From: Eledone cirrhosa
Taxonomy: Eukaryota
NCBI GenBank assembly: GCA_964016885.1
Contig: OZ024752.1
Location: 18,166,001-18,230,000, forward strand
Reading direction: 5' to 3'
Length of the DNA: 64,000 bases
The notes below the pieces were generated by a model that was not told the DNA's origin, did no database searches, and saw only the letters and a program-made list of their open reading frames with translations. Below are positions 1 to 64,000 of the stretch, in pieces (position 1 is the first letter of the stretch; every line of letters begins with the position of its first letter). The position numbers and the translations under genes are program-made.

Positions 1-3000
1 CAGAATGAATGGACAGAGACAGTCAAAACTGTATGAAAGACTACACTGCATAGTGTGCTATTCTAACCAGTGAATAATCAAGAACAGCAACAAGAGCAGT
101 TGTCAGTTATAAAACCAGTGGAAAAACAGGAACAACCATCTGACACTACAGTGAGGAATAAGAGGAGGAGACAGTAGGTACCTATTTCACATACCTCTGG
201 TTCTTTTAAGTAGAAATACCTATTTGAATAGCTGGTTTCAATCCTGGCATGGCTAAGATGTTGATTATCTTAATAACGACACTATTCTCTTTGTCAGGAG
301 TATCTCAACTGGTTTACAGCAAAGGAAATAACACAGTTCAAATGGCGGTGGTGCTGTCACTTCACTACAAGAGAAAATAGAAGAAAATTCAAATAAGTAT
401 CATCTATGAAAATTAACATAGACCATGTCAATACAATCAAAAGACAAACACCTTCACTGCACACCACACATTCTAGCATAAACAATAGTTCCTGTTCAAA
501 TCAAAGATATCTTTTTGATTGACTGTTATGAATGATTGTTTCAAATTTACAAAAATGAAAAAAAATTATTTTATAGCCATTAAAGACTATAAAAACTCAA
601 CTATAGATAAGACATAACTCCCATATATTTGCTCTCAGAATAAAAGAAATTGTGTGAATAATCTAATGAAGTGAATGTGAGAATATTTAAAATTTATATG
701 ACTTACATTTGCAACATCTTTTGTTTAAAATATGGTACTAAACCAAAGTCGTCATAATAAAAAATTTATAAACATGAAGTTGCAAATCTTATTAATGGAG
801 ATGAAAAATATGTGGTAAATATAACTTTGATGGAAATATTTTACTGATTTTCATAAACTATAGTAATGGGGATAAAAAAAAATGGGTTTGGTAAATACAG
901 AAAAATCTACACCAACAGAAAATGTTTAATTGTGATTAAAAAGGGATGAAAAATAATTTTGAAAATAAAGAAGATTCTCTATCTAATTTGCTGATCTGCT
1001 TTCATTTAACTCTTCTAATGACTTTAATTAAATTCAAAAACTTCGTAAGTTATACTTCAAACATAATATGATTATGAAACAGTATTTCTCATTCAAATCT
1101 ACAAGAAACCCTTCATCTAATATATTAAAAAATGAAAAAAAAAAAGAAAAAAAAAAGAAAAAGAATTTTTGATATAAAAGAAAAGCTTTTTTTTTATTGT
1201 TTATTGTTTAGGGCCACTGAAAAAAATAAGTGATAAAAGTTTATATTTTACCCAAATATTCTAATTTAAAATTAGTCAATAATGATTCTTCAGTTTATCA
1301 GGATGAAGATATTTTCAGTTGGGGAAAAAAGAAAAAGAAAATGAATTTATTCTCAAATTAGTATTTAAATACAAATACCACCCCCAACTTTTTTTCATGA
1401 ACAGCCAGCTGTACTAACAAAAATTTCAACAGTAAGAATATACTTATTAAATTTTCTTAAAAAAATAAAAAAAAAAATTCTCCAAATGGTCTTGCCATAT
1501 AAGGCAACAATTGAAATGAGTTTCTTTGTTTAATAAAAACTCTTAGAAAAAAATGTTTAAATTAATCTGTAATTGGTGAGCAAAATTTCCAGTTGAGGAT
1601 ACAGATTGAATCGCGCTAAATGTGAAGGTACAGGGAAGGTGTCTGTATGTGCTGTCACCCCCACCCCCCAAACAGTCAGTCAGTCAATGTCTTAAACGCT
1701 TGGCCAGAGAAAGCTGCACTAACCTCTGTATGCTCATCAAATCCATACATGCAGTACTCACTCCCACGATCAGCAAACATTGAGTAGAAAGCTGGTAACA
1801 AGAGAATACCTTTAATACAAACCATCTAAAAGACATGATGGCCAGTGATGAACAACGACTAGTAATTCAGCTTTCATATCGGGAAATATTTTAACTACCT
1901 GCATTTAAATAGTTTTACTAACACCTGAGAACAATAAAAGGTGTGCAGAATATCATAAATGATAAATTCAACACATGCAAAATAACCTAATATTTTTTTA
2001 ACTGAAGTTTCTAAATCAATAAGTAATCTAAAATGTCCTAATATTAAAAAGATTTTAAAAAGAAGACCAATAAATAAATAAATAAAATCAAAATCAATAG
2101 TTTAAGCTTCATAGATAATTATAAATTGGGTTATTGTATAGTAATTGAACCATTATTGACCTCAATGACATAAAACTTTGGTAATATAGTTGTTTTCTTT
2201 CTACAGGTAAAGCAACAAATTATACTTTTGTAAAATATTGGTTTCTGTTAATAGAGAAAACTGTTTGAATTTATAGAATAACTTCATCAAGATCTAGAAT
2301 TTCAGGTATTTTGTAGGTAACTTTCGTAGGTATTCAAATAATTTTCTTGGTGATAGATATAAAATAAGTACAGCTAATTCCATCATTAAATCATTAATAT
2401 CCTTCATGTTATCACCAATCTGGCCAGGCTTAGATTAGTCAATATCTGAATTAAAATTTACATTATTAAATCAACAGTAGAAAAAGAATAGCTAAATACT
2501 AAAGCTAAATAGTTGTATAATAAAACAGAAATTAGTACTTGTAATGAGTATATGCTTATTTAAAAAGAAAAATAGATCAAGAAATAATAACACCTGTTAA
2601 AACTAAAACAACTAGAAAAATGGAAATTGGTAACATGTCTTTTCTTACATAAAAAAAAAAAGCCATGCAAATTCTTCAAAACTGCAAAAAAAAAAATATT
2701 GAACAACGACCTCTAATATTCAAATTTAATCTGAAAATTTCAGTATAATAAAAAAAAAGGTTTGTAATATACCAATAATATTCATCATGCCAGTAGAGGA
2801 ATTGATTCCAACTCTTTTGTGGCAGAAAAATATGACGAGAGAGTGTGTGTGACTGCAACAGCGAAATCTTGGTTTGGAAAAAAAAAAAAATTGAAAAAAA
2901 AAAAAAAAAAAAAAAAAAGGGAACATGGGGGCATCAATGGAATATGACGGACTACAGAAGTAGTGAGTGAAAAACTCCTCATTATGATTGCTTATCTTCA

Positions 3001-4576
3001 GTGTGACAGAGCAGAATAAATGTAGCCATACCTCAAATAAAACTGTTCTCTGCCTGCTGCCAATACACTCCAAACTTGTACTCATACCAATAGATGAAAA
3101 TGAACAAAGACAACAGCTGTTAGCAAGCAATCTACTTTGCAATAAGTTTTGAGCCATTTGTGGTTGAAAATCAGAAAATGCTGTAAAAAGAAGTTGATAT
3201 CAGCAGATTGATGAGTATCGAGTTGATATAGTTAATGCATTTGTGGCTGGTATAACCTGAGTGAAGCCAGCATAACACTTTCAGGAACAAACAGGGAATG
3301 CACTAATTTTATATTGAAAAGCTATTGTAATCTCTCAAACTACATTCTAGGCATCAACAGTTTTGCAATGGTTTTTTTCCCATGCTGGCATAATTTGAAG
3401 AACAGTATGAACATTACATACTTTCCAAATATAAGATATTAACATTTGTCTAAGCACAGTAACTACAGTTAAAGGCATTGTCATTTATGAGTCGTTAAAA
3501 CTTTGGTGCCTGCAAAATTGTTCTCATAGACCGCTTCTATCTTCAAATCAAGCATTATGACATTAAAAGTAAACACAGTGAGATACCAGAGTCTATGGTG
3601 TTTGGCAATTGAATAGGGACAGTATAGGGTTTGGACAAGCGCTGGTGCCATGAACACACCCAGTAAGGTGGTTGGTGTTAGGAAGGGAATCTAGCTGTAT
3701 AAACCATGCCAAATATAGAATGAGCATGTATGACAACCTCTCTAGCACTGGTGCCATGAAAAAAAAAAAAAATAATAAAACACACACCCAGTAAGGTGGT
3801 TGGTGTTAGGAAGGGAATCTAGTCGTAGAAACAATGCCAAATATAGAATGTATGAGTGAGATGAGGTTGCTCCAACACGCCTGGTCTCAGACAGTGAAAA
3901 CCCGTCCAACCCATGCCAGCATGGAGAGTGGACATAAAAACGATGATGATGATATAAGAAATTCCCTTAAAATATTTTTTGTGGGGACTGCAGTTTTATT
4001 ATATATTTTCTTAGTAAAATTGTTTTACTATTAAGTAATCCTCCTACTCCCACATTAACCCTTTTGATCCCAACCTGCCTGAAATAACTCCTAGTTCTAT
4101 GCTACAAAACTTTGTTTTCAAATGTAAATTTATCTAAAAAAAACTTTTATAGTTTTATGTAAAAACTTTTGCTAAGTTATGTTTCAAATACTAGTTTCAT
4201 ATTGAAAAAAATTAGTTACATAACTAAATCCTTTCAAATTCAAAGTATTGAGAGATACAGTAAGGAATGGATTAAAATGTTTTATCCAACTCAAGTAGGA
4301 TTTGAAGTTCCTGGAGTCAGCAATTTAAAGTATTATCTTCTTTTATGAGCAAAACCAACCAGCAGGAGACCCAAGCAAGATGGTTGGATAACATCCATGA
4401 GCTTGGCTGGTCACACTTGGGGATCCAGCCGGATCAGTTGGAGACAGTTGCTTCTGACAGGACCCGCTGAAATGAATGTTTGAGGACTCTGTCCCCATGA
4501 TCTTCTCAGGAATAAGTGGGTGAAGAAGAACTATTTTCTCTAACTAACCATTCACTGTGTTAGTCTATGTGTGTAA

Positions 4577-4612
<36 letters not shown>

Positions 4613-4689
4613 CATATAGATACTCTTTTATGTGTTCCAGATGATTGGCTAAGGCCATGCTGGGGCACCGCCATTAAAAAACTAAAAAA

Positions 4690-4800
4690 TGCTTATAGCA
4701 CCTAGGTTGCCCAAGCAGTCACCCATCTAAGTACTAACTAGGCTTGATGTTGCTTAACTTCAGTGATCGGACAAGTATGTGTTTTCAGCATGATATGGTC
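4690..4800 (-). pseudogene. 5S rRNA pseudogene (or 5S-derived SINE head)
   Basis: Reverse complement reads GACCATATCATGCTGAAAACAC..GTCCGATCACTGAAGTTAAGCAAC..GTTAGTACTTAGATGGGTGACTGCTTGGG..GTGCTATAAGCATTTT. This matches the animal 5S rRNA consensus with many C>T/G>A changes, a short 5' truncation and a T-run end. Confidence 0.88.
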
Positions 4801-6825
4801 CTCTGATAGTAATTCCTAACATAGACACAAGAACAATATTTGGGGGGGGGGGGGTCGATTACATCAACCCTAGGACTTGACAAGAACTTTATTTTGTCAA
4901 CCCCAGAAGGATGAACGAGGATGAAAGACAAATCAACTTAAGCAGAACTTAACGAGCAATAATTAAATTTTTGACTAACGATTCTGCCATTCCACTGCCC
5001 TGACCTTATTTGAACTTTCTAATAATGTATGAATTATTGTTTTATGTCTGTTTTTCCATGCTTGCACGAGGTTGGGCGAAACACAGAGCCTTTCCCAGTT
5101 TAATGGGCGTTAAGTAAGAGAGAGTACAAACTTCCCTCATGGATGGAACACCAGCCCACCACAAATGCTAACCCCCAGCTGCCACCGGTACTAATTTTCA
5201 GCTGAGTAAACTGGAGCAGCAAGAATGCCTTGGTCAAGAATGAACTGTGTCACTCGGTCTGAGAATCAAACCCACGATCTTTAAATTGTCAGACCAACAG
5301 CTTACCTACTTAGACATGCACTTTTGCATTTTCTACTAATACTGAGATAAATTATTTGATTTAAATGAACTTAAATAATACAATTTCAAATTTGAAACAG
5401 AAATTATTTAAAGTACTATATCTCCCTCTCTTTCTTTTTCCCCTAGACTCCAATTTAAAGTGTTTAGTTATTTCCATTTCAGTTAATTATGTTAGTCAGT
5501 CAATATTTTATTGAAATATAAAAATTTCTGAAATGAAAAATTATTCAGCTATGTTGAAAACTATGTGTAAATAAACCAGAAAAAATAAATTTTATTTTCA
5601 GCTTCAAAATTCTTTGGCTACCCTATTTCAAATTTTAGTTATATTTGCAAGTTTGTTCCCTTTAACTCTAAATGCAGAAGCCCATCAACTCAGGATACGA
5701 TATCAGAATCCTGGCTTTTCACTTACCTTTAATATCTGAAAGAGAAAGCGTAAATCCCCAATATGGAAGCATTAACATATATTCAGATTCATCTTTTTTT
5801 TTTCTGCTAATAAGAAGACAGAATAAGGTAGTTTTAGAGTGTGTTGCTGATATATGAACGCAAACATACACACACTCTTGTCTAAAACATCTATCACAAC
5901 CCAAGCCATACATTCAACATAACATGGAAATGAATTTTATTTCTCCAAGTAAAATTTTACCTGCACAAAACAGAATTTAGCAGGGAAGATAGTATAAATG
6001 AAGCCGCTTACATATCAATTATCTAAGACCAAAGAAATACCTGTATAGAGAGGCAAGCATCACTGGTGTCGAGGAAGCATTGAGGCACTGTGGTCTCATG
6101 TAACACATTGGTAGTCATAGCAATGCTCTCAACATTGGCGACCGAACAATTCAAACATGGTGCTGACAAAGATTGATAGAACTGCATAAATAGAAATCTG
6201 TCTGTATCAGAAAAGAAACTGTTCAGACTATAGTCATGTGCTTATAATAAAACCACTGGAATGATATGGTGTCTGTGCGGGAAAATAAAGTATTAAGGCC
6301 CCATTCACAACATTAAACCCAGAATATACCAGTTAGGATTTTCAATATTGTTAGATGTAATGCTTAAAAAATTTGTATTAGGTTAGGGGAAAAAAAAAAA
6401 AAAAAAAAAAAAAAAAGCAGTAATCTAGGTCTTACCCAAGTATAAAATTAAATTTTAATGTAAGGTTTTGTAATATTTTTTTTTGTTGCTTAGTTATTGT
6501 GATGAAGTGATTTATGAGTAAAAAAAAAAAAAACATTCATTTGGGGCATCAATGATATTAAAATTAAATGTCAATACTATGTAGAATAATTAAATAATTT
6601 GAGAATGATAGATTAAAAATGAATTAAGAGACTTATTGTAGCTAATTTCTGAAAAATCCAACTGCCACCCTGAATCTAAATCAATGCTAAATAATAGAAT
6701 TATTGTAATTCTAACAGTTTTCAAATCAAATAAAATTGATCTTAGTATTTTCTGGGATTATTTTTCTTTAAACTAGAGAAAGTTTCTATTCCAGAAAATG
6801 AAAAAGGATAAACTGTAACAATAAA

Positions 6826-7148
6826 CCCATGTTGATACCAATATTATATGGATAATATCAATAATCCCATTTGATGATATCATTGTTAAGAGTTAAACTA
6901 ATTTGATATCAATATTATATGGATGATATCATTGTTAAGAGTTAAACTAATTTGATATCAATATTATATGGATGATATCAATAATCCCATTTGATGATAT
7001 CATTGTTAAGAGTTAACTTATTTTGATACCAATATTAATAATCCCATTTGATACCAATATTATATGGAACGATATCAATAATCCCATTTGATAATATCGC
7101 TGTTAAGAGTTAACCTATTTTGATATCAATATCATATGGACAATATCA
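6826..7148. repeat. AT-rich degenerate minisatellite (TTTGATATCAATATTATATGGA.GATATC modules)
   Basis: Shuffled repeats of 15-30-bp modules. Confidence 0.85.
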
Positions 7149-7631
7149 AAGCATTCTTCAGTCACACAAATTAATATTAGCAAAAATTACAAGCAGCAAC
7201 AGATTAAGATATGTTTACCAGTTCTTCAAATATCGGCCAATTCATTATCAACCTTGAACACAGATCCATGAATGGGACTATAATGGCAGGAAGAAAATCT
7301 ATTAAATATACTAAAGGATGAATACAGGTTTAAGGGGTTGGGGAGCACAGGGAACAGAAAGGTGTTGATAACATTTACCAAGTATATTGTTTAGAAGTGC
7401 CATGACAGTCTGTTTTAGATTACAGACCAACATATTTGAGTGGCTGCCGTCTATTAGCTTGGTGTGTCTCTTGCTCAACTCCAATGGACGAACAAATAGA
7501 CAGACGGATGGACGGATGCATGCCAGTAGAGGTCACCACTTACCTCTGAGTGAGCTGAAAGCAAGATCGGGTGAACCATTAGACAGTCACTTACCAGCAT
7601 AGGTTGATCAGAAGCAGGCTAGATCAATCAT

Positions 7632-7786
7632 TCATTTAGTGTCACCTTCAGAATGTGTGCCAGTTTCTTCATTACTATCATCAATATCAGCACGGCTGTC
7701 TGATGGAATTTCACCATCTTCGTATTTATCATAATGCATCATCTCCATGTGCTGGCTGTTGTCATCGTTGTACATTAATTGTTTAT
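7632..7786 (-). CDS. LUC7L3: LUC7L3 last coding exon (DKQLMYND...YEDGEIPSD...HSEGDTK*)
   Basis: Acceptor aacccag. Phase-1 exon open to TGA at 7632-7634. Acidic tail with EDGEI and an SEGDT end. Total CDS 1470 nt. Confidence 0.78.
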
Positions 7787-8851
7787 CTGGGTTTAAAATA
7801 AAATTGAAAATTCTAAGTTCTATAAATCAAATGGCACAGCAGTTGGCACATTTCTTTCTTTCTCTCTCACATACACACACACACACTCACTCACAAGCTA
7901 TGTACAATTTGTTGCTATATATGGATAATAAAATATTATCACGCCCCTCATAAGACTGTAAATGTACAGAGTAATATTTTTATTTTATTTCAACAAACAG
8001 GGAACATCCTCCATGAAGGTAAATCTTAAAAAACATTCTACAATGGCTGTCACTGCTGCTCTTGTTGAACAGTGTCAAGTCACAAACATTACAACACATT
8101 GTGACAAATCTTTTGAATTTCACAACACATTGCAATCAAATGATAGACAGACCTAACATTCTCTCTCGATGGTCTCTCACGACCATTAATCACACATTAT
8201 GTGGCTAAGATTTCATTAAACATTGTTTGTCAGAAAAGAAAAAAAAAAAATTTAATTTACAAATAAAACCCGTGTAGGTTTAGCTGGCCTTCTAGAAAGT
8301 TGCATCTCGTGTGTTTTAAAGTCTAGAGCCTCAGTCCTATCAAAATGTGAAGTGGCTTGCTCAAACCCATGACTTCATGATTATGAGTCCATTATCCTAA
8401 CCACTTGGCCAGGCACCTTGTAACAGCAATAAAACATTCCAGCCCCACTAGAATATCAGCCTGCGGCCTTGCAGGTTCAACCAATTCATCCAGTTGTTTC
8501 AAAATGGCCCGAAGAAACTGAAACCATTCCATTGGTGAAAAGAACAAACAGACTGTGTAGTTAAGGAGTTCATTTATCAATATGGTTAAGGTTTCGCTTA
8601 CACTGTGTGGTACCATGGGTGTCTTCTACTGAAGCTCCAGGTTGACCAATGCCATGTCAGTGGAATGTGAATGCGTGTATTCCCTTGTCCATCTTTATGA
8701 TCAACAAAATCCCTTGAAGGTGACCCCCAGCATGACCATAGTTAAATGTATGGGGCCAGTAAAAGAACAATGGAATAAATTTTGGTTGGCAGGGATCATT
8801 ACAATATATGCCTTAATAAGCAACAGTTGCCAAACCAAGCCAAACATGGAA

Positions 8852-8962
8852 AATGGTGTCATAATACTGACATAGGTAGCCTACCAACAGAGATGGTAAG
8901 GTTCTAATGGTGTCATAATACTGACATAGGTAGCCTACCAACAGAGATGGTAAGGTTCTAAT
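8852..8962. repeat. Perfect tandem duplication of about 54 bp
   Basis: AATGGTGTCATAATACTGACATAGGTAGCCTACCAACAGAGATGGTAAGGTTCT occurs twice. Confidence 0.92.
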
Positions 8963-9992
8963 TATGAACAATAGTATCTTCACAAAGTAACAATCCTAAT
9001 GATCATACACTCATATACAATCAATGTGGTGAACACAGAACACAGTGTTCTTTTCAGACACTGGTTATCAAATACCTTGAAACAATTGACATCCTTAGTT
9101 TGTAGGGACCAATTTCACAGCTGCAGAGAAAAAAACTAAGTGTGACAGGAACACATGAATATTTAGTTGACTATTCAAGGAAGTTTGCTTGACAACGATG
9201 TAAATGCTCACACACTTTGAACAAAGACTCAGCACACATATCCAAAAGAATACCATCTACCTTTTATAACCTACTATGTTTCTCCAATAATTTAAATAGC
9301 CTCTACATTTTCCCAAACATCTTAACTATATTTCAACCACTAGACCCTTGACTAAGCATTTCATTCACCTAATCTTTTCCTCCATTTAAAATGTTTCATT
9401 ATTATCAGTAAAGTAGTGGATTGGCAGTTTCGGTAGAGCACCAGATACCATGCTTTACAGCATCGAGTTATGGCCCTTTATGTTCTGAGTTCAAACCCCG
9501 CAGAGGTTAACTTTGCCTTTCATGCACTGGGATAATTGGTGGCCTCATACCAAAAGTAGAAACAATTATTATCAGTAAAGGGCAATGGATTGGCAGTTGT
9601 TAGAGCTTTGGACAAATGCTTAGCAGTATTTGTTGCAGTTCTTTAGGTTCTGAGTTTAAATTCTGCAGAGATCAGCATTGCTTTTCATCCGGGGTCAATA
9701 AAGTACCAGTAAAGAACTGGGATCAACATAATCATATTTCTCCATGCTCCCAAATTACTGGCCTTATGACTAAAGTAGAAATCATTATTACCAGTTTCAT
9801 AACACAATATTAATAATAGTAAAAAAAAAAATAAAAAAATTTCAATTGAAAATATAACATTATAAACTGTAATGATAACCTGTTAAGGACAGCTGTAATT
9901 TCAAATAAATATTTGTACAAAGAGGACTTGAACTCCCCAAGCTTTAGTAAAAGATCAACCTGTCTAAGAGAGCAGTCATTATCATCATTTAA

Positions 9993-10401
9993 CCCTTTAG
10001 CATTTACATTACTCTGTATTTACTATTACATTTTCATGGTAAAGGCTTTATCCCACACAATTATCTCACATAATATTGAATCTTGATATTATTTATTTTG
10101 AAAACAATACCTTAACATCAGTATGAACAGCTGGTTACAGCCGGTTTACACAGAAAGAGATGAAAAAATTCTAGTCGGATACAGTCAATTTAAATGCTAA
10201 AGAGTTAAACTGGCCGTATCCAGCCAGAATTCTCTCACCTCTTTCTGTTCAAACCGACTGTAACTAGCCACTCATACTTATGTTAAGGTGTTGTTCTCAA
10301 AATAAACAATACCAAAATCTCATAGATTCGATATTATGCGAGATAAAGCCTTTACTGTGAAAATATAATAGTATATATAGAGTAATGTAAATGTTAAAGG
10401 G
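9993..10401. mobile_element. Two piggyBac-derived MITEs in inverted orientation sharing a TTAA
   Basis: TTAA-CCCTTTAGCATTT...AAATGCTAAAGAG-TTAA followed by an inverted copy ending AAAGGG-TTAA. Confidence 0.85.
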
Positions 10402-10900
10402 TTAAAGTCCATCTCAGCTTGCCAAGATTGGAAGGTTGGACAGGTCTTCAGAGACCAAGTCAGTACTCAAGCAGAGACACCGATAGGATACACGTCTGAA
10501 TCTCACATAAGTCCTTCCACTTTAACAAATGCATTTTATTATGTTGCCAGCTAGAGTCCTTCTGGCCCCTTTTTTGGCAGGTTTTCTATAGCTGGATGTC
10601 CTTTCTGTTACCAACCACTTTACAATGACTCTGAATAAAACTGATAGCATTGAGGTAACACTTAAGTTTTGGCAGACAACCCCTCTAGCACTGGTGGCAT
10701 GATAAAAGGGACTCAGGCAATATTGATAGGAAGGGTATCCAACCATGAAAACCACACCAAAACTATTAACAGCACAACTCACAATATAAACACTAATTGC
10801 GTATACACGAGACAAAGGAATGCAACAAATGGGAGGAAAGCTGTGGTGAAGAAGATCCGGCCAACCAATACAAGCATGGAAAAAAAAAAAAATACAGACA

Positions 10901-11640
10901 TAAAATAATTGTTTCTACTTTTGGCACAAGGCCAGCAATTACCCCAGTGTATTACTGGTACTTTATTTTATCGAGCCCATAAGGATGAAAGGCAAAGTTA
11001 AGTGTGGCGGGATTTGAACTCAGACCATAACTGTGTCCGACCATCTACTGATACTGCCAATATAAAATAATTGTTTCTACTTTTGGCACAAGGCCAGCAA
11101 TTACCCAGTACATTACTGGTACTTTATTTTATCGACCTCGTAAGGATGAAAGGCAAAGTTAACCTCGGCGGGATTTGAACTCAGATCGTAAACGGATGTA
11201 ACTAAGCTGGAAAGCATGTCCGTCCCTCCACCGATACTGCCAATTCCCCGCCAATATAAAATAATTGTTTCTACTTTTGGCACAAGGCCAGCAATTATCC
11301 CAGTGTATTACTGGTACTTTATTTTATCGACCCTGTAAGGATGAAAGACAAAAACCGCCAATATAAAATAATTGTTTCTACTTTTGGCACAAGGCCAGCA
11401 ATTACCCAGTACATTACTGGTACTTTATTTTATCAACCCTGTAAGGATGAAAGGCAAAGTTAACCTCGGCGGGATTTGAACTCAGAATGGCAAGGGCCGT
11501 AACTCAATGCGTCAAAGCATGGCGTCCGACCCTCTACCGATACTGCCAATCCACCGCCCTTATAAAATAATTGTTTCTACTTTAGGCACAAGGCCAGCAA
11601 TTACCCAGTGCATTACTGGTACTTGCCCTTATAAAATAAT
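10901..11640 (-). repeat. Tandem array of about 5 partial or full tRNA-type SINE units; dispersed copies at about 4810, 9414, 9580, 14740, 27120, 32205, 36470, 43450, 53890
   Basis: Repeated TAAAATAATTGTTTCTACTTTTGGCACAAGGCCAGC. On the minus strand, B-box-like GAGTTCAAATCC and A-box-like TGGCAGTATCGG. Confidence 0.85.
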
Positions 11641-13022
11641 GATGATTCATAAGAAAATGTGCAGCAGCGAAGCAACAGTATTAGTTCTCAAAATTATATA
11701 TTTATACTCTCTCAAAGTTTTTGTAATATACTTTCAAAAGCATATTTCACATTTCCGGATTTAAATTGTGTTAAAGCATCTGCAAGTGATTTTAAATTTT
11801 AATTTATTGGAAAAAAATTTGGATTCCAGAGCTGAATAATTCCAACCTTGTGATAATATGTCTTATAGTTCATATCATACTTAGAAAATATAAAGACTTC
11901 TGTCTTCATAGCTCAAGTCTGCTGGATGAATTCTATTCCACTCTACATCATAAACAGGAGTATTTGGATACATTCTACCAACTAACAGACAAGTGAGGGT
12001 GCATGGCCTAATGGTTAGGATGCCTGATGTACAATCGTAATGTTGGTTTGATCCCCATATTGTTCCTGAGCAAAACACTTTATTTCACGTAGCTCCAGTA
12101 CCCTCAGCTGATATGAGCGAGTACCAGGAGTAGCCGGGGAGTTAAACCTATGATAGATCAGTGTCCTGTCTAGGGAGAGTTTTGTACTCTGAGTCACTTT
12201 CTTCGGCTAAGAACAAACTTTAACTTAACTAATGAGATACCTTACGGGGTGGATTGGGTACTTTTTGTCACAGCAACAACAACCTCCAAATAATACATAT
12301 TTAGAGTTACGTAAACTGAGGAGTAATAACAGAGATTCAATAATAAGCTGACACCCTCTCAACTTAGCCAGCTATACATGAATGTTTTAATACCATTTTT
12401 TATATTAAAGCAAGGGTTCATCTTGCAAGCCCTATCATCTATATATAACCTCCATCAACACCCTGGCTTCCATTTCTTCCACCAATCTTTACCTTGGTCA
12501 CCCCCTTCCTCTACTTCCTTCCACATTCATTCCATCACTCTTCTCATCCAGTCACTTTCATCCATGGGTATCTGGTTTAGAAGAGATATACCATATCTCC
12601 CTGTATGTCATAAGAGGCAACTAAAAGAGTTGGTACCAGGAAGGGCATCCAGCTATAAAACATTGTCTCAAAAAGGACTATGGTCAATATAACAGCTTAA
12701 CTGTGAATTATATGAAATAGGTCATTAAATATAGCAACTTTGCTAATGATTGTTGAATATAACGGAGTTAATGACTGGCTGAGCAAAATGATAAAATGTA
12801 TATTTAACCCTTTAGCATTTAAACTGGCCAAAATTCTTTCTGTTCAAACCAGACACTCATACTGACATTAAGGTATTGTTCTCAAAATAAATATTAACAT
12901 CATAAAAATCTCGTAGACTCCATATTATGTGAGATAAAGCCTTTACCATGAAAATATATTAGTAGAGTTAATGTAAATGCTACATAATAAAATTTTATCA
13001 GATCAAAGACATTTTTACTCAC

Positions 13023-13426
13023 CATTTTCTAAATATAAAATTTTCCTGTCACAATTATTGCCAGGTCGTTGCTTAGAATCATTGCTATTTGGGTAATGCC
13101 TTCTCTCTTGGCTGAATGACCGATAACTTGGATCCTGACTAGCAGAACGATGTTTAAGTTCATGGCCCCTTGAATGGTATCTACTGAGTTCCTGGCTAGG
13201 TGAGCTGTTTTTAGAATCAGGACTCCGAGATCTATACTTGGGTTCTTTGCTACCTGATCTCTGTTTAAATTCTCTACTCCGAGATCTTCTATGATGATTT
13301 GACTGACGAGAGGAATGGCTTCTAGAACTAGAATGACTCCGTGAACGGTGCCGACGACCAATTTTATGTTTTTCTCTGCTATTTGACCTTTGACATCGAT
13401 GACTGTGGCTTCTAGAACGTCTCTTC
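13023..13426 (-). CDS. LUC7L3: LUC7L3 exon 9, RS/His-rich domain
   Basis: Acceptor tttacag, donor G|gtgagt, 404 nt, open in the expected phase (KRRSRSHSHRCQRS...). Confidence 0.88.
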
Positions 13427-14478
13427 CTGTAAATATAAGAGAAATTAAATTAATAGATTTCAGATACTAGAATTTTTTTCCATAGGCTGACGCATATGTG
13501 TATATGTGTCTGCATATGCATACATTTATATGTTTGAGTATATAAATATAAACGTGCAAACAGACATGCTTATAAAAATATACGCTCACAGAAATACACA
13601 TACATACTTCTTTTGAAGTATTTGCAATAATCTGACTATGCATATAAGCCAGAACAGAAACAAAACCGTCATGGTTTTCACCATCCCCTTCCTTCCATTT
13701 ACACACACATACATTAATGCAGGCAGTAGATGTAAAGAGAGAGGAGTAGTATGAGGTAGTCAAACTACTCTTTCTTTACATGTTATGACAGAATCACAGA
13801 AATTTATATATAGATTTGATTTTCCAAGCCAAAAAGACATGGAGGTATAGTTAAGCTACCAATAGCAATGCTCTGCTGTTATATAAGGAGCACTCTGGTT
13901 CTAAGCTGATCAATAAATATTGGCAAAACTACAGTAGCTTTACTGACATTACTTGGGAACACACCTAGACACCAATTCCTTAATCTCCAGACATGAATTT
14001 GTACCTAGAGAATGTTGCCACTAATGATAGGTTGGAAACTGAAACCTTTTGTGACCATTTTTCTAATGAAAAGTGCTGACTATGATTTACAATTAATTTT
14101 GAAAATAATCGAGAATTTGTAAAGATTAATTAAAATATCTAATATTTTCATAATTAAACATGTGTTTGGAACAGAAAGGTTCTTATCTAAAAACCTTCCA
14201 TCTTAATTTTATGTAAGTATATAAACTTTAAAATGAAGAGCTTTATTTCATTGGAAGAAAGAGTAGCTTCGGGCCGCTTAGTATGCTCACCATCAGAAGA
14301 AAGAAGACTTTTACAAGATCCACTAATGAACCCACCTTATATTAAAAATAATAGCCAAGATCAAGAGAGAAGGATATCATTGTGTCAAGCTTCTGAAAGC
14401 CATGTCAATATGACGACATGGACATTGAAATGGTGAGAAAAAATACAACTGATAAAAACAATTGAACAAAAACTATAC

Positions 14479-14690
14479 CTTTCTCTGCTTCTACTTCTCC
14501 TGCTTCGGCTACGACTTCGCCGTCGTCTCTTTTCTCGTTCTCTTTGCCTCTCTCTTTCTTTCTCCCTTTCCTTTTCTTTTCTTCGCTTCTCTTCTCGTTC
14601 TTTCTCTTTTTCCCGCTCCCTTTCTTTCTCTCGTTCTTCTTTCTCCCTGACAAGTCTAGCTTCTCTTTCTTCTGCAGATTGTAACTTTCT
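14479..14690 (-). CDS. LUC7L3: LUC7L3 exon 8, RE-rich region and start of RS domain
   Basis: Acceptor cattag, donor AG|gtatag, 212 nt. EREKERE repeats followed by RRRRSRSRSRRSRSRER. Confidence 0.9.
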
Positions 14691-15500
14691 CTAATGTAAT
14701 AAAACAAATTTAAACAATCAGTAGAAATAATGTAATAATGATTTCTGATTTAGGAACAAGACCAACAATTTTGGGGAGGGGAAAATCGATTAAATCAATC
14801 CCAGTGCTTTACTGGTACTTTAAATTATCGGTGCCAAAAAGATGAAAGGCACAGCTAACCTCGGCAGGGTTTGAACTCAGAGCACAAAAGACCGTAACTC
14901 TATGCTGCAAAATATATTGTCGACACTCTACCGATACTGCCAATCCACCGAAACAATTAAAAACATGTTTCTCCATAAATTTTTTGTGTAATTTGTGTAA
15001 GATAGATTATTCACAACTCCTACATTTTGTACACATTAATATTATCCTCACAGTGATGGGGAAAAAATAAAAACGGAATTGATCATTAGATCAGGTCAAA
15101 GAAACAATGTTTCAATTGGTCTTCTCATTGTTTTTATAACCTACAAGTTCAAACTCCTGGCAGAAGGAGGTGGGATTTGAGAACCCATCTAACTCATGTA
15201 AGCATGAAAAACAGATGTAAAACAATGATGATGATTTTGTGTATGAATTATAAAAATCCCAGCTGATTAGTTATGCGAAGAATATTCCATCATTAAGCTA
15301 TGTTAAAAAATATTTTTCAAAATGTTTCAAATTTAAAATCTCAAGAAATATTCTAAACAAAAAGATCACGTTGTTTTGTTCTAAATAAAAATATCAAAAA
15401 TTTAAATTTCAAGTCAATATACAGACGATTTCTTCACATAATTGAGAAGAAACTTCAAAATATTTAAGAAAAGCTACAAATGATTTTTTATGACACATAC

Positions 15501-15674
15501 CTGCTTTCTTTCTTCAACATACGTTCTGATTCTAGCGTAACCAGAATGCTGTTTACCCATGATATGTTCATCAATGCGCTGTTGAATATCTCCAACAACA
15601 AGAAGGGCACCACATACATTACATACTTCCATGGTTTTTTCACTTTCTGGTGTTTGACTATTTTGCCTGGTTTG
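15501..15674 (-). CDS. LUC7L3: LUC7L3 exon 7, second zinc finger (EKTMEVCNVCGALLVVGDIQQRIDEHIMGKQHSGY)
   Basis: Acceptor catcag, donor CAG|gtatgt, 174 nt. C2H2 ZnF2 motif VC.VCGA...H..GKQH.GY. Confidence 0.95.
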
Positions 15675-15829
15675 CTGATGAGTAAATAGTATGACAATAA
15701 ATCTTTTTATACAAACTGAGTGTAGGATAAAGACTTTTTAAGATAATTCAAAATTAATATACATTCACACACACACACATACAAACATCTTGAAATAAAT
15801 AATATAAAAACATAAAATTGGTTCATTTA

Positions 15830-16040
15830 CCCTTTTGATACCAAACCACCCTAATTCTACGATATAAAAATGTCTAAAAGTGTTTATATTTATCTAAAAT
15901 TCTTCCAATATACTTTTATGCAAGAACCTTTATGAATAACAAGAAAAGTTTATCACTAAAGCCCTTTAAATTGAGTGCTTTAAAAATTAATAGAAAATAA
16001 TAGGCAATGTCCTTTTATTAGAAATATAGTAACAAAAGGG
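15830..16040. mobile_element. Second TTAA MITE family (CCCTTTTGATACC...GTAACAAAAGGG); other copies at about 4059, 43834, 49541, 54623, 58699
   Basis: Recurring degenerate 200-bp unit with CCCTTT/AAAGGG ends at TTAA sites. Confidence 0.7.
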
Positions 16041-16789
16041 TTAACCCTTTAGCATTTACATTACTTTATATATATATTTTCATGGTTAAGGCTTTACCTC
16101 ACATAAATATCTCACATATCGAATCTATGAGATTTTGATATTTATTGAGAACAATACCTTAACATCAGTATGAGCAGCCAGTTACAGCTGGTTTGAACAG
16201 AAAGAGGTGACAGAATTCTGGCCAGATATGGCCAATTTAAATACAAAAAAGGGTTAATAAACAGAACCAAAATTATCAGAATTGCAATAATATTTTCAGA
16301 ATAAAAAAATTCAAGTTATATAATGACAATGATAATTTAGATATAATTTCACAGAGTATTGCTAATATGCCAGAATTTTAACTGGTTTATTTTTTAATAT
16401 TCTACTCAACTCCACAAAGTGGTATAATATGCAACGAATATTGCAGTGTTCTATCTGACAACAATGCTGCCAATGTCAATTGCTCTGTACTCTGATATTA
16501 AAAATTGACTCCACAAATTAACATTTGGCTCTGGATTCATAAGTGTAAACAAACAAGAGAAAAATATGCCCTAAATAGAATGTGAATTTATATGATTTAT
16601 TGGCAAGAGCTATATGTAAGCTGGATTGATAAACAGCAATAAAACAGCAGCAACCTCAGAGCCTTAGCTGCCCTACCATTCCACTTCTACAATGTCTTAT
16701 ATAACACAATAAAAAAACCAGTGGATACAGGATACTAAGAGAAGAACTTTCAAAAATATAAATTTAATGTAAGAATATGTTTAGCTTAC

Positions 16790-16885
16790 ATTTTCTAAAA
16801 CCTTCCTCTCCTCTCTTAGTAAATCACATAACTTCATGACACCTTGAGCTTCTTCAACTTTTCCTTCACAACCCAAATTTTCTGC
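16790..16885 (-). CDS. LUC7L3: LUC7L3 exon 6 (AENLGCEGKVEEAQGVMKLCDLLREERKVLEN)
   Basis: Acceptor ttttcag, donor AAT|gtaagc, 96 nt. LG.EGKVEEAQG.MKL motif. Confidence 0.93.
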
Positions 16886-17845
16886 CTGAAAATATATATT
16901 ATAAACATTTATATATATAGTTAAAAAAATAAACAGAGATGCAAAAATACAAAGTCCTATTAGTTTCATTGGGAAGAAGAGCATTTTGACATATCAGATA
17001 TAAGTCCATCTTCAGGAAATAGCAAGTTTGGAGAGGGAAAGAAAAGGTTGGAACAATGGAATTTTGAAAAAGGAAAAATCACTTAAGGATGGGGAGGGTA
17101 AGTGAGTAGTCATGTGTGTAGGGACCGAGATGGAGAGTGCAGGTCTGTCGTGGGTGCTGTTGTTTGTATGTATGTGTGTGTATACATATATATATATACA
17201 TACACACACAGAAGGGGGAGGGAGAGAGACATAGATAACACTGGTGAGAGAGAGAGAGATTTGGAACATTTGAAAATATTAAGTTTTGGTGCTTCAAGAT
17301 AAAAAGTTTTCAATCTAAATTAGAATACTAAACCACCACAAACATTTTAAAGGTATATTCTCTGCTAAAGCAAGGGTTAAATTTAAAGAGCCCCATGATA
17401 GGCTTAATACTTATCACAGAGTTCCTTTCGAGGCATGTTTTACAGCCAAATGCCCTTCCTGGTGCCAACCATTTTAGTCATGTCATACAACACACAAGGA
17501 AAAGGTGTACCCATTCTAAACCAGATGCACACAAAATAGTATTCTAAATTTAGAATATTATTCAAAACTATTTTATTTTATTTTCACAAATTTCAAACCA
17601 AACCGAAATAGCCCAACTTCCAAAGACAACAGACAACAAATGGTTACAACGTCCGTTACTAACAGGGAAAGTAGATGTTAAAGTGATTATGATGATGATA
17701 ATGAAACTATGGTCTATTACAGTAATGGTAATATACTCCTCTCAAACTGTACACATGTCCTCATGAACTGACCAACAGCTTTACAATATAACTATCATCC
17801 TAATCACTATTTTATGTCCACTTTCTATGCCGGCATGGGTTAGAT

Positions 17846-18297
17846 CAGAGGTGGGGAACCTTATGTTGAAAGGCTGCATTCAAGACCCCATAATTATATA
17901 TTCTTAAAATCTACTGCATCTTGTAAAAATCTAATTACTAGGTACTAATTATCTAAAAAAAGCGAAAAAATATTTGAACCGGCCGTAACTGGCCAGAAAT
18001 CTCTCACCTCGTTCTGTTCAAACTGGTTGTAACTGGCCACTCATACCAATGATAAGGTTTTGTTCTCAAAATAAATAACATCAATATCTCGTAGATTCGA
18101 TATTATGCGAGATAATTATGTAAGGTAAAGCCTTTACTATAAAAATACAATAGTATATATAGAGTAATGTAAATGCTAAAGGGTTGAATTAAAATAATAA
18201 GAGAGACAAAAACATTAATAAAAAATTTGTAGGAAATTTTGATTCTTTGAAAAGGCTGCACAGGGATGGCACAGAAGGCTACAGGTTTCCATCTCTG
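17846..18297. mobile_element. hAT-type MITE holding a nested piggyBac MITE, itself inside an RTE-tail SINE remnant
   Basis: Imperfect TIRs CAGAGGTGGGGAAC / GTTTCCATCTCTG; 8-bp TSD GGTTAGAT/TGTTAGAT. Confidence 0.65.
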
Positions 18298-18749
18298 TGT
18301 TAGATGTTACACTGTGGTCTTAAGTTTTTATTTAGTTATTCTTGACTAGATGGCTCAGCACATCTCAATCATAAGCTTCATTTTTAGCATGGTTTCTACA
18401 GCCAAGTGTCCTTCCTAACTAACTGCTTTACAGAGTGTACTGGGTCATTTTATTGAGGTACCAGCACCAGAGAAGTTGCTTTGTCCATTGCAAAACTAAC
18501 GAGTCCTCACTACTCTACATAGTATCCTTTCTTTCAAAGCAAATTTGACCTGGAGTACAATTGAGTATATTAGTTTTATCAAGCTATCCACAACTGGCTA
18601 GACATTAATGCAAGCCATAAAGATCTATACTAATTCACAAACCAGCCACCAACCAATCAACTTGTTTAGGTCAAAGAAAATGATCTCTGACTAATGAAAA
18701 CATCTTTTCTTGCTACTACAACAGTTATGCATTGAATGCCTTGCAGCTG

Positions 18750-19234
18750 ACCCTATTTACAACACAACTAATATGTGCATCAGACAAAAATAATATTCAA
18801 AAGATTATTTAAATGATTCATTCTACCAAATACTTATTTTTCCTTGATAGTGCAATAGCTGGTGGAAATATCTATTTTATTTTATTGTTAATGTGGCTAC
18901 ATGTTCATTGTTTGGGGGCAATTGAGTCACCAGATAACAAGCTCCTGTCCAAAAAAGGCAAGAACAAAAAATATACTCAGCTGGTTTACAGAATGAATCT
19001 GGCCCATCAACTAATCAGTGACTATTCCGATAAAAGAAAAAGATCCCTGGAAGAAGTTCCTTGGTCCAGGATGCCATGCACTAGCCTGTAGACTTAGAGA
19101 AAAAACAACATTTAAACAGGATATGAACAGTGCAAAGTGAACCTCTAGGTCAGCTGTTTCAAGCTGTATCATCTTGAACATTTCTAGCAATTGATATAAA
19201 CAAACTTTCAGGTATATATATATAATGTTGAGGG
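18750..19234 (+). mobile_element. Old piggyBac-like transposase 3' remnant
   Basis: YTQLVYRMNLAHQLI and CFKLYH-like fragments, ending GGG-TTAA. Confidence 0.45.
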
Positions 19235-19627
19235 TTAAAGAAAATGTTTTTGCTCATATTTTACAATGCTAAAATTTAAATATAATGAACTTTTTTGCAA
19301 TTTCCTCCAAAAAATTTAGTTTTGAAACTTCACAGAAAATTTCATGTTTTCATCTTTATTATTTATAAATTTGGAGCAAATTTTGTACAGGCAGGTTAAA
19401 TAACTATTGATTTTCACTATTTGGTTTAGAGAACTAATGTCAAAATATCCTAATTTTGAGGGAGGTAACCTGATGGCAGCTGTCAGAGAAGAAACAGTTA
19501 AAGGGCATTTTTCCATGCTAAAGAAAGGGTTAGCTTTGTGGGGCCCCATGAAAGACTTCAGGTTCATCATGGGGCTAGCTGCCCTCTCTGGTGCCAATCC
19601 TTGATGTTGCCCCTTACAACATACATG

Positions 19628-19830
19628 GATACAGTGTAGCTATTCTATACCTGATACACACAACATAGTACATACCTGTTGAACTAAACCATTATTCTGT
19701 TTAGATATACACAGCATAGTTAGAACACCTGTTGAACTAACCTATCAAGATACAGTGTAGCTAACTATTCTATACCTGATACACACAGTATAGTACATAC
19801 CTGTTGAACTAAATCATTAATCCGTTCAGT
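19628..19830. repeat. Degenerate tandem duplication including the LUC7L3 exon 5 donor site
   Basis: ACCTGTTGAACTAA occurs three times (about 19674, 19727, 19799); about 125-bp period. Confidence 0.85.
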
Positions 19831-19878
19831 TAACATGGCAACCTTTTCTTCTTTTAGAGCAGCAGCATTGCTTGAAGG
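19801..19878 (-). CDS. LUC7L3: LUC7L3 exon 5 (PSSNAAALKEEKVAMLTERINDLVQQ)
   Basis: Acceptor actttcag, donor CAG|gtatgt, 78 nt in phase 0. Coiled-coil-like segment typical of LUC7 proteins. Confidence 0.88.
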
Positions 19879-20202
19879 CTGAAAGTAAAGCAAATAGTTT
19901 GTAATTCATACTCCTTAGGCTACTAATCCATTTGGGATCATCCTTGATCCTACCTGAGTTACCAACACATCAGAAACTTCTTATATTTTTCTAATCATAT
20001 CAAAACCAAAATATCAATGTCAATCTCATTACTACATTACTGATAATTGGAGAAGAGGGGGTGAAAGCTCTCCTATCCCAATGTTATCTCCAGAGATTCT
20101 GATATTGAAATCGCGGATTTGGCAACGACAGACCCATGTGGAGATCAATTGTTGAGTTGATTTCGGCTGAGGCTGTCGGATGATGATGATATATACATAC
20201 AC

Positions 20203-20945
20203 ATCATCATCAACGTTTAACGTCCGTGTTCCACGCTTGCATGGGTTTGGACGGGGGTTTTCCCACTTAAGGCAAGAGTGATTGTCTTGCTCGCATAGGA
20301 CTGTCTGGCGGGTTTTCTACAGCTGGATGCCCTTCCTAACACCAACCACATTTACAGTGTGGGGCTGGGAGGTTTTTACCGTGTTGCCTACATGGCCACA
20401 TTACAGCGTGGACTGTCTGGCGGGTTTTCTACAGCTGGATGCCCTTCCTAACACCAACCACATTTACAGTGTGGGGCTGGGAGGTTTTTACCGTGTTGCC
20501 TACACGGCCACATTACAGCGTGGACTGTCTGGCGGGTTTTCTACAGCTGGATGCCCTTCCTAACACCAACCACATTTACAGTGTGGGGCTGGGAAGTTTT
20601 TACCGTGTTGCCTACACGGCCACATTACAGCGTGGAGTGTCTGGCGGGTTTTCTACAGCTGGATGCCCTTCCTAACACCAACCACATTTACAGTGTGGGA
20701 CTGGGAGGTTTTTACCGTGTTGCCTACATGACCACATTACAGCGTGGACTGTGTGTTTTTTTGTCGTGACACCTACACGATCTCATTTGTTTCGGCCTGG
20801 ATGTTGTGGCACCAACATAACTTTACATTGAAAGGGGCGGTGTGGATGGGGTGGGGGTGGTGGGACGGGGGTGTATTTTGTTAGAGATGCCTACTGACTG
20901 TAGTAGGTTTTACTTTGTATTTAGGTAAGGAGGGTCTTATCACAA
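20203..20945 (-). mobile_element. 3' end of the same RTE family with about 4 tandem 112-bp units
   Basis: Near-identical to 61136-61640; 112-bp period is visible in the repeated ORFs at 20439 and 20551. Confidence 0.85.
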
Positions 20946-21390
20946 TCATCGTTTAGTGTCTCACTCGTACGGAAGTGTCTCTGGCAGGTTTTATTTTTAC
21001 GGCTGGATGCCCTTCCTAACAACAACCACATTTACAGTGTGGACTGGGAGCCTTTTCACCGTGTCTCCTACACGACCACCTTAGTGTGGACTGTTGTGTC
21101 ATCGACAGTGGATGGAATGGAAATGGGAGGACGGGGTAGGGTGTGTGGGGTTGAGGGTGGGGTGTATATTGGGTTAAGAGGTGCCTATTGACTGTAGGTT
21201 TGTATGCAAGGGAAGGTAGGTCTTCTGTACAACTGCATGGCGCCAAAGATAACATTGGGATGGGAGAGCTTGCACTCCGTTAGTGGCTGCTTGTGGTTTC
21301 CAAAGCACTAATGGGGACACAGCCCCATAGGTCGCATGATGGCAGTGGCCAGCAAACCTTACTCTCCTTTTACGTACATAGATAGATATA

Positions 21391-21697
21391 CAGTGTACCC
21401 CCAGTTATTTGTGGAATTTTCCTTAGAAACTAACTAATTGTTCGTGGAAACCACCGTATATTCGCAGAATCATAAATGTCTCACACGATTTTTTAATGGC
21501 TTTTTCGTGGCAATATATATTTTTTCACGCTTTTTAACACTAAATTATTAATAACAATATACTGTATTTGCCGGCCTATAGTTTACATTGTTTTGACGAT
21601 TATAGGCATTTTTATGCACCACGTCCAATATTCAAGGTTTTTCACTCTTCGTGGGTGCTCTAAGAACATAAGCCCCGCGAATACTGGGGGATAACTG
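21391..21697. mobile_element. Tc1/mariner (pogo/Tigger-like) MITE
   Basis: TA|CAGTGTACCCCCAGTTATTTGTGG ... CCGCGAATACTGGGGGATAACTG|TA. Confidence 0.72.
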
Positions 21698-21751
21698 TAT
21701 ATATATATTTAGATCCAGGGGCAAACACAATAAATATGGTAGTCAAAACAT

Positions 21752-21921
21752 TAGTAGAGTGAAGACAACAAAATGTAATATAGAAATGTCTTCTACAGGA
21801 CTAGAACTGATTCATTCCCATGAAATCATCAGGAATGCTGGGGGACAGAGTAAGTCTTCCTGTCTTCCATCATTCCTGTAGAAGACATTTCTATATTACG
21901 TTTTGTTGTCTTCACTACTAA
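21752..21921. repeat. Inverted repeat with about 50-bp arms near TA-rich tracts
   Basis: AGTGAAGACAACAAAATGTAATATAGAAATGTCTTCTACAGGA and its near-exact reverse complement about 70 nt downstream. Confidence 0.85.
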
Positions 21922-22538
21922 TTTTATATATCTGCTATATCTAGCAGTATATATACACGTCTTTGTCCTGTGCACAAATATTCACTTGTCTGCCTGATCT
22001 ACACACACATGAAAATCTACACTATGTGAGAACGGCAGTGGACGGTACTTCCATCCACTAATAGGTGAATATTTAATTATAGTTCAAACTGAGATCGTAC
22101 AGACATGTGACAAGATCCTCAGGGCTTGCCAAGACTCCTGCAGGCAACAGTACAAGGAGGGAAGAAGAGAAACAGACAGAAAAAGAGATGAGAGGACAAC
22201 ATCCCAGATTGGACAGACATGAAGCTAGGTGTAATGATGGGAAGGGCGGAGAGGCAGGAGGAATGGAAGGAGCTGGTTGCCAGGTCATGTGTGGCACCCC
22301 AACGGTCCACCAGACTACAGGACAGATGAAGATGATATGATGAAATGGCCAATATTTTCTTACCAGATGAAACTGGTAATGGCAAGATTAACAGGAGAGC
22401 AGGATCATTTTAGACTGCTCTGCTAGAAAATTCCCATAACCAACTTTGTAAAAGTGATTCAATATGTAGAATTCTCTGGTATTTTTAGCTATCATCTGTT
22501 GAGATTTTCAGAACACCTGTGACAAATAACTTTCTGTT

Positions 22539-22578
<40 letters not shown>

Positions 22579-22581
<3 letters not shown>

Positions 22582-24812
22582 GGAAAGCCCTTCAAGATGT
22601 GTATGATGAAAAAGAAGACGATTTAGAGACGTATGACATAGATAATAACTGGAATTTCTTACGTGACAACTTACTGCAGGCTACTGATGAAACTTGTGGC
22701 TGGAGCAGAGCTCCAACCAGACAGAGAATGACCTGGTGGTGGAACAGCACAGTAGATAAGGCCATTAGAGACAAAAGACTAGCATGGAAGGCTTGGAAAA
22801 AGGGTGGGAGTAGAGAAGGATATACAGCCGCTAAGAGAGAAGCTAGACGTCAGGTGTACTTAGCACACAGGGAGGCTGAGAGTAGGAGGTTTGCCAATGT
22901 TCCGGACGGGAAGATCAGAGACGTGCGGCGTTCCACATTGCAAGGCAGTGTGTCAGTGCAAATCAGGATGTTGTTGGAGATATGTGTGTCTGGAATGATG
23001 CTGATGTACTTGGTGTCACGAATGATCAGAAAAAGGAGGCCTGGAAATGTCATTATGAGAGACTGATGAATGTGGGGAATGAATTGTAGAGAGAGAAATT
23101 ACCCTGAGTAGATCCGACAGAGGGACCAGCTATTGAGATTGATGAATATAGGGTCCAAGAGGCGATTAAGGAAATGAAAAATGGTAAGGCTGCTGGACCG
23201 TCGGGGATAGTTGCTGAGATGCTGAAAGCATCAGGGGACGTAGGCACTAAACTGGTTGCATGCATCATCAATCAGGCTATATATGGTGGTGTCATACCCA
23301 AAGACCGGTGCAGCAGTATTCTCATAAATTGCTACAAAGGGAAAGGGGATGCTCTGGAGAGGAGCAATTATAGGGGCATAAAAGTGATGGATCAGGTCAT
23401 TCTAATTAGAGAAAGGGTCAAACTAGATGAGATGCAGTTTGGTTTTGTGCCTGGGAAGAGTACAACAGATGCCCTCTTCTTGGTGAGACAATTACAAGAG
23501 AGGTTCTTAGAGAAAAATAAGCCACTATACTTAGCCTTTGTTGACCTAGAGAAGGCCTTTGATAGGGTACCCCGATCTGTCATCTGGTGGTCCCTAAGGA
23601 AACTAGGTGTTGAGGAATGGCTTGTGAGGACAGTGCAAACTTTGTACAGAGTTACTGTCAGTAAAGTCAGGGTAGAAATGGAGTTTAGTGAGGAATTCCA
23701 GATACAAGTAGGAGTACCTCAGGGTTCGGTTCTCAGCCCGCTCTTGTTCATTATAGTCCTCCAAGCCATAACAGAGGAGTTTAAGACTGGCTACCCATGG
23801 GAACTTCTCTATGCTGACGATCTGGTTCTTATAGCAGAATCAGTAGAGGAGCTAGAGAATAAATTCTGGCTATGGAAACAGCAGTTGGAAGCAAGAGGAC
23901 TGAGAGTGAACCTAGCTAAGACAAAAGTGCTGATGAGTAGAAAAGGGGACAAAACTCTGATTCCGTCAGGGAAATGGCCATGTTCGATATGCAGAAAAGG
24001 AACTGGCATAAATTCTATAAAATGCACACAATGCAGATCCTGGGTACACAAGAGATGTAGCGGGATAGCAGGCAAACTAACAGGTAGGGAGAAATACGTA
24101 TGCAGTAGATGTACAGGGAAATTAAACAGTAGAAGTCACATTGATAGACACATTTTTCAAATGCAGGCGGGTGCTATAGAAGTGGTGGATAGCTTCTGGT
24201 ACCTAGGAGATCAGATTACCATTGGGGGGGGGGGGGGGGTTCCGAGGCCATAGTATCTAGAATAAAGACGGGTTGGAAGAAGTTTAGGGAGCTGCTTCCT
24301 CTGCTGACGGAGAAGGGTTTCTCCCTGCGTACGATAGGTCGGTTATATGATGCCTGTGTGAGGAGCGCGATGCTGCATGGTAGTGAGACATGGGCAGCAA
24401 CTGCAGAGGATATGCGACGGAGAGAAATGATGCAAGCATGCTCCGTTGGATGTGCAATGTCAATGTGAGTGAACAACCAAATATGGATGTGTTGAGAGAG
24501 AAACTGTGTCCGAGAGGGATAGAATGTAGTGTGCGAGAGAGGAGACTGCGGTGGCATGGACATGTGATATGCATGGAGGATGACCGATGGGTGAAGAAGT
24601 GCCAGGAAATGCCAGTTGAAGGAAGACGTGGTAGAAGTAGACCACGAAAAAACATGGGCGGAGGTGGTGAGAACAGACCTCAGATCGCTGAAGCTCATGG
24701 TGGGGATGATGAAGGACCGTGACAAGTGGAGAGGTGCTGTGTTGAATAAGACCCGTCCCACCCTTGCAAGCAGGGAAAAGCGGACGTAAAATGATGATGA
24801 TGATGATGATGA
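22579..24812 (+). mobile_element. 5'-truncated RTE-clade LINE with disrupted RT ORF, in LUC7L3 intron 4
   Basis: RT motifs QFGF, DLEKAFD, QGSVLSPLLF, YADD. LRWHGHV and GRRGRSRP C-terminus. (TGA)n tail. Frameshifts and stops; (TA)n on both sides. Confidence 0.93.
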
Positions 24813-24937
24813 TATATATATATAGTGTATTTTGCAATACACTGTATGCTTAATTAAAAGCATTTTGAAGACCTTACGCTATTGTTTTAAAGTAGTGACT
24901 ATGTCACTCACTTCTTTTTTCAGCAAACAAAGGGAGA

Positions 24938-24985
24938 TAAGCTGACAGATCTCTGTTTCGTACTGTTGGTACTCCTCAGAGCTTA
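24938..24985 (-). ncRNA. Minimal type I hammerhead ribozyme (Penelope-like), intact core
   Basis: UAAGCU-CUGAGGA-GUAC caaca GUAC-GAAA-CAG agau CUG-UC|-AGCUUA. Stems I, II and III all pair. Predicted cleavage between 24944 and 24943. Confidence 0.88.
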
Positions 24986-25137
24986 GCACTCCCTTTGCCT
25001 GCTGAAAACTATGAATGTTGGATTCTCATAGAATTCCAGTAATAATCAGGAACTGATTATACAGAGCTGTTGCCTGATTATTACTGGAATTCTATGAGAA
25101 TCCAACATTCATAATTTTCAGCAGGCAAAGAGAGTGC

Positions 25138-25185
25138 TAAGCTCTGAGAAGTACCAACAGTACGAAACAGAGATCTGTCAGCTTA
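25138..25185 (+). ncRNA. Mirror copy of the hammerhead with a G8>A core change (probably inactive)
   Basis: Identical to 24938-24985 except CTGAGAA replaces CTGAGGA. Confidence 0.75.
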
Positions 25186-26430
25186 TCTCCCTTTGTTTGC
25201 TGAAAAAAGAAGTGAGTGACATAGTCACTACTTTAAAACAATAGCATAAGGTCTTCAAAATGCTTTTAATTATGATATATATATATATATAGGTGAAGAG
25301 GTACCAGGAAATGCCAGTGGATGGAATATAGGTGGTCCGAGAAAGACCTAAGCAGAGGTGGTGAGAGCTGACCTCAAATCACTGAGACTTATAGAGGAGA
25401 TGAAGAAACGCATCAAGTGGAGAGATGGTGTGTTGAAAAGGACCCATCCAACCCATAAAAGCATAGAAAAACTGACATAAAAAACGATGATATATATATA
25501 TATATATATATATATCAATTTCTAATAGGAGCAACAACTTGGATAGCAACAGTGAAAACAACAAATTGATTACAGAAACAGAATGAACTAAAACTTTAAA
25601 AAATATTTTTCTTCAAAAATTTTCAGAAAAACAAAAAAAAAAATAACCAGATCTTAATTGCAATTTAATGTCCATTTTCCATGCTAGCATGGGTTAGATT
25701 AGTTGTCCTATTGTGAGACAACTCAGATCAAGTGACTGTGTCTTGCTCATACAGAACTAACAGAGATATACAGATATATTTCTAAGTGCACAAAATGGGA
25801 CATGAAAATTTGTAAAGTAAATAGTGTATATTGTTATAGATTTGACATTCATAAAGAAGGAAAAACTATGATGCAAGTCAACATGGCCTGGTATATGAAG
25901 TGGTATAGAAACTATCCTTTCAATCTATATATAAGTTTGAGTGGCTTCTGAACAAATATTGCAATGCAATTGATAACAGGATATTTTTCACTCAATGTAA
26001 CTGTTAAACAAAACCTATCAGAGATAAGCCTTCTGGATTTGATCTAACTCCATATAATAAAGAAGATCAATAGCTGCAAGAGAGGCTGCCAAGAATGCCA
26101 ATACCAGAAAAAGAAAAACACTCAATGGCCAATCACTGAAACAACTTTCTAATGTACATCCATAAACAAAATATTTTTGAATTTTGTATACACAATTTCA
26201 TTTTCTGAAAATACTATATTTTTAAACTGATCTTATCTTCAAATTGCTTTTTTCCTGTAAGGAATTATATTAAGGTGAATGACAAATCCATTAAATTATA
26301 TTAACCCTTTCATGACTGCATTTCTAATAAAATACATTATACAGTTTTTATCCAAAGGTTTGGAGATCGATTTTTTAAGTTAAGTAGCCATGATGATATA
26401 ATAATACAAGACATGAAGATACATTATTAA

Positions 26431-26662
26431 CCCTTTCATGACTGCATTTCTAATGACACACACTCTCTTTTAATCAATTAATGAAGTATTTCAAGGGATT
26501 TACTAAAATTATTAATTATTTAATTACTAAAATAGTAACTTAATCTAAGGTTCTTATATAAAATTATGTTGAAAGATTTTAATTTAAATTGGGAACTTTT
26601 AAAATAGGTGGTTTTGTTTCATAGAACCAGAGTCAGTTTTAGCTTGGTTGGTAACTAAAGGG
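26431..26662. mobile_element. Third TTAA MITE variant (CCCTTTCATGAC...GTAACTAAAGGG); copies at 32689-32917 and about 59819-60047 (inverted)
   Basis: Three alignable copies with TTAA-CCCTTT ends. Confidence 0.78.
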
Positions 26663-28354
26663 TTAAGGTGAATCCCAAATCCACTTAGTGCTATTCATCT
26701 TTATGTATCTTTTATATACACTCAAGTTCAAATGAAAATCCAGTAATGTACACAATGTTGTTTGATGTACTATATATGCTACAATTCTGAAGTGTATCCC
26801 AACTGAATATTGGACCAACAACTCTTTATATGGTGATATTTAAACAAAATTTAAATAAATTTAGATGTCACTGAATTTACCTGCAATTACAGTAGTTTTG
26901 AGACAAAAATTCCGTATGTTCTTATGTAAGAACCTTTTGTTATGTTGTCTTCCAAACATCACCTTAATATATCAATAAACAAAAAAGTTACAGTTGTTTT
27001 ATGAAGCCAGTCTAAGTTTACAATTATTTTAGGTAGGAATATAGTACTGAATGGGTTCAAAATGCTTTCTTTAAAAATTATTTTTCCTTTTAGATAAAAA
27101 CATTTTTTTCAGTGCAAGCATTATAATTGTTTCTACTTTTGGCACAAGGCCAGCAATTACCCCAGTGCATTACAGGTGCTTTATTTTATCGAGCCTGTAA
27201 GGATGAAAAGCAAAGTTAACCTCGGCGGGATTTGAACCCAGAACATAAAGGGCAATAACTGTATACTGCAAAGCACGTGTCTGACAGTCTACCGCTACTG
27301 CCAATCCACCTCCCTTATAAGGAATTGTTATAGAACATTGAGATGTGCAGCCACAGCAAGTGTTTAATGGGCAGTCAGTTTTGGACAGGTTAGTAACTAA
27401 AGGGTTAAACAGAGAAAAATAGGTGTCAACATTGTTTTATATCTATTTTCTAGGCTGACTTGTGTTTGAGTAGTTGTCATGGTCCAATATTAGATAGGTC
27501 AAAGAACCCTGTCTTGTTCATACATTTCATTTGTGTCTATAATCCATAGATTCTTACATAATGGAAAATGGAGAAAACCAGAGAGAAATTTGCTGGTGTA
27601 GATAGGAGCAAGGGGAGAGGGAGTGCCCAAAAGAAGGAATTAGGTAACCCCTCCAAATCCTTGATTATTTTCAAAATAATTTGAAAACCATAAGTGTGTT
27701 TCATGAAAAAGGTTAATACTACTATACTAAGATCTATATGGAAATTTGAGCACTTTTTGTCCATCACACAATGCGTGTGTGAATGTATGTCTGTGAGTGT
27801 GTATTTTTGTAAGTGTGTCTGTGTGTTTATATTTATATACTCATACATATAAATGTATGCATATGCACATACACACATACGCATCAGCATGTTAAAAGAA
27901 ATTCTAGTTTATCATATTTCTCAAAGGCAAAAATTGTTACTGAAATATCTAAAGAAAATTTAATATCATTTAAAACAACTTAACTCTTAACATTTGGTAA
28001 TGATTTAGCAGAAAAACAGGTTTGTTAAATCAAATGGTTATAAAATCTTTACTAGCAGACAGATAGTTATGAAAATTTGCAGTAAACTAAACATTTTAAT
28101 TTTTAATGTAATGCTTTTCTGTACTTTTCGAGAATGTCTTATAGGAAAATCTTGCTGATGTGGTTTCATGTGGGACATGAAGTAAAAGTTAAATCTATCT
28201 TTAATATTTGCACAAATAAATGGTTCAAGTATCATTTCTAGAGAAACTTTTTGCTAAATCACATATTGCTTTTATTTATTTATTTATTTTTTTTGCAAGA
28301 GGCATATTTAGAAAAATAATTTACACTGTATTAAAAGGTGTAAAAAATACTTAC

Positions 28355-28493
28355 TGTTCCCTGGGTACTATTCAATGCTAAGCGCTGATGGCCCCTTCGA
28401 ATCCTTCTTTCAACATCAGAAATCAAAGTTTGAAGGAAACGCATAAATTCTTCTTCATATCCCATTTTTTCAAACCGACCACTTCTTGTATAC
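28355..28493 (-). CDS. LUC7L3: LUC7L3 exon 4 (YTRSGRFEKMGYEEEFMRFLQTLISDVERRIRRGHQRLALNSTQGT)
   Basis: Acceptor attttag, donor ACA|gtaagt, 139 nt. Contains the LUC7L3-type DVERRIRRGH motif. Confidence 0.93.
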
Positions 28494-29585
28494 CTAAAAT
28501 AATAAGTAATTTTTTAAAAATCAATAAATTGAATAAAACTAAAAATAAAATATTAACAAAATAGACTCAAATTTTTACTATTTATTTTTCCTTTTAGATT
28601 AATTTTTGCCCCAGCCAGTGAAGGTGTGCAACCAAGTGTTTAGGGTGTGGAACTGACAATAGCAATGTTGTGGTTTCAATTGCTGTACTGTTTTATTCAA
28701 GAACACATTGTGTTTTTGACTAAAACACTTCACATTGCTCCAGTCTACTCACCACCAATACCAGCAGTAACTGGGTGTTTATCCTACTATGTTCTGTCAT
28801 CCCATCAAGGTGAGAGTCTTATATTCTCCATTACAGTATATGTGGTCTTGTACACCACTTCACATTGCTCCAGTCTACTACACTGGGATTCCATCAAGGG
28901 GTGAGTTTTATACTCTGTTACAGTATATGTGGGCTTGTACATTTGACCAATCATCTTATCAAGTAATTTCAGAAGCTATAGAAGATGAATATGGGTAAGA
29001 ATTTGCTTGACTAAATAACTTACAACAAAATAAACTATCTGCCTATTTAATCCCTCCAAATCTTTTTTTGTTATTATAAAATTTTTTGATAATGAAATGG
29101 TTAATTTTTCAATTTTCTAACAATTTAAGACATTAAAACTGCTCTCAATCCATTCTTTATATTAACATTTTTACTTATTAACCTTTTTTTTGACAAGAAG
29201 AATGATATAAGTGATTGAACCAAGTTATTGTATTACTGGAACTTATTTCATTGGTCGAACAAATTGAACTCTTGGCAGAATTTGATCTCAAAAGACAGAC
29301 AAAACTGAATTTAAACTGGCTGTATCCGGCCAGAATACTGTCATCTCTTTCTGTTCAAACCGACCATAACCAGCTGCTCATACTGGTGTAACATCAGTAT
29401 TGTTCTCAAAATAAATATCAAAATCTCAGAGATTCAATATTATGTGAGATAAAGCCTTTACCACAAAAATACAATAGTATATATATAGAGTAATGTAAAT
29501 GATAAAGGATTAATACTGCAGCTGCTACCAAGTTGACATCTTCAATATAACATATACAATATAAATTCAGTAATTTATCACTTAC

Positions 29586-29625
29586 TCTTTCCGTAATACA
29601 TCATCGTGAATTTTCTCACAATTTC
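29586..29625 (-). CDS. LUC7L3: LUC7L3 exon 3 (GNCEKIHDDVLRKE)
   Basis: Acceptor ttttctag, donor GA|gtaagt, 40 nt. Completes ZnF1 (C..H); phase fits exons 2 and 4. Confidence 0.93.
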
Positions 29626-30868
29626 CTAGAAAAGTAATAAGGATTAAATTAGTAATATTTTAACTTATGAACTTATAATGTGTATATATATAGAACATTC
29701 AGGTATAAATTATAGTGTGTATATAAAACATGAAAGTATTAAATTAGTAATATTTTAACCTATGAACATATAGTGTGTGTATAGAACATTCACGTATAAA
29801 TTATAGTGCGTATATATAGAACACTCAGATACAAATTATAGTCTGTGTATATAGAATATATAATCATACTTTGTTACAGGTTTAATGACACAAACTAGTG
29901 TTTTTTTTATAGTATACAATTGAGTTGGTGTGGGCCTCTAATATGTAAGGAGAGCAAGATTTGGATGAAAAATAAGTGTCTAGTGCTTGAAATGAATGGA
30001 AACTGTGGAAGAAGGAGACCAAAGAAGACAATGGGATGAAATTGTGAAGAATGACAAGAAACTGAACCTCACAAAGGACCAAGCTGACTGACTGATGTTA
30101 TGCCATCATATAAAAAAGACCCATCTGCCAGTACAATACACTGTGACTCTAAAAGTAAACGTGATGAGAGACTAAAGGCTACAGTGTTTGGCAAACAAAA
30201 AGAGACAATGTATGTTTGAGAAGACTCTTCAGTCTGGCTGAGTGACAACCTCTCTAATGCTGGTGTCATGATAAAACACACCCAGTACACCATGTAAAGT
30301 GTTAGTGAAGGGGCCATGATGAAATGCACTATGTCCACTCTGTAAATGGTAGTGCCACAAAATACACACCCAGTATACCCGGTAAGGTGGTTGACATTAG
30401 GAAAGGCATTTAGTCATAGAAACCATGCCAAATATGGAATGCAACAAGCAAAATAAGTTGCTTTGATCCCTCTGGTGTCAGTATGAGGTAATCTAGCAAG
30501 AGAGAGAGAGAGAGTCAAAGTCAGAAAGAACATAAAGAGAGACAGGCAGACAGAGAAATAGGTGGGCCCAGTGTGGAAAGCAAACGCTAAATGAGACTGA
30601 TGATGATACTCTACCGTGATCTAATTATACATATCCATATGCACAAGACCCTGTATAGGATGACAGCAGAAATTCTTTGCATAAACTTTAATCTGTACTA
30701 ATAAAAAATACTTATATATATATATATATATGAAAACAGGAAGAAAGAGACGATTATTAGGAAGAAAAATATTTTTTTTTTCCTTTTTTGTTTCTCTCTT
30801 TTTTTTCTGGGTTAGAAAATGATTAAAACGAAATGTTTTACTTTGTGTGAAGTATTAAGGTATTAGTT

Positions 30869-30938
30869 GATTTATTTATTATTTAACAATGGCATATATA
30901 TATATATATATATGCCATTGTTAAATAATAAATAAATC
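30869..30938. repeat. Perfect 70-bp palindrome centred on (TA)n
   Basis: GATTTATTTATTATTTAACAATGGC-(AT)n-GCCATTGTTAAATAATAAATAAATC. Confidence 0.92.
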
Positions 30939-31215
30939 TTCCTCACTTTTCGTTGCTTCACCATCTTTGTTTGTTTACACTCTCGCTGTTCCCTTTATTT
31001 ACATGTCCCGACGACTTTCTTTAGCCGTTGCTCGCACCAACCGGAAGTATATGGTCTTTAAAGCGAAGAAATACCGATGATGGTTGGAAGATCACTGATG
31101 AAGGACCACTTTATTTATATATATAAGCAATGAGTTATTTAATTTTTGTTGGTTATTCAACAAATTTAGTTTATAACAGATTAGAAGCACTCTACAAGTT
31201 TTCTTCTGCAGTATA

Positions 31216-31516
31216 ATATCAATAATATTAATAAATGGAAACTATCTTTATAAAACCATATTTATTTTATTATATATATTTCAAGGGTACCAAAATTTTT
31301 GGTACGCTCTCATCAGATAAATTATAAAAGTTGTTTTACAGATAGTGACATATTCAAAACAAGAACTTATCATTTTGAATATGTCACTAAATGTAAAACA
31401 ACTTTTATATTTTATTTGATGAGAGCGTACCAAAAATGTTGGTACCCTTGAAATATATATAATAAAATAAATATGGTTTTATAAAGATAGTTTCCATTTA
31501 TTAATATTATTGATAT
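31216..31516. repeat. Long palindrome: 144-bp arms, 13-nt loop
   Basis: 31216-31359 versus 31373-31516, about 5 mismatches, followed by (TA)n. Confidence 0.95.
31265..31321 (-). ncRNA. Second minimal type I hammerhead ribozyme motif (different family)
   Basis: UUUAU-CUGAUGA-GAGcGUACCA..UGGUACcCUU-GAAA-uauaua-UA|-AUAAA with a palindromic minimal stem III. The mirror copy at about 31409-31468 (+) has TTGATGA. Confidence 0.7.
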
Positions 31517-31683
31517 ATATATATATATATATAATCATTGTCATTTTAAGGTCTACTTTCCAAGCTAGCAAGGTTTGGATGGGTCCATATAGACCAAGCC
31601 AATACTGAAGCAAAGCCTCCAATCTCCAAGCAGGCCAGGAAGCTGTGGGTTTATGCACGGTTAGACGTTCCATTGAGTGCTCA

Positions 31684-31746
<63 letters not shown>

Positions 31747-32943
31747 ATGCACACCTAGTATAGGACATTCAAGGGGGACTGGAGACACAAGTATTAGTTA
31801 GATAACCATATAACTGTGAAACTAAATAGTTGGTCTTTCTGTTAGATCTAATGGTAGTAGTCTCACCAGCACCTATATGCTAAACACTAAATCTTACAAA
31901 ATATCTCAAGATTTATTAGAAAGGAAAGCCACAGATCAAAATATGACTGGAGACGACATGAAAGAAATTCTGAAGAAAATCTGGAGAAAAATGCATCTTC
32001 AAATATCTTCCTAGAAAAGTTTAATTCATCCCAAAACAGAATAATAATTGTTAAAGAGTTAAATTAACCATCTCCAAGAATTTAGCTGTTATTAGAGTAA
32101 TTATTTTGTTGGTCAGAGATCTAAACTATTTATTGCATCATGCTGAATTATCAAAGAAGGCATATTTCTGTACATTTTACTCTCCATTCAGAAAATAAAT
32201 GTTAATAATGGTTCCTGATTTAGGAACACATCCAACAATTTTGGAGTAGGGGAATGTCAATTAAATTGGCCCCAGTGCATTACTGGTACTTTATTTTATC
32301 GACCACATGAGGATGAAAGACAAAGCTAAAGTGAACTCAAATTGTAAAGCGACATAACTATGCCGCAAAGCATGTTGTCCGCCATTCTACTGATACAGCC
32401 AATCCACAATACTAATACTCTCTTATACAATGGTAAGAGACTCTGATAAGCGTGTAGCAACTGTTTTGCCAAGAACATACAACTGAATAAATTTCTAAGT
32501 TAATTAAATCAATGTCAGTAATAAATAACGAAAAATGTAACCATATATGTTCATTATTTCCCTGAAAAATATGTTTTAGGGGAAACCAGATTGTGGAGAA
32601 TGTTATTACAAATACATTATACAGTTTTTATTCAAAGGTTTGGAGATTGATATTTTAAAGTTAACTAGCCATGAAGATACATTATTAACCCTTTCATGAC
32701 TGTATTTCTAATGAAATACACTCTATTGTAATTAAATGAAGAATTTTGAGGGATTTACTAAAATTATTAATTATTTCATTACTAAGATAGTAACTTAATG
32801 TAAGGTTCTTATACAAAATTATGTTGGAAGAATTTAATTTAAATTGGAAACCTTTAAAATGGGTGGATTTATTTCAGAGAACCAGAATTGGTTTTGGTCA
32901 GATTGGTAACTAAAGGGTCAAGTTATAAATGCAAAATACTCAC

Positions 32944-33010
32944 CTAAATCTGCTCTTGTGTTAACAAATAATTCATGAGGACAAAACCCACACAAAAAAT
33001 ACTTGCAAAC
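32944..33010 (-). CDS. LUC7L3: LUC7L3 exon 2 (VCKYFLCGFCPHELFVNTRADLG), first zinc finger
   Basis: Acceptor aaacag, donor G|gtgagt, 67 nt. LUC7 ZnF1 motif C-x7-C. Confidence 0.95.
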
Positions 33011-33751
33011 CTGTTTTGAAAAAAAAAAAAATAATAATAATAATAATAAATTTAAAAAAAAAAAAAAAATGAATATTAGAAAAGAAATACAAATATTTTT
33101 TTTCCTACTATGAATGCCTATGGTGCAACTTATATAATGGGCAATAATTGAAACAAAATTATATTGTTTGACATTTACTTTAAATATGTATATTATTTTA
33201 AACATGCTAATCTTTAGAATACTAAAAACCTTTCATCACAATTCTATGAAAGAAATAAATGAGAGTTTATAATGCAAAATCACTCAAAATTCTTGATTAT
33301 TTTCATAACAATTTGAAAACCATAAACAGTTTGGTTTATTTCATAAGAAATATGGTAACAAAAATGTTAATGGGAAACACACAAATCTAAAACATGGACA
33401 AAACTGCAACTAAGTGCTAGGCTTCTTCTTGAGGAGTCAGAAAATGATTAATTTCAGAAAAGTTGCTGACTTTATACCCAATCTTAAGTTCCATGTGACA
33501 GTTGCCATATCCTAAATAGTGAAGTTGCTATATCTATAAACATTGTCAAAACTTCACTTGCCACAACTAACACACTGGATTTTCCTCTAAATTAGTAAGG
33601 CTGTTTAGCACCATCCTCTAAGCACATCCATTGCAACTATTCTTGTCATACCTAATGTAATCGCAGATATACCATGTTTGAAAAGGTTGTAAAATACATG
33701 GCCTAGTGGACTCCTGATCTTAAAAAAGTCATGGGATAGCTTCCTAAACTG

Positions 33752-34435
33752 AGCACTGACCCTGAGACTAAACAACAACTGAGTTCCAAATGTTTGGTAT
33801 TCACGCCAGTAACCTCTCTTCATCTCGTTGCTTTTCATGAAAGGACTGGTACTCTTATTATTAACCCTTTAGCATTTAAACCAGCCATATCTGGCCAGAA
33901 TTCTCTCACCTCTTTCTGTTCAAACTAGCTCCAACCAGCCCCTCATACTGATGTTAAGGTATTGTTCTCAAAATAAATAATATCAAAATCTCGTAGATTC
34001 GATATTATGTGAGATAATCATGTATGGTAAAGCCTTTACTGCGAAAATACATTAGTTTATATAAAGTAATGGTTAAAACACACAAGAAACATCCTAAGAG
34101 ATCAACCTCATAGGAGGCCAGCTAAATCTGCATATGTGTGAGCAGTAAGACCTTATGAAACCTCTTACAGGCATTAACCAACATAAGTTTAAACTAGATA
34201 TTAACTACATCAACACCACCGATCTCAGAGAGCCTGTAATAGTTATGGATAGTGTCTCTTTTCCCCCCAGAATAAATAAGTAAAAAAAAAAATATATATA
34301 TTTTAATAGCAGTTTTAATAGATTATGCAGCATCATCTTAATACACTGGTAATGAATTCACAAATGGAGAGAGGTTACTGGCCTGAATACCAAACATTTG
34401 GAACTCAGTAGTTGTTTAGTCTCAGGGTCAGTGCT
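33752..34435. repeat. 68-bp inverted repeat pair (33752-33819 / 34368-34435) in LUC7L3 intron 1
   Basis: Two mismatches between the arms; the spacer contains a piggyBac MITE. Confidence 0.9.
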
Positions 34436-37400
34436 AAGTACATACATCATTTTACATCTGCTTTCCAAGCTGGCAATTGTTGAAATATATGTGTGTGACA
34501 GGATTCCTTACAGATAATGCCGACCAAATACACTTTTAAGGCACTGATCGGCCTGAAACTATAGTAGAAGACACTTGCCCAAGTGTGCCATGCCAAGATC
34601 ATGTAATTGTAAAGCATACTTCTTAACCACACAACTGTATCTGTGTCTCAGATTGTTTTATACTGAAAGATAATCATTGGGAAATTTGCCAAATGCTGAC
34701 ACTTTACAAAAGGCATAAAGAGACCATGATTGTAGAAATCTGGTGGTGATGATGGTAATTGGATTAAATTGTCGAAATAGTGAATCATCTGCTGTATTTA
34801 TTCTCTTTTTACTGGTTTTAGTCATCAGACTGCGATCATACTAGGACACTGTAACAGAATTTATTTCATCATGTTGACCCGTACAGATTTTATTGATCTC
34901 CTTTTGTTGAACAGCTAAGTTATGGGACATGAACATAGGCATACACATATGTAACGGGCTTCTACTAAATAAATTTCCATCACACAGCACTGGTCAACCC
35001 AAGATTGTAGGAGACAACATTTTCCCAAGGTGCCATGCAGTGAGTGAACCCAGAATCATGTGGGTGTCAAGTAAGCACTTTAACCACACAGCTATGTCTA
35101 TGCCGATTCGTTTATTCTGCTATATATATATATATATATATCCACCGGGAATAGAACCCAGAAACTTATTTCAATCTATTCTATTATACATTGTCCAACA
35201 GTGAATCTCATCTTGGTACTACGTTAATGTGCTGAAATTTTAGTTACTCTTTTACCTGTTCTAGCCATCCGGCCAGCATAGACATGTGGATGATGATGCG
35301 ACTACTTTGGGTACCCCATATGAACAATTAGATTGAAATATATTTTAGTTAAATCATCAAAACCACAGGCAGTCTAAAAGCTGATGAGTGTATTTAAATG
35401 TTTGTGTGATCTTCTCTCATCCATTTTCTTCCTATCACTTCTGCGAATCAACACACGTCTAGCCACTGAGGTAAATTTTACCCAACGCTGTCATTGACGG
35501 CATTTTGCTGTTTTAACCGCTTTCTTGTTGAGTTTTTCCCATTATTCTATGAATTCTAATACACTCGCACTTCAAAGTCAATATTGGAGAAAACTTTATA
35601 TTTTACTAATTTTCTTATAAGTAGCATCAGTTATTAGTCATGTTTTTCTTACAGTTCTTTGACAGTTTCTGTGAATGTTAATGTCATCACAGGCCTTGGA
35701 GGGGATGCAAAGACTACGTGCACTGCCTCTTATGCCAGACCAAACTATTTTTTAAAAATATCTGCTGCATTATTAATGATTAATTAAACAGAAGTTTTTC
35801 CATTTTGATTTGAGGTGCATTCTGACAAATTGTTTTGTAATTAATCAATACATCACATCTCATTACATATTATCAGAAACTTTTAGATAGATGCAAGACA
35901 AACCTTTTGATACCAAGCAGTATGAAACTGCTGTTTGTATTAAAGTGTTTATATTTATCTTAAAACCTTATACCAAACCCCAGCTCAATAAGTTAGTTAT
36001 ATTACTAAATCTCTTCAAATTCTTGATTATTTTCTAAATTATTCAAAAATGGTAGGCAGTGTCTTTCATTAAAACTATGGTTCCGAAATTGTTAATAAAT
36101 CAGATATCAATATATATTATCATAAACCTTGAAGATTTTAGGCTGATTTAAAACTCAATGGAATTTTCTACGCTAGAACGTTTATGGAAACAGAGCTAAA
36201 TGAATTTACAAGTTGAAACCTGAATTTAAAAAATACATATTTAAAAAGATTACTGTGTGCAGTAAGATTCCTGTCTGTTTCACAGGCGGGGGACACCCGT
36301 AAGACTGTCTGATATTAAATCGAAAGATTACATGGACAATTTAAATAAGAAAAGAAAATAAGACTACATGCTTCGAACTGAATATGTTTGTTTACATTGG
36401 CAAAGACTCAGATTTGACGAGTGGCTTATATTATCAATTGAATCAAGAATAGAAGGAACGAAAGGGAAAGTGAAACCCGGTAATATTTGAACTCATGATG
36501 TAAAGGGACGTAACTAAATACCGTAAGAAAGAATCTCCAATTTCGACATGAATAAGGTTTCCTAATTTAGGCACAAGACCAGCACTTTTTTGTGGGGAAA
36601 ACACGCAGTAACACAAAATTAACTCATGTAATTTTAAAAAAACCTGCTTTAGCTAATGGAGAGAAAGTTTCGATGAAAAGCATGTTCTGGAAATGTTGTA
36701 TCATAAACGATATAAGAAGATTTTGAAACGTTGAATAATTACACTTTAATGGTACTTTAATTTAAGATTATGTCTTGGTTTCGATCCCATTCTGAGTAAA
36801 TGTCATTTACCATAGCGTTGACACAAGCCTTTAGAGGGTGAAACTGTGGAAACAGAAACTGCTTGGAAGCCCGTTGGATGAACTGTAAGTTGAAATTCAA
36901 AGGGCCCAAGTCTTGTCACACTGTAACGCTGAATCTCCCTGAGAATTACGTTATGGGTACAAAGGTGTGCGGAATGTTCAATTACTTTTACACGTTAATT
37001 TAAAGAGCAGGCTGTTCCGTTGAGCGAATAACTGGAACATTCATCGCCGAAAACGACGGAGGTCCACGATAACGCCGGAAAAAAGTTTTTTTTTTTTTTT
37101 ACCTCTTAAAAAGAATCAACATGAAATACGGCCGTAGCTTTTACTGAACAATGCGTTGTGATCACAAGATAGCAGTACAACAGAGGCAATATATGCTTTG
37201 CTTTCTACATAATAGACTTTAAAAACAAATATTTATTGTTACAGTTAATAGAACTTCTGGAATCAAAATGCATTCGTAATATGAACATGTTTATAATTAT
37301 ACTATATATATATATATATATATAGTAAACTCAAGACTGTTATACACTTCAAACAATTTGTGCATTAATATGATACTGTTAATAGTATAAAATCATAAGA

Positions 37401-37928
37401 ACTTCTAGAATCAATATATATTCGTAATATAGAAATTCAAATGAATTTCACACAACTTAACTTGTACATTAAAAACAAAATGTTTTTTTACTGTAACTGA
37501 ATGATCTTCTAGAATCTAAATATTCAAATATATGCCGTGTCTTTATATATATATATATGATAAAAAATTGAAAATCGTTATTTATGAGAAATAAGTTAAG
37601 ACCAGAGTCTGTTTTTTATCATAACAAATGTCTCTTTATAAACTCCCCATGGTATAGCTGTAAAATCGATTGTACAATAGAAATATAATCAATAAATTTA
37701 CAGAAACCTTTATATATAAAAAATATATATTTCGTGAACATTTCGTCTACATTAATAACATATAATAATATTTTTTTTCAAATATTATTTTCCAAACGAT
37801 GTTTAATGTACGCCATAATAGAAGGTTCGTAGTTTCAACAACCAATGCGTTAATGAAGTTTTGTAATTACAAACATCAGAACATTTACTCATATAATTTG
37901 CAAGACAAACAAATTTTGAAATACATAC

Positions 37929-38033
37929 TTCTGGATCGTCCCATTTCAATTCACTTCTTTTTTCAGTTGGCTGCAAATTTCGGTCTCTTCCCATTAATTC
38001 ATCCAACAGAGCCGCCGCTGCATGGGCCGCCAT
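37929..38033 (-). CDS. LUC7L3: LUC7L3/CROP-like splicing factor, coding exon 1 (MAAHAAAALLDELMGRDRNL...WDDPE)
   Basis: LLDELMGRDRN is the LUC7L3-type N-terminus. ATG at 38033; 105 nt; donor GAA|gtatgt. Confidence 0.93.
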
Positions 38034-38361
38034 TTTGGAAACAAATTAGGACAAGATGACGATGTTTTCTCCGTTATTAGAATTTCTTTTTTATATTTCA
38101 TCAACAACGAAAAAAGTAATTTCATAATTACTCTAGAATTTCCAAAATTTAGCAAATACTGAAGGTACGATAAAATGACGCCCAATTATTTGGAAAATGC
38201 GTAAATAAGACAGCGATCGGGAACTTCCGTTACAAATCGGGCACGAGACAACACGCATGTCTCTTAGTTGGATCGTGACGTCACGAAAGATCCACACGCG
38301 GTGTCCGTGCAGAGATAAGCGAAATTTAGAGGATACTTTTTAACGGAAAAAAAAACACCTA
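38034..38361. promoter_or_regulatory. Bidirectional promoter and 5' UTRs shared by LUC7L3 and eRF3
   Basis: 328 bp between divergent ATGs, CpG-rich relative to the introns. ETS-like ACTTCCG at about 38223. 14-bp palindrome TCGTGACGTCACGA (CRE core) at 38273-38286. YY1-like CCGCCATTTT at 38027-38036. Confidence 0.8.
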
Positions 38362-38566
38362 ATGGCCTCTGAAGATAATGATAACAGTGCCCCAGACTCT
38401 TGGGAACAAAGTCTGAATGATTCACCCGAAAATGAATCGAACTTGGATGAATTAAATTCTACTTTATCTTACTTAAATGTGAATGCTGCAGAATTCGTTC
38501 CTGGTCAAAATGTACATGCTCCTGAATTCGTACCTTCGTTCATGAAAGATTCAGAAAGTCTACAAG
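38362..38566 (+). CDS. GSPT1: eRF3/GSPT peptide chain release factor GTPase, exon 1 with tandem PAM2 motifs
   Basis: APDSWE motif plus LNVNAAEFVP and NVHAPEFVP PAM2 (PABP-binding) motifs; donor G|gtaatt. Confidence 0.93.
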
Positions 38567-41500
38567 GTAATTAATGTACGAAGCAAATAAATGATAATTG
38601 CTTACATTATTAATTATAGATATCCCAAGTTAGCCTTGTCTACATATTTTCTTCTTCTTATAAACGCTGCATTAAAAAGAAAACCGAAAAAAAAAACCCT
38701 CTTGTAAAGATTTACTAAGCATTGCCACTAAGTCGACGACATGCTGACCACATTTAACTGACGTGGCCATGAATTCGGGGGCTGATTTTAATAATATTCT
38801 AATATCAATATGAAACACCCACTTTATGTTCACTTGATATATTCTTGTGAATCTTGGCAGCTTCATATTTTATTTTATTTAGAGTCACTTTATAAAGATA
38901 ACTAAATGTTTTAAGATATTTTATCATAATACATTAAATTTAATTACCTATGAAGAAGTATGAATGATTTTCTTTCTTTTTTTTTTCGTCTCGATTTTTT
39001 TTGTCAAGTCAAACTACTGTTAATTATTAGTTGTGGTCCACACACCCAGTCGGTGACCGGTACTAAAACATCAGTTTAGTACATAGTTTCATGAATAAAT
39101 TTATAACTAACGTCCACATTTATTTCCTTTTTTATTATATATATATATATTATATAACGAAGACATGCTGTTAATAGTATTCGAAGTGTCATATCTATAA
39201 ACTAGGATGTATATTTATTATCCATCTATCGTTTTGAATAAATGCATTTTTACCTAGAAAATTATATATAGCTATCCATCCGTTCTTCGAGCCTATCATT
39301 ATTGAAATTCTTGAATTTCAGGTACATGTGTTGAAATGTAAACGTGATTAGGTTTTTCTTTTTCACGAATATATATATTTCTTTAGATTTTCTATAGTGA
39401 AATATAGTTTATATATCACACGAAATAAATATTGTAGATTATGTTACAGAATCTAACCGTTCAGCTAGTTGACACTGGCTAATTTTAATACGATTTAACT
39501 CGATCATTGAATTATATTCGCCAAAGTATGGTGACCTAGCTCGATCATGAAAGACCACCTGACAATTCTTTAAGTGCTTTTGTTACCCAAGCATTTTTAT
39601 AAACCCAAATGTGGTTATAAAGATTTAATCTTTTCCGTAATTACGAAAGGGGTATTTTCAAAAGATAAAGTTTTAATACATCTGGACTGTATAGATGTTG
39701 AAATTTCTCATAAGAAATCTCGTTTTGTTCATACGTGGAACTAATAGAATAGTTGAAGTTAAAGACTGGGTTTTATTTTATATTCCATAAGGTAGCCATT
39801 TGTATCCATATATTCCAACTGTCTTCTATTATTATTCATTCCTATTAATAACAAATAACAATAATTTGTTGTTAAAACTATAAACGTCACTTTTTTCATC
39901 CATTTTTTTTTTTCGAAAATATAAAATTGAATAAATCGCTTGGGTTTATAAATGTAGCTGAATGTTGTGTATTTATGGTGTAATAAATTTAATTTGCTCC
40001 CGTATTTTATATTGAAAAATATTTTTTTAAATGTAGTCCGCAGCTTTTAATTATGTTGTTTGCATATATTAAATGTTAATGTTTTATTTTTACCATGGTT
40101 TCCGCTGTTTCAACAAGTAATTGTTTAAACTTCAGTCACAAATCTATCATGAAACCACCATCTGGTCTCGTGTTATATAAAATCTTGCCGAAATATTCCC
40201 ATCGTGCTTGTGGCTGTCTTTTTTATTCGCTTCTCTCTCTTTACCCCTTTTTTTTTTTTCATTCCATAACAGAATTCCATTAATATATCAACATTTTCTA
40301 GTGTCGATTTTTCACTTTTCTAACATAAATCGCTTAAACATTTTAAATTCATCTTTTTTTATTGTTAAACGTGTCATTGCAGTTTTTCTGTCGAATGCAT
40401 GTGTTATCAAAAAAGTCTGATTAAATTAGCTTTAATTATCTAGTTAACCTCTCATAAATAAATTTATTTTTAATAATAATAAAACATCGAGAGATCTTAT
40501 TAGTGTTTTATTTTGATAGACTTATCCACGAACGATAGGTTTCTTTTTGTTTCAAATATTCTGTGGGTTTTCAACTCGCTAAAAATAGTAGCCAAACCTC
40601 CTTCAAATTACTGTTTCGTCTTAAAAGGTGGAAGGAGGCATGTGCATCTAAGATTTTCTAGTCCTAGTTATAATATACCTCAAACAAAGATGGGATGGTT
40701 ACTACTTCTACTGCTTATGTCTGCTAAATACTATATGAAATTAAATAATTTTCGTCGTACTCTTGTCGGACTATAAGTAATTCAACTAGCATTTTATGTT
40801 TTATTTGTTCTTTATAAATTTAACCGGCAATTCCTATTACTATAATTGCTATTTTAGTTGATTCAGTTTTCCACCAGTCAGCCATTTTCACCTGTGAAAC
40901 GCCACTGAACAAATCCACTCGCGTAAAATTGGTAAATTAAAAATAACTCCGGATATCTGCACATATCCAAGACCATTTTTATTCCATATGTTTTTCTCTT
41001 GTCCCACCGATTAAATTACGACACTACAATTTATATTGATTGTTCTTGAAGTTTAAAAATATGCCCGTAAAGCTTAAATTCCAGTCCATTAAAGGATGGG
41101 TACCGTGTTTTAACCGGTTTCAACTCATGTGTCTTAATCTGAAATTAAAATGTCTGTTTTCCATACCGGCATAGTTAGGACTGTTCGCCACGTTCGGAGT
41201 CAGTTCCTATTGCGTGTTACTCTTCTCGAAAGCCCAAAGGAGCACGTCCTCCTCATGTGTTACATTTGGGTATGGTTTATATGGCTTGGTGTCCTTCCTA
41301 ACAGCAACACTTTTACAGTGTGTACTAGGTGCATTTTATCGTGATACCAGCGCTAGAGGTTATGTCCTAAGTGATAATTCTCTGTTCGTTTAATTTCGTG
41401 TACTATGACTTTTGAGTTTAGTTTACTTTCAATAAGATAAACTCTTAACCATATGTGGCATATGAAACTTTTTAAGATGACTGTTTCACATAAAAAAAAT

Positions 41501-42243
41501 GTTTTTATTCTGATGCTGCACGAATTAAACTCGTTTTTAAATATTTTCTACTGAATCATTACAGGATGTTAAGATTTAATCAACAATATAGAGAAATGCC
41601 TATTTTGTGGGATATGGAATGATAATCTGTCAGTCGTTTTGGTGCCATGATGAAAAGCACTCAATCCACTCTGTAAAAGTGGTTGGCATTAGAAGGGGCA
41701 TTCAGTCGTGGAAACCAAGCCCCAAATAGTCAGCAACACAGTCACCTGATCTGATTTGTCTCACAATGAGAGCTCATCAAACCCATGCTAGCATGGAAAA
41801 TGGATGTTAAACGATGATGACCCTTAAGTTAGAACACAGCTGGGCTAATTGGTTGGGTAATCAGTTATGAACCTGTTAATAACTGCTATATTATTTGATA
41901 CTTAATTTTCAACGGTTCAGTCTACCGAGCTGTGAATAAGTACTGAATAGATAGCAGGGGATGCCCAAGTAGAGGGATGTGCTGCTCTGATACTAAATCA
42001 TCTATATGAAGACGATTTCTTTAGTAGTGCCCTTTTCACCTTAATGAGTTAGGGGTTTCACTAAATACTAGATGAGATAAGGGAGTAGTACATATCCAGT
42101 CTGTTGTACTGCACCCCATACAAGTCATCACTAAAAACATGGTCCTGCGACCTCGCTTGTATCACAACAGGACATCTTGTCTAACCCATGCTAGCGTGAA
42201 AATGGATGTTAAATGGTGGTGTTGAAATGTGGCAGTTCTTAGA

Positions 42244-42651
42244 CATCATCATCATCATCGTTTAACGTCCCTGTTCCACGCTTGCATGGGTTTGGACGGG
42301 GGTTTTCCCACTTGAGGCAAGAGTGGTTGTCTTGCTCGCATAGGACAGTCTGGCTGGTTTTCTACAGCTGGATGCCCTTCCTAACACCAACCACATTTAC
42401 AGTGTGGGGCTGGGAGGTTTTTACCGTGTTGCCTACACGGCCACATTACAGCGTGGACTGTCTGGCGTGTTTTCTACAGCTGGATGCCCTTCCTAACACC
42501 AACCACATTTACAGTGTGGGGCTGGGAGGTTTTTACCGTGTTGCCTACACGGCCACATTACAGCGTGGACTGTGTGTTTTTTGTCGTGACACCTACACGA
42601 TCTCATTTGTTTCGGCCTGGATGTTGTGGCACCAACATAACTTTGCATTGA
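42244..42651 (-). mobile_element. 3' end of the same RTE family with 2 tandem 112-bp units
   Basis: Near-identical to the copies at 20203 and 61136; CAT-repeat tail on the plus strand. Confidence 0.85.
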
Positions 42652-43393
42652 CAATGGCAATATATAACTGAGAACATGTCTAGTAATTCTGTCAACTACC
42701 TATAATAAAGCTACTTCAATCAAACTGACCTCGTCTACACAACAAACATATGAATCCTAAGACTTCGGCATTCTTGCCCCTCCTAGACCATATCCCTGCT
42801 ATTGGAATAGACACATCTGCCTGCAGGTGCAAGCCCCATGAAATGGGGTGGCTATTCCAATGCATCTCCCTCACCATCCTGGGGCAATGTATTCTCTATC
42901 CTGTCTGCTGGGACCATGAAGCACAGGGTAAGTTAGGTGGGGGGTACATGTTCGGATGGCATCACATGCATACACAAGTCTCACTCACTTTTAATATTGA
43001 CCATAAACATTCTAAAATGAATCACTTAACTCAGGTTCTCAAAGTGGGCGCTACTGCCCTCCTGGGGGAGGGGGGGGGTCAAAAGGGGCACTGGTCTAAG
43101 GGGTTGGTAGAGATGATATAATAGTATATTAAATATCAAATGGTATATATTATATATAAATATAGTAAAATAAAAAATATATAAATTATATTTTTTTATT
43201 TATTATGTATTATTTTCAATTTGCATGTAGGCAGTTCTGTCTGGAAATAGGGGTGAGGGAGCTGAGGCTGTTTTATAAAAGAGCTGAATCAAACTTCTAA
43301 GCTAATGGAAGTTTTATTTTCTTTATCCAGTAATAAACTATACCAGGTATAATGTTTTTAAATTCTAATTTTGATAACTTTTACCATTCCTAG

Positions 43394-43420
43394 ATGATGA
43401 AATGGATGACAGCAATGTTG
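43394..43420 (+). CDS. GSPT1: eRF3 27-nt microexon (DDEMDDSNV)
   Basis: Acceptor ttcctag, donor G|gtaagt. Symmetric phase 1-1, acidic like the flanking exons. Confidence 0.7.
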
Positions 43421-44754
43421 GTAAGTTTATTAATTTTTCGTTTTTATTAATGGCAGTGAATTGACAAGAGGAGACATTGCAATTGTTGTTTGTTCCTGTT
43501 CTCTGAGTTCAAATCCTGCCAATGATAACTTTACCTTTTATCCTTTCAGTGTCAATAAATATACTAACAGTCCATGGGGACTTATTACAGTGTTTATATT
43601 TAACTGATCACACTTGAAAAATATCCATCAGCTACTTATTGTTCTATTCACCAACTTAATATTATATAAAAGTTTACTTGTCACTTAAAAAAAGGACAAG
43701 ACACTGACCATTTATGGGGCTTCTAAGACTGGTTGGCAGGAGTTTTCTAATGGCTTGATTACTTACAACAGAGTTTAATTTGCAAAAGGCACTCGGGTAC
43801 CAAGTCCTAGTGTTTAACCAGACAATGGATTAACCCTTTTGATAACAAACTGCCTGAAACCTTCCCTGGTTCTATGGTATAAAAGTGTTTATATTTATCC
43901 ATCATAATTTTATGTAAGTTATATTTCAAATATCAGCTTGGTAGTGAAAAAGTTATTGCTAGATCCCTCTAACTTCTTGATTATTTTAAAGAATCAATGG
44001 TGGTGAATTTCATTAGAAATATGGTAATGAAAGGGTTCACCACATAGACAACAGGCCTATTACCAGAAATGTCATGAAAGGGTTAATGGGTACAATTTAA
44101 ATTTTCCCCAAATTCGTTTTTCCATCCATTTCCTTTCATAAATGTTTGAATGACTTGCTCCCCTAAGCACTGCAATAAAAGGGTTATTTTAAGATTATTA
44201 CAAATTCAAATAACATATTGTATACAGTCTGTCTATAGAATCCATGACAGAAGAACATAACCAATTTGAATCATCATTACCGTTTAACATCCATCTTCCA
44301 CGCTAGCACGGGTAGGACTTTATACATTTAACATATTATATAAATTTATGAGTTAAAACATCATCATTTTATGCTTTTCCCTGCTTGCAAGGGTGGGACA
44401 GGTCCTCTTTAGCACAGCATCTCTCCATTTGTCATGGTCCTTTGTCATCTCTGGGAGCTTCAGCGATCTGGGGTCAACTCTCACCACCTCCACCCATGTT
44501 TTTCGAAGTCTTCCTCTACTGCCTCATCTTTCCACTGGGATTTCTTTGCACTTCTTCACCCGGCAGTTTAATTAAAATATATATCTGCTTTTCCTTATAG
44601 TATCATTTCTAGTAAAGCAACAATATATTTAATAGTTATAGATATTAACATTTTTAACTTGGTAACTTAGTTTGAACATTATTTTTTTCTGCATATGTTA
44701 TTAAAAGATGGAAAAAACTGCCATTTCATATAAACTTTTAAATATTTTTTTCAG

Positions 44755-44928
44755 CTGATGACTGGGCTGACAATGTTGAAGATGAAGAGGAGGAAGAAAA
44801 GACAGACATAGCTGTTGAAGCAATGGAAGTTGAAAATGTTTCTATTAAACCAAAACGGAAAAACAAAGATATAGCAGCACCATGTGTCAAGAAAGAACAT
44901 GTAAATGTTATTTTTATAGGTCATGTAG
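44755..44928 (+). CDS. GSPT1: eRF3 exon 3 (...KKEHVNVIFIGHV)
   Basis: Acceptor ttttcag, donor G|gtgagt, 174 nt. Start of the G1 P-loop. Confidence 0.93.
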
Positions 44929-45128
44929 GTGAGTATCATAAAATGTATATTTGAATACTTTATAATTTGCAGGCATATATGTTTATATTTAGGGACTGTA
45001 ACATCCAGTTACTCTAGATTTACTAGAGTGAGCACTCGATGCATAGTTTCCAGTAAGTATAAAGGTGTAGTACTAAGCAGAGTTTAATAATAATAAAAAG
45101 GACCATTTGTTTGGTCTTCATTATGTTT

Positions 45129-45193
45129 GAATAGTGACGCGCGTTTTGCGATTGATCTGGCTCGATTCTGGAATCAAAAGCTCATCGGACTTC
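45129..45193 (-). ncRNA. Degenerate hammerhead motif (Penelope-like remnant)
   Basis: GAAGU-CCGAUGA-GC...GC-AAAA-cgcgcg-UC|-ACUAUUC. Correct layout, but two core substitutions (U4>C, G12>A). Confidence 0.55.
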
Positions 45194-45431
45194 TGTTATT
45201 ACCAGTCCACACTGTAAATGTGGTTGGTGTTAGGAAGGGCATCCAGCCATAGAAAACATGCCAGACAGTCCTATACGAGCGAGAAACAGTCATCCGACCA
45301 ATCTTGCCTCAAATGGGACATTTCCTGTCTAACCCATGCTAGCATGGAAGGTAGATGTTAAACGATGATGATGATGATATATATATATACACCATATATG
45401 TGTGTGTGTATACATACATATGTGTGTTTAA

Positions 45432-47999
45432 CCCTTTAGCATTCACATTGAATTGTCAAATGTCATGTTCATCTATTCGCATTATTTTCACTTAATTATA
45501 CTCAAGAGGGTTATCAATTTTATTTGTTTCTAATTACTTTAATTTTCTATGTGCAGACTTGAAATTTTGTCAGTAGATGTTTAAAGAACTATAATTTACA
45601 ATTATATATTTTTACCTGATTTTTTTTTGTTAAATTTGACTTTTATGGGCAGGTAAAATTAATTAACAGGTGTAAAAGTAATAACTTTATAGATAAACAC
45701 AAAAATTTAAACTTTATCTGCCTTACCTGTTAGATTTGTTGCAAAAAAATCCAATAATGATCTAGATGCTGATTTCCATCAATTCTAGCAGTTTTCCGAA
45801 CAGGTGAATTAATTAAAAATGCAGGTGTAATCAGTACAATGTTTTAGTCTTTCTCTACATTCCAGGCAAATATTTTCATTGAAAAAAATGTATAAAACCT
45901 TTTCACCAGTCAAAATAATATTGGCAATGTACTCTTACACAATGTACGGTGTAAAATTACGTAACAGAATGTTCCCAATATATAAGTTCATTAACAGGTG
46001 TGATGCAGGTGTGTCACAGGTGAATGCAGGTGTTTTTGTATATGTGTGCTAATATATTTTTAAAATAGTGTTTTCAATATTGTTAGACAATATTTCGATC
46101 GTGATACTGCCCAAAGCACCCTTTACATAAGGGCACTTTGCAAAAGGAACACATAAATAGGATTTGGATTGCGTAACCTTTAACAGCTTTTCTCTTTTGC
46201 AAAGAGCACAATCGGCAAACCTTCCTCCTACCATCAATTCTCTCCACTTTATGAAAATCAATATTTTCTTTGTGGACCACTGCTAATTTTGATTTTTTCC
46301 CAGCTTTGTGTTTGCGAGAAGTATATCCCCCACGTAGCTGGGATGCAATGTCCACGCGAAATTTCATGTGGCAGTAGTCCTTTGGTGGTGGCGGATCCTT
46401 GTGGCTTTTAGTAAATACAATATAAGAATTTACAATGGTTAAATTCACTAAAAACCACAAGATGTATCTCCACCATTTCTTTCCAGGGCGTCCAACTGGG
46501 TAATACGCGCAATATTGGTGGGATTTGTCAACCCCACCCATATATTTATTGTAGGAGAGGTTAACTAAAGGTCTACCCTCAGCCCCAACACCTGGTTGTT
46601 GGTTAGAACTCAGGAACAAAATTTGCCGTTTGTCTTTGAACACTGTGGCTAACATGTTCTCTTTTTGCATTTGGAGAATGTCCCCTCTGTTTTTTAGTTT
46701 CGCAACTTTTATTTCTTGGGGTAGCCCTTTCCGATTGCTCATTATTGTGCCGCAGGTGTACGTATTTACAAGGGCAAGATCCTCTGCTAAAAGCACCGAA
46801 GAAAAAAAACGGTCATAATAAATGTGTCTGTGTTGAAAGTGGAAGGGTTGAGTCAGCGACCACACAACATCGTAACCCAACCCGTGTTTTCTCTCTCCGT
46901 TAAGTTTTTTTCCTGTGTAAACATCAAAGTTTACACAGTATCCCGTGTCCGATTCACACAGTTCCCACACTTTGATGCCCCATTTGGTGGGTTTAGCTGG
47001 CATATACTGTCTGAAATGAACCCTACCCTTATACCCAATCATAGCTTCATCAACACTAAGATTTTTTCCAGGTAAATACATACTTTTAAATTTTTCCGTC
47101 AACATTTCAATTAATGGTCGTACTTTGTACAGTGGGTCGTAATTCGATACATTTCTACCAGGGGCATTTGTAGTATCAACCAGATGCAAATACTGGTTTA
47201 ATTTTATAAATCTCGTTTTGGCCATAATACTAGATATATAAGGGTCACCAAACCTTATATCAGTACTCCAATAATTCCACAGTCGTGGAAATTGTTTAAT
47301 ACCAAACATAATGTTTATGGTAAAAAACGCTTTCATTTCGGCAGAATCTGTCGGACGCCATAAAAGATCGGGATTTGCTCGATTAGAAATCTGTTGTTGT
47401 GCATAGCGATTTGTTTCCTCTGCCACAACTTCGAAGAAAGTTTGTGGTAGAAATAAAAAAAAAATAATCCAGAGCTTTAGCATCGGGTGGTAATGTGTGT
47501 TGTGGTCCAGAATTTTCATTAAAATCCGAAACATGTATCGGTGTTGTTTCTTTCAACCACATTGGTGTTTTTTCAATGGTGTCAGATATCTCTTCGCTTT
47601 CACTTTCAAAGTGACTATCATCATCATCAGATATATCAGAAATAAATATATCTGATTCATTTGAAGATAAATCACTGATATTATCTTCTGTTTCTTTGTT
47701 ATCTTGAATGTCGTAGGATGTGAAACCTTCAAAATCGTTGTCGCTGCTTTCGGAAGCCATGTTACAATTTCAAAGTTAAAAACACGTGTTATCACAAGGT
47801 CTTTAACTATACTAAGAGTTAATTTTCGCGCGTAAGGGCTTTATCTCGCTGTAATCTCGAATTGACGAGATTTTGATGATGTCAATGTTTATTTTTAGAA
47901 GGATATCTACGAGTGGTCTGAAATGTCGGTTTTTGTCGGTTTGAATAAATGAAAGGGGACATAATTTTGTCGGTTTTTGTCACTTTGAACGCTAAAGGG
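45432..47999 (-). mobile_element. Near-full-length piggyBac-like DNA transposon (copy A, 2568 bp) in eRF3 intron 3
   Basis: TTAA on both sides; TIRs CCCTTTAGCATTCA / TGAACGCTAAAGGG; transposase ORF inside. Confidence 0.95.
46083..47760 (-). pseudogene. piggyBac transposase (about 558 aa if repaired), split by one frameshift in an A10 run at 47455-47464
   Basis: Acidic N-terminus. DDD triad in SVDEAM, YYDRFF and GGVDKSHQ; KPTKWGIK; C-terminal Cys-rich domain CRLC..CSFC..LC..CF..YH. Confidence 0.9.
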
Positions 48000-48050
48000 T
48001 TAAGCAGAAAATATACACATAAGGATTGCATTGTGCAAGTCTTAATTTAA

Positions 48051-49053
48051 CCCTTTAGTGTTCAAATCACCCGAAATTAATTCCCCTTCATTTGTTCAAA
48101 CCGCCCGAAAACACCCACACTAAAAAATCGTTCTAAAAATAAACAAACCATTATCAAAATCTTGTCAATTCGAGACTGCTGTGAGATTAGGCCTTTACCG
48201 CGAAAATTTACACTTAATATAGTGAAACAAGTTAAAACGAGTGTTTTTTTAACTTTGAAAGTGCAACAAATTTTTTTTTTGTATCAACATGGCTTATGAA
48301 AGTAGCGATACCGACTTTGAAGGTTTTACACACGCTGACATTCAGAATAAACAAGAAACAAACGATAATATTAGTGATTTATCTTCAAATGAATGATGTT
48401 TCATCCGACGGTGATTGAATATATTTCAGCATTTTGGTTGAAAAATACCACACTAATATATGTTCCCGATTTTATTCAAAATACTGGTCCATAACACACA
48501 TTAGCTTCCGATGCTAAAGCACTGGATTATTTCTTTTTGTTTTTACCTCAAACTTTCTTCGAAGTTATGGCAGAAGAGATTAATCGATATGCCCAACAAC
48601 AGATTTCAAATCGAGGAAAACCCGATCTGTTATGGTGACCGACAGATGCTCCGGAAATGCAAGCATATTTTACCGTAAATATTATATTCGGTATAAAACA
48701 ATTTCCAAGACTGTGGAATTACTGGAACACTGATATCAGGTTTAGTGATTCTTACATATCAAGTATTATGCTGAAAACAACGTATTTAAAATTAAACTGG
48801 TTGATACTTCAAATGCCCCTATTAATTAATTTCACCTGCCTATAAAGTCAAATTTGACCAAAAAAATTAGGTAAAATTATATAATTGTAAATTATTGATA
48901 TTTAAACATTTACTGACAAAATTTCAAGCCTGCACATAGAAAATTAAGAAAATCACAAACAAATAAAATTGATAACCCTCTTGAGTATGATTAACTGAAA
49001 ATAATGCAAACAGATAAGCATGACGTTTGAAAGTTAATGCGAATGCTAAAGGG
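48051..49053 (+). mobile_element. Internally deleted, diverged piggyBac relative (copy B), head-to-head with copy A
   Basis: TTAA-CCCTTTAG...GCTAAAGGG-TTAA. Degenerate transposase N-terminus from ATG 48289 with stops (FGIKQFPRLWNYW retained). Confidence 0.92.
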
Positions 49054-49388
49054 TTAAATAGTTGTTCGAAAGGATATTAAGAGTAATATTTGAATTAGCT
49101 GTGCTTGAAGAGCTGAATTTATATTTTGATGGTTCTTTTTTTATGATAGATTTGACAAAGTAGGAAATATTACCAAATATTTGATAGTGGCATCTTAGCT
49201 TGTAAATAAGCTAAATGATATTTTTTTTTGTGGGAGTATGTCCACTTTTCCAGGCTTGCCATAGCTTAGGTGATGTTTTAACCTCTAAAAACGGATTCGT
49301 TTTTTGTTGTTGTTTTTCTATCATTTAAATGGCTCTATGGTCATATTGTTCTAGTAACTGACAAAAACTATTCTTTTTCTTATTTCAG

Positions 49389-49422
49389 ATGCAGGAAAAT
49401 CCACAATTGGTGGTCATATAAT
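49389..49422 (+). CDS. GSPT1: eRF3 exon 4 (DAGKSTIGGHIM)
   Basis: Acceptor tttcag, donor AT|gtaag, 34 nt. Completes the GHVDAGKS P-loop. Confidence 0.94.
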
Positions 49423-49846
49423 GTAAGATTTTTGTTTTATTCTGGGAATCTTGTGGCTTTTATGTTATGTATGACATCTATATTCATATTACCAGTTTGA
49501 TGTTTTCAAATAGATTTTACTGAACTATTGCATATATTAACCCTTCTGATAGCATCTCACCTGAAACTGGCACTGCTTGCTTTTGTTTAGATTGAAATTA
49601 GAACATTCCAGAACCTTATGTTAAATAATGTTTAGTTTAATGACAAAGATGCTAAGCTGTATTAATGAATTCTTTCAATTTCTTGATTATTTTCAAAACC
49701 AATTGAAACATGAGCTGTGTATTTCAATAGAAATATAGTAACAAAAGGATTAATATGCTAATTTTATAATGGTACACTTTAATTTCCAAAATATAAAGAT
49801 TCCACACTTGTATTTAAGCAAAATAGGTTTCTCATATTGTGTTGTT

Positions 49847-49867
<21 letters not shown>

Positions 49868-49880
<13 letters not shown>

Positions 49881-50134
49881 AAAACAGAGAATGTCTGTCT
49901 GACTCCTTAAAACTCGAGAATCACCCAACCGACTTTTTTCAAACTTTACACATGCAATACTTATGGTCCTGTGAGTGTTTTGAGCAAAAACAATTTCAAA
50001 TTTTCAATGTCCTAGGGACCGCATTAGGCGATTTAGCGATCTCTCTCTATAATTCTTAGTCTTTCTTTTTAAATAGATACATAGATATAACGTTGCGCCC
50101 TTATAATATATGTCTGCATTACGACATTATGACG

Positions 50135-50173
<39 letters not shown>

Positions 50174-50286
50174 GTGTGTAACGTTTTTCGAAATATTTAC
50201 TTCTGCATTCAGATTTATTTTTTTAGTTTCAGAAGATCTCGTTAAGGGTGAAAGCAGCGATTCTTTGCTTAAACTTTAATCTGTTA

Positions 50287-50317
<31 letters not shown>

Positions 50318-50455
50318 CGTGTACAGATATTTTTGCACATACACAATAACAAAATATAAACAAACGTATTTATTTCACGAGGCTCGATAAGGATAAATAT
50401 ATATCAAATATATAAGAACCCTAGAGCAAATCCCAAGCAACGCCGGGCCAATCTG

Positions 50456-50459
<4 letters not shown>
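49868..50459 (+). mobile_element. Short non-autonomous Helitron of the same family
   Basis: 5' region matches the 51202 element; 3' end CCCAAGCAACGCCGGG..CTGCTAA; embedded in (TA)n. Confidence 0.75.
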
Positions 50460-50489
<30 letters not shown>

Positions 50490-50572
50490 GGAGGTGAGTT
50501 TTATTGTAGTACAATAAAGCAATGCAGATATCGGATAAGAAGCACTCTACAGTTTGTGGGACTGGAGTATAC

Positions 50573-50698
50573 ATAATATATAGATCAAAAGATGGTTAAA
50601 TGAGTTCCATGTATTTTATTATGCGCATTGATATTTGTTTTTGAAATGCGCATAATAAAATACATGGAACTCATTTAACCATCTTTTGATCTATATAT

Positions 50699-50701
<3 letters not shown>
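50573..50701. repeat. Palindrome: 57-bp arms, followed by (TA)n
   Basis: 50573-50629 versus 50645-50701. Contains GAAA-tgcgca-TA-ATAAAAT, the 3' half of a hammerhead. Confidence 0.9.
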
Positions 50702-50733
<32 letters not shown>

Positions 50734-51201
50734 TTGTGCATAGAACAATAAAAAAAACTTGTATTTAAGCAAAATGGGTTTCTCATATTGTGATGTTGTT
50801 TTATATACATATATATGTGGGTGTTTGTGTAAAAAACAATAAATAAAAAAAACAGGTCAGGCGTAGGTAGATAGTTGATTGTTTTACAATCGTTTTAGAG
50901 GGTCAATTGACTGGTGGAGATCGATGTATTAACTAGTAAGGTAGTGGTTAAGTTACTACATATTTCTAGTCTCAAAATTCCTGTTCACTCAGCCATCTTA
51001 TATATATATATATATATATATATATTGACTCTCTCTTTATATAGCTGCAGGAGCTTGAAAATCAGCTAGCTTGACTGCATGTTACAGATGATTCTTAACA
51101 CCACTAATGTCTATAAAGCATCCAAGTATTATTCAATAGTTACTGTAACCCCAGTTTATATCTGTTGTAGGAATACCAACTGCTTACTTAGTCAAACATG
51201 A

Positions 51202-53211
51202 TCTATATATATAAAACTGAGGATCTGTCTGTCTGTCTGTGTGTGTGTGAGTTTGAATCCCTAAAACTCGAGAACCACCCAACCGACTCTTTTCAAACTT
51301 TTACACATGTAATACTTATGTTTCAGGAAGTGTTCTGAGCAAAACAAATTTCAAATTTTCAATGCCCTGGGGACCGCATTAGGCGATTTAGCGATCTCTC
51401 TCTATAATTCTTAGTCTTTCTCTTTTTAGATAGACACATACATATAACGTCGCGCCCTTATAATATATGTCTGTATGTCTGGCTGTCTGCATTACGTCAC
51501 TTCCCACAATTCCATATGCGTCCAGAACGCGCCCTTATAATATGTCTGTATGTCTAGCTGTCTGCTGCCTCCGGTTATTCTGCCACCCTTGCTCAAGACA
51601 AATCTCACACTCATTCCCCAAACAGTTGGTAAGTGCACACAACTTCTTCCTCACGTTTTAAGCCACAGTGTTGCTTACTTACGTACCACCAGACCCTTAC
51701 TTCTTTGCCAACTGTGGTTGTGGCAATACTAAGCTTAGCTAAGGCGGTTATATATTTCACACAACACTAAAAATGAAAGCCGGTAACTATGCATTAGTCA
51801 CTCTTTTTCATACCGTGAGCAAAGAAAATCCAACTTTTAGTGTTCTGAGCAAAAAAAAAAAAATCAAATTTTCAATGCCCTAGGGACCGCATTAGGCGAT
51901 TTAGCGATCATTCTCTATAATTCTTAGTCTTCCTCTTTTTAGATAGATACATACATATAACGTCGCGCTCCGGCCTATTACCTGAAATACATTTCCCTTG
52001 GCTTCAGGTGACTACCGTCAGAGATGGACCTTCCGTTTCGCACTCGGCGCATCAATGTATGGCTGTTAAACGGACCGCGAACGCATTCTGATTCATTCTA
52101 AAGGCTATCAGTGGAAGCAACCGTAACACTCTCCTTCAAATGTCAGAGAACGCAGTCAAAGTCACTATTAAGGGCTACAAGTGAACGCTCACGTGGCCCT
52201 TTTTAGGGCCACCACTTGAAATTGTTGATGGTTACCTCTCCTTACTGGGATGTCAGTGAACGGCTTACACGACCCTTTTAAGGGCCCTTGAAATAGCTGA
52301 TGGCGACCTTTTCGTTTAGGTCTGCCAGTGAACGCGCACACACCTCGGAGCCCATTTTATTGCACCATTCCTCTTTAAATTTGTTAAATTATACCCACAG
52401 TTTGGTAAACGTTTGTCCAGTTGCATGTACTTACTAAGGTGCAGTGGACTCCTTCGAGAAGGCTCCACATGCTGTCCGATTGCACGTCATGCCTTGCTCA
52501 AGCATTGCAGACTTCTCTCTGACATAAGTGGTGACATCTGTCCTGCTGACTCATGCCACTTTATTAAAGTACAAAAGCACCAAGCCGATATTTTTCCACG
52601 TGGAAGGAGAAGCATACCTAATACTAATTGCATCAGAGTATTCGGTTTATTTGCTTTACATATTGTCCAGGCATGCAGTTTTCCCACGATTAGGTCTATT
52701 GGCAGCCTGCGTTATGTTTCAGGGATTGTTATGCACATAAAAAATTCAACTTTTTGATCCCCTAGGGCCCACATTAAGTGAAAAACTACGGGGTATTTTG
52801 AGGCGTTACGTCAGGCTGATTTCCTTGAAATTGTAACTATGTATTAGTTAGTCTCTTCTTCATACCGTGAGCAAAGAAAATCCAAGTTTTTTATGGCCTA
52901 GGGCCCGCATTAGGTGAAAAACTTCATTTTTTTTCAGCTTATTAGGGCTCTTTTTAGGCGTTGCATCTAGCTGATTTTCCCGAAATTTCAAGGCATATTA
53001 TGAACATAAAAAAATTCATTTTCTTGGTGCCCTAGAGCCTGCATTAGGTGAAAACCTGCATTTTTCCTTCATCGGGGAAATCCAGCCATCAGAGTATTCG
53101 GTTTATTTTTTTTACATATTGTCAAGGCATGCAGTTTTTCCACGATTAGGTTTGGTGGCGGCCCGTGTTCCAAAATACCTTATCCCGTACAACGCCGGGT
53201 ACCACTGCTAG
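51202..53211 (+). mobile_element. Non-autonomous Helitron (about 2.0 kb)
   Basis: A|TC...CTAG|T insertion with no TSD. Subterminal CCCG..CGGG hairpin at about 53184-53199; (CTGT)n near the 5' end; internal duplications. Confidence 0.82.
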
Positions 53212-53429
53212 TTACCTATATTATATATGTATTTATTTATTCTGATTAAGCCTTTAGCATTTGAACCAGACGTAATCACTTTCTGTTCAAACCAGCTGCT
53301 TTTACCTACATTACAGTATTGTTCTCAAAACAAATAACATCAAAATCTCCTAGATTCGATATTATGTAAGTTAAAGCTTAAGTAATTAAGAATGAATGAA
53401 AACTAGTTTCTTAATTTCTTTGTTTTCAG

Positions 53430-53507
53430 GTATTTGACTGGAATGGTGGACAAAAGAACTCTAGAAAAATATGAAAAAGAAGCCAAAGAAAAGAATAGAG
53501 AAACATG
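53430..53507 (+). CDS. GSPT1: eRF3 exon 5 (YLTGMVDKRTLEKYEKEAKEKNRETW)
   Basis: Acceptor ttttcag, donor TG|gtgagt, 78 nt. Characteristic eRF3 sequence. Confidence 0.95.
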
Positions 53508-55460
53508 GTGAGTTATTCTTATGCTACTTGGCTAATATCATCATCACCGTTTTACGTCCATTTTCCATGCTAACATAGGTTGGACGAGTTTTCCTGTTGT
53601 GGACAATGCTAGGTCAGGTGACCATATCTTGTTCATACAGAACTGATTTTGGCTTGGTTTCTACAGCTGGATGCTCTTCCTAACACCAACCTCATTTACA
53701 GTGAGTACTGGGTGTTTTTTGTCATAACACCTACACGACCACTTTACATTGTGGACTATATTTTACAATAAAATATAGGTTCTGCTAACCCTTTAAACAC
53801 TAATCTTCTCATAATCATATGCATTATTACATAACATGATATTAGACTTCTGTAATTAAATATGTCTGTCATTTATTAAGTCAAAAAGGACAGTGGATTG
53901 GCACTATTGGTAGAATGATGGACAAAATGCTTTGCAGCCCTTTATGTTCTGTGTTAGAATGCCTTTGATCCTTCTGGGATTGATTTACTCGACTTTCTTC
54001 TTCCACTCAAATTGCTGGCTTTGTGCCTAAACTGGAAGTCGGTCTTAAGTAGAAAGATATGTATTTCACTAAACCTCTAATAATTATTATTTTGATAATT
54101 AAAACACAAAGGCAACATGTTACAAAAGCTTTAACTATCTCAAGTTGCCATACTACAGGGGCCATCAGTTCTTTAACAATACCATTATCCAAAATTATTA
54201 CTCATTAGTTGTTTAACATGAAATCTTGGTTTTATGTTGGGAGATTTGAATTTAAATAGGAACCCCATAAAATGGATTGTTTTATTTCATAGAACAAAAC
54301 ACCAATTTTTAATTAGAGTAAGCACACAAATGATATTTTGTTCCAACTGTGACCTCTGTTACTTTTGATTTTCTTAGTTTAAACGAGATAAAGAGTACAA
54401 TAATAAGCAAAGACATTTTTGTAACGGTTGTATTTATACTTCACAAAATTCAATCCAGGCATATTGATTTAACCCAGCCAATACCAGCTTCAATTCTATG
54501 AAATAAAACCATCTGTAGGTATATAGTCCAGAAATAAGTTCTGTTAACCTTTTTCTAAAATAACTGTTATGAATTTGAACAGAATTTGAAAAAGGCTATT
54601 CCATAGAAAAGCTAATGTTTAACCCTATTGATACCATTTAAAGTGTTGTACATTTATCTAAAAGAATCTTCCAACATATTATGAGAGCCTTTGTTACATT
54701 ATGTTCCAAACAGTAACTTGTGAAGCCTTTTGTTATTTAAATTATTAAAAAAAAGTTTGTTGGGTTTTACTGAAATGATTTTATTAAAATGGCATTTGTA
54801 ATCTAAACTATAATAAAGTAAAGAGTGCAGGACTGCGTCCAGAATATATTTTTTTATCCCATTTGTAAAATAAGTTGCATTACTTTGAATAATTAATAAA
54901 TGAATATTACATAATTTATCTACTAAATTTCATTATTCTTGATTAAATATAAATAATTTTGTTGCTTGTTTTAAGATTTCTTTAAAATTTTCAAATGTCA
55001 ACACTTCCAGTTAGTGATCACTTAAATAAACATTCATATATTTCCGTCACTAATTTTCTCCTAATGCAGTTTATATATGTCTTTTTTAATGTATCATGGA
55101 TTACGTTACTGATTACATAAGACATTGTAACGCAGTCTTCGTTCAATTTCTGTGTATATTGTCAATTATGATTTTATTTGATGTATCATATCTACATGCA
55201 TATATACTTGCATATAATATCAATATGCACGCTACACATGTTAGCAGAAAACCACCCAAAGGGTGGTTTTTCTGCTAGTATAACTAAAGATTCTTATATC
55301 AAATTATACTGGAAGTTTATAATTTATATAGGAACTCATTAAATGGGTTGATAACCAACCACCTGAAACCATCCATGGTTCCATTCTACAAAGCTATTTA
55401 TCTAACAACTTTCCATTATAAGTTTAGGTAAGAACATTTATGCGCCAAACACCAGCTTAA

Positions 55461-56918
55461 CCCTTTAGCATTCAAAGCGACAAAAACCGACAAGATTATG
55501 TCCCCTTTCATTTATTCAAACCGACAAAAACCGACATTTAATACCACACGGAGATTTCCTTCTAAAAATAAACATTGACATCATCGAAATCTCGTCAATT
55601 CGAGATTACTGCGAGATAAAGCCCTTACGCGCGAAAATTAACTCTTAGTATAGTTAAAGAACTTGCGATAACACGTGTTTTTAACGTTGAAAGTGTAACA
55701 TGGCTTCCGAAAGTAGCAACAACGAATTTGAAGGTTTTACGTCCGACGACATTCGAGATCAAAAAGAAACAGAAGATAATATCAGTGATTTATCTTCAAA
55801 CGAATCAGATATATTTATTTCTGATATATCTGATAATGATGATAGTTACTTTGAAAGTAAAAGAGAAGATTTGACGACTGACACCATTGAAAAAACAGCA
55901 ACGTGGTTGAAAGAAACATCGATAAATGTTTCGGATTTTACTGAAAATATTGGACCACAACACACATTACCACCCGATGCTAAAGCACTGGATTATTTTT
56001 TTATTTTTACCACAATCTTTCTTCGAAGTTGTGGCAAATCGCTATGCACAACAACAAATTTCTAATATCGGAAAACCCGATCTGTTATGGCATCCGACAG
56101 ATTCTGCCGAAATGAAAGCGTTTTTTACCATAAATATTATGTTTGGTATTAAACAATTTCCACGACTGTGGAATTATTGGAGTACTGATATAAGGTTTGG
56201 TGACCCTTATATATCTAGTATTATGGCAAAAACGAGATTCATTAAATTAAACCAGATGGTTGATACTTCAAATGCCCCTGGTAGAAATGAATCAAATTAC
56301 GACCCACTGTACAAAGTACGACCATTAATTGAAATATTGTCAGAAAAATTTAAAAGTGTATAAACTTATATATTGGGAACTTTCTGTTACGTAATTTTAC
56401 ACCGTACATTTACAGAGTACATTGCCAATATTATTTTGACTGGTGAAAAGGTTTTATACATTTTTTTCAATGAAAATATTTGCCTGGAATGTAGAGAAAG
56501 ACTAAAACCGTGTACTGATTACACCTGCATTTTTAATTAATTCACCTGTTCAGAAAACTGCTAGAATTGATGGAAATCAGCATCTAGGTCATTATTGGAT
56601 TTTTTTTGCAACAAATCTAACAGATAAGGCAGATAAAGTTTTAATTTTTGTGTTTATCCATAAAGTTATTACTTTTACACCTGTTAATTAATTTCACCTG
56701 CCCATAAAAGTCAAATTTAACAAAAAAACATCAGGTAAAAATATATAATTGTAAATTATAGTTATTTAAACATCTACTGACAAAATTTCAAGTCTGCACA
56801 TAGAAAATTAAAGTAATTACAAACAAATAAAATTGATAACCCTCTTGAGTATAATTAAGTGAAAATAATGCGAATAGATGAACATGACATTTGACAATTC
56901 AATGTGAATGCTAAAGGG
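55461..56918 (+). mobile_element. Internally deleted piggyBac (copy C, 1458 bp), close relative of copy A in opposite orientation, nested in an older MITE
   Basis: TTAA flanks and the same TIRs. ORFs 55700-56363 nearly match the copy A N-terminus. The catalytic region is deleted at about 56360. Confidence 0.94.
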
Positions 56919-57150
56919 TTAATGAAAAAGTTATATTAGTAAATCCCTCCAAATTCTTGGTTATTTTCAAAACTATTTGAAAATCATGGGCAGTGTATTT
57001 CATTAGAATATTGTAGCAAAAGAAATAAATAGGGTCCTTTTTTAGATGCTCAATCATTTGTTTCTTAAGTAAGCTGGTTTTTATTAAGTTATAACCAAAT
57101 GCACAAAGTGAAGTATTGCTGTATGTTTTGTTTTATTTTTTCTTTCAAAG

Positions 57151-57331
57151 GTATTTATCATGGGCATTGGATACAAATTTAGAAGAGCGTGAAAAGGGGA
57201 AAACTGTGGAAGTTGGCCGAGCATATTTTGAGACTGAAAAAAAACATTTTACTATTCTAGATGCTCCAGGTCATAAAAGCTTTGTGCCAAATATGATTGG
57301 CGGTGCTTCACAAGCTGATATGGCTATTCTT
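57151..57331 (+). CDS. GSPT1: eRF3 exon 6 (YLSWALDTN...GKTVE...[20 protein letters not shown])
   Basis: G2/G3 motifs; acceptor ttcaaag, donor CTT|gtaagt. Confidence 0.96.
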
Positions 57332-57430
57332 GTAAGTCTTTTTTTTTTTTAATCTATCTATCTATCTCTTTTTTTCTTTCTCTCACATAGTTTTATATTA
57401 ATGTTTCATATTTCTATTTTCATCTCCCAG

Positions 57431-57585
57431 GTGATTTCTGCCAGAAAGGGTGAATTTGAAACGGGATTTGAAAGAGGTGGACAAACAAGAGAACATGCTA
57501 TGTTAGCTAAGACAGCTGGTGTGAAACATTTGGTGGTTCTCATAAACAAAATGGATGACCCAACAGTAGAGTGGTCAGAAAAACG
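57431..57585 (+). CDS. GSPT1: eRF3 exon 7 (VISARKGEFETGFERGGQTREH...NKMD)
   Basis: G4 NKMD motif; acceptor ctcccag, donor CG|gtacag. Confidence 0.96.
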
Positions 57586-58045
57586 GTACAGTAGCTTGCA
57601 TATGTTTGTAGAAAAACAATTGTTGTTGTCATGAATGGAAGTTTCTATTTCATAGCTATCGGTGAAAATCGGATTGATAATTGAAGATGACTGGTTATGC
57701 TTTATCCATGGCAAATTTCTACAACCAGATGTCCTCCCTATCATTATCCCATACTTGCAGTATGGTAAAGATTTACCAACTTAATGATAATCTGGGTGTC
57801 AAGATATATAGGACTTCCATACAGTTACTATCAACCAGATGCACCCACAAATTGGGTCTGGAGGTATATAAGATATTTGCCACAAAATGTCTAGAGGAGA
57901 AACTTTGCAGTGCTATTTGTTTGATATGAACCTGAAATATAAGGTTATATTTTTTATAAAAGCGATGTTGTGAATATGTACAAATTCACCTGTTTTATAC
58001 CAACTTGAGATATTCCTCTGATATTATGTTTATATTTTATTTTAA

Positions 58046-58243
58046 CCCTTTAGCATTTAAACTGGCCATATCTGCCCAGAATTCTCTCACCTCTCTGTTC
58101 AAACCGGCTGTAACCAACCACTCATACTGATGTTATGGTATTGTTCTCAAAATATGCCAAAATCTCATAGATTTGATATGTGAGATAAAGTCTTTACCGT
58201 GAAAATACAATAGTAAATATAGAGTAATGTAAATGCTAAAGGG
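58046..58243. mobile_element. piggyBac-derived MITE of about 200 bp; other copies at about 12808-12982, 16045-16253, 17975-18183, 29310-29510, 33865-34073, 53250-53378
   Basis: TTAA flanks, TIR CCCTTTAGCATTTA; interior resembles the piggyBac 5' subterminal region. Confidence 0.88.
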
Positions 58244-58856
58244 TTAAATCATGATCACAGTTCCATTATATTGATCTTATTAGAGTTAGTTCTCAGGCAA
58301 GAATATCTTCATGAGTTTATGTAATAATTTGTGCTTTAAATACCAGCTTAATGTTCAAATTGTCATCGTCATGGTGCAACTACATCGGTTGGATGGTTTA
58401 TTGTTCTGAGCCTTAATGTCAGATAACCACATATTGCTCATATGTTTCAGTTTGGCAAGGTTTCTACAGCTAGTTGTATTTTATTGTAGTCCCAGCACTA
58501 CCACTTTACAGAGTGAGCTAGGAACATTTTATCCTGTACTATCACTTTACAAATAATATTGTAGTTTTACTAAATCATCTAACATTTAGTGTATCAGTGT
58601 TTAAGATGGTTAAAATATATATATTTGACTTTGGTTAATCTCATTGTTTTGGATGTTAATGATCAGATAATTTTACTATCCTTAGCAATTTGTCTTAACC
58701 CTTTTTATACCAAATGCTTAAAACCACCATTGGTTCTATGATGATTTAAAGTCTTTATATTTCAAAACTTTCCTCCGTAATTTTATGTAAGAACCTTCAT
58801 TAATTTATGTTCCGAAGATTATAAGTAAGTTAGTTATATAAATCAAATTCTTGATC

Positions 58857-59265
58857 TTCTTTGCCCACTTATTCCTGAGAGCGTCATGGGGCAGAATCCT
58901 CAAACACTCCTTCCAGCGGGTCCTGTCAGAAGCAACCGTCTCCAACTAATTCGGCTGGATCCCCCAAACGAGACCAGCTAAGCTCATGGATGTTATCCAA
59001 CCATCTTGCTTGGGGTCTACCCTTGGGTCTCCTGCCTGTTGGTTTTGCCTGTAAAATCTGTCCAGCAATTCTTTCCTGAGACATTCTAACCACATGCCTA
59101 TTGTATCAGAGCTGTGATCCCTCAATTCGGAGTAGTAGTGGCTCTATCGAGTAACTTTAATCAAAAAACCCTTCAAGAAGGAACCCCATTTTGGCTGCTT
59201 GTATTCGCGACCGTATACTTTCAGTCATTACTCAAGATTCATGACCATCGGTAAGGGTTGGCATG
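58857..59265 (-). mobile_element. LINE 3' fragment of a second RTE-like family, inserted in a TTAA MITE; related fragment at about 4340-4530 (+)
   Basis: Translates to ...GRPQARWLDNIHEL..; GAA-type tail; inverted match to about 4340-4530. Confidence 0.65.
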
Positions 59266-60325
59266 AATACCAAATTGAAGATTATTTTAAATTCTGAAGT
59301 AGTGTATTTCATTAGTAATATAGTAACAAAGATTAATGATATATTTATTTGTTTTGCTAGTACAACAGTTTCATAACTTTTGAAATAGATCCATTTGTAT
59401 GTGTACAAGTAGTTATGATATACTTGAATCATGCTTATAAGTGTTTTAGAAATATTGGAAATCTATACTATAATAAGAGCGCTGGTTGTCCATGCTATCT
59501 ATATATAGAGAGGGAAATACTGCTCTACCTCCCTCTCTCTCTAACTAAAGTGTAACATACAAATAAATGAAAAGGATACAGAATTTTTGGTGGGGGTTGT
59601 TTGTGTGTGTATTTTTGTGGTTCGGTATGTACAATGCAACACAGACTTTAAAAAAAGACTTTCACTATAATGACAGTTGGTTGTTGTTGAGAAAGAAATA
59701 CAGTGAGTGTGTGTGTGAAATATAGGTAGAGAGAGTTGTAAATACACAGGAATCATCATAAAGTCTACTGGTGGATTTTAAAATGAGGATTTTTGTTTAT
59801 TAGCATTTTAACAATTAATACTTTAGTTAGCAACCCAGCCAAAACCAGTTCTGGTTCTTTGAAACTAAATCCCTCATTTTAAAGGTTTCCTATTCAAATT
59901 AAAATCATCCAACATAATTTTATATAAGAACCTCACATTACGTTAATATCTTAGTAATGAAATAATTAATAATTTTAGTAAATCCCTCAAAATCTTTCAT
60001 TAATTAATTGAAATAGTGATTTCATTAGAAATACAATCATGAAAGGGTTAAGAATCTTCAACTAGGCTTTATTTAATTCATAGAAGCTTAATGTAATTGA
60101 GAAAGTTACAACACAATAGGTAATTGTGTGAACATACACTCATGAATTTATTTTGATTGTATATCTTTTTCTCTGTAGAGATATTTGTGGTGGATTTGTA
60201 AATAGTAAATAACACGAAAAATATGAGTCCTATTGTATGATTCTTGTATAATAACTGGGCCTCCTTGGCCTTTATTATTTCGCTAATGAACCAAAATAAC
60301 TTCATTCTGTGGTTTTTATTTTTAG

Positions 60326-60566
60326 GTACAATGAATGTCATGATAAGCTCATACCTTATCTAAGAAAATGTGGCTTTAATCCCAAAACAGATATTTATTT
60401 TATGCCAGTGTCAGGATTAACTGGTGCTTTCCTTAAAGAAGTAGTACCAGAAGAATTGTGTCCATGGTTCCGAGGGCCAGCTTTAATCCAATATTTAGAT
60501 GACATGCCCTCACTAAACAGAGCTTCAGATGGCCCTGTAAGAGTGCCAGTTGTTGATAGATACAAG
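60326..60566 (+). CDS. GSPT1: eRF3 exon 8 (YNECHDKL...MPVSGLTG...VVDRYK)
   Basis: G5 SG motif; acceptor tttttag, donor AAG|gtaaat. Confidence 0.94.
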
Positions 60567-60778
60567 GTAAATTCAGTTATGTTTTGTTCTCTAATTCCTA
60601 ATTATTATGTTAGAAAATATCTAAGATAATTCTCCTTGTTTATGTTGTACCTGGCTTATGGCTGAAACTACTTTTGTGTGAAATTTATTTCCACCAAATT
60701 TTGTGAACTACAGCTTTTGTATTCAAAGATTATATAAATCAATGGAGAGGACCCCATTACAAACGTCTGCTATATATA

Positions 60779-61132
60779 CTAGCAGAATGGCTCAGGATTT
60801 GCTCTAGGGTTCTTATATATTTGATATATATTTATCCTTATCGAGCCTCATGAAATAAAAACGTTTGTTTATATTTTGTTATTGTGTATGCAAAAATAGC
60901 TACACGAATATATAATTATATATATATATTATAATAACAGATTAAAGTTTAAGCAAAGAATCTTTGCTTTCACTCTTAACGGGATCTTCTGAAACTAAAA
61001 AAAATCAATCTGTGAATGCAGAAGTAAATATTTCGAAAAACGTTACACTCTATATATATATACGTATACACACACATATAGCGTCGTAATGCAGGCAGCC
61101 AGACATACAGACAGATATTATAAGGGCGCAAC

Positions 61133-61166
<34 letters not shown>

Positions 61167-62598
61167 GTTTAACGTCCATGTTCCACGCTTGCATGGGTTT
61201 GGACGGGAGTTTTCCCACTTGAGGCAAGTGTGGTTGTCTTGCTCGCATAGGACTGTCTGGCGGGTTTTCTACAGCTGGATGCCCTTCCTAACACCAACCA
61301 CATTTACAGTGTGGGGCTGGGAGGTTTTTACTGTGTTGCCTACACGGCCACATTACAGTGTAGACTGTCTGGCGGGTTTTCTACAGCTAGATGCCCTTCC
61401 TAACACCAACCACATTTACAGTGTGGGACTGGGAGGTTTTTACCGTGTTGCCTACACGGCCACATTACAGCGTGGACTGTGTGTTTTTTGTTGTGACACC
61501 TACACGATCTCATTTGTTTCGGCCTGGATGTTGTGGCACCAACATAACTTTACATTGAGTGGGGGTGGGGGGAGGGGTGTATTTTGTTAGAGATGCCTAC
61601 TGATTGTAGTAGGTTTTACTTTGTATTTAGGTAAGGCGGGTCTTCTCTATTACTGAGTACCGCCAAAGGTCTCGGTCCAGTGACATTGTCTTGGAGAGGT
61701 GTAAGTGTGTGAGGTCGGAATTTATCAGCTTGTCCCAGGTTTTTCTGGGTCTGCCTACTCCGTGGCTACCGTCTATCTTTATTGCCCTGCACTTATACAG
61801 CTGTCGTCGTTCATGCGCATCACGTGACCATACCAACGTAGCCTTCTCTCGAGTAAACAACATCTGATCCCTCTTATTTCTAATTTTTTCCTTAGTTCGT
61901 TTATGTTTTGCCGTTCACGTATATTACTATTACACATCCAGCGGAGCATGCAAGCTTCGTTCCTCTCTAGTCTGCGTATATCCTCTGCACACAATGCCCA
62001 GGTCTCACTGCCATGCAACATTGCTGTTCGTATGCAGGCATCATACAACCTACCTTTCATTTTTAGGGAGAACCCTTTAGCGGCTAATAGTGGTATAAGC
62101 TCTCTGAACTTTTTCCATCCAGTTCTGATTCTAGCTACTGTACATTCGGAGCACCCTCCTCCACTGCTGATTTTGTCACCCAGGTAACGGAAGCTGTCCA
62201 CTATTTCAATAGAACCCTCTGCACAATTGAAAGAGCTAGTATTTTGTGGGCACTTGCTGCTACTTAATGCACCAGAGCACCGGCCACATGTAAAATCTGT
62301 GTTCTTAGTTAGCTTACCTGTGATCCCACTACATCTTTTATGCACCCATACTTTGCATTTGGGACATAAAACGTTATAGCTATGTATCTATCTAAAAAGA
62401 AAGACTAAGAATTATAGAGAGAGATCGCTAAATCGCCTAATGCCGTCCCTAGGGCATTGAAAATCTGAAATTGTTTTTGCTTTAAACACTTGTACGACTA
62501 TAAGTATTACATGTGTAAAGTTTGAAAAATATCGGTTGGGTGGTTCTCGAGTTTTAGGGAGTCAGACAGACAAACATTCTTTATTTTAGATATATAGA
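60779..62598 (-). mobile_element. Short non-autonomous Helitron (inverted relative to the 49868 copy), split by an RTE insertion
   Basis: CTAG end at 60779-60782, TC start at 62598. Both halves match 49868-50459. Confidence 0.8.
61136..62369 (-). mobile_element. 5'-truncated RTE-clade LINE with long 3' UTR (two 112-bp repeats, GAT tail), inserted in a Helitron
   Basis: ORF remnants FRYLG, LHGSETW, LRWYGHV, GRPRKTW. Target duplication AACGTT at 61130-61135 and 62370-62375. Confidence 0.9.
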
Positions 62599-62710
62599 TA
62601 ATATATGGTATTCCAACCATGGCTATCTATCCTCTTTTTTAATGATGCTGCAGCCGTGACTATCTGCCATCTTTTTCAACTGACCATTAAGTGTTCCAAC
62701 TCTGGCTTGT

Positions 62711-62995
62711 GGAGATGCGTGACCTAGTGGTAAGGGTGTTGGGCTTATGATCATAATGTTGTGGGTTCGATTCCTGGGCTAGGTTGCGTGTTGTGTTCTT
62801 GAGCACAACACTTCATTTCACATTGCTCCAGTATACTTAGCTGTAACTGAGTACCAGCAATAGCTGAGAGTTTGACCCTGCGATGGACTGACGTCTTGTC
62901 TAGGGGTGAATCTTCTACTCTCAGTTGCTTCATGCCATGAAACCGGGATAAGCACTGGCCTAACAAGCCTTCTGGCTTAAAACAGACTTTAGAAC
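62711..62995 (+). mobile_element. tRNA-derived SINE; related copies at about 11995-12260 (+) and 5100-5320 (-)
   Basis: A box TGACCTAGTGG, B box GGTTCGATTCC, followed by a shared core (..TTGAGCA.AACACTT.ATTTCAC.T.GCTCCAGT). Confidence 0.75.
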
Positions 62996-63456
62996 CTTGA
63001 TCATCCACTAGAATTCCAGTGATTCTAGTTCTAAAAAACGACAGGGAATTATAATTATGTGTTGCTACAATTAAAAAGAGTAACATGAAATAATGGTTGG
63101 GAACCTAAAACTTCCATAGTTGTATAGAAATAACTGTTAAGAGTCTGTTACAGTCTATATTATTGTCTATCGTTTTTAGTTTAATATTTATCCTATCCAT
63201 AACCAAAAAAACATCTCTGATCTTCAGACCCCCATGATGGCATCAGGGATCAGGTTTTATCTGATTCACTTTCAATCAACTCTACTGATTTTCTCTCTCA
63301 CACTGTTCTATGCATTGATCTAAACAAATGTTTTCTACAATTTCTACTAAATCATAGGATGTTAAGAGTTAATTTCCCTGACATGCTGTTATAGAAACCA
63401 TTTTTTTCCCAATAAAATGTTTTTCTCAATTGCTTTCATCTTCCTTTCTTAATTAG

Positions 63457-63537
63457 GATATGGGAACAATTGTTATTGGAAAGGTGGAATCTGGCAGTTT
63501 ATCAAAGAATCAAACACTATGCCTCATGCCTAACAAA
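63457..63537 (+). CDS. GSPT1: eRF3 exon 9 (DMGTIVIGKVESG...LMPNK); gene continues past the window
   Basis: Start of domain II; acceptor aattag, donor AAA|gtaagt, 81 nt. Confidence 0.92.
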
Positions 63538-64000
63538 GTAAGTATCAATTATCTCTTAACTGTTGAATTTCAAAGTATTTATAACAATTTTTGCCAGGAT
63601 TTGCAACTGGTAGATAGTATCAGCAATTGAAAGACTATTGGAAACATTGTTTCTTTGGTCCAAATTGACTCACTTGGTAAGTGAATGAGGTCTGGGATCT
63701 TGTTGGTTGAACTCTATAACAATTAATGTTGTTGTTGAAATGTTACCCTTTACTTTGGCTCTTCGTTTTGTGTGTTTGAATGATTAAGTAGGTTTTAGAT
63801 CAATCACAGGCAAACTGCGGCCCGTTTGAAATGACACGCCTAATTTCAAAAATGCCTTGAATTTTTTAGTAGTGCGATCCACTGCTTGAAAAGGGTTGCT
63901 CATGCCTGTTTTAGATTTTGGTTTATGACATAATTCTTTTACAGAAAGCTGTGCTGACTAGAACATTGTCATGGTACCATTTAACCCTTTCATGATCAGA

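What the first reader, a model, noticed from the sequence alone, without database searches (positions are those of the whole stretch)
24851..25272. Intronic 200-bp palindrome carrying an intact hammerhead ribozyme in the LUC7L3 sense orientation and a mutated mirror copy
Seen: a complete minimal type I hammerhead (CUGAGGA/GAAA/GUC, three paired stems, palindromic AGAUCU in stem III) on the minus strand, which is the LUC7L3 pre-mRNA strand. The plus-strand mirror has G8>A. Established: such minimal hammerheads mark Penelope-like retroelement termini and often cleave as dimers. Inference: the pre-mRNA makes the antisense arm first, which would sequester the ribozyme in a long duplex. That would be a self-silencing cassette that might be unmasked by editing or unwinding.
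Basis: partly seen in the sequence, partly recalled or inferred. Interest (0 to 1): 0.8.

Follow-up and report, generated by a model that had tools for sequence, protein, structure and literature searches.

The report
Retrozyme copy inserted as intronic palindrome
This palindrome is one truncated copy of a family of over a thousand short non-coding repeats that carry a hammerhead (self-cutting RNA) motif and usually lie back-to-back, likely because a Penelope-type retrotransposon enzyme copies their RNA from both ends of a DNA cut; it is probably not a gene-control switch, but a very young sister family offers a direct test of the proposed rolling-circle copying of such RNAs.

Summary
Observation confirmed: 200-bp arms (24851-25050/25073-25272, 4 mismatches), an intact type I hammerhead core on the minus (pre-mRNA) strand of an 8.5-kb intron of a LUC7-family gene, and G8A in the mirror. 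The hammerhead is extended rather than minimal, and covaries across subfamilies. It belongs to a ~318-nt tandem-unit family with at least 1,291 intact cores genome-wide, a non-LTR retrozyme with Penelope-type footprints: (TA)n targets, head-to-head arms and a tail on one arm. Head-to-head is the family's usual form, and G8A occurs in 33 copies (2.5%), so neither is special. This copy is under one unit long and cannot make a circle; its ribozyme is predicted to be buried in the duplex (82 kcal/mol). The better lead is a very young 311-nt sister family. It forms dispersed head-to-head multimers (up to ~21 units per arm); in 20 of 20 complete arrays the two arms end at different sites about 35 nt apart; and 0 of 25 arrays are mosaic at three sites that vary between arrays. 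This is the footprint expected of rolling-circle reverse transcription primed from both target strands. No RNA data and no autonomous partner were found. The scan has reported this kind of element before on other DNA.

The parts
24825..25074 (-). Sense arm on the pre-mRNA strand: about 250 nt of the ~318-nt retrozyme unit; its outer end is the family's 'short' end class, running into (TA)n
24917..25008 (-). Extended type I hammerhead: lower rod 25008-24989 with 24936-24917, internal loop, stem I 24985-24980 with 24943-24938, core 24979-24973 (G8 = 24974), stem II 24972-24960, stem III 24956-24945, C17 24944, unpaired U1.7 24937
25051..25074 (.). Spacer (copied only in the left arm) and the 2-nt microhomology (25073-25074) at which the two arms join head to head
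25073..25272 (+). Mirror arm, 200 nt; core 25144-25179 with G8>A at 25149; outer end is non-standard (about 75 nt short of the family's 'long' end)
24810..24824 (+). Left copy of a target-duplication-like TG(AT)n stretch at the tail of a LINE
   Evidence: family D3; inside microsatellite, so boundaries are uncertain
25273..25291 (+). Right copy of the target-duplication-like stretch
22542..24809 (+). Host context: decayed LINE with reverse transcriptase (RVT_1, E 4e-27) and (ATG)n tail; a second 3' fragment of it (77% alike) follows at about 25289-25490
19879..28354 (-). Host intron of the LUC7-family gene

Best explanation
The palindrome is a truncated, likely inert copy of a high-copy non-autonomous hammerhead element (non-LTR retrozyme, ~318-nt unit) that was likely inserted by a Penelope-like reverse transcriptase/endonuclease. 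Shown: family, copy number, tandem unit, covarying hammerhead, head-to-head layout, two end classes and (TA)n targets. Inferred mechanism: the endonuclease cuts both strands of a (TA)n tract; each 3' end primes reverse transcription of the same unit-length (probably circular) RNA, one at each of two start sites about 25-35 nt apart; the two cDNAs grow inward and join by microhomology, which leaves a head-to-head palindrome. After insertion the arms drifted apart (2%); G8A is one of four such changes. In the host pre-mRNA the antisense arm is made first and is predicted to zip up with the sense arm, so the intact ribozyme would rarely fold. This probably explains why the insertion is tolerated and is a by-product, not a selected switch. 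With one intact core and less than one unit per arm, this copy cannot release a monomer or circle.
For: Family: 2,588 first-look candidates, 58 matches from 40 scored, at 95-100% identity for full-length arms; 1,291 exact matches to the core pattern, control 0. Unit 313-326 nt in tandem with a sharp 3' end into (AT)n. A natural 318-nt unit folds as a circle at -80.0 versus -50.8+/-4.7 kcal/mol for 100 shuffles. Covariation on 27 hand-picked of 87 copies: 92% of cells paired, 11 of 34 pairs with changes on both sides, including 3 of 4 in stem II; slid controls 44-49%. Layout: 65 of 90 loci head-to-head, 24 single, 1 tail-to-tail (loci partly duplicated); 16 versus 0 among the first 100 listed cores. 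Of 66 distinct loci, 24 have both arms ending in a defined class: 23 long+short, 1 long+long, 0 short+short (p 3e-6). Both arms share rare variants 14 times versus ~1.2 expected in 25 loci, and 5 versus 0.3 in 8 loci; the window copy shares two variants seen in 0 of 55 and 0 of 68 other arms. G8A 33 versus 1,291. Literature: inverted 5' copy, 30-40-bp tail and (TA)n bias of PLEs (PMC8557442, passages); PLE protein cleaves and extends both strands, has two RT start sites that define the tail, and G8C abolishes cleavage (PMC11167929, parts 1-2 of 4); retrozyme definition and circRNA-to-tandem-cDNA hypothesis (PMC7229834, sections 14, 17 and passages); retrozymes as PLE derivatives (bioRxiv 10.64898/2026.07.22.740005, parts 1-3 of 5). 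Autonomous RT+GIY-YIG ORFs exist in the genome.
Against: No autonomous partner sharing sequence with the unit was found in 50 GIY-YIG loci, out of 10,596 candidates. The window copy's right end is not one of the two standard ends, so this copy needs a later deletion or aberrant priming. Rfam gives no hammerhead hit at gathering score; Hammerhead_1 scores only 14 bits, E 0.7, against a cut-off of 34. The catalytic fold is only about 7% of the predicted ensemble of the isolated motif. Variants shared between arms could also come from gene conversion. In the bioRxiv study 8 of 9 predicted retrozyme dimers did not cleave in vitro.
Confidence: 0.82

Rival explanations
1. Co-opted regulatory cassette: the duplex keeps the ribozyme off until editing or a helicase opens it, and cleavage then lowers or alters LUC7-family pre-mRNA.
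For: The intact core is on the pre-mRNA strand and is predicted to be buried. All four arm mismatches read as G-U wobbles on that strand. A second palindrome in the next intron upstream also has its intact core on the pre-mRNA strand.
Against: The layout is the family default and G8A is at background rate. The arms have drifted 2%, at the young end of the spread seen in other copies. Four transitions of one polarity has a chance of 1 in 8, and the second palindrome does not repeat that polarity. An 82 kcal/mol gap would need very extensive editing to close.
Confidence: 0.04
2. The unit is the solo pseudo-LTR of an autonomous Penelope-like element, and the palindrome is a severely 5'-truncated insertion of that element's linear RNA, with no circular intermediate.
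For: Same footprints (tail, inverted 5' copy, TA target); most copies of this family are only 1-2 units long.
Against: Upstream of a unit lies the same unit's 3' end, not an ORF. No PLE protein match next to 138 family loci. The autonomous copies inspected have a different terminal repeat with a short-stem hammerhead-like motif (read by eye).
Confidence: 0.1
3. The palindrome arose at the DNA level (fold-back of one cDNA or later inverted duplication), or is an assembly artefact.
For: The arms share private variants; a small hairpin sits at the junction (fold); no read set spans the locus.
Against: Fold-back of one cDNA does not explain why the two outer ends fall almost always in opposite end classes (23 of 24; 20 of 20 in the sister family), or why the two arms stop at unrelated inner positions. 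The arms differ at 4 sites, and the mutated arm is present in run X2.
Confidence: 0.04

Closest known systems
Metazoan non-LTR retrozymes (Cervera and de la Pena 2020, PMC7229834)
   Same: Canonical type I hammerhead in a short (here ~318 nt), low-GC (35%), protein-free tandem unit that folds strongly as a circle; thousands of copies.
   Different: Circular RNA and cleavage are not shown here. In that paper 'inverted' has 0 occurrences, whereas head-to-head layout and two end classes dominate here. This copy is under one unit.
Non-autonomous Penelope-like elements / pseudo-LTR derivatives (PMC8557442; bioRxiv 10.64898/2026.07.22.740005)
   Same: Inverted 5'-truncated copy, partial tandems, tail on one end, (TA)n targets; autonomous PLE ORFs in the same genome.
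   Different: No sequence link to an autonomous element was found (50 loci). The hammerhead is extended, not the minimal PLE type.
Poseidon element of Anolis (PAc), in vitro mechanism (PMC11167929)
   Same: Both target strands are cut and extended, and two RT start sites define the tail; this matches the long/short end pairing seen here.
   Different: That study saw no difference in start site between the strands and found hammerhead cleavage dispensable. Here each insertion uses one site per arm, and the sister family gives long homogeneous multimers.
Rfam Hammerhead_1 (RF00163)
   Same: Core, three helices and a similar A-rich loop II align to the model.
   Different: 14 bits, far below the gathering score of 34; stem III is longer than the model's.

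Membership tests
Type I hammerhead ribozyme | Conserved core with NUH triplet and three helices, stem I open | tested here: met
   compensatory changes in stems I and II
Type I hammerhead ribozyme | Rfam gathering score | tested here: not met
   Hammerhead_1 14 bits versus 34; none
Type I hammerhead ribozyme | Self-cleavage | not testable with these tools
   needs an in vitro assay
Canonical (extended) hammerhead | Loop 1-loop 2 tertiary contact: unpaired U seven bases after the cut, A-ending loop II, internal loop in stem I | tested here: inconclusive
   U at 24937 and loop II are invariant in 27 of 27 aligned copies, but loop II was fixed by the search pattern; contact described in PMC11875169 (passages); no 3D test
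Minimal PLE-type hammerhead | Very short stem III with an in-register palindromic loop that needs dimers; no extended stem I | tested here: not met
   Stem III has 4 bp plus a 4-nt loop, the palindrome is off register, and a ~20-bp rod lies below stem I. Detail of the definition partly recalled; PMC7229834 passages distinguish minimal from canonical
Non-LTR retrozyme | Tandem unit of 150-450 bp with one hammerhead per unit | tested here: met
   Family unit 313-326 nt, dimers and trimers present; the window copy itself is under one unit
Non-LTR retrozyme | No protein, GC under 50% | tested here: met
   111 of 318 G+C; no ORF of 90 aa or more centred on it; no PLE protein match
Non-LTR retrozyme | Target-site duplication longer than 4 bp | tested here: inconclusive
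   About 15-nt duplicate flanks, but inside microsatellite
Non-LTR retrozyme | Expressed as linear and circular monomer RNA | not testable with these tools
   no RNA holder listed
PLE-mobilised element | Inverted 5'-truncated copy next to the 5' end | tested here: met
PLE-mobilised element | 30-40-bp tail on one end only | tested here: met
   Family: 23 of 24; sister family: 20 of 20; not met by the window copy's right end
PLE-mobilised element | Shared terminal sequence with an autonomous PLE | tested here: inconclusive
   None in 50 GIY-YIG loci of 10,596 candidates; one locus (L062) holds a family palindrome about 700 bp past the endonuclease, read as an independent insertion
Autonomous PLE | RT plus GIY-YIG ORF | tested here: not met

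The most novel reading that the evidence does not exclude
This family and its very young 311-nt sister record the PLE/retrozyme insertion reaction directly. One unit-length circular hammerhead RNA is reverse-transcribed rolling-circle fashion by a Penelope-type enzyme from both 3' ends of a (TA)n break, each end using a different one of the two start sites. This would explain in one step the tandem arrays, the inverted 5' copy and the one-sided tail of Penelope-like elements, and would turn the published circRNA-to-tandem-cDNA hypothesis into a testable model with a currently active substrate.
Probability: 0.55. Interest if true: 0.68.

Novelty: new member of a known kind. Interest (0 to 1): 0.36.

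Why it matters
The locus itself matters little: it is one of over a thousand decaying copies, at most a long intronic double-stranded RNA that may be edited. The family matters more. How retrozymes get back into the genome has only been proposed (PMC7229834 discussion; the 2026 bioRxiv authors say they have limited evidence on the life cycle), and PMC8557442 calls the origin of PLE tandem/inverted structures undefined. The array statistics here give specific predictions: both strands primed, one start site each, a single unit-length template. They also name a near-identical, probably active 311-nt element with which to test them. The head-to-head layout would also mask intronic ribozymes in either gene orientation, which may explain how a genome tolerates thousands of them.

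Tried and rejected
Rfam at gathering score over the window (only 5S rRNA) and by E-value over 701 nt (no hammerhead); narrowed to 96 nt, a sub-threshold Hammerhead_1 hit. Search for the autonomous partner: blastn of both units against 50 GIY-YIG loci and tblastn of 3 PLE ORFs against 138 family loci found none. Expression: no RNA holder listed, which is no evidence either way. Reads: no record spans the palindrome; read ends in the RAD library near the sister family's long end may be restriction sites and were not used. My first idea that the window copy's 31-nt asymmetry is the standard PLE tail was rejected: its right end is non-standard. The idea that variants shared by both arms are A-to-I editing of the template: A>G is 4 of 19 shared versus 22 of 245 one-arm changes, Fisher p 0.10, not supported. 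The idea that all-G-U mismatches show selection for pairing: n = 4, and no such polarity across the 47 locus rows (partly duplicated) or in the second palindrome. LUC7 paralog naming: PDB and Atlas give only 'LUC7'. Literature searches for a prior description of the head-to-head rolling-circle footprint and of cephalopod hammerheads listed none, judged from titles and abstract starts; the library lacks most subscription papers, and supplements (including the life-cycle figure S9 of PMC7229834 and the closed bioRxiv files) were not seen.

Full report
Observation. The minus strand carries a type I hammerhead core at 24979-24944 with stems of 6, 4 and 4 bp and C17 at 24944; the plus-strand mirror (25144-25179) has G8>A at 25149. 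The descriptor gave 0 hits in 50 shuffled windows. LUC7-family exons on the minus strand and an in-phase exon at 19878-19801 place it in an intron of about 8.5 kb (~28354-19879). The paralog name LUC7L3 was not tested (say only LUC7). The genome is 3.0 Gb; a cephalopod is my inference, shared by earlier scan notes, not a tool result. The element sits in a (TA)n tract at the tail of a decayed LINE, between ~15-nt duplicate flanks that look like a target duplication but lie in microsatellite.

The ribozyme is extended, not minimal. Below stem I, an internal loop leads into a ~20-bp rod, with an unpaired U seven bases after the cut. PMC11875169 (passages read) describes that U as the partner of the last A of loop II in extended hammerheads. 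On 27 copies picked by hand from 87 to span subfamilies, 92% of cells pair; 11 of 34 pairs change on both sides, 3 of 4 in stem II and 6 of 20 in the rod; slid controls pair at 44-49%. Related sequences inflate these counts. The AGAUCU palindrome is one base off the axis of stem III, and a 4-bp stem with a 4-nt loop can close as a monomer. Rfam misses it at gathering score and gives Hammerhead_1 only 14 bits on a narrow stretch. The catalytic fold is within 0.5 kcal/mol of the minimum for the isolated motif (about 7% of the ensemble) but 82 kcal/mol above it in the full palindrome. The inter-arm duplex wins at every nascent length tested after the loop. Cleavage itself is untested.

It is one copy of a large family. 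The arm finds 2,588 candidates (40 scored, 58 matches). An intact-core pattern has 1,291 exact matches, control 0. The unit is about 318 nt, occurs in partial tandems and ends sharply into (AT)n. A natural unit folds as a circle far below shuffles (-80.0 versus -50.8+/-4.7), and it is 35% G+C. This fits the metazoan non-LTR retrozymes of PMC7229834 (sections 14 and 17 and passages read), which bioRxiv 10.64898/2026.07.22.740005 (parts 1-3 of 5 read) derives from Penelope-like elements. The window copy holds about 250 and 200 nt of the unit, so it cannot release a monomer.

The palindrome and G8A are ordinary for the family. 65 of 90 loci are head-to-head, 24 single and 1 tail-to-tail (loci partly duplicated); among the first 100 listed cores there are 16 head-to-head close pairs, 1 tandem pair and 0 tail-to-tail. 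G8A cores number 33 against 1,291 intact, in line with the ~2.4% per-site decay of single arms. Against 69 other arms, three of the window's four mismatches are G>A in the right arm and one is A>G in the left.

How it most likely arose. PMC8557442 (passages) lists an inverted 5' copy, a 30-40-bp tail on one end and (TA)n bias as PLE features of unknown origin. PMC11167929 (parts 1-2 of 4) shows a PLE protein cutting and extending both target strands from two start sites that define the tail. In this family, of 66 distinct loci, 35 have both arms classed and 24 have both ends in a defined class: 23 long+short, 1 long+long, 0 short+short (p 3e-6). The two arms share rare variants far above chance (14 versus ~1.2 in 25 loci; 5 versus 0.3 in 8), and the window's arms share two variants seen in no other arm. 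I infer that both ends of the cut prime on the same template, one at each start site, and that the cDNAs join head to head by microhomology (2 nt here). Gene conversion between arms is an alternative for the shared variants, but not for the end pairing. The window copy departs from the rule: its left end is 'short', but its right end is non-standard. Autonomous RT+GIY-YIG ORFs are plentiful, but none of 50 loci shares sequence with the unit as a terminal repeat, and no PLE protein matches next to 138 family loci. The helper is unnamed.

The sister family sharpens the mechanism. L046 revealed a 311-nt unit, 215 of 324 columns identical to the 318-nt unit, with 1,148 exact cores in dispersed arrays at 99-100% identity. 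Of 18 arrays chosen from the best hits, 14 had both arms and both outer ends in view; all 14 had one end near unit position 301 (288-310) and the other near 25 (24-32). One more was two-armed with an end out of range, and 3 showed one orientation. All 8 arrays among the first 100 cores listed on C1 are head-to-head. Of 7 of these fetched afresh, 6 again had one end of each class and the seventh had one end masked. Arms reach 17 and 21 units. At three sites that differ between arrays, 0 of 25 arrays are mosaic, and variants private to one array fill every unit of both arms in L181 (11 units), L185 (15) and L192 (9). This is what rolling-circle reverse transcription of one unit-length circle predicts; PMC7229834 proposed that step without such data. 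It is not proof: only 25 arrays were examined, long transcripts of unseen homogeneous donors could give the same pattern, and no RNA data exist here. Searches listed no paper describing this footprint, within a library that lacks most subscription journals; supplements were not seen.

The Penelope link and the sequestration are supported in substance; 'minimal, dimer-type' is not; a selected self-silencing cassette is unlikely (about 4%). Points in its favour that I could not dismiss: the four mismatches all read G-U on the pre-mRNA strand, and a second palindrome at 31216-31516 also has its intact core on that strand. Both are small-number, after-the-fact observations. Earlier scan notes (read after my reading was fixed; not checked here) report five similar hammerhead retrozymes with Penelope-type footprints, two of them in this genome; a look-up for the multimer-array footprint returned nothing. 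Novelty: new member of a known kind. Interest 0.36, most of it owed to the family-level evidence on mechanism.

Noticed in passing
G000 arrays L171-L196 (for example C18:1189849-1197761, C1:183180459-183192164); first seen in L046:1684-3036: Very young 311-nt sister family (66% identical to the 318-nt unit, with a compensated stem II and an in-register palindromic short stem III). 1,148 exact cores genome-wide. Dispersed head-to-head multimer arrays up to 17+21 units. One outer end near unit position 301 and the other near 25 in 20 of 20 complete two-armed arrays. 0 of 25 arrays are mosaic at three sites that differ between arrays; private variants fill all units of both arms in L181, L185 and L192.
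   Followed up: yes
311-nt family, unit positions 119, 191, 203, 289: Four of five whole-array variants are A/G differences in RNA sense, and positions 119 and 289 occur in all four combinations. This hints at recurrent change or recombination, possibly A-to-I editing of the template. Not significant in the older family (p 0.10).
   Followed up: partly
window 31216-31516: Second, unrelated head-to-head palindrome (144-nt arms, 97%) in the next intron upstream of the same gene, with a hammerhead-like core intact on the minus strand (31316-31271) and C3>U in the mirror (31416); AT-rich palindromic stem III.
   Followed up: partly
window 21758-21916: Short element with 43-nt terminal inverted repeats (98%) and a 73-nt spacer, MITE-like.
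   Followed up: no
window 4690-4806 (-): Degenerate 5S rRNA copy, 53.5 bits.
   Followed up: no
window 46083-47840 and 55691-56363: Two piggyBac-like DDE_Tnp_1_7 transposase copies; the first has a 489-aa open frame.
   Followed up: no
L091-L098: Several families of Penelope-like ORFs (RT plus C-terminal GIY-YIG with an upstream Cys motif, Neptune/Nematis-like by the description in PMC8557442), up to 1,096 aa open; L094, L095 and L098 carry a short-stem hammerhead-like motif in the 3' repeat (by eye).
   Followed up: partly
G000:C2:57401314-57408040 (+): Second LUC7-family gene (paralog) in the genome.
   Followed up: no
window 57353-60629 (+): Exons resembling a translation GTPase of the eRF3/EF1A type (label recalled, Pfam gave no hit for the one exon tested).
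   Followed up: no
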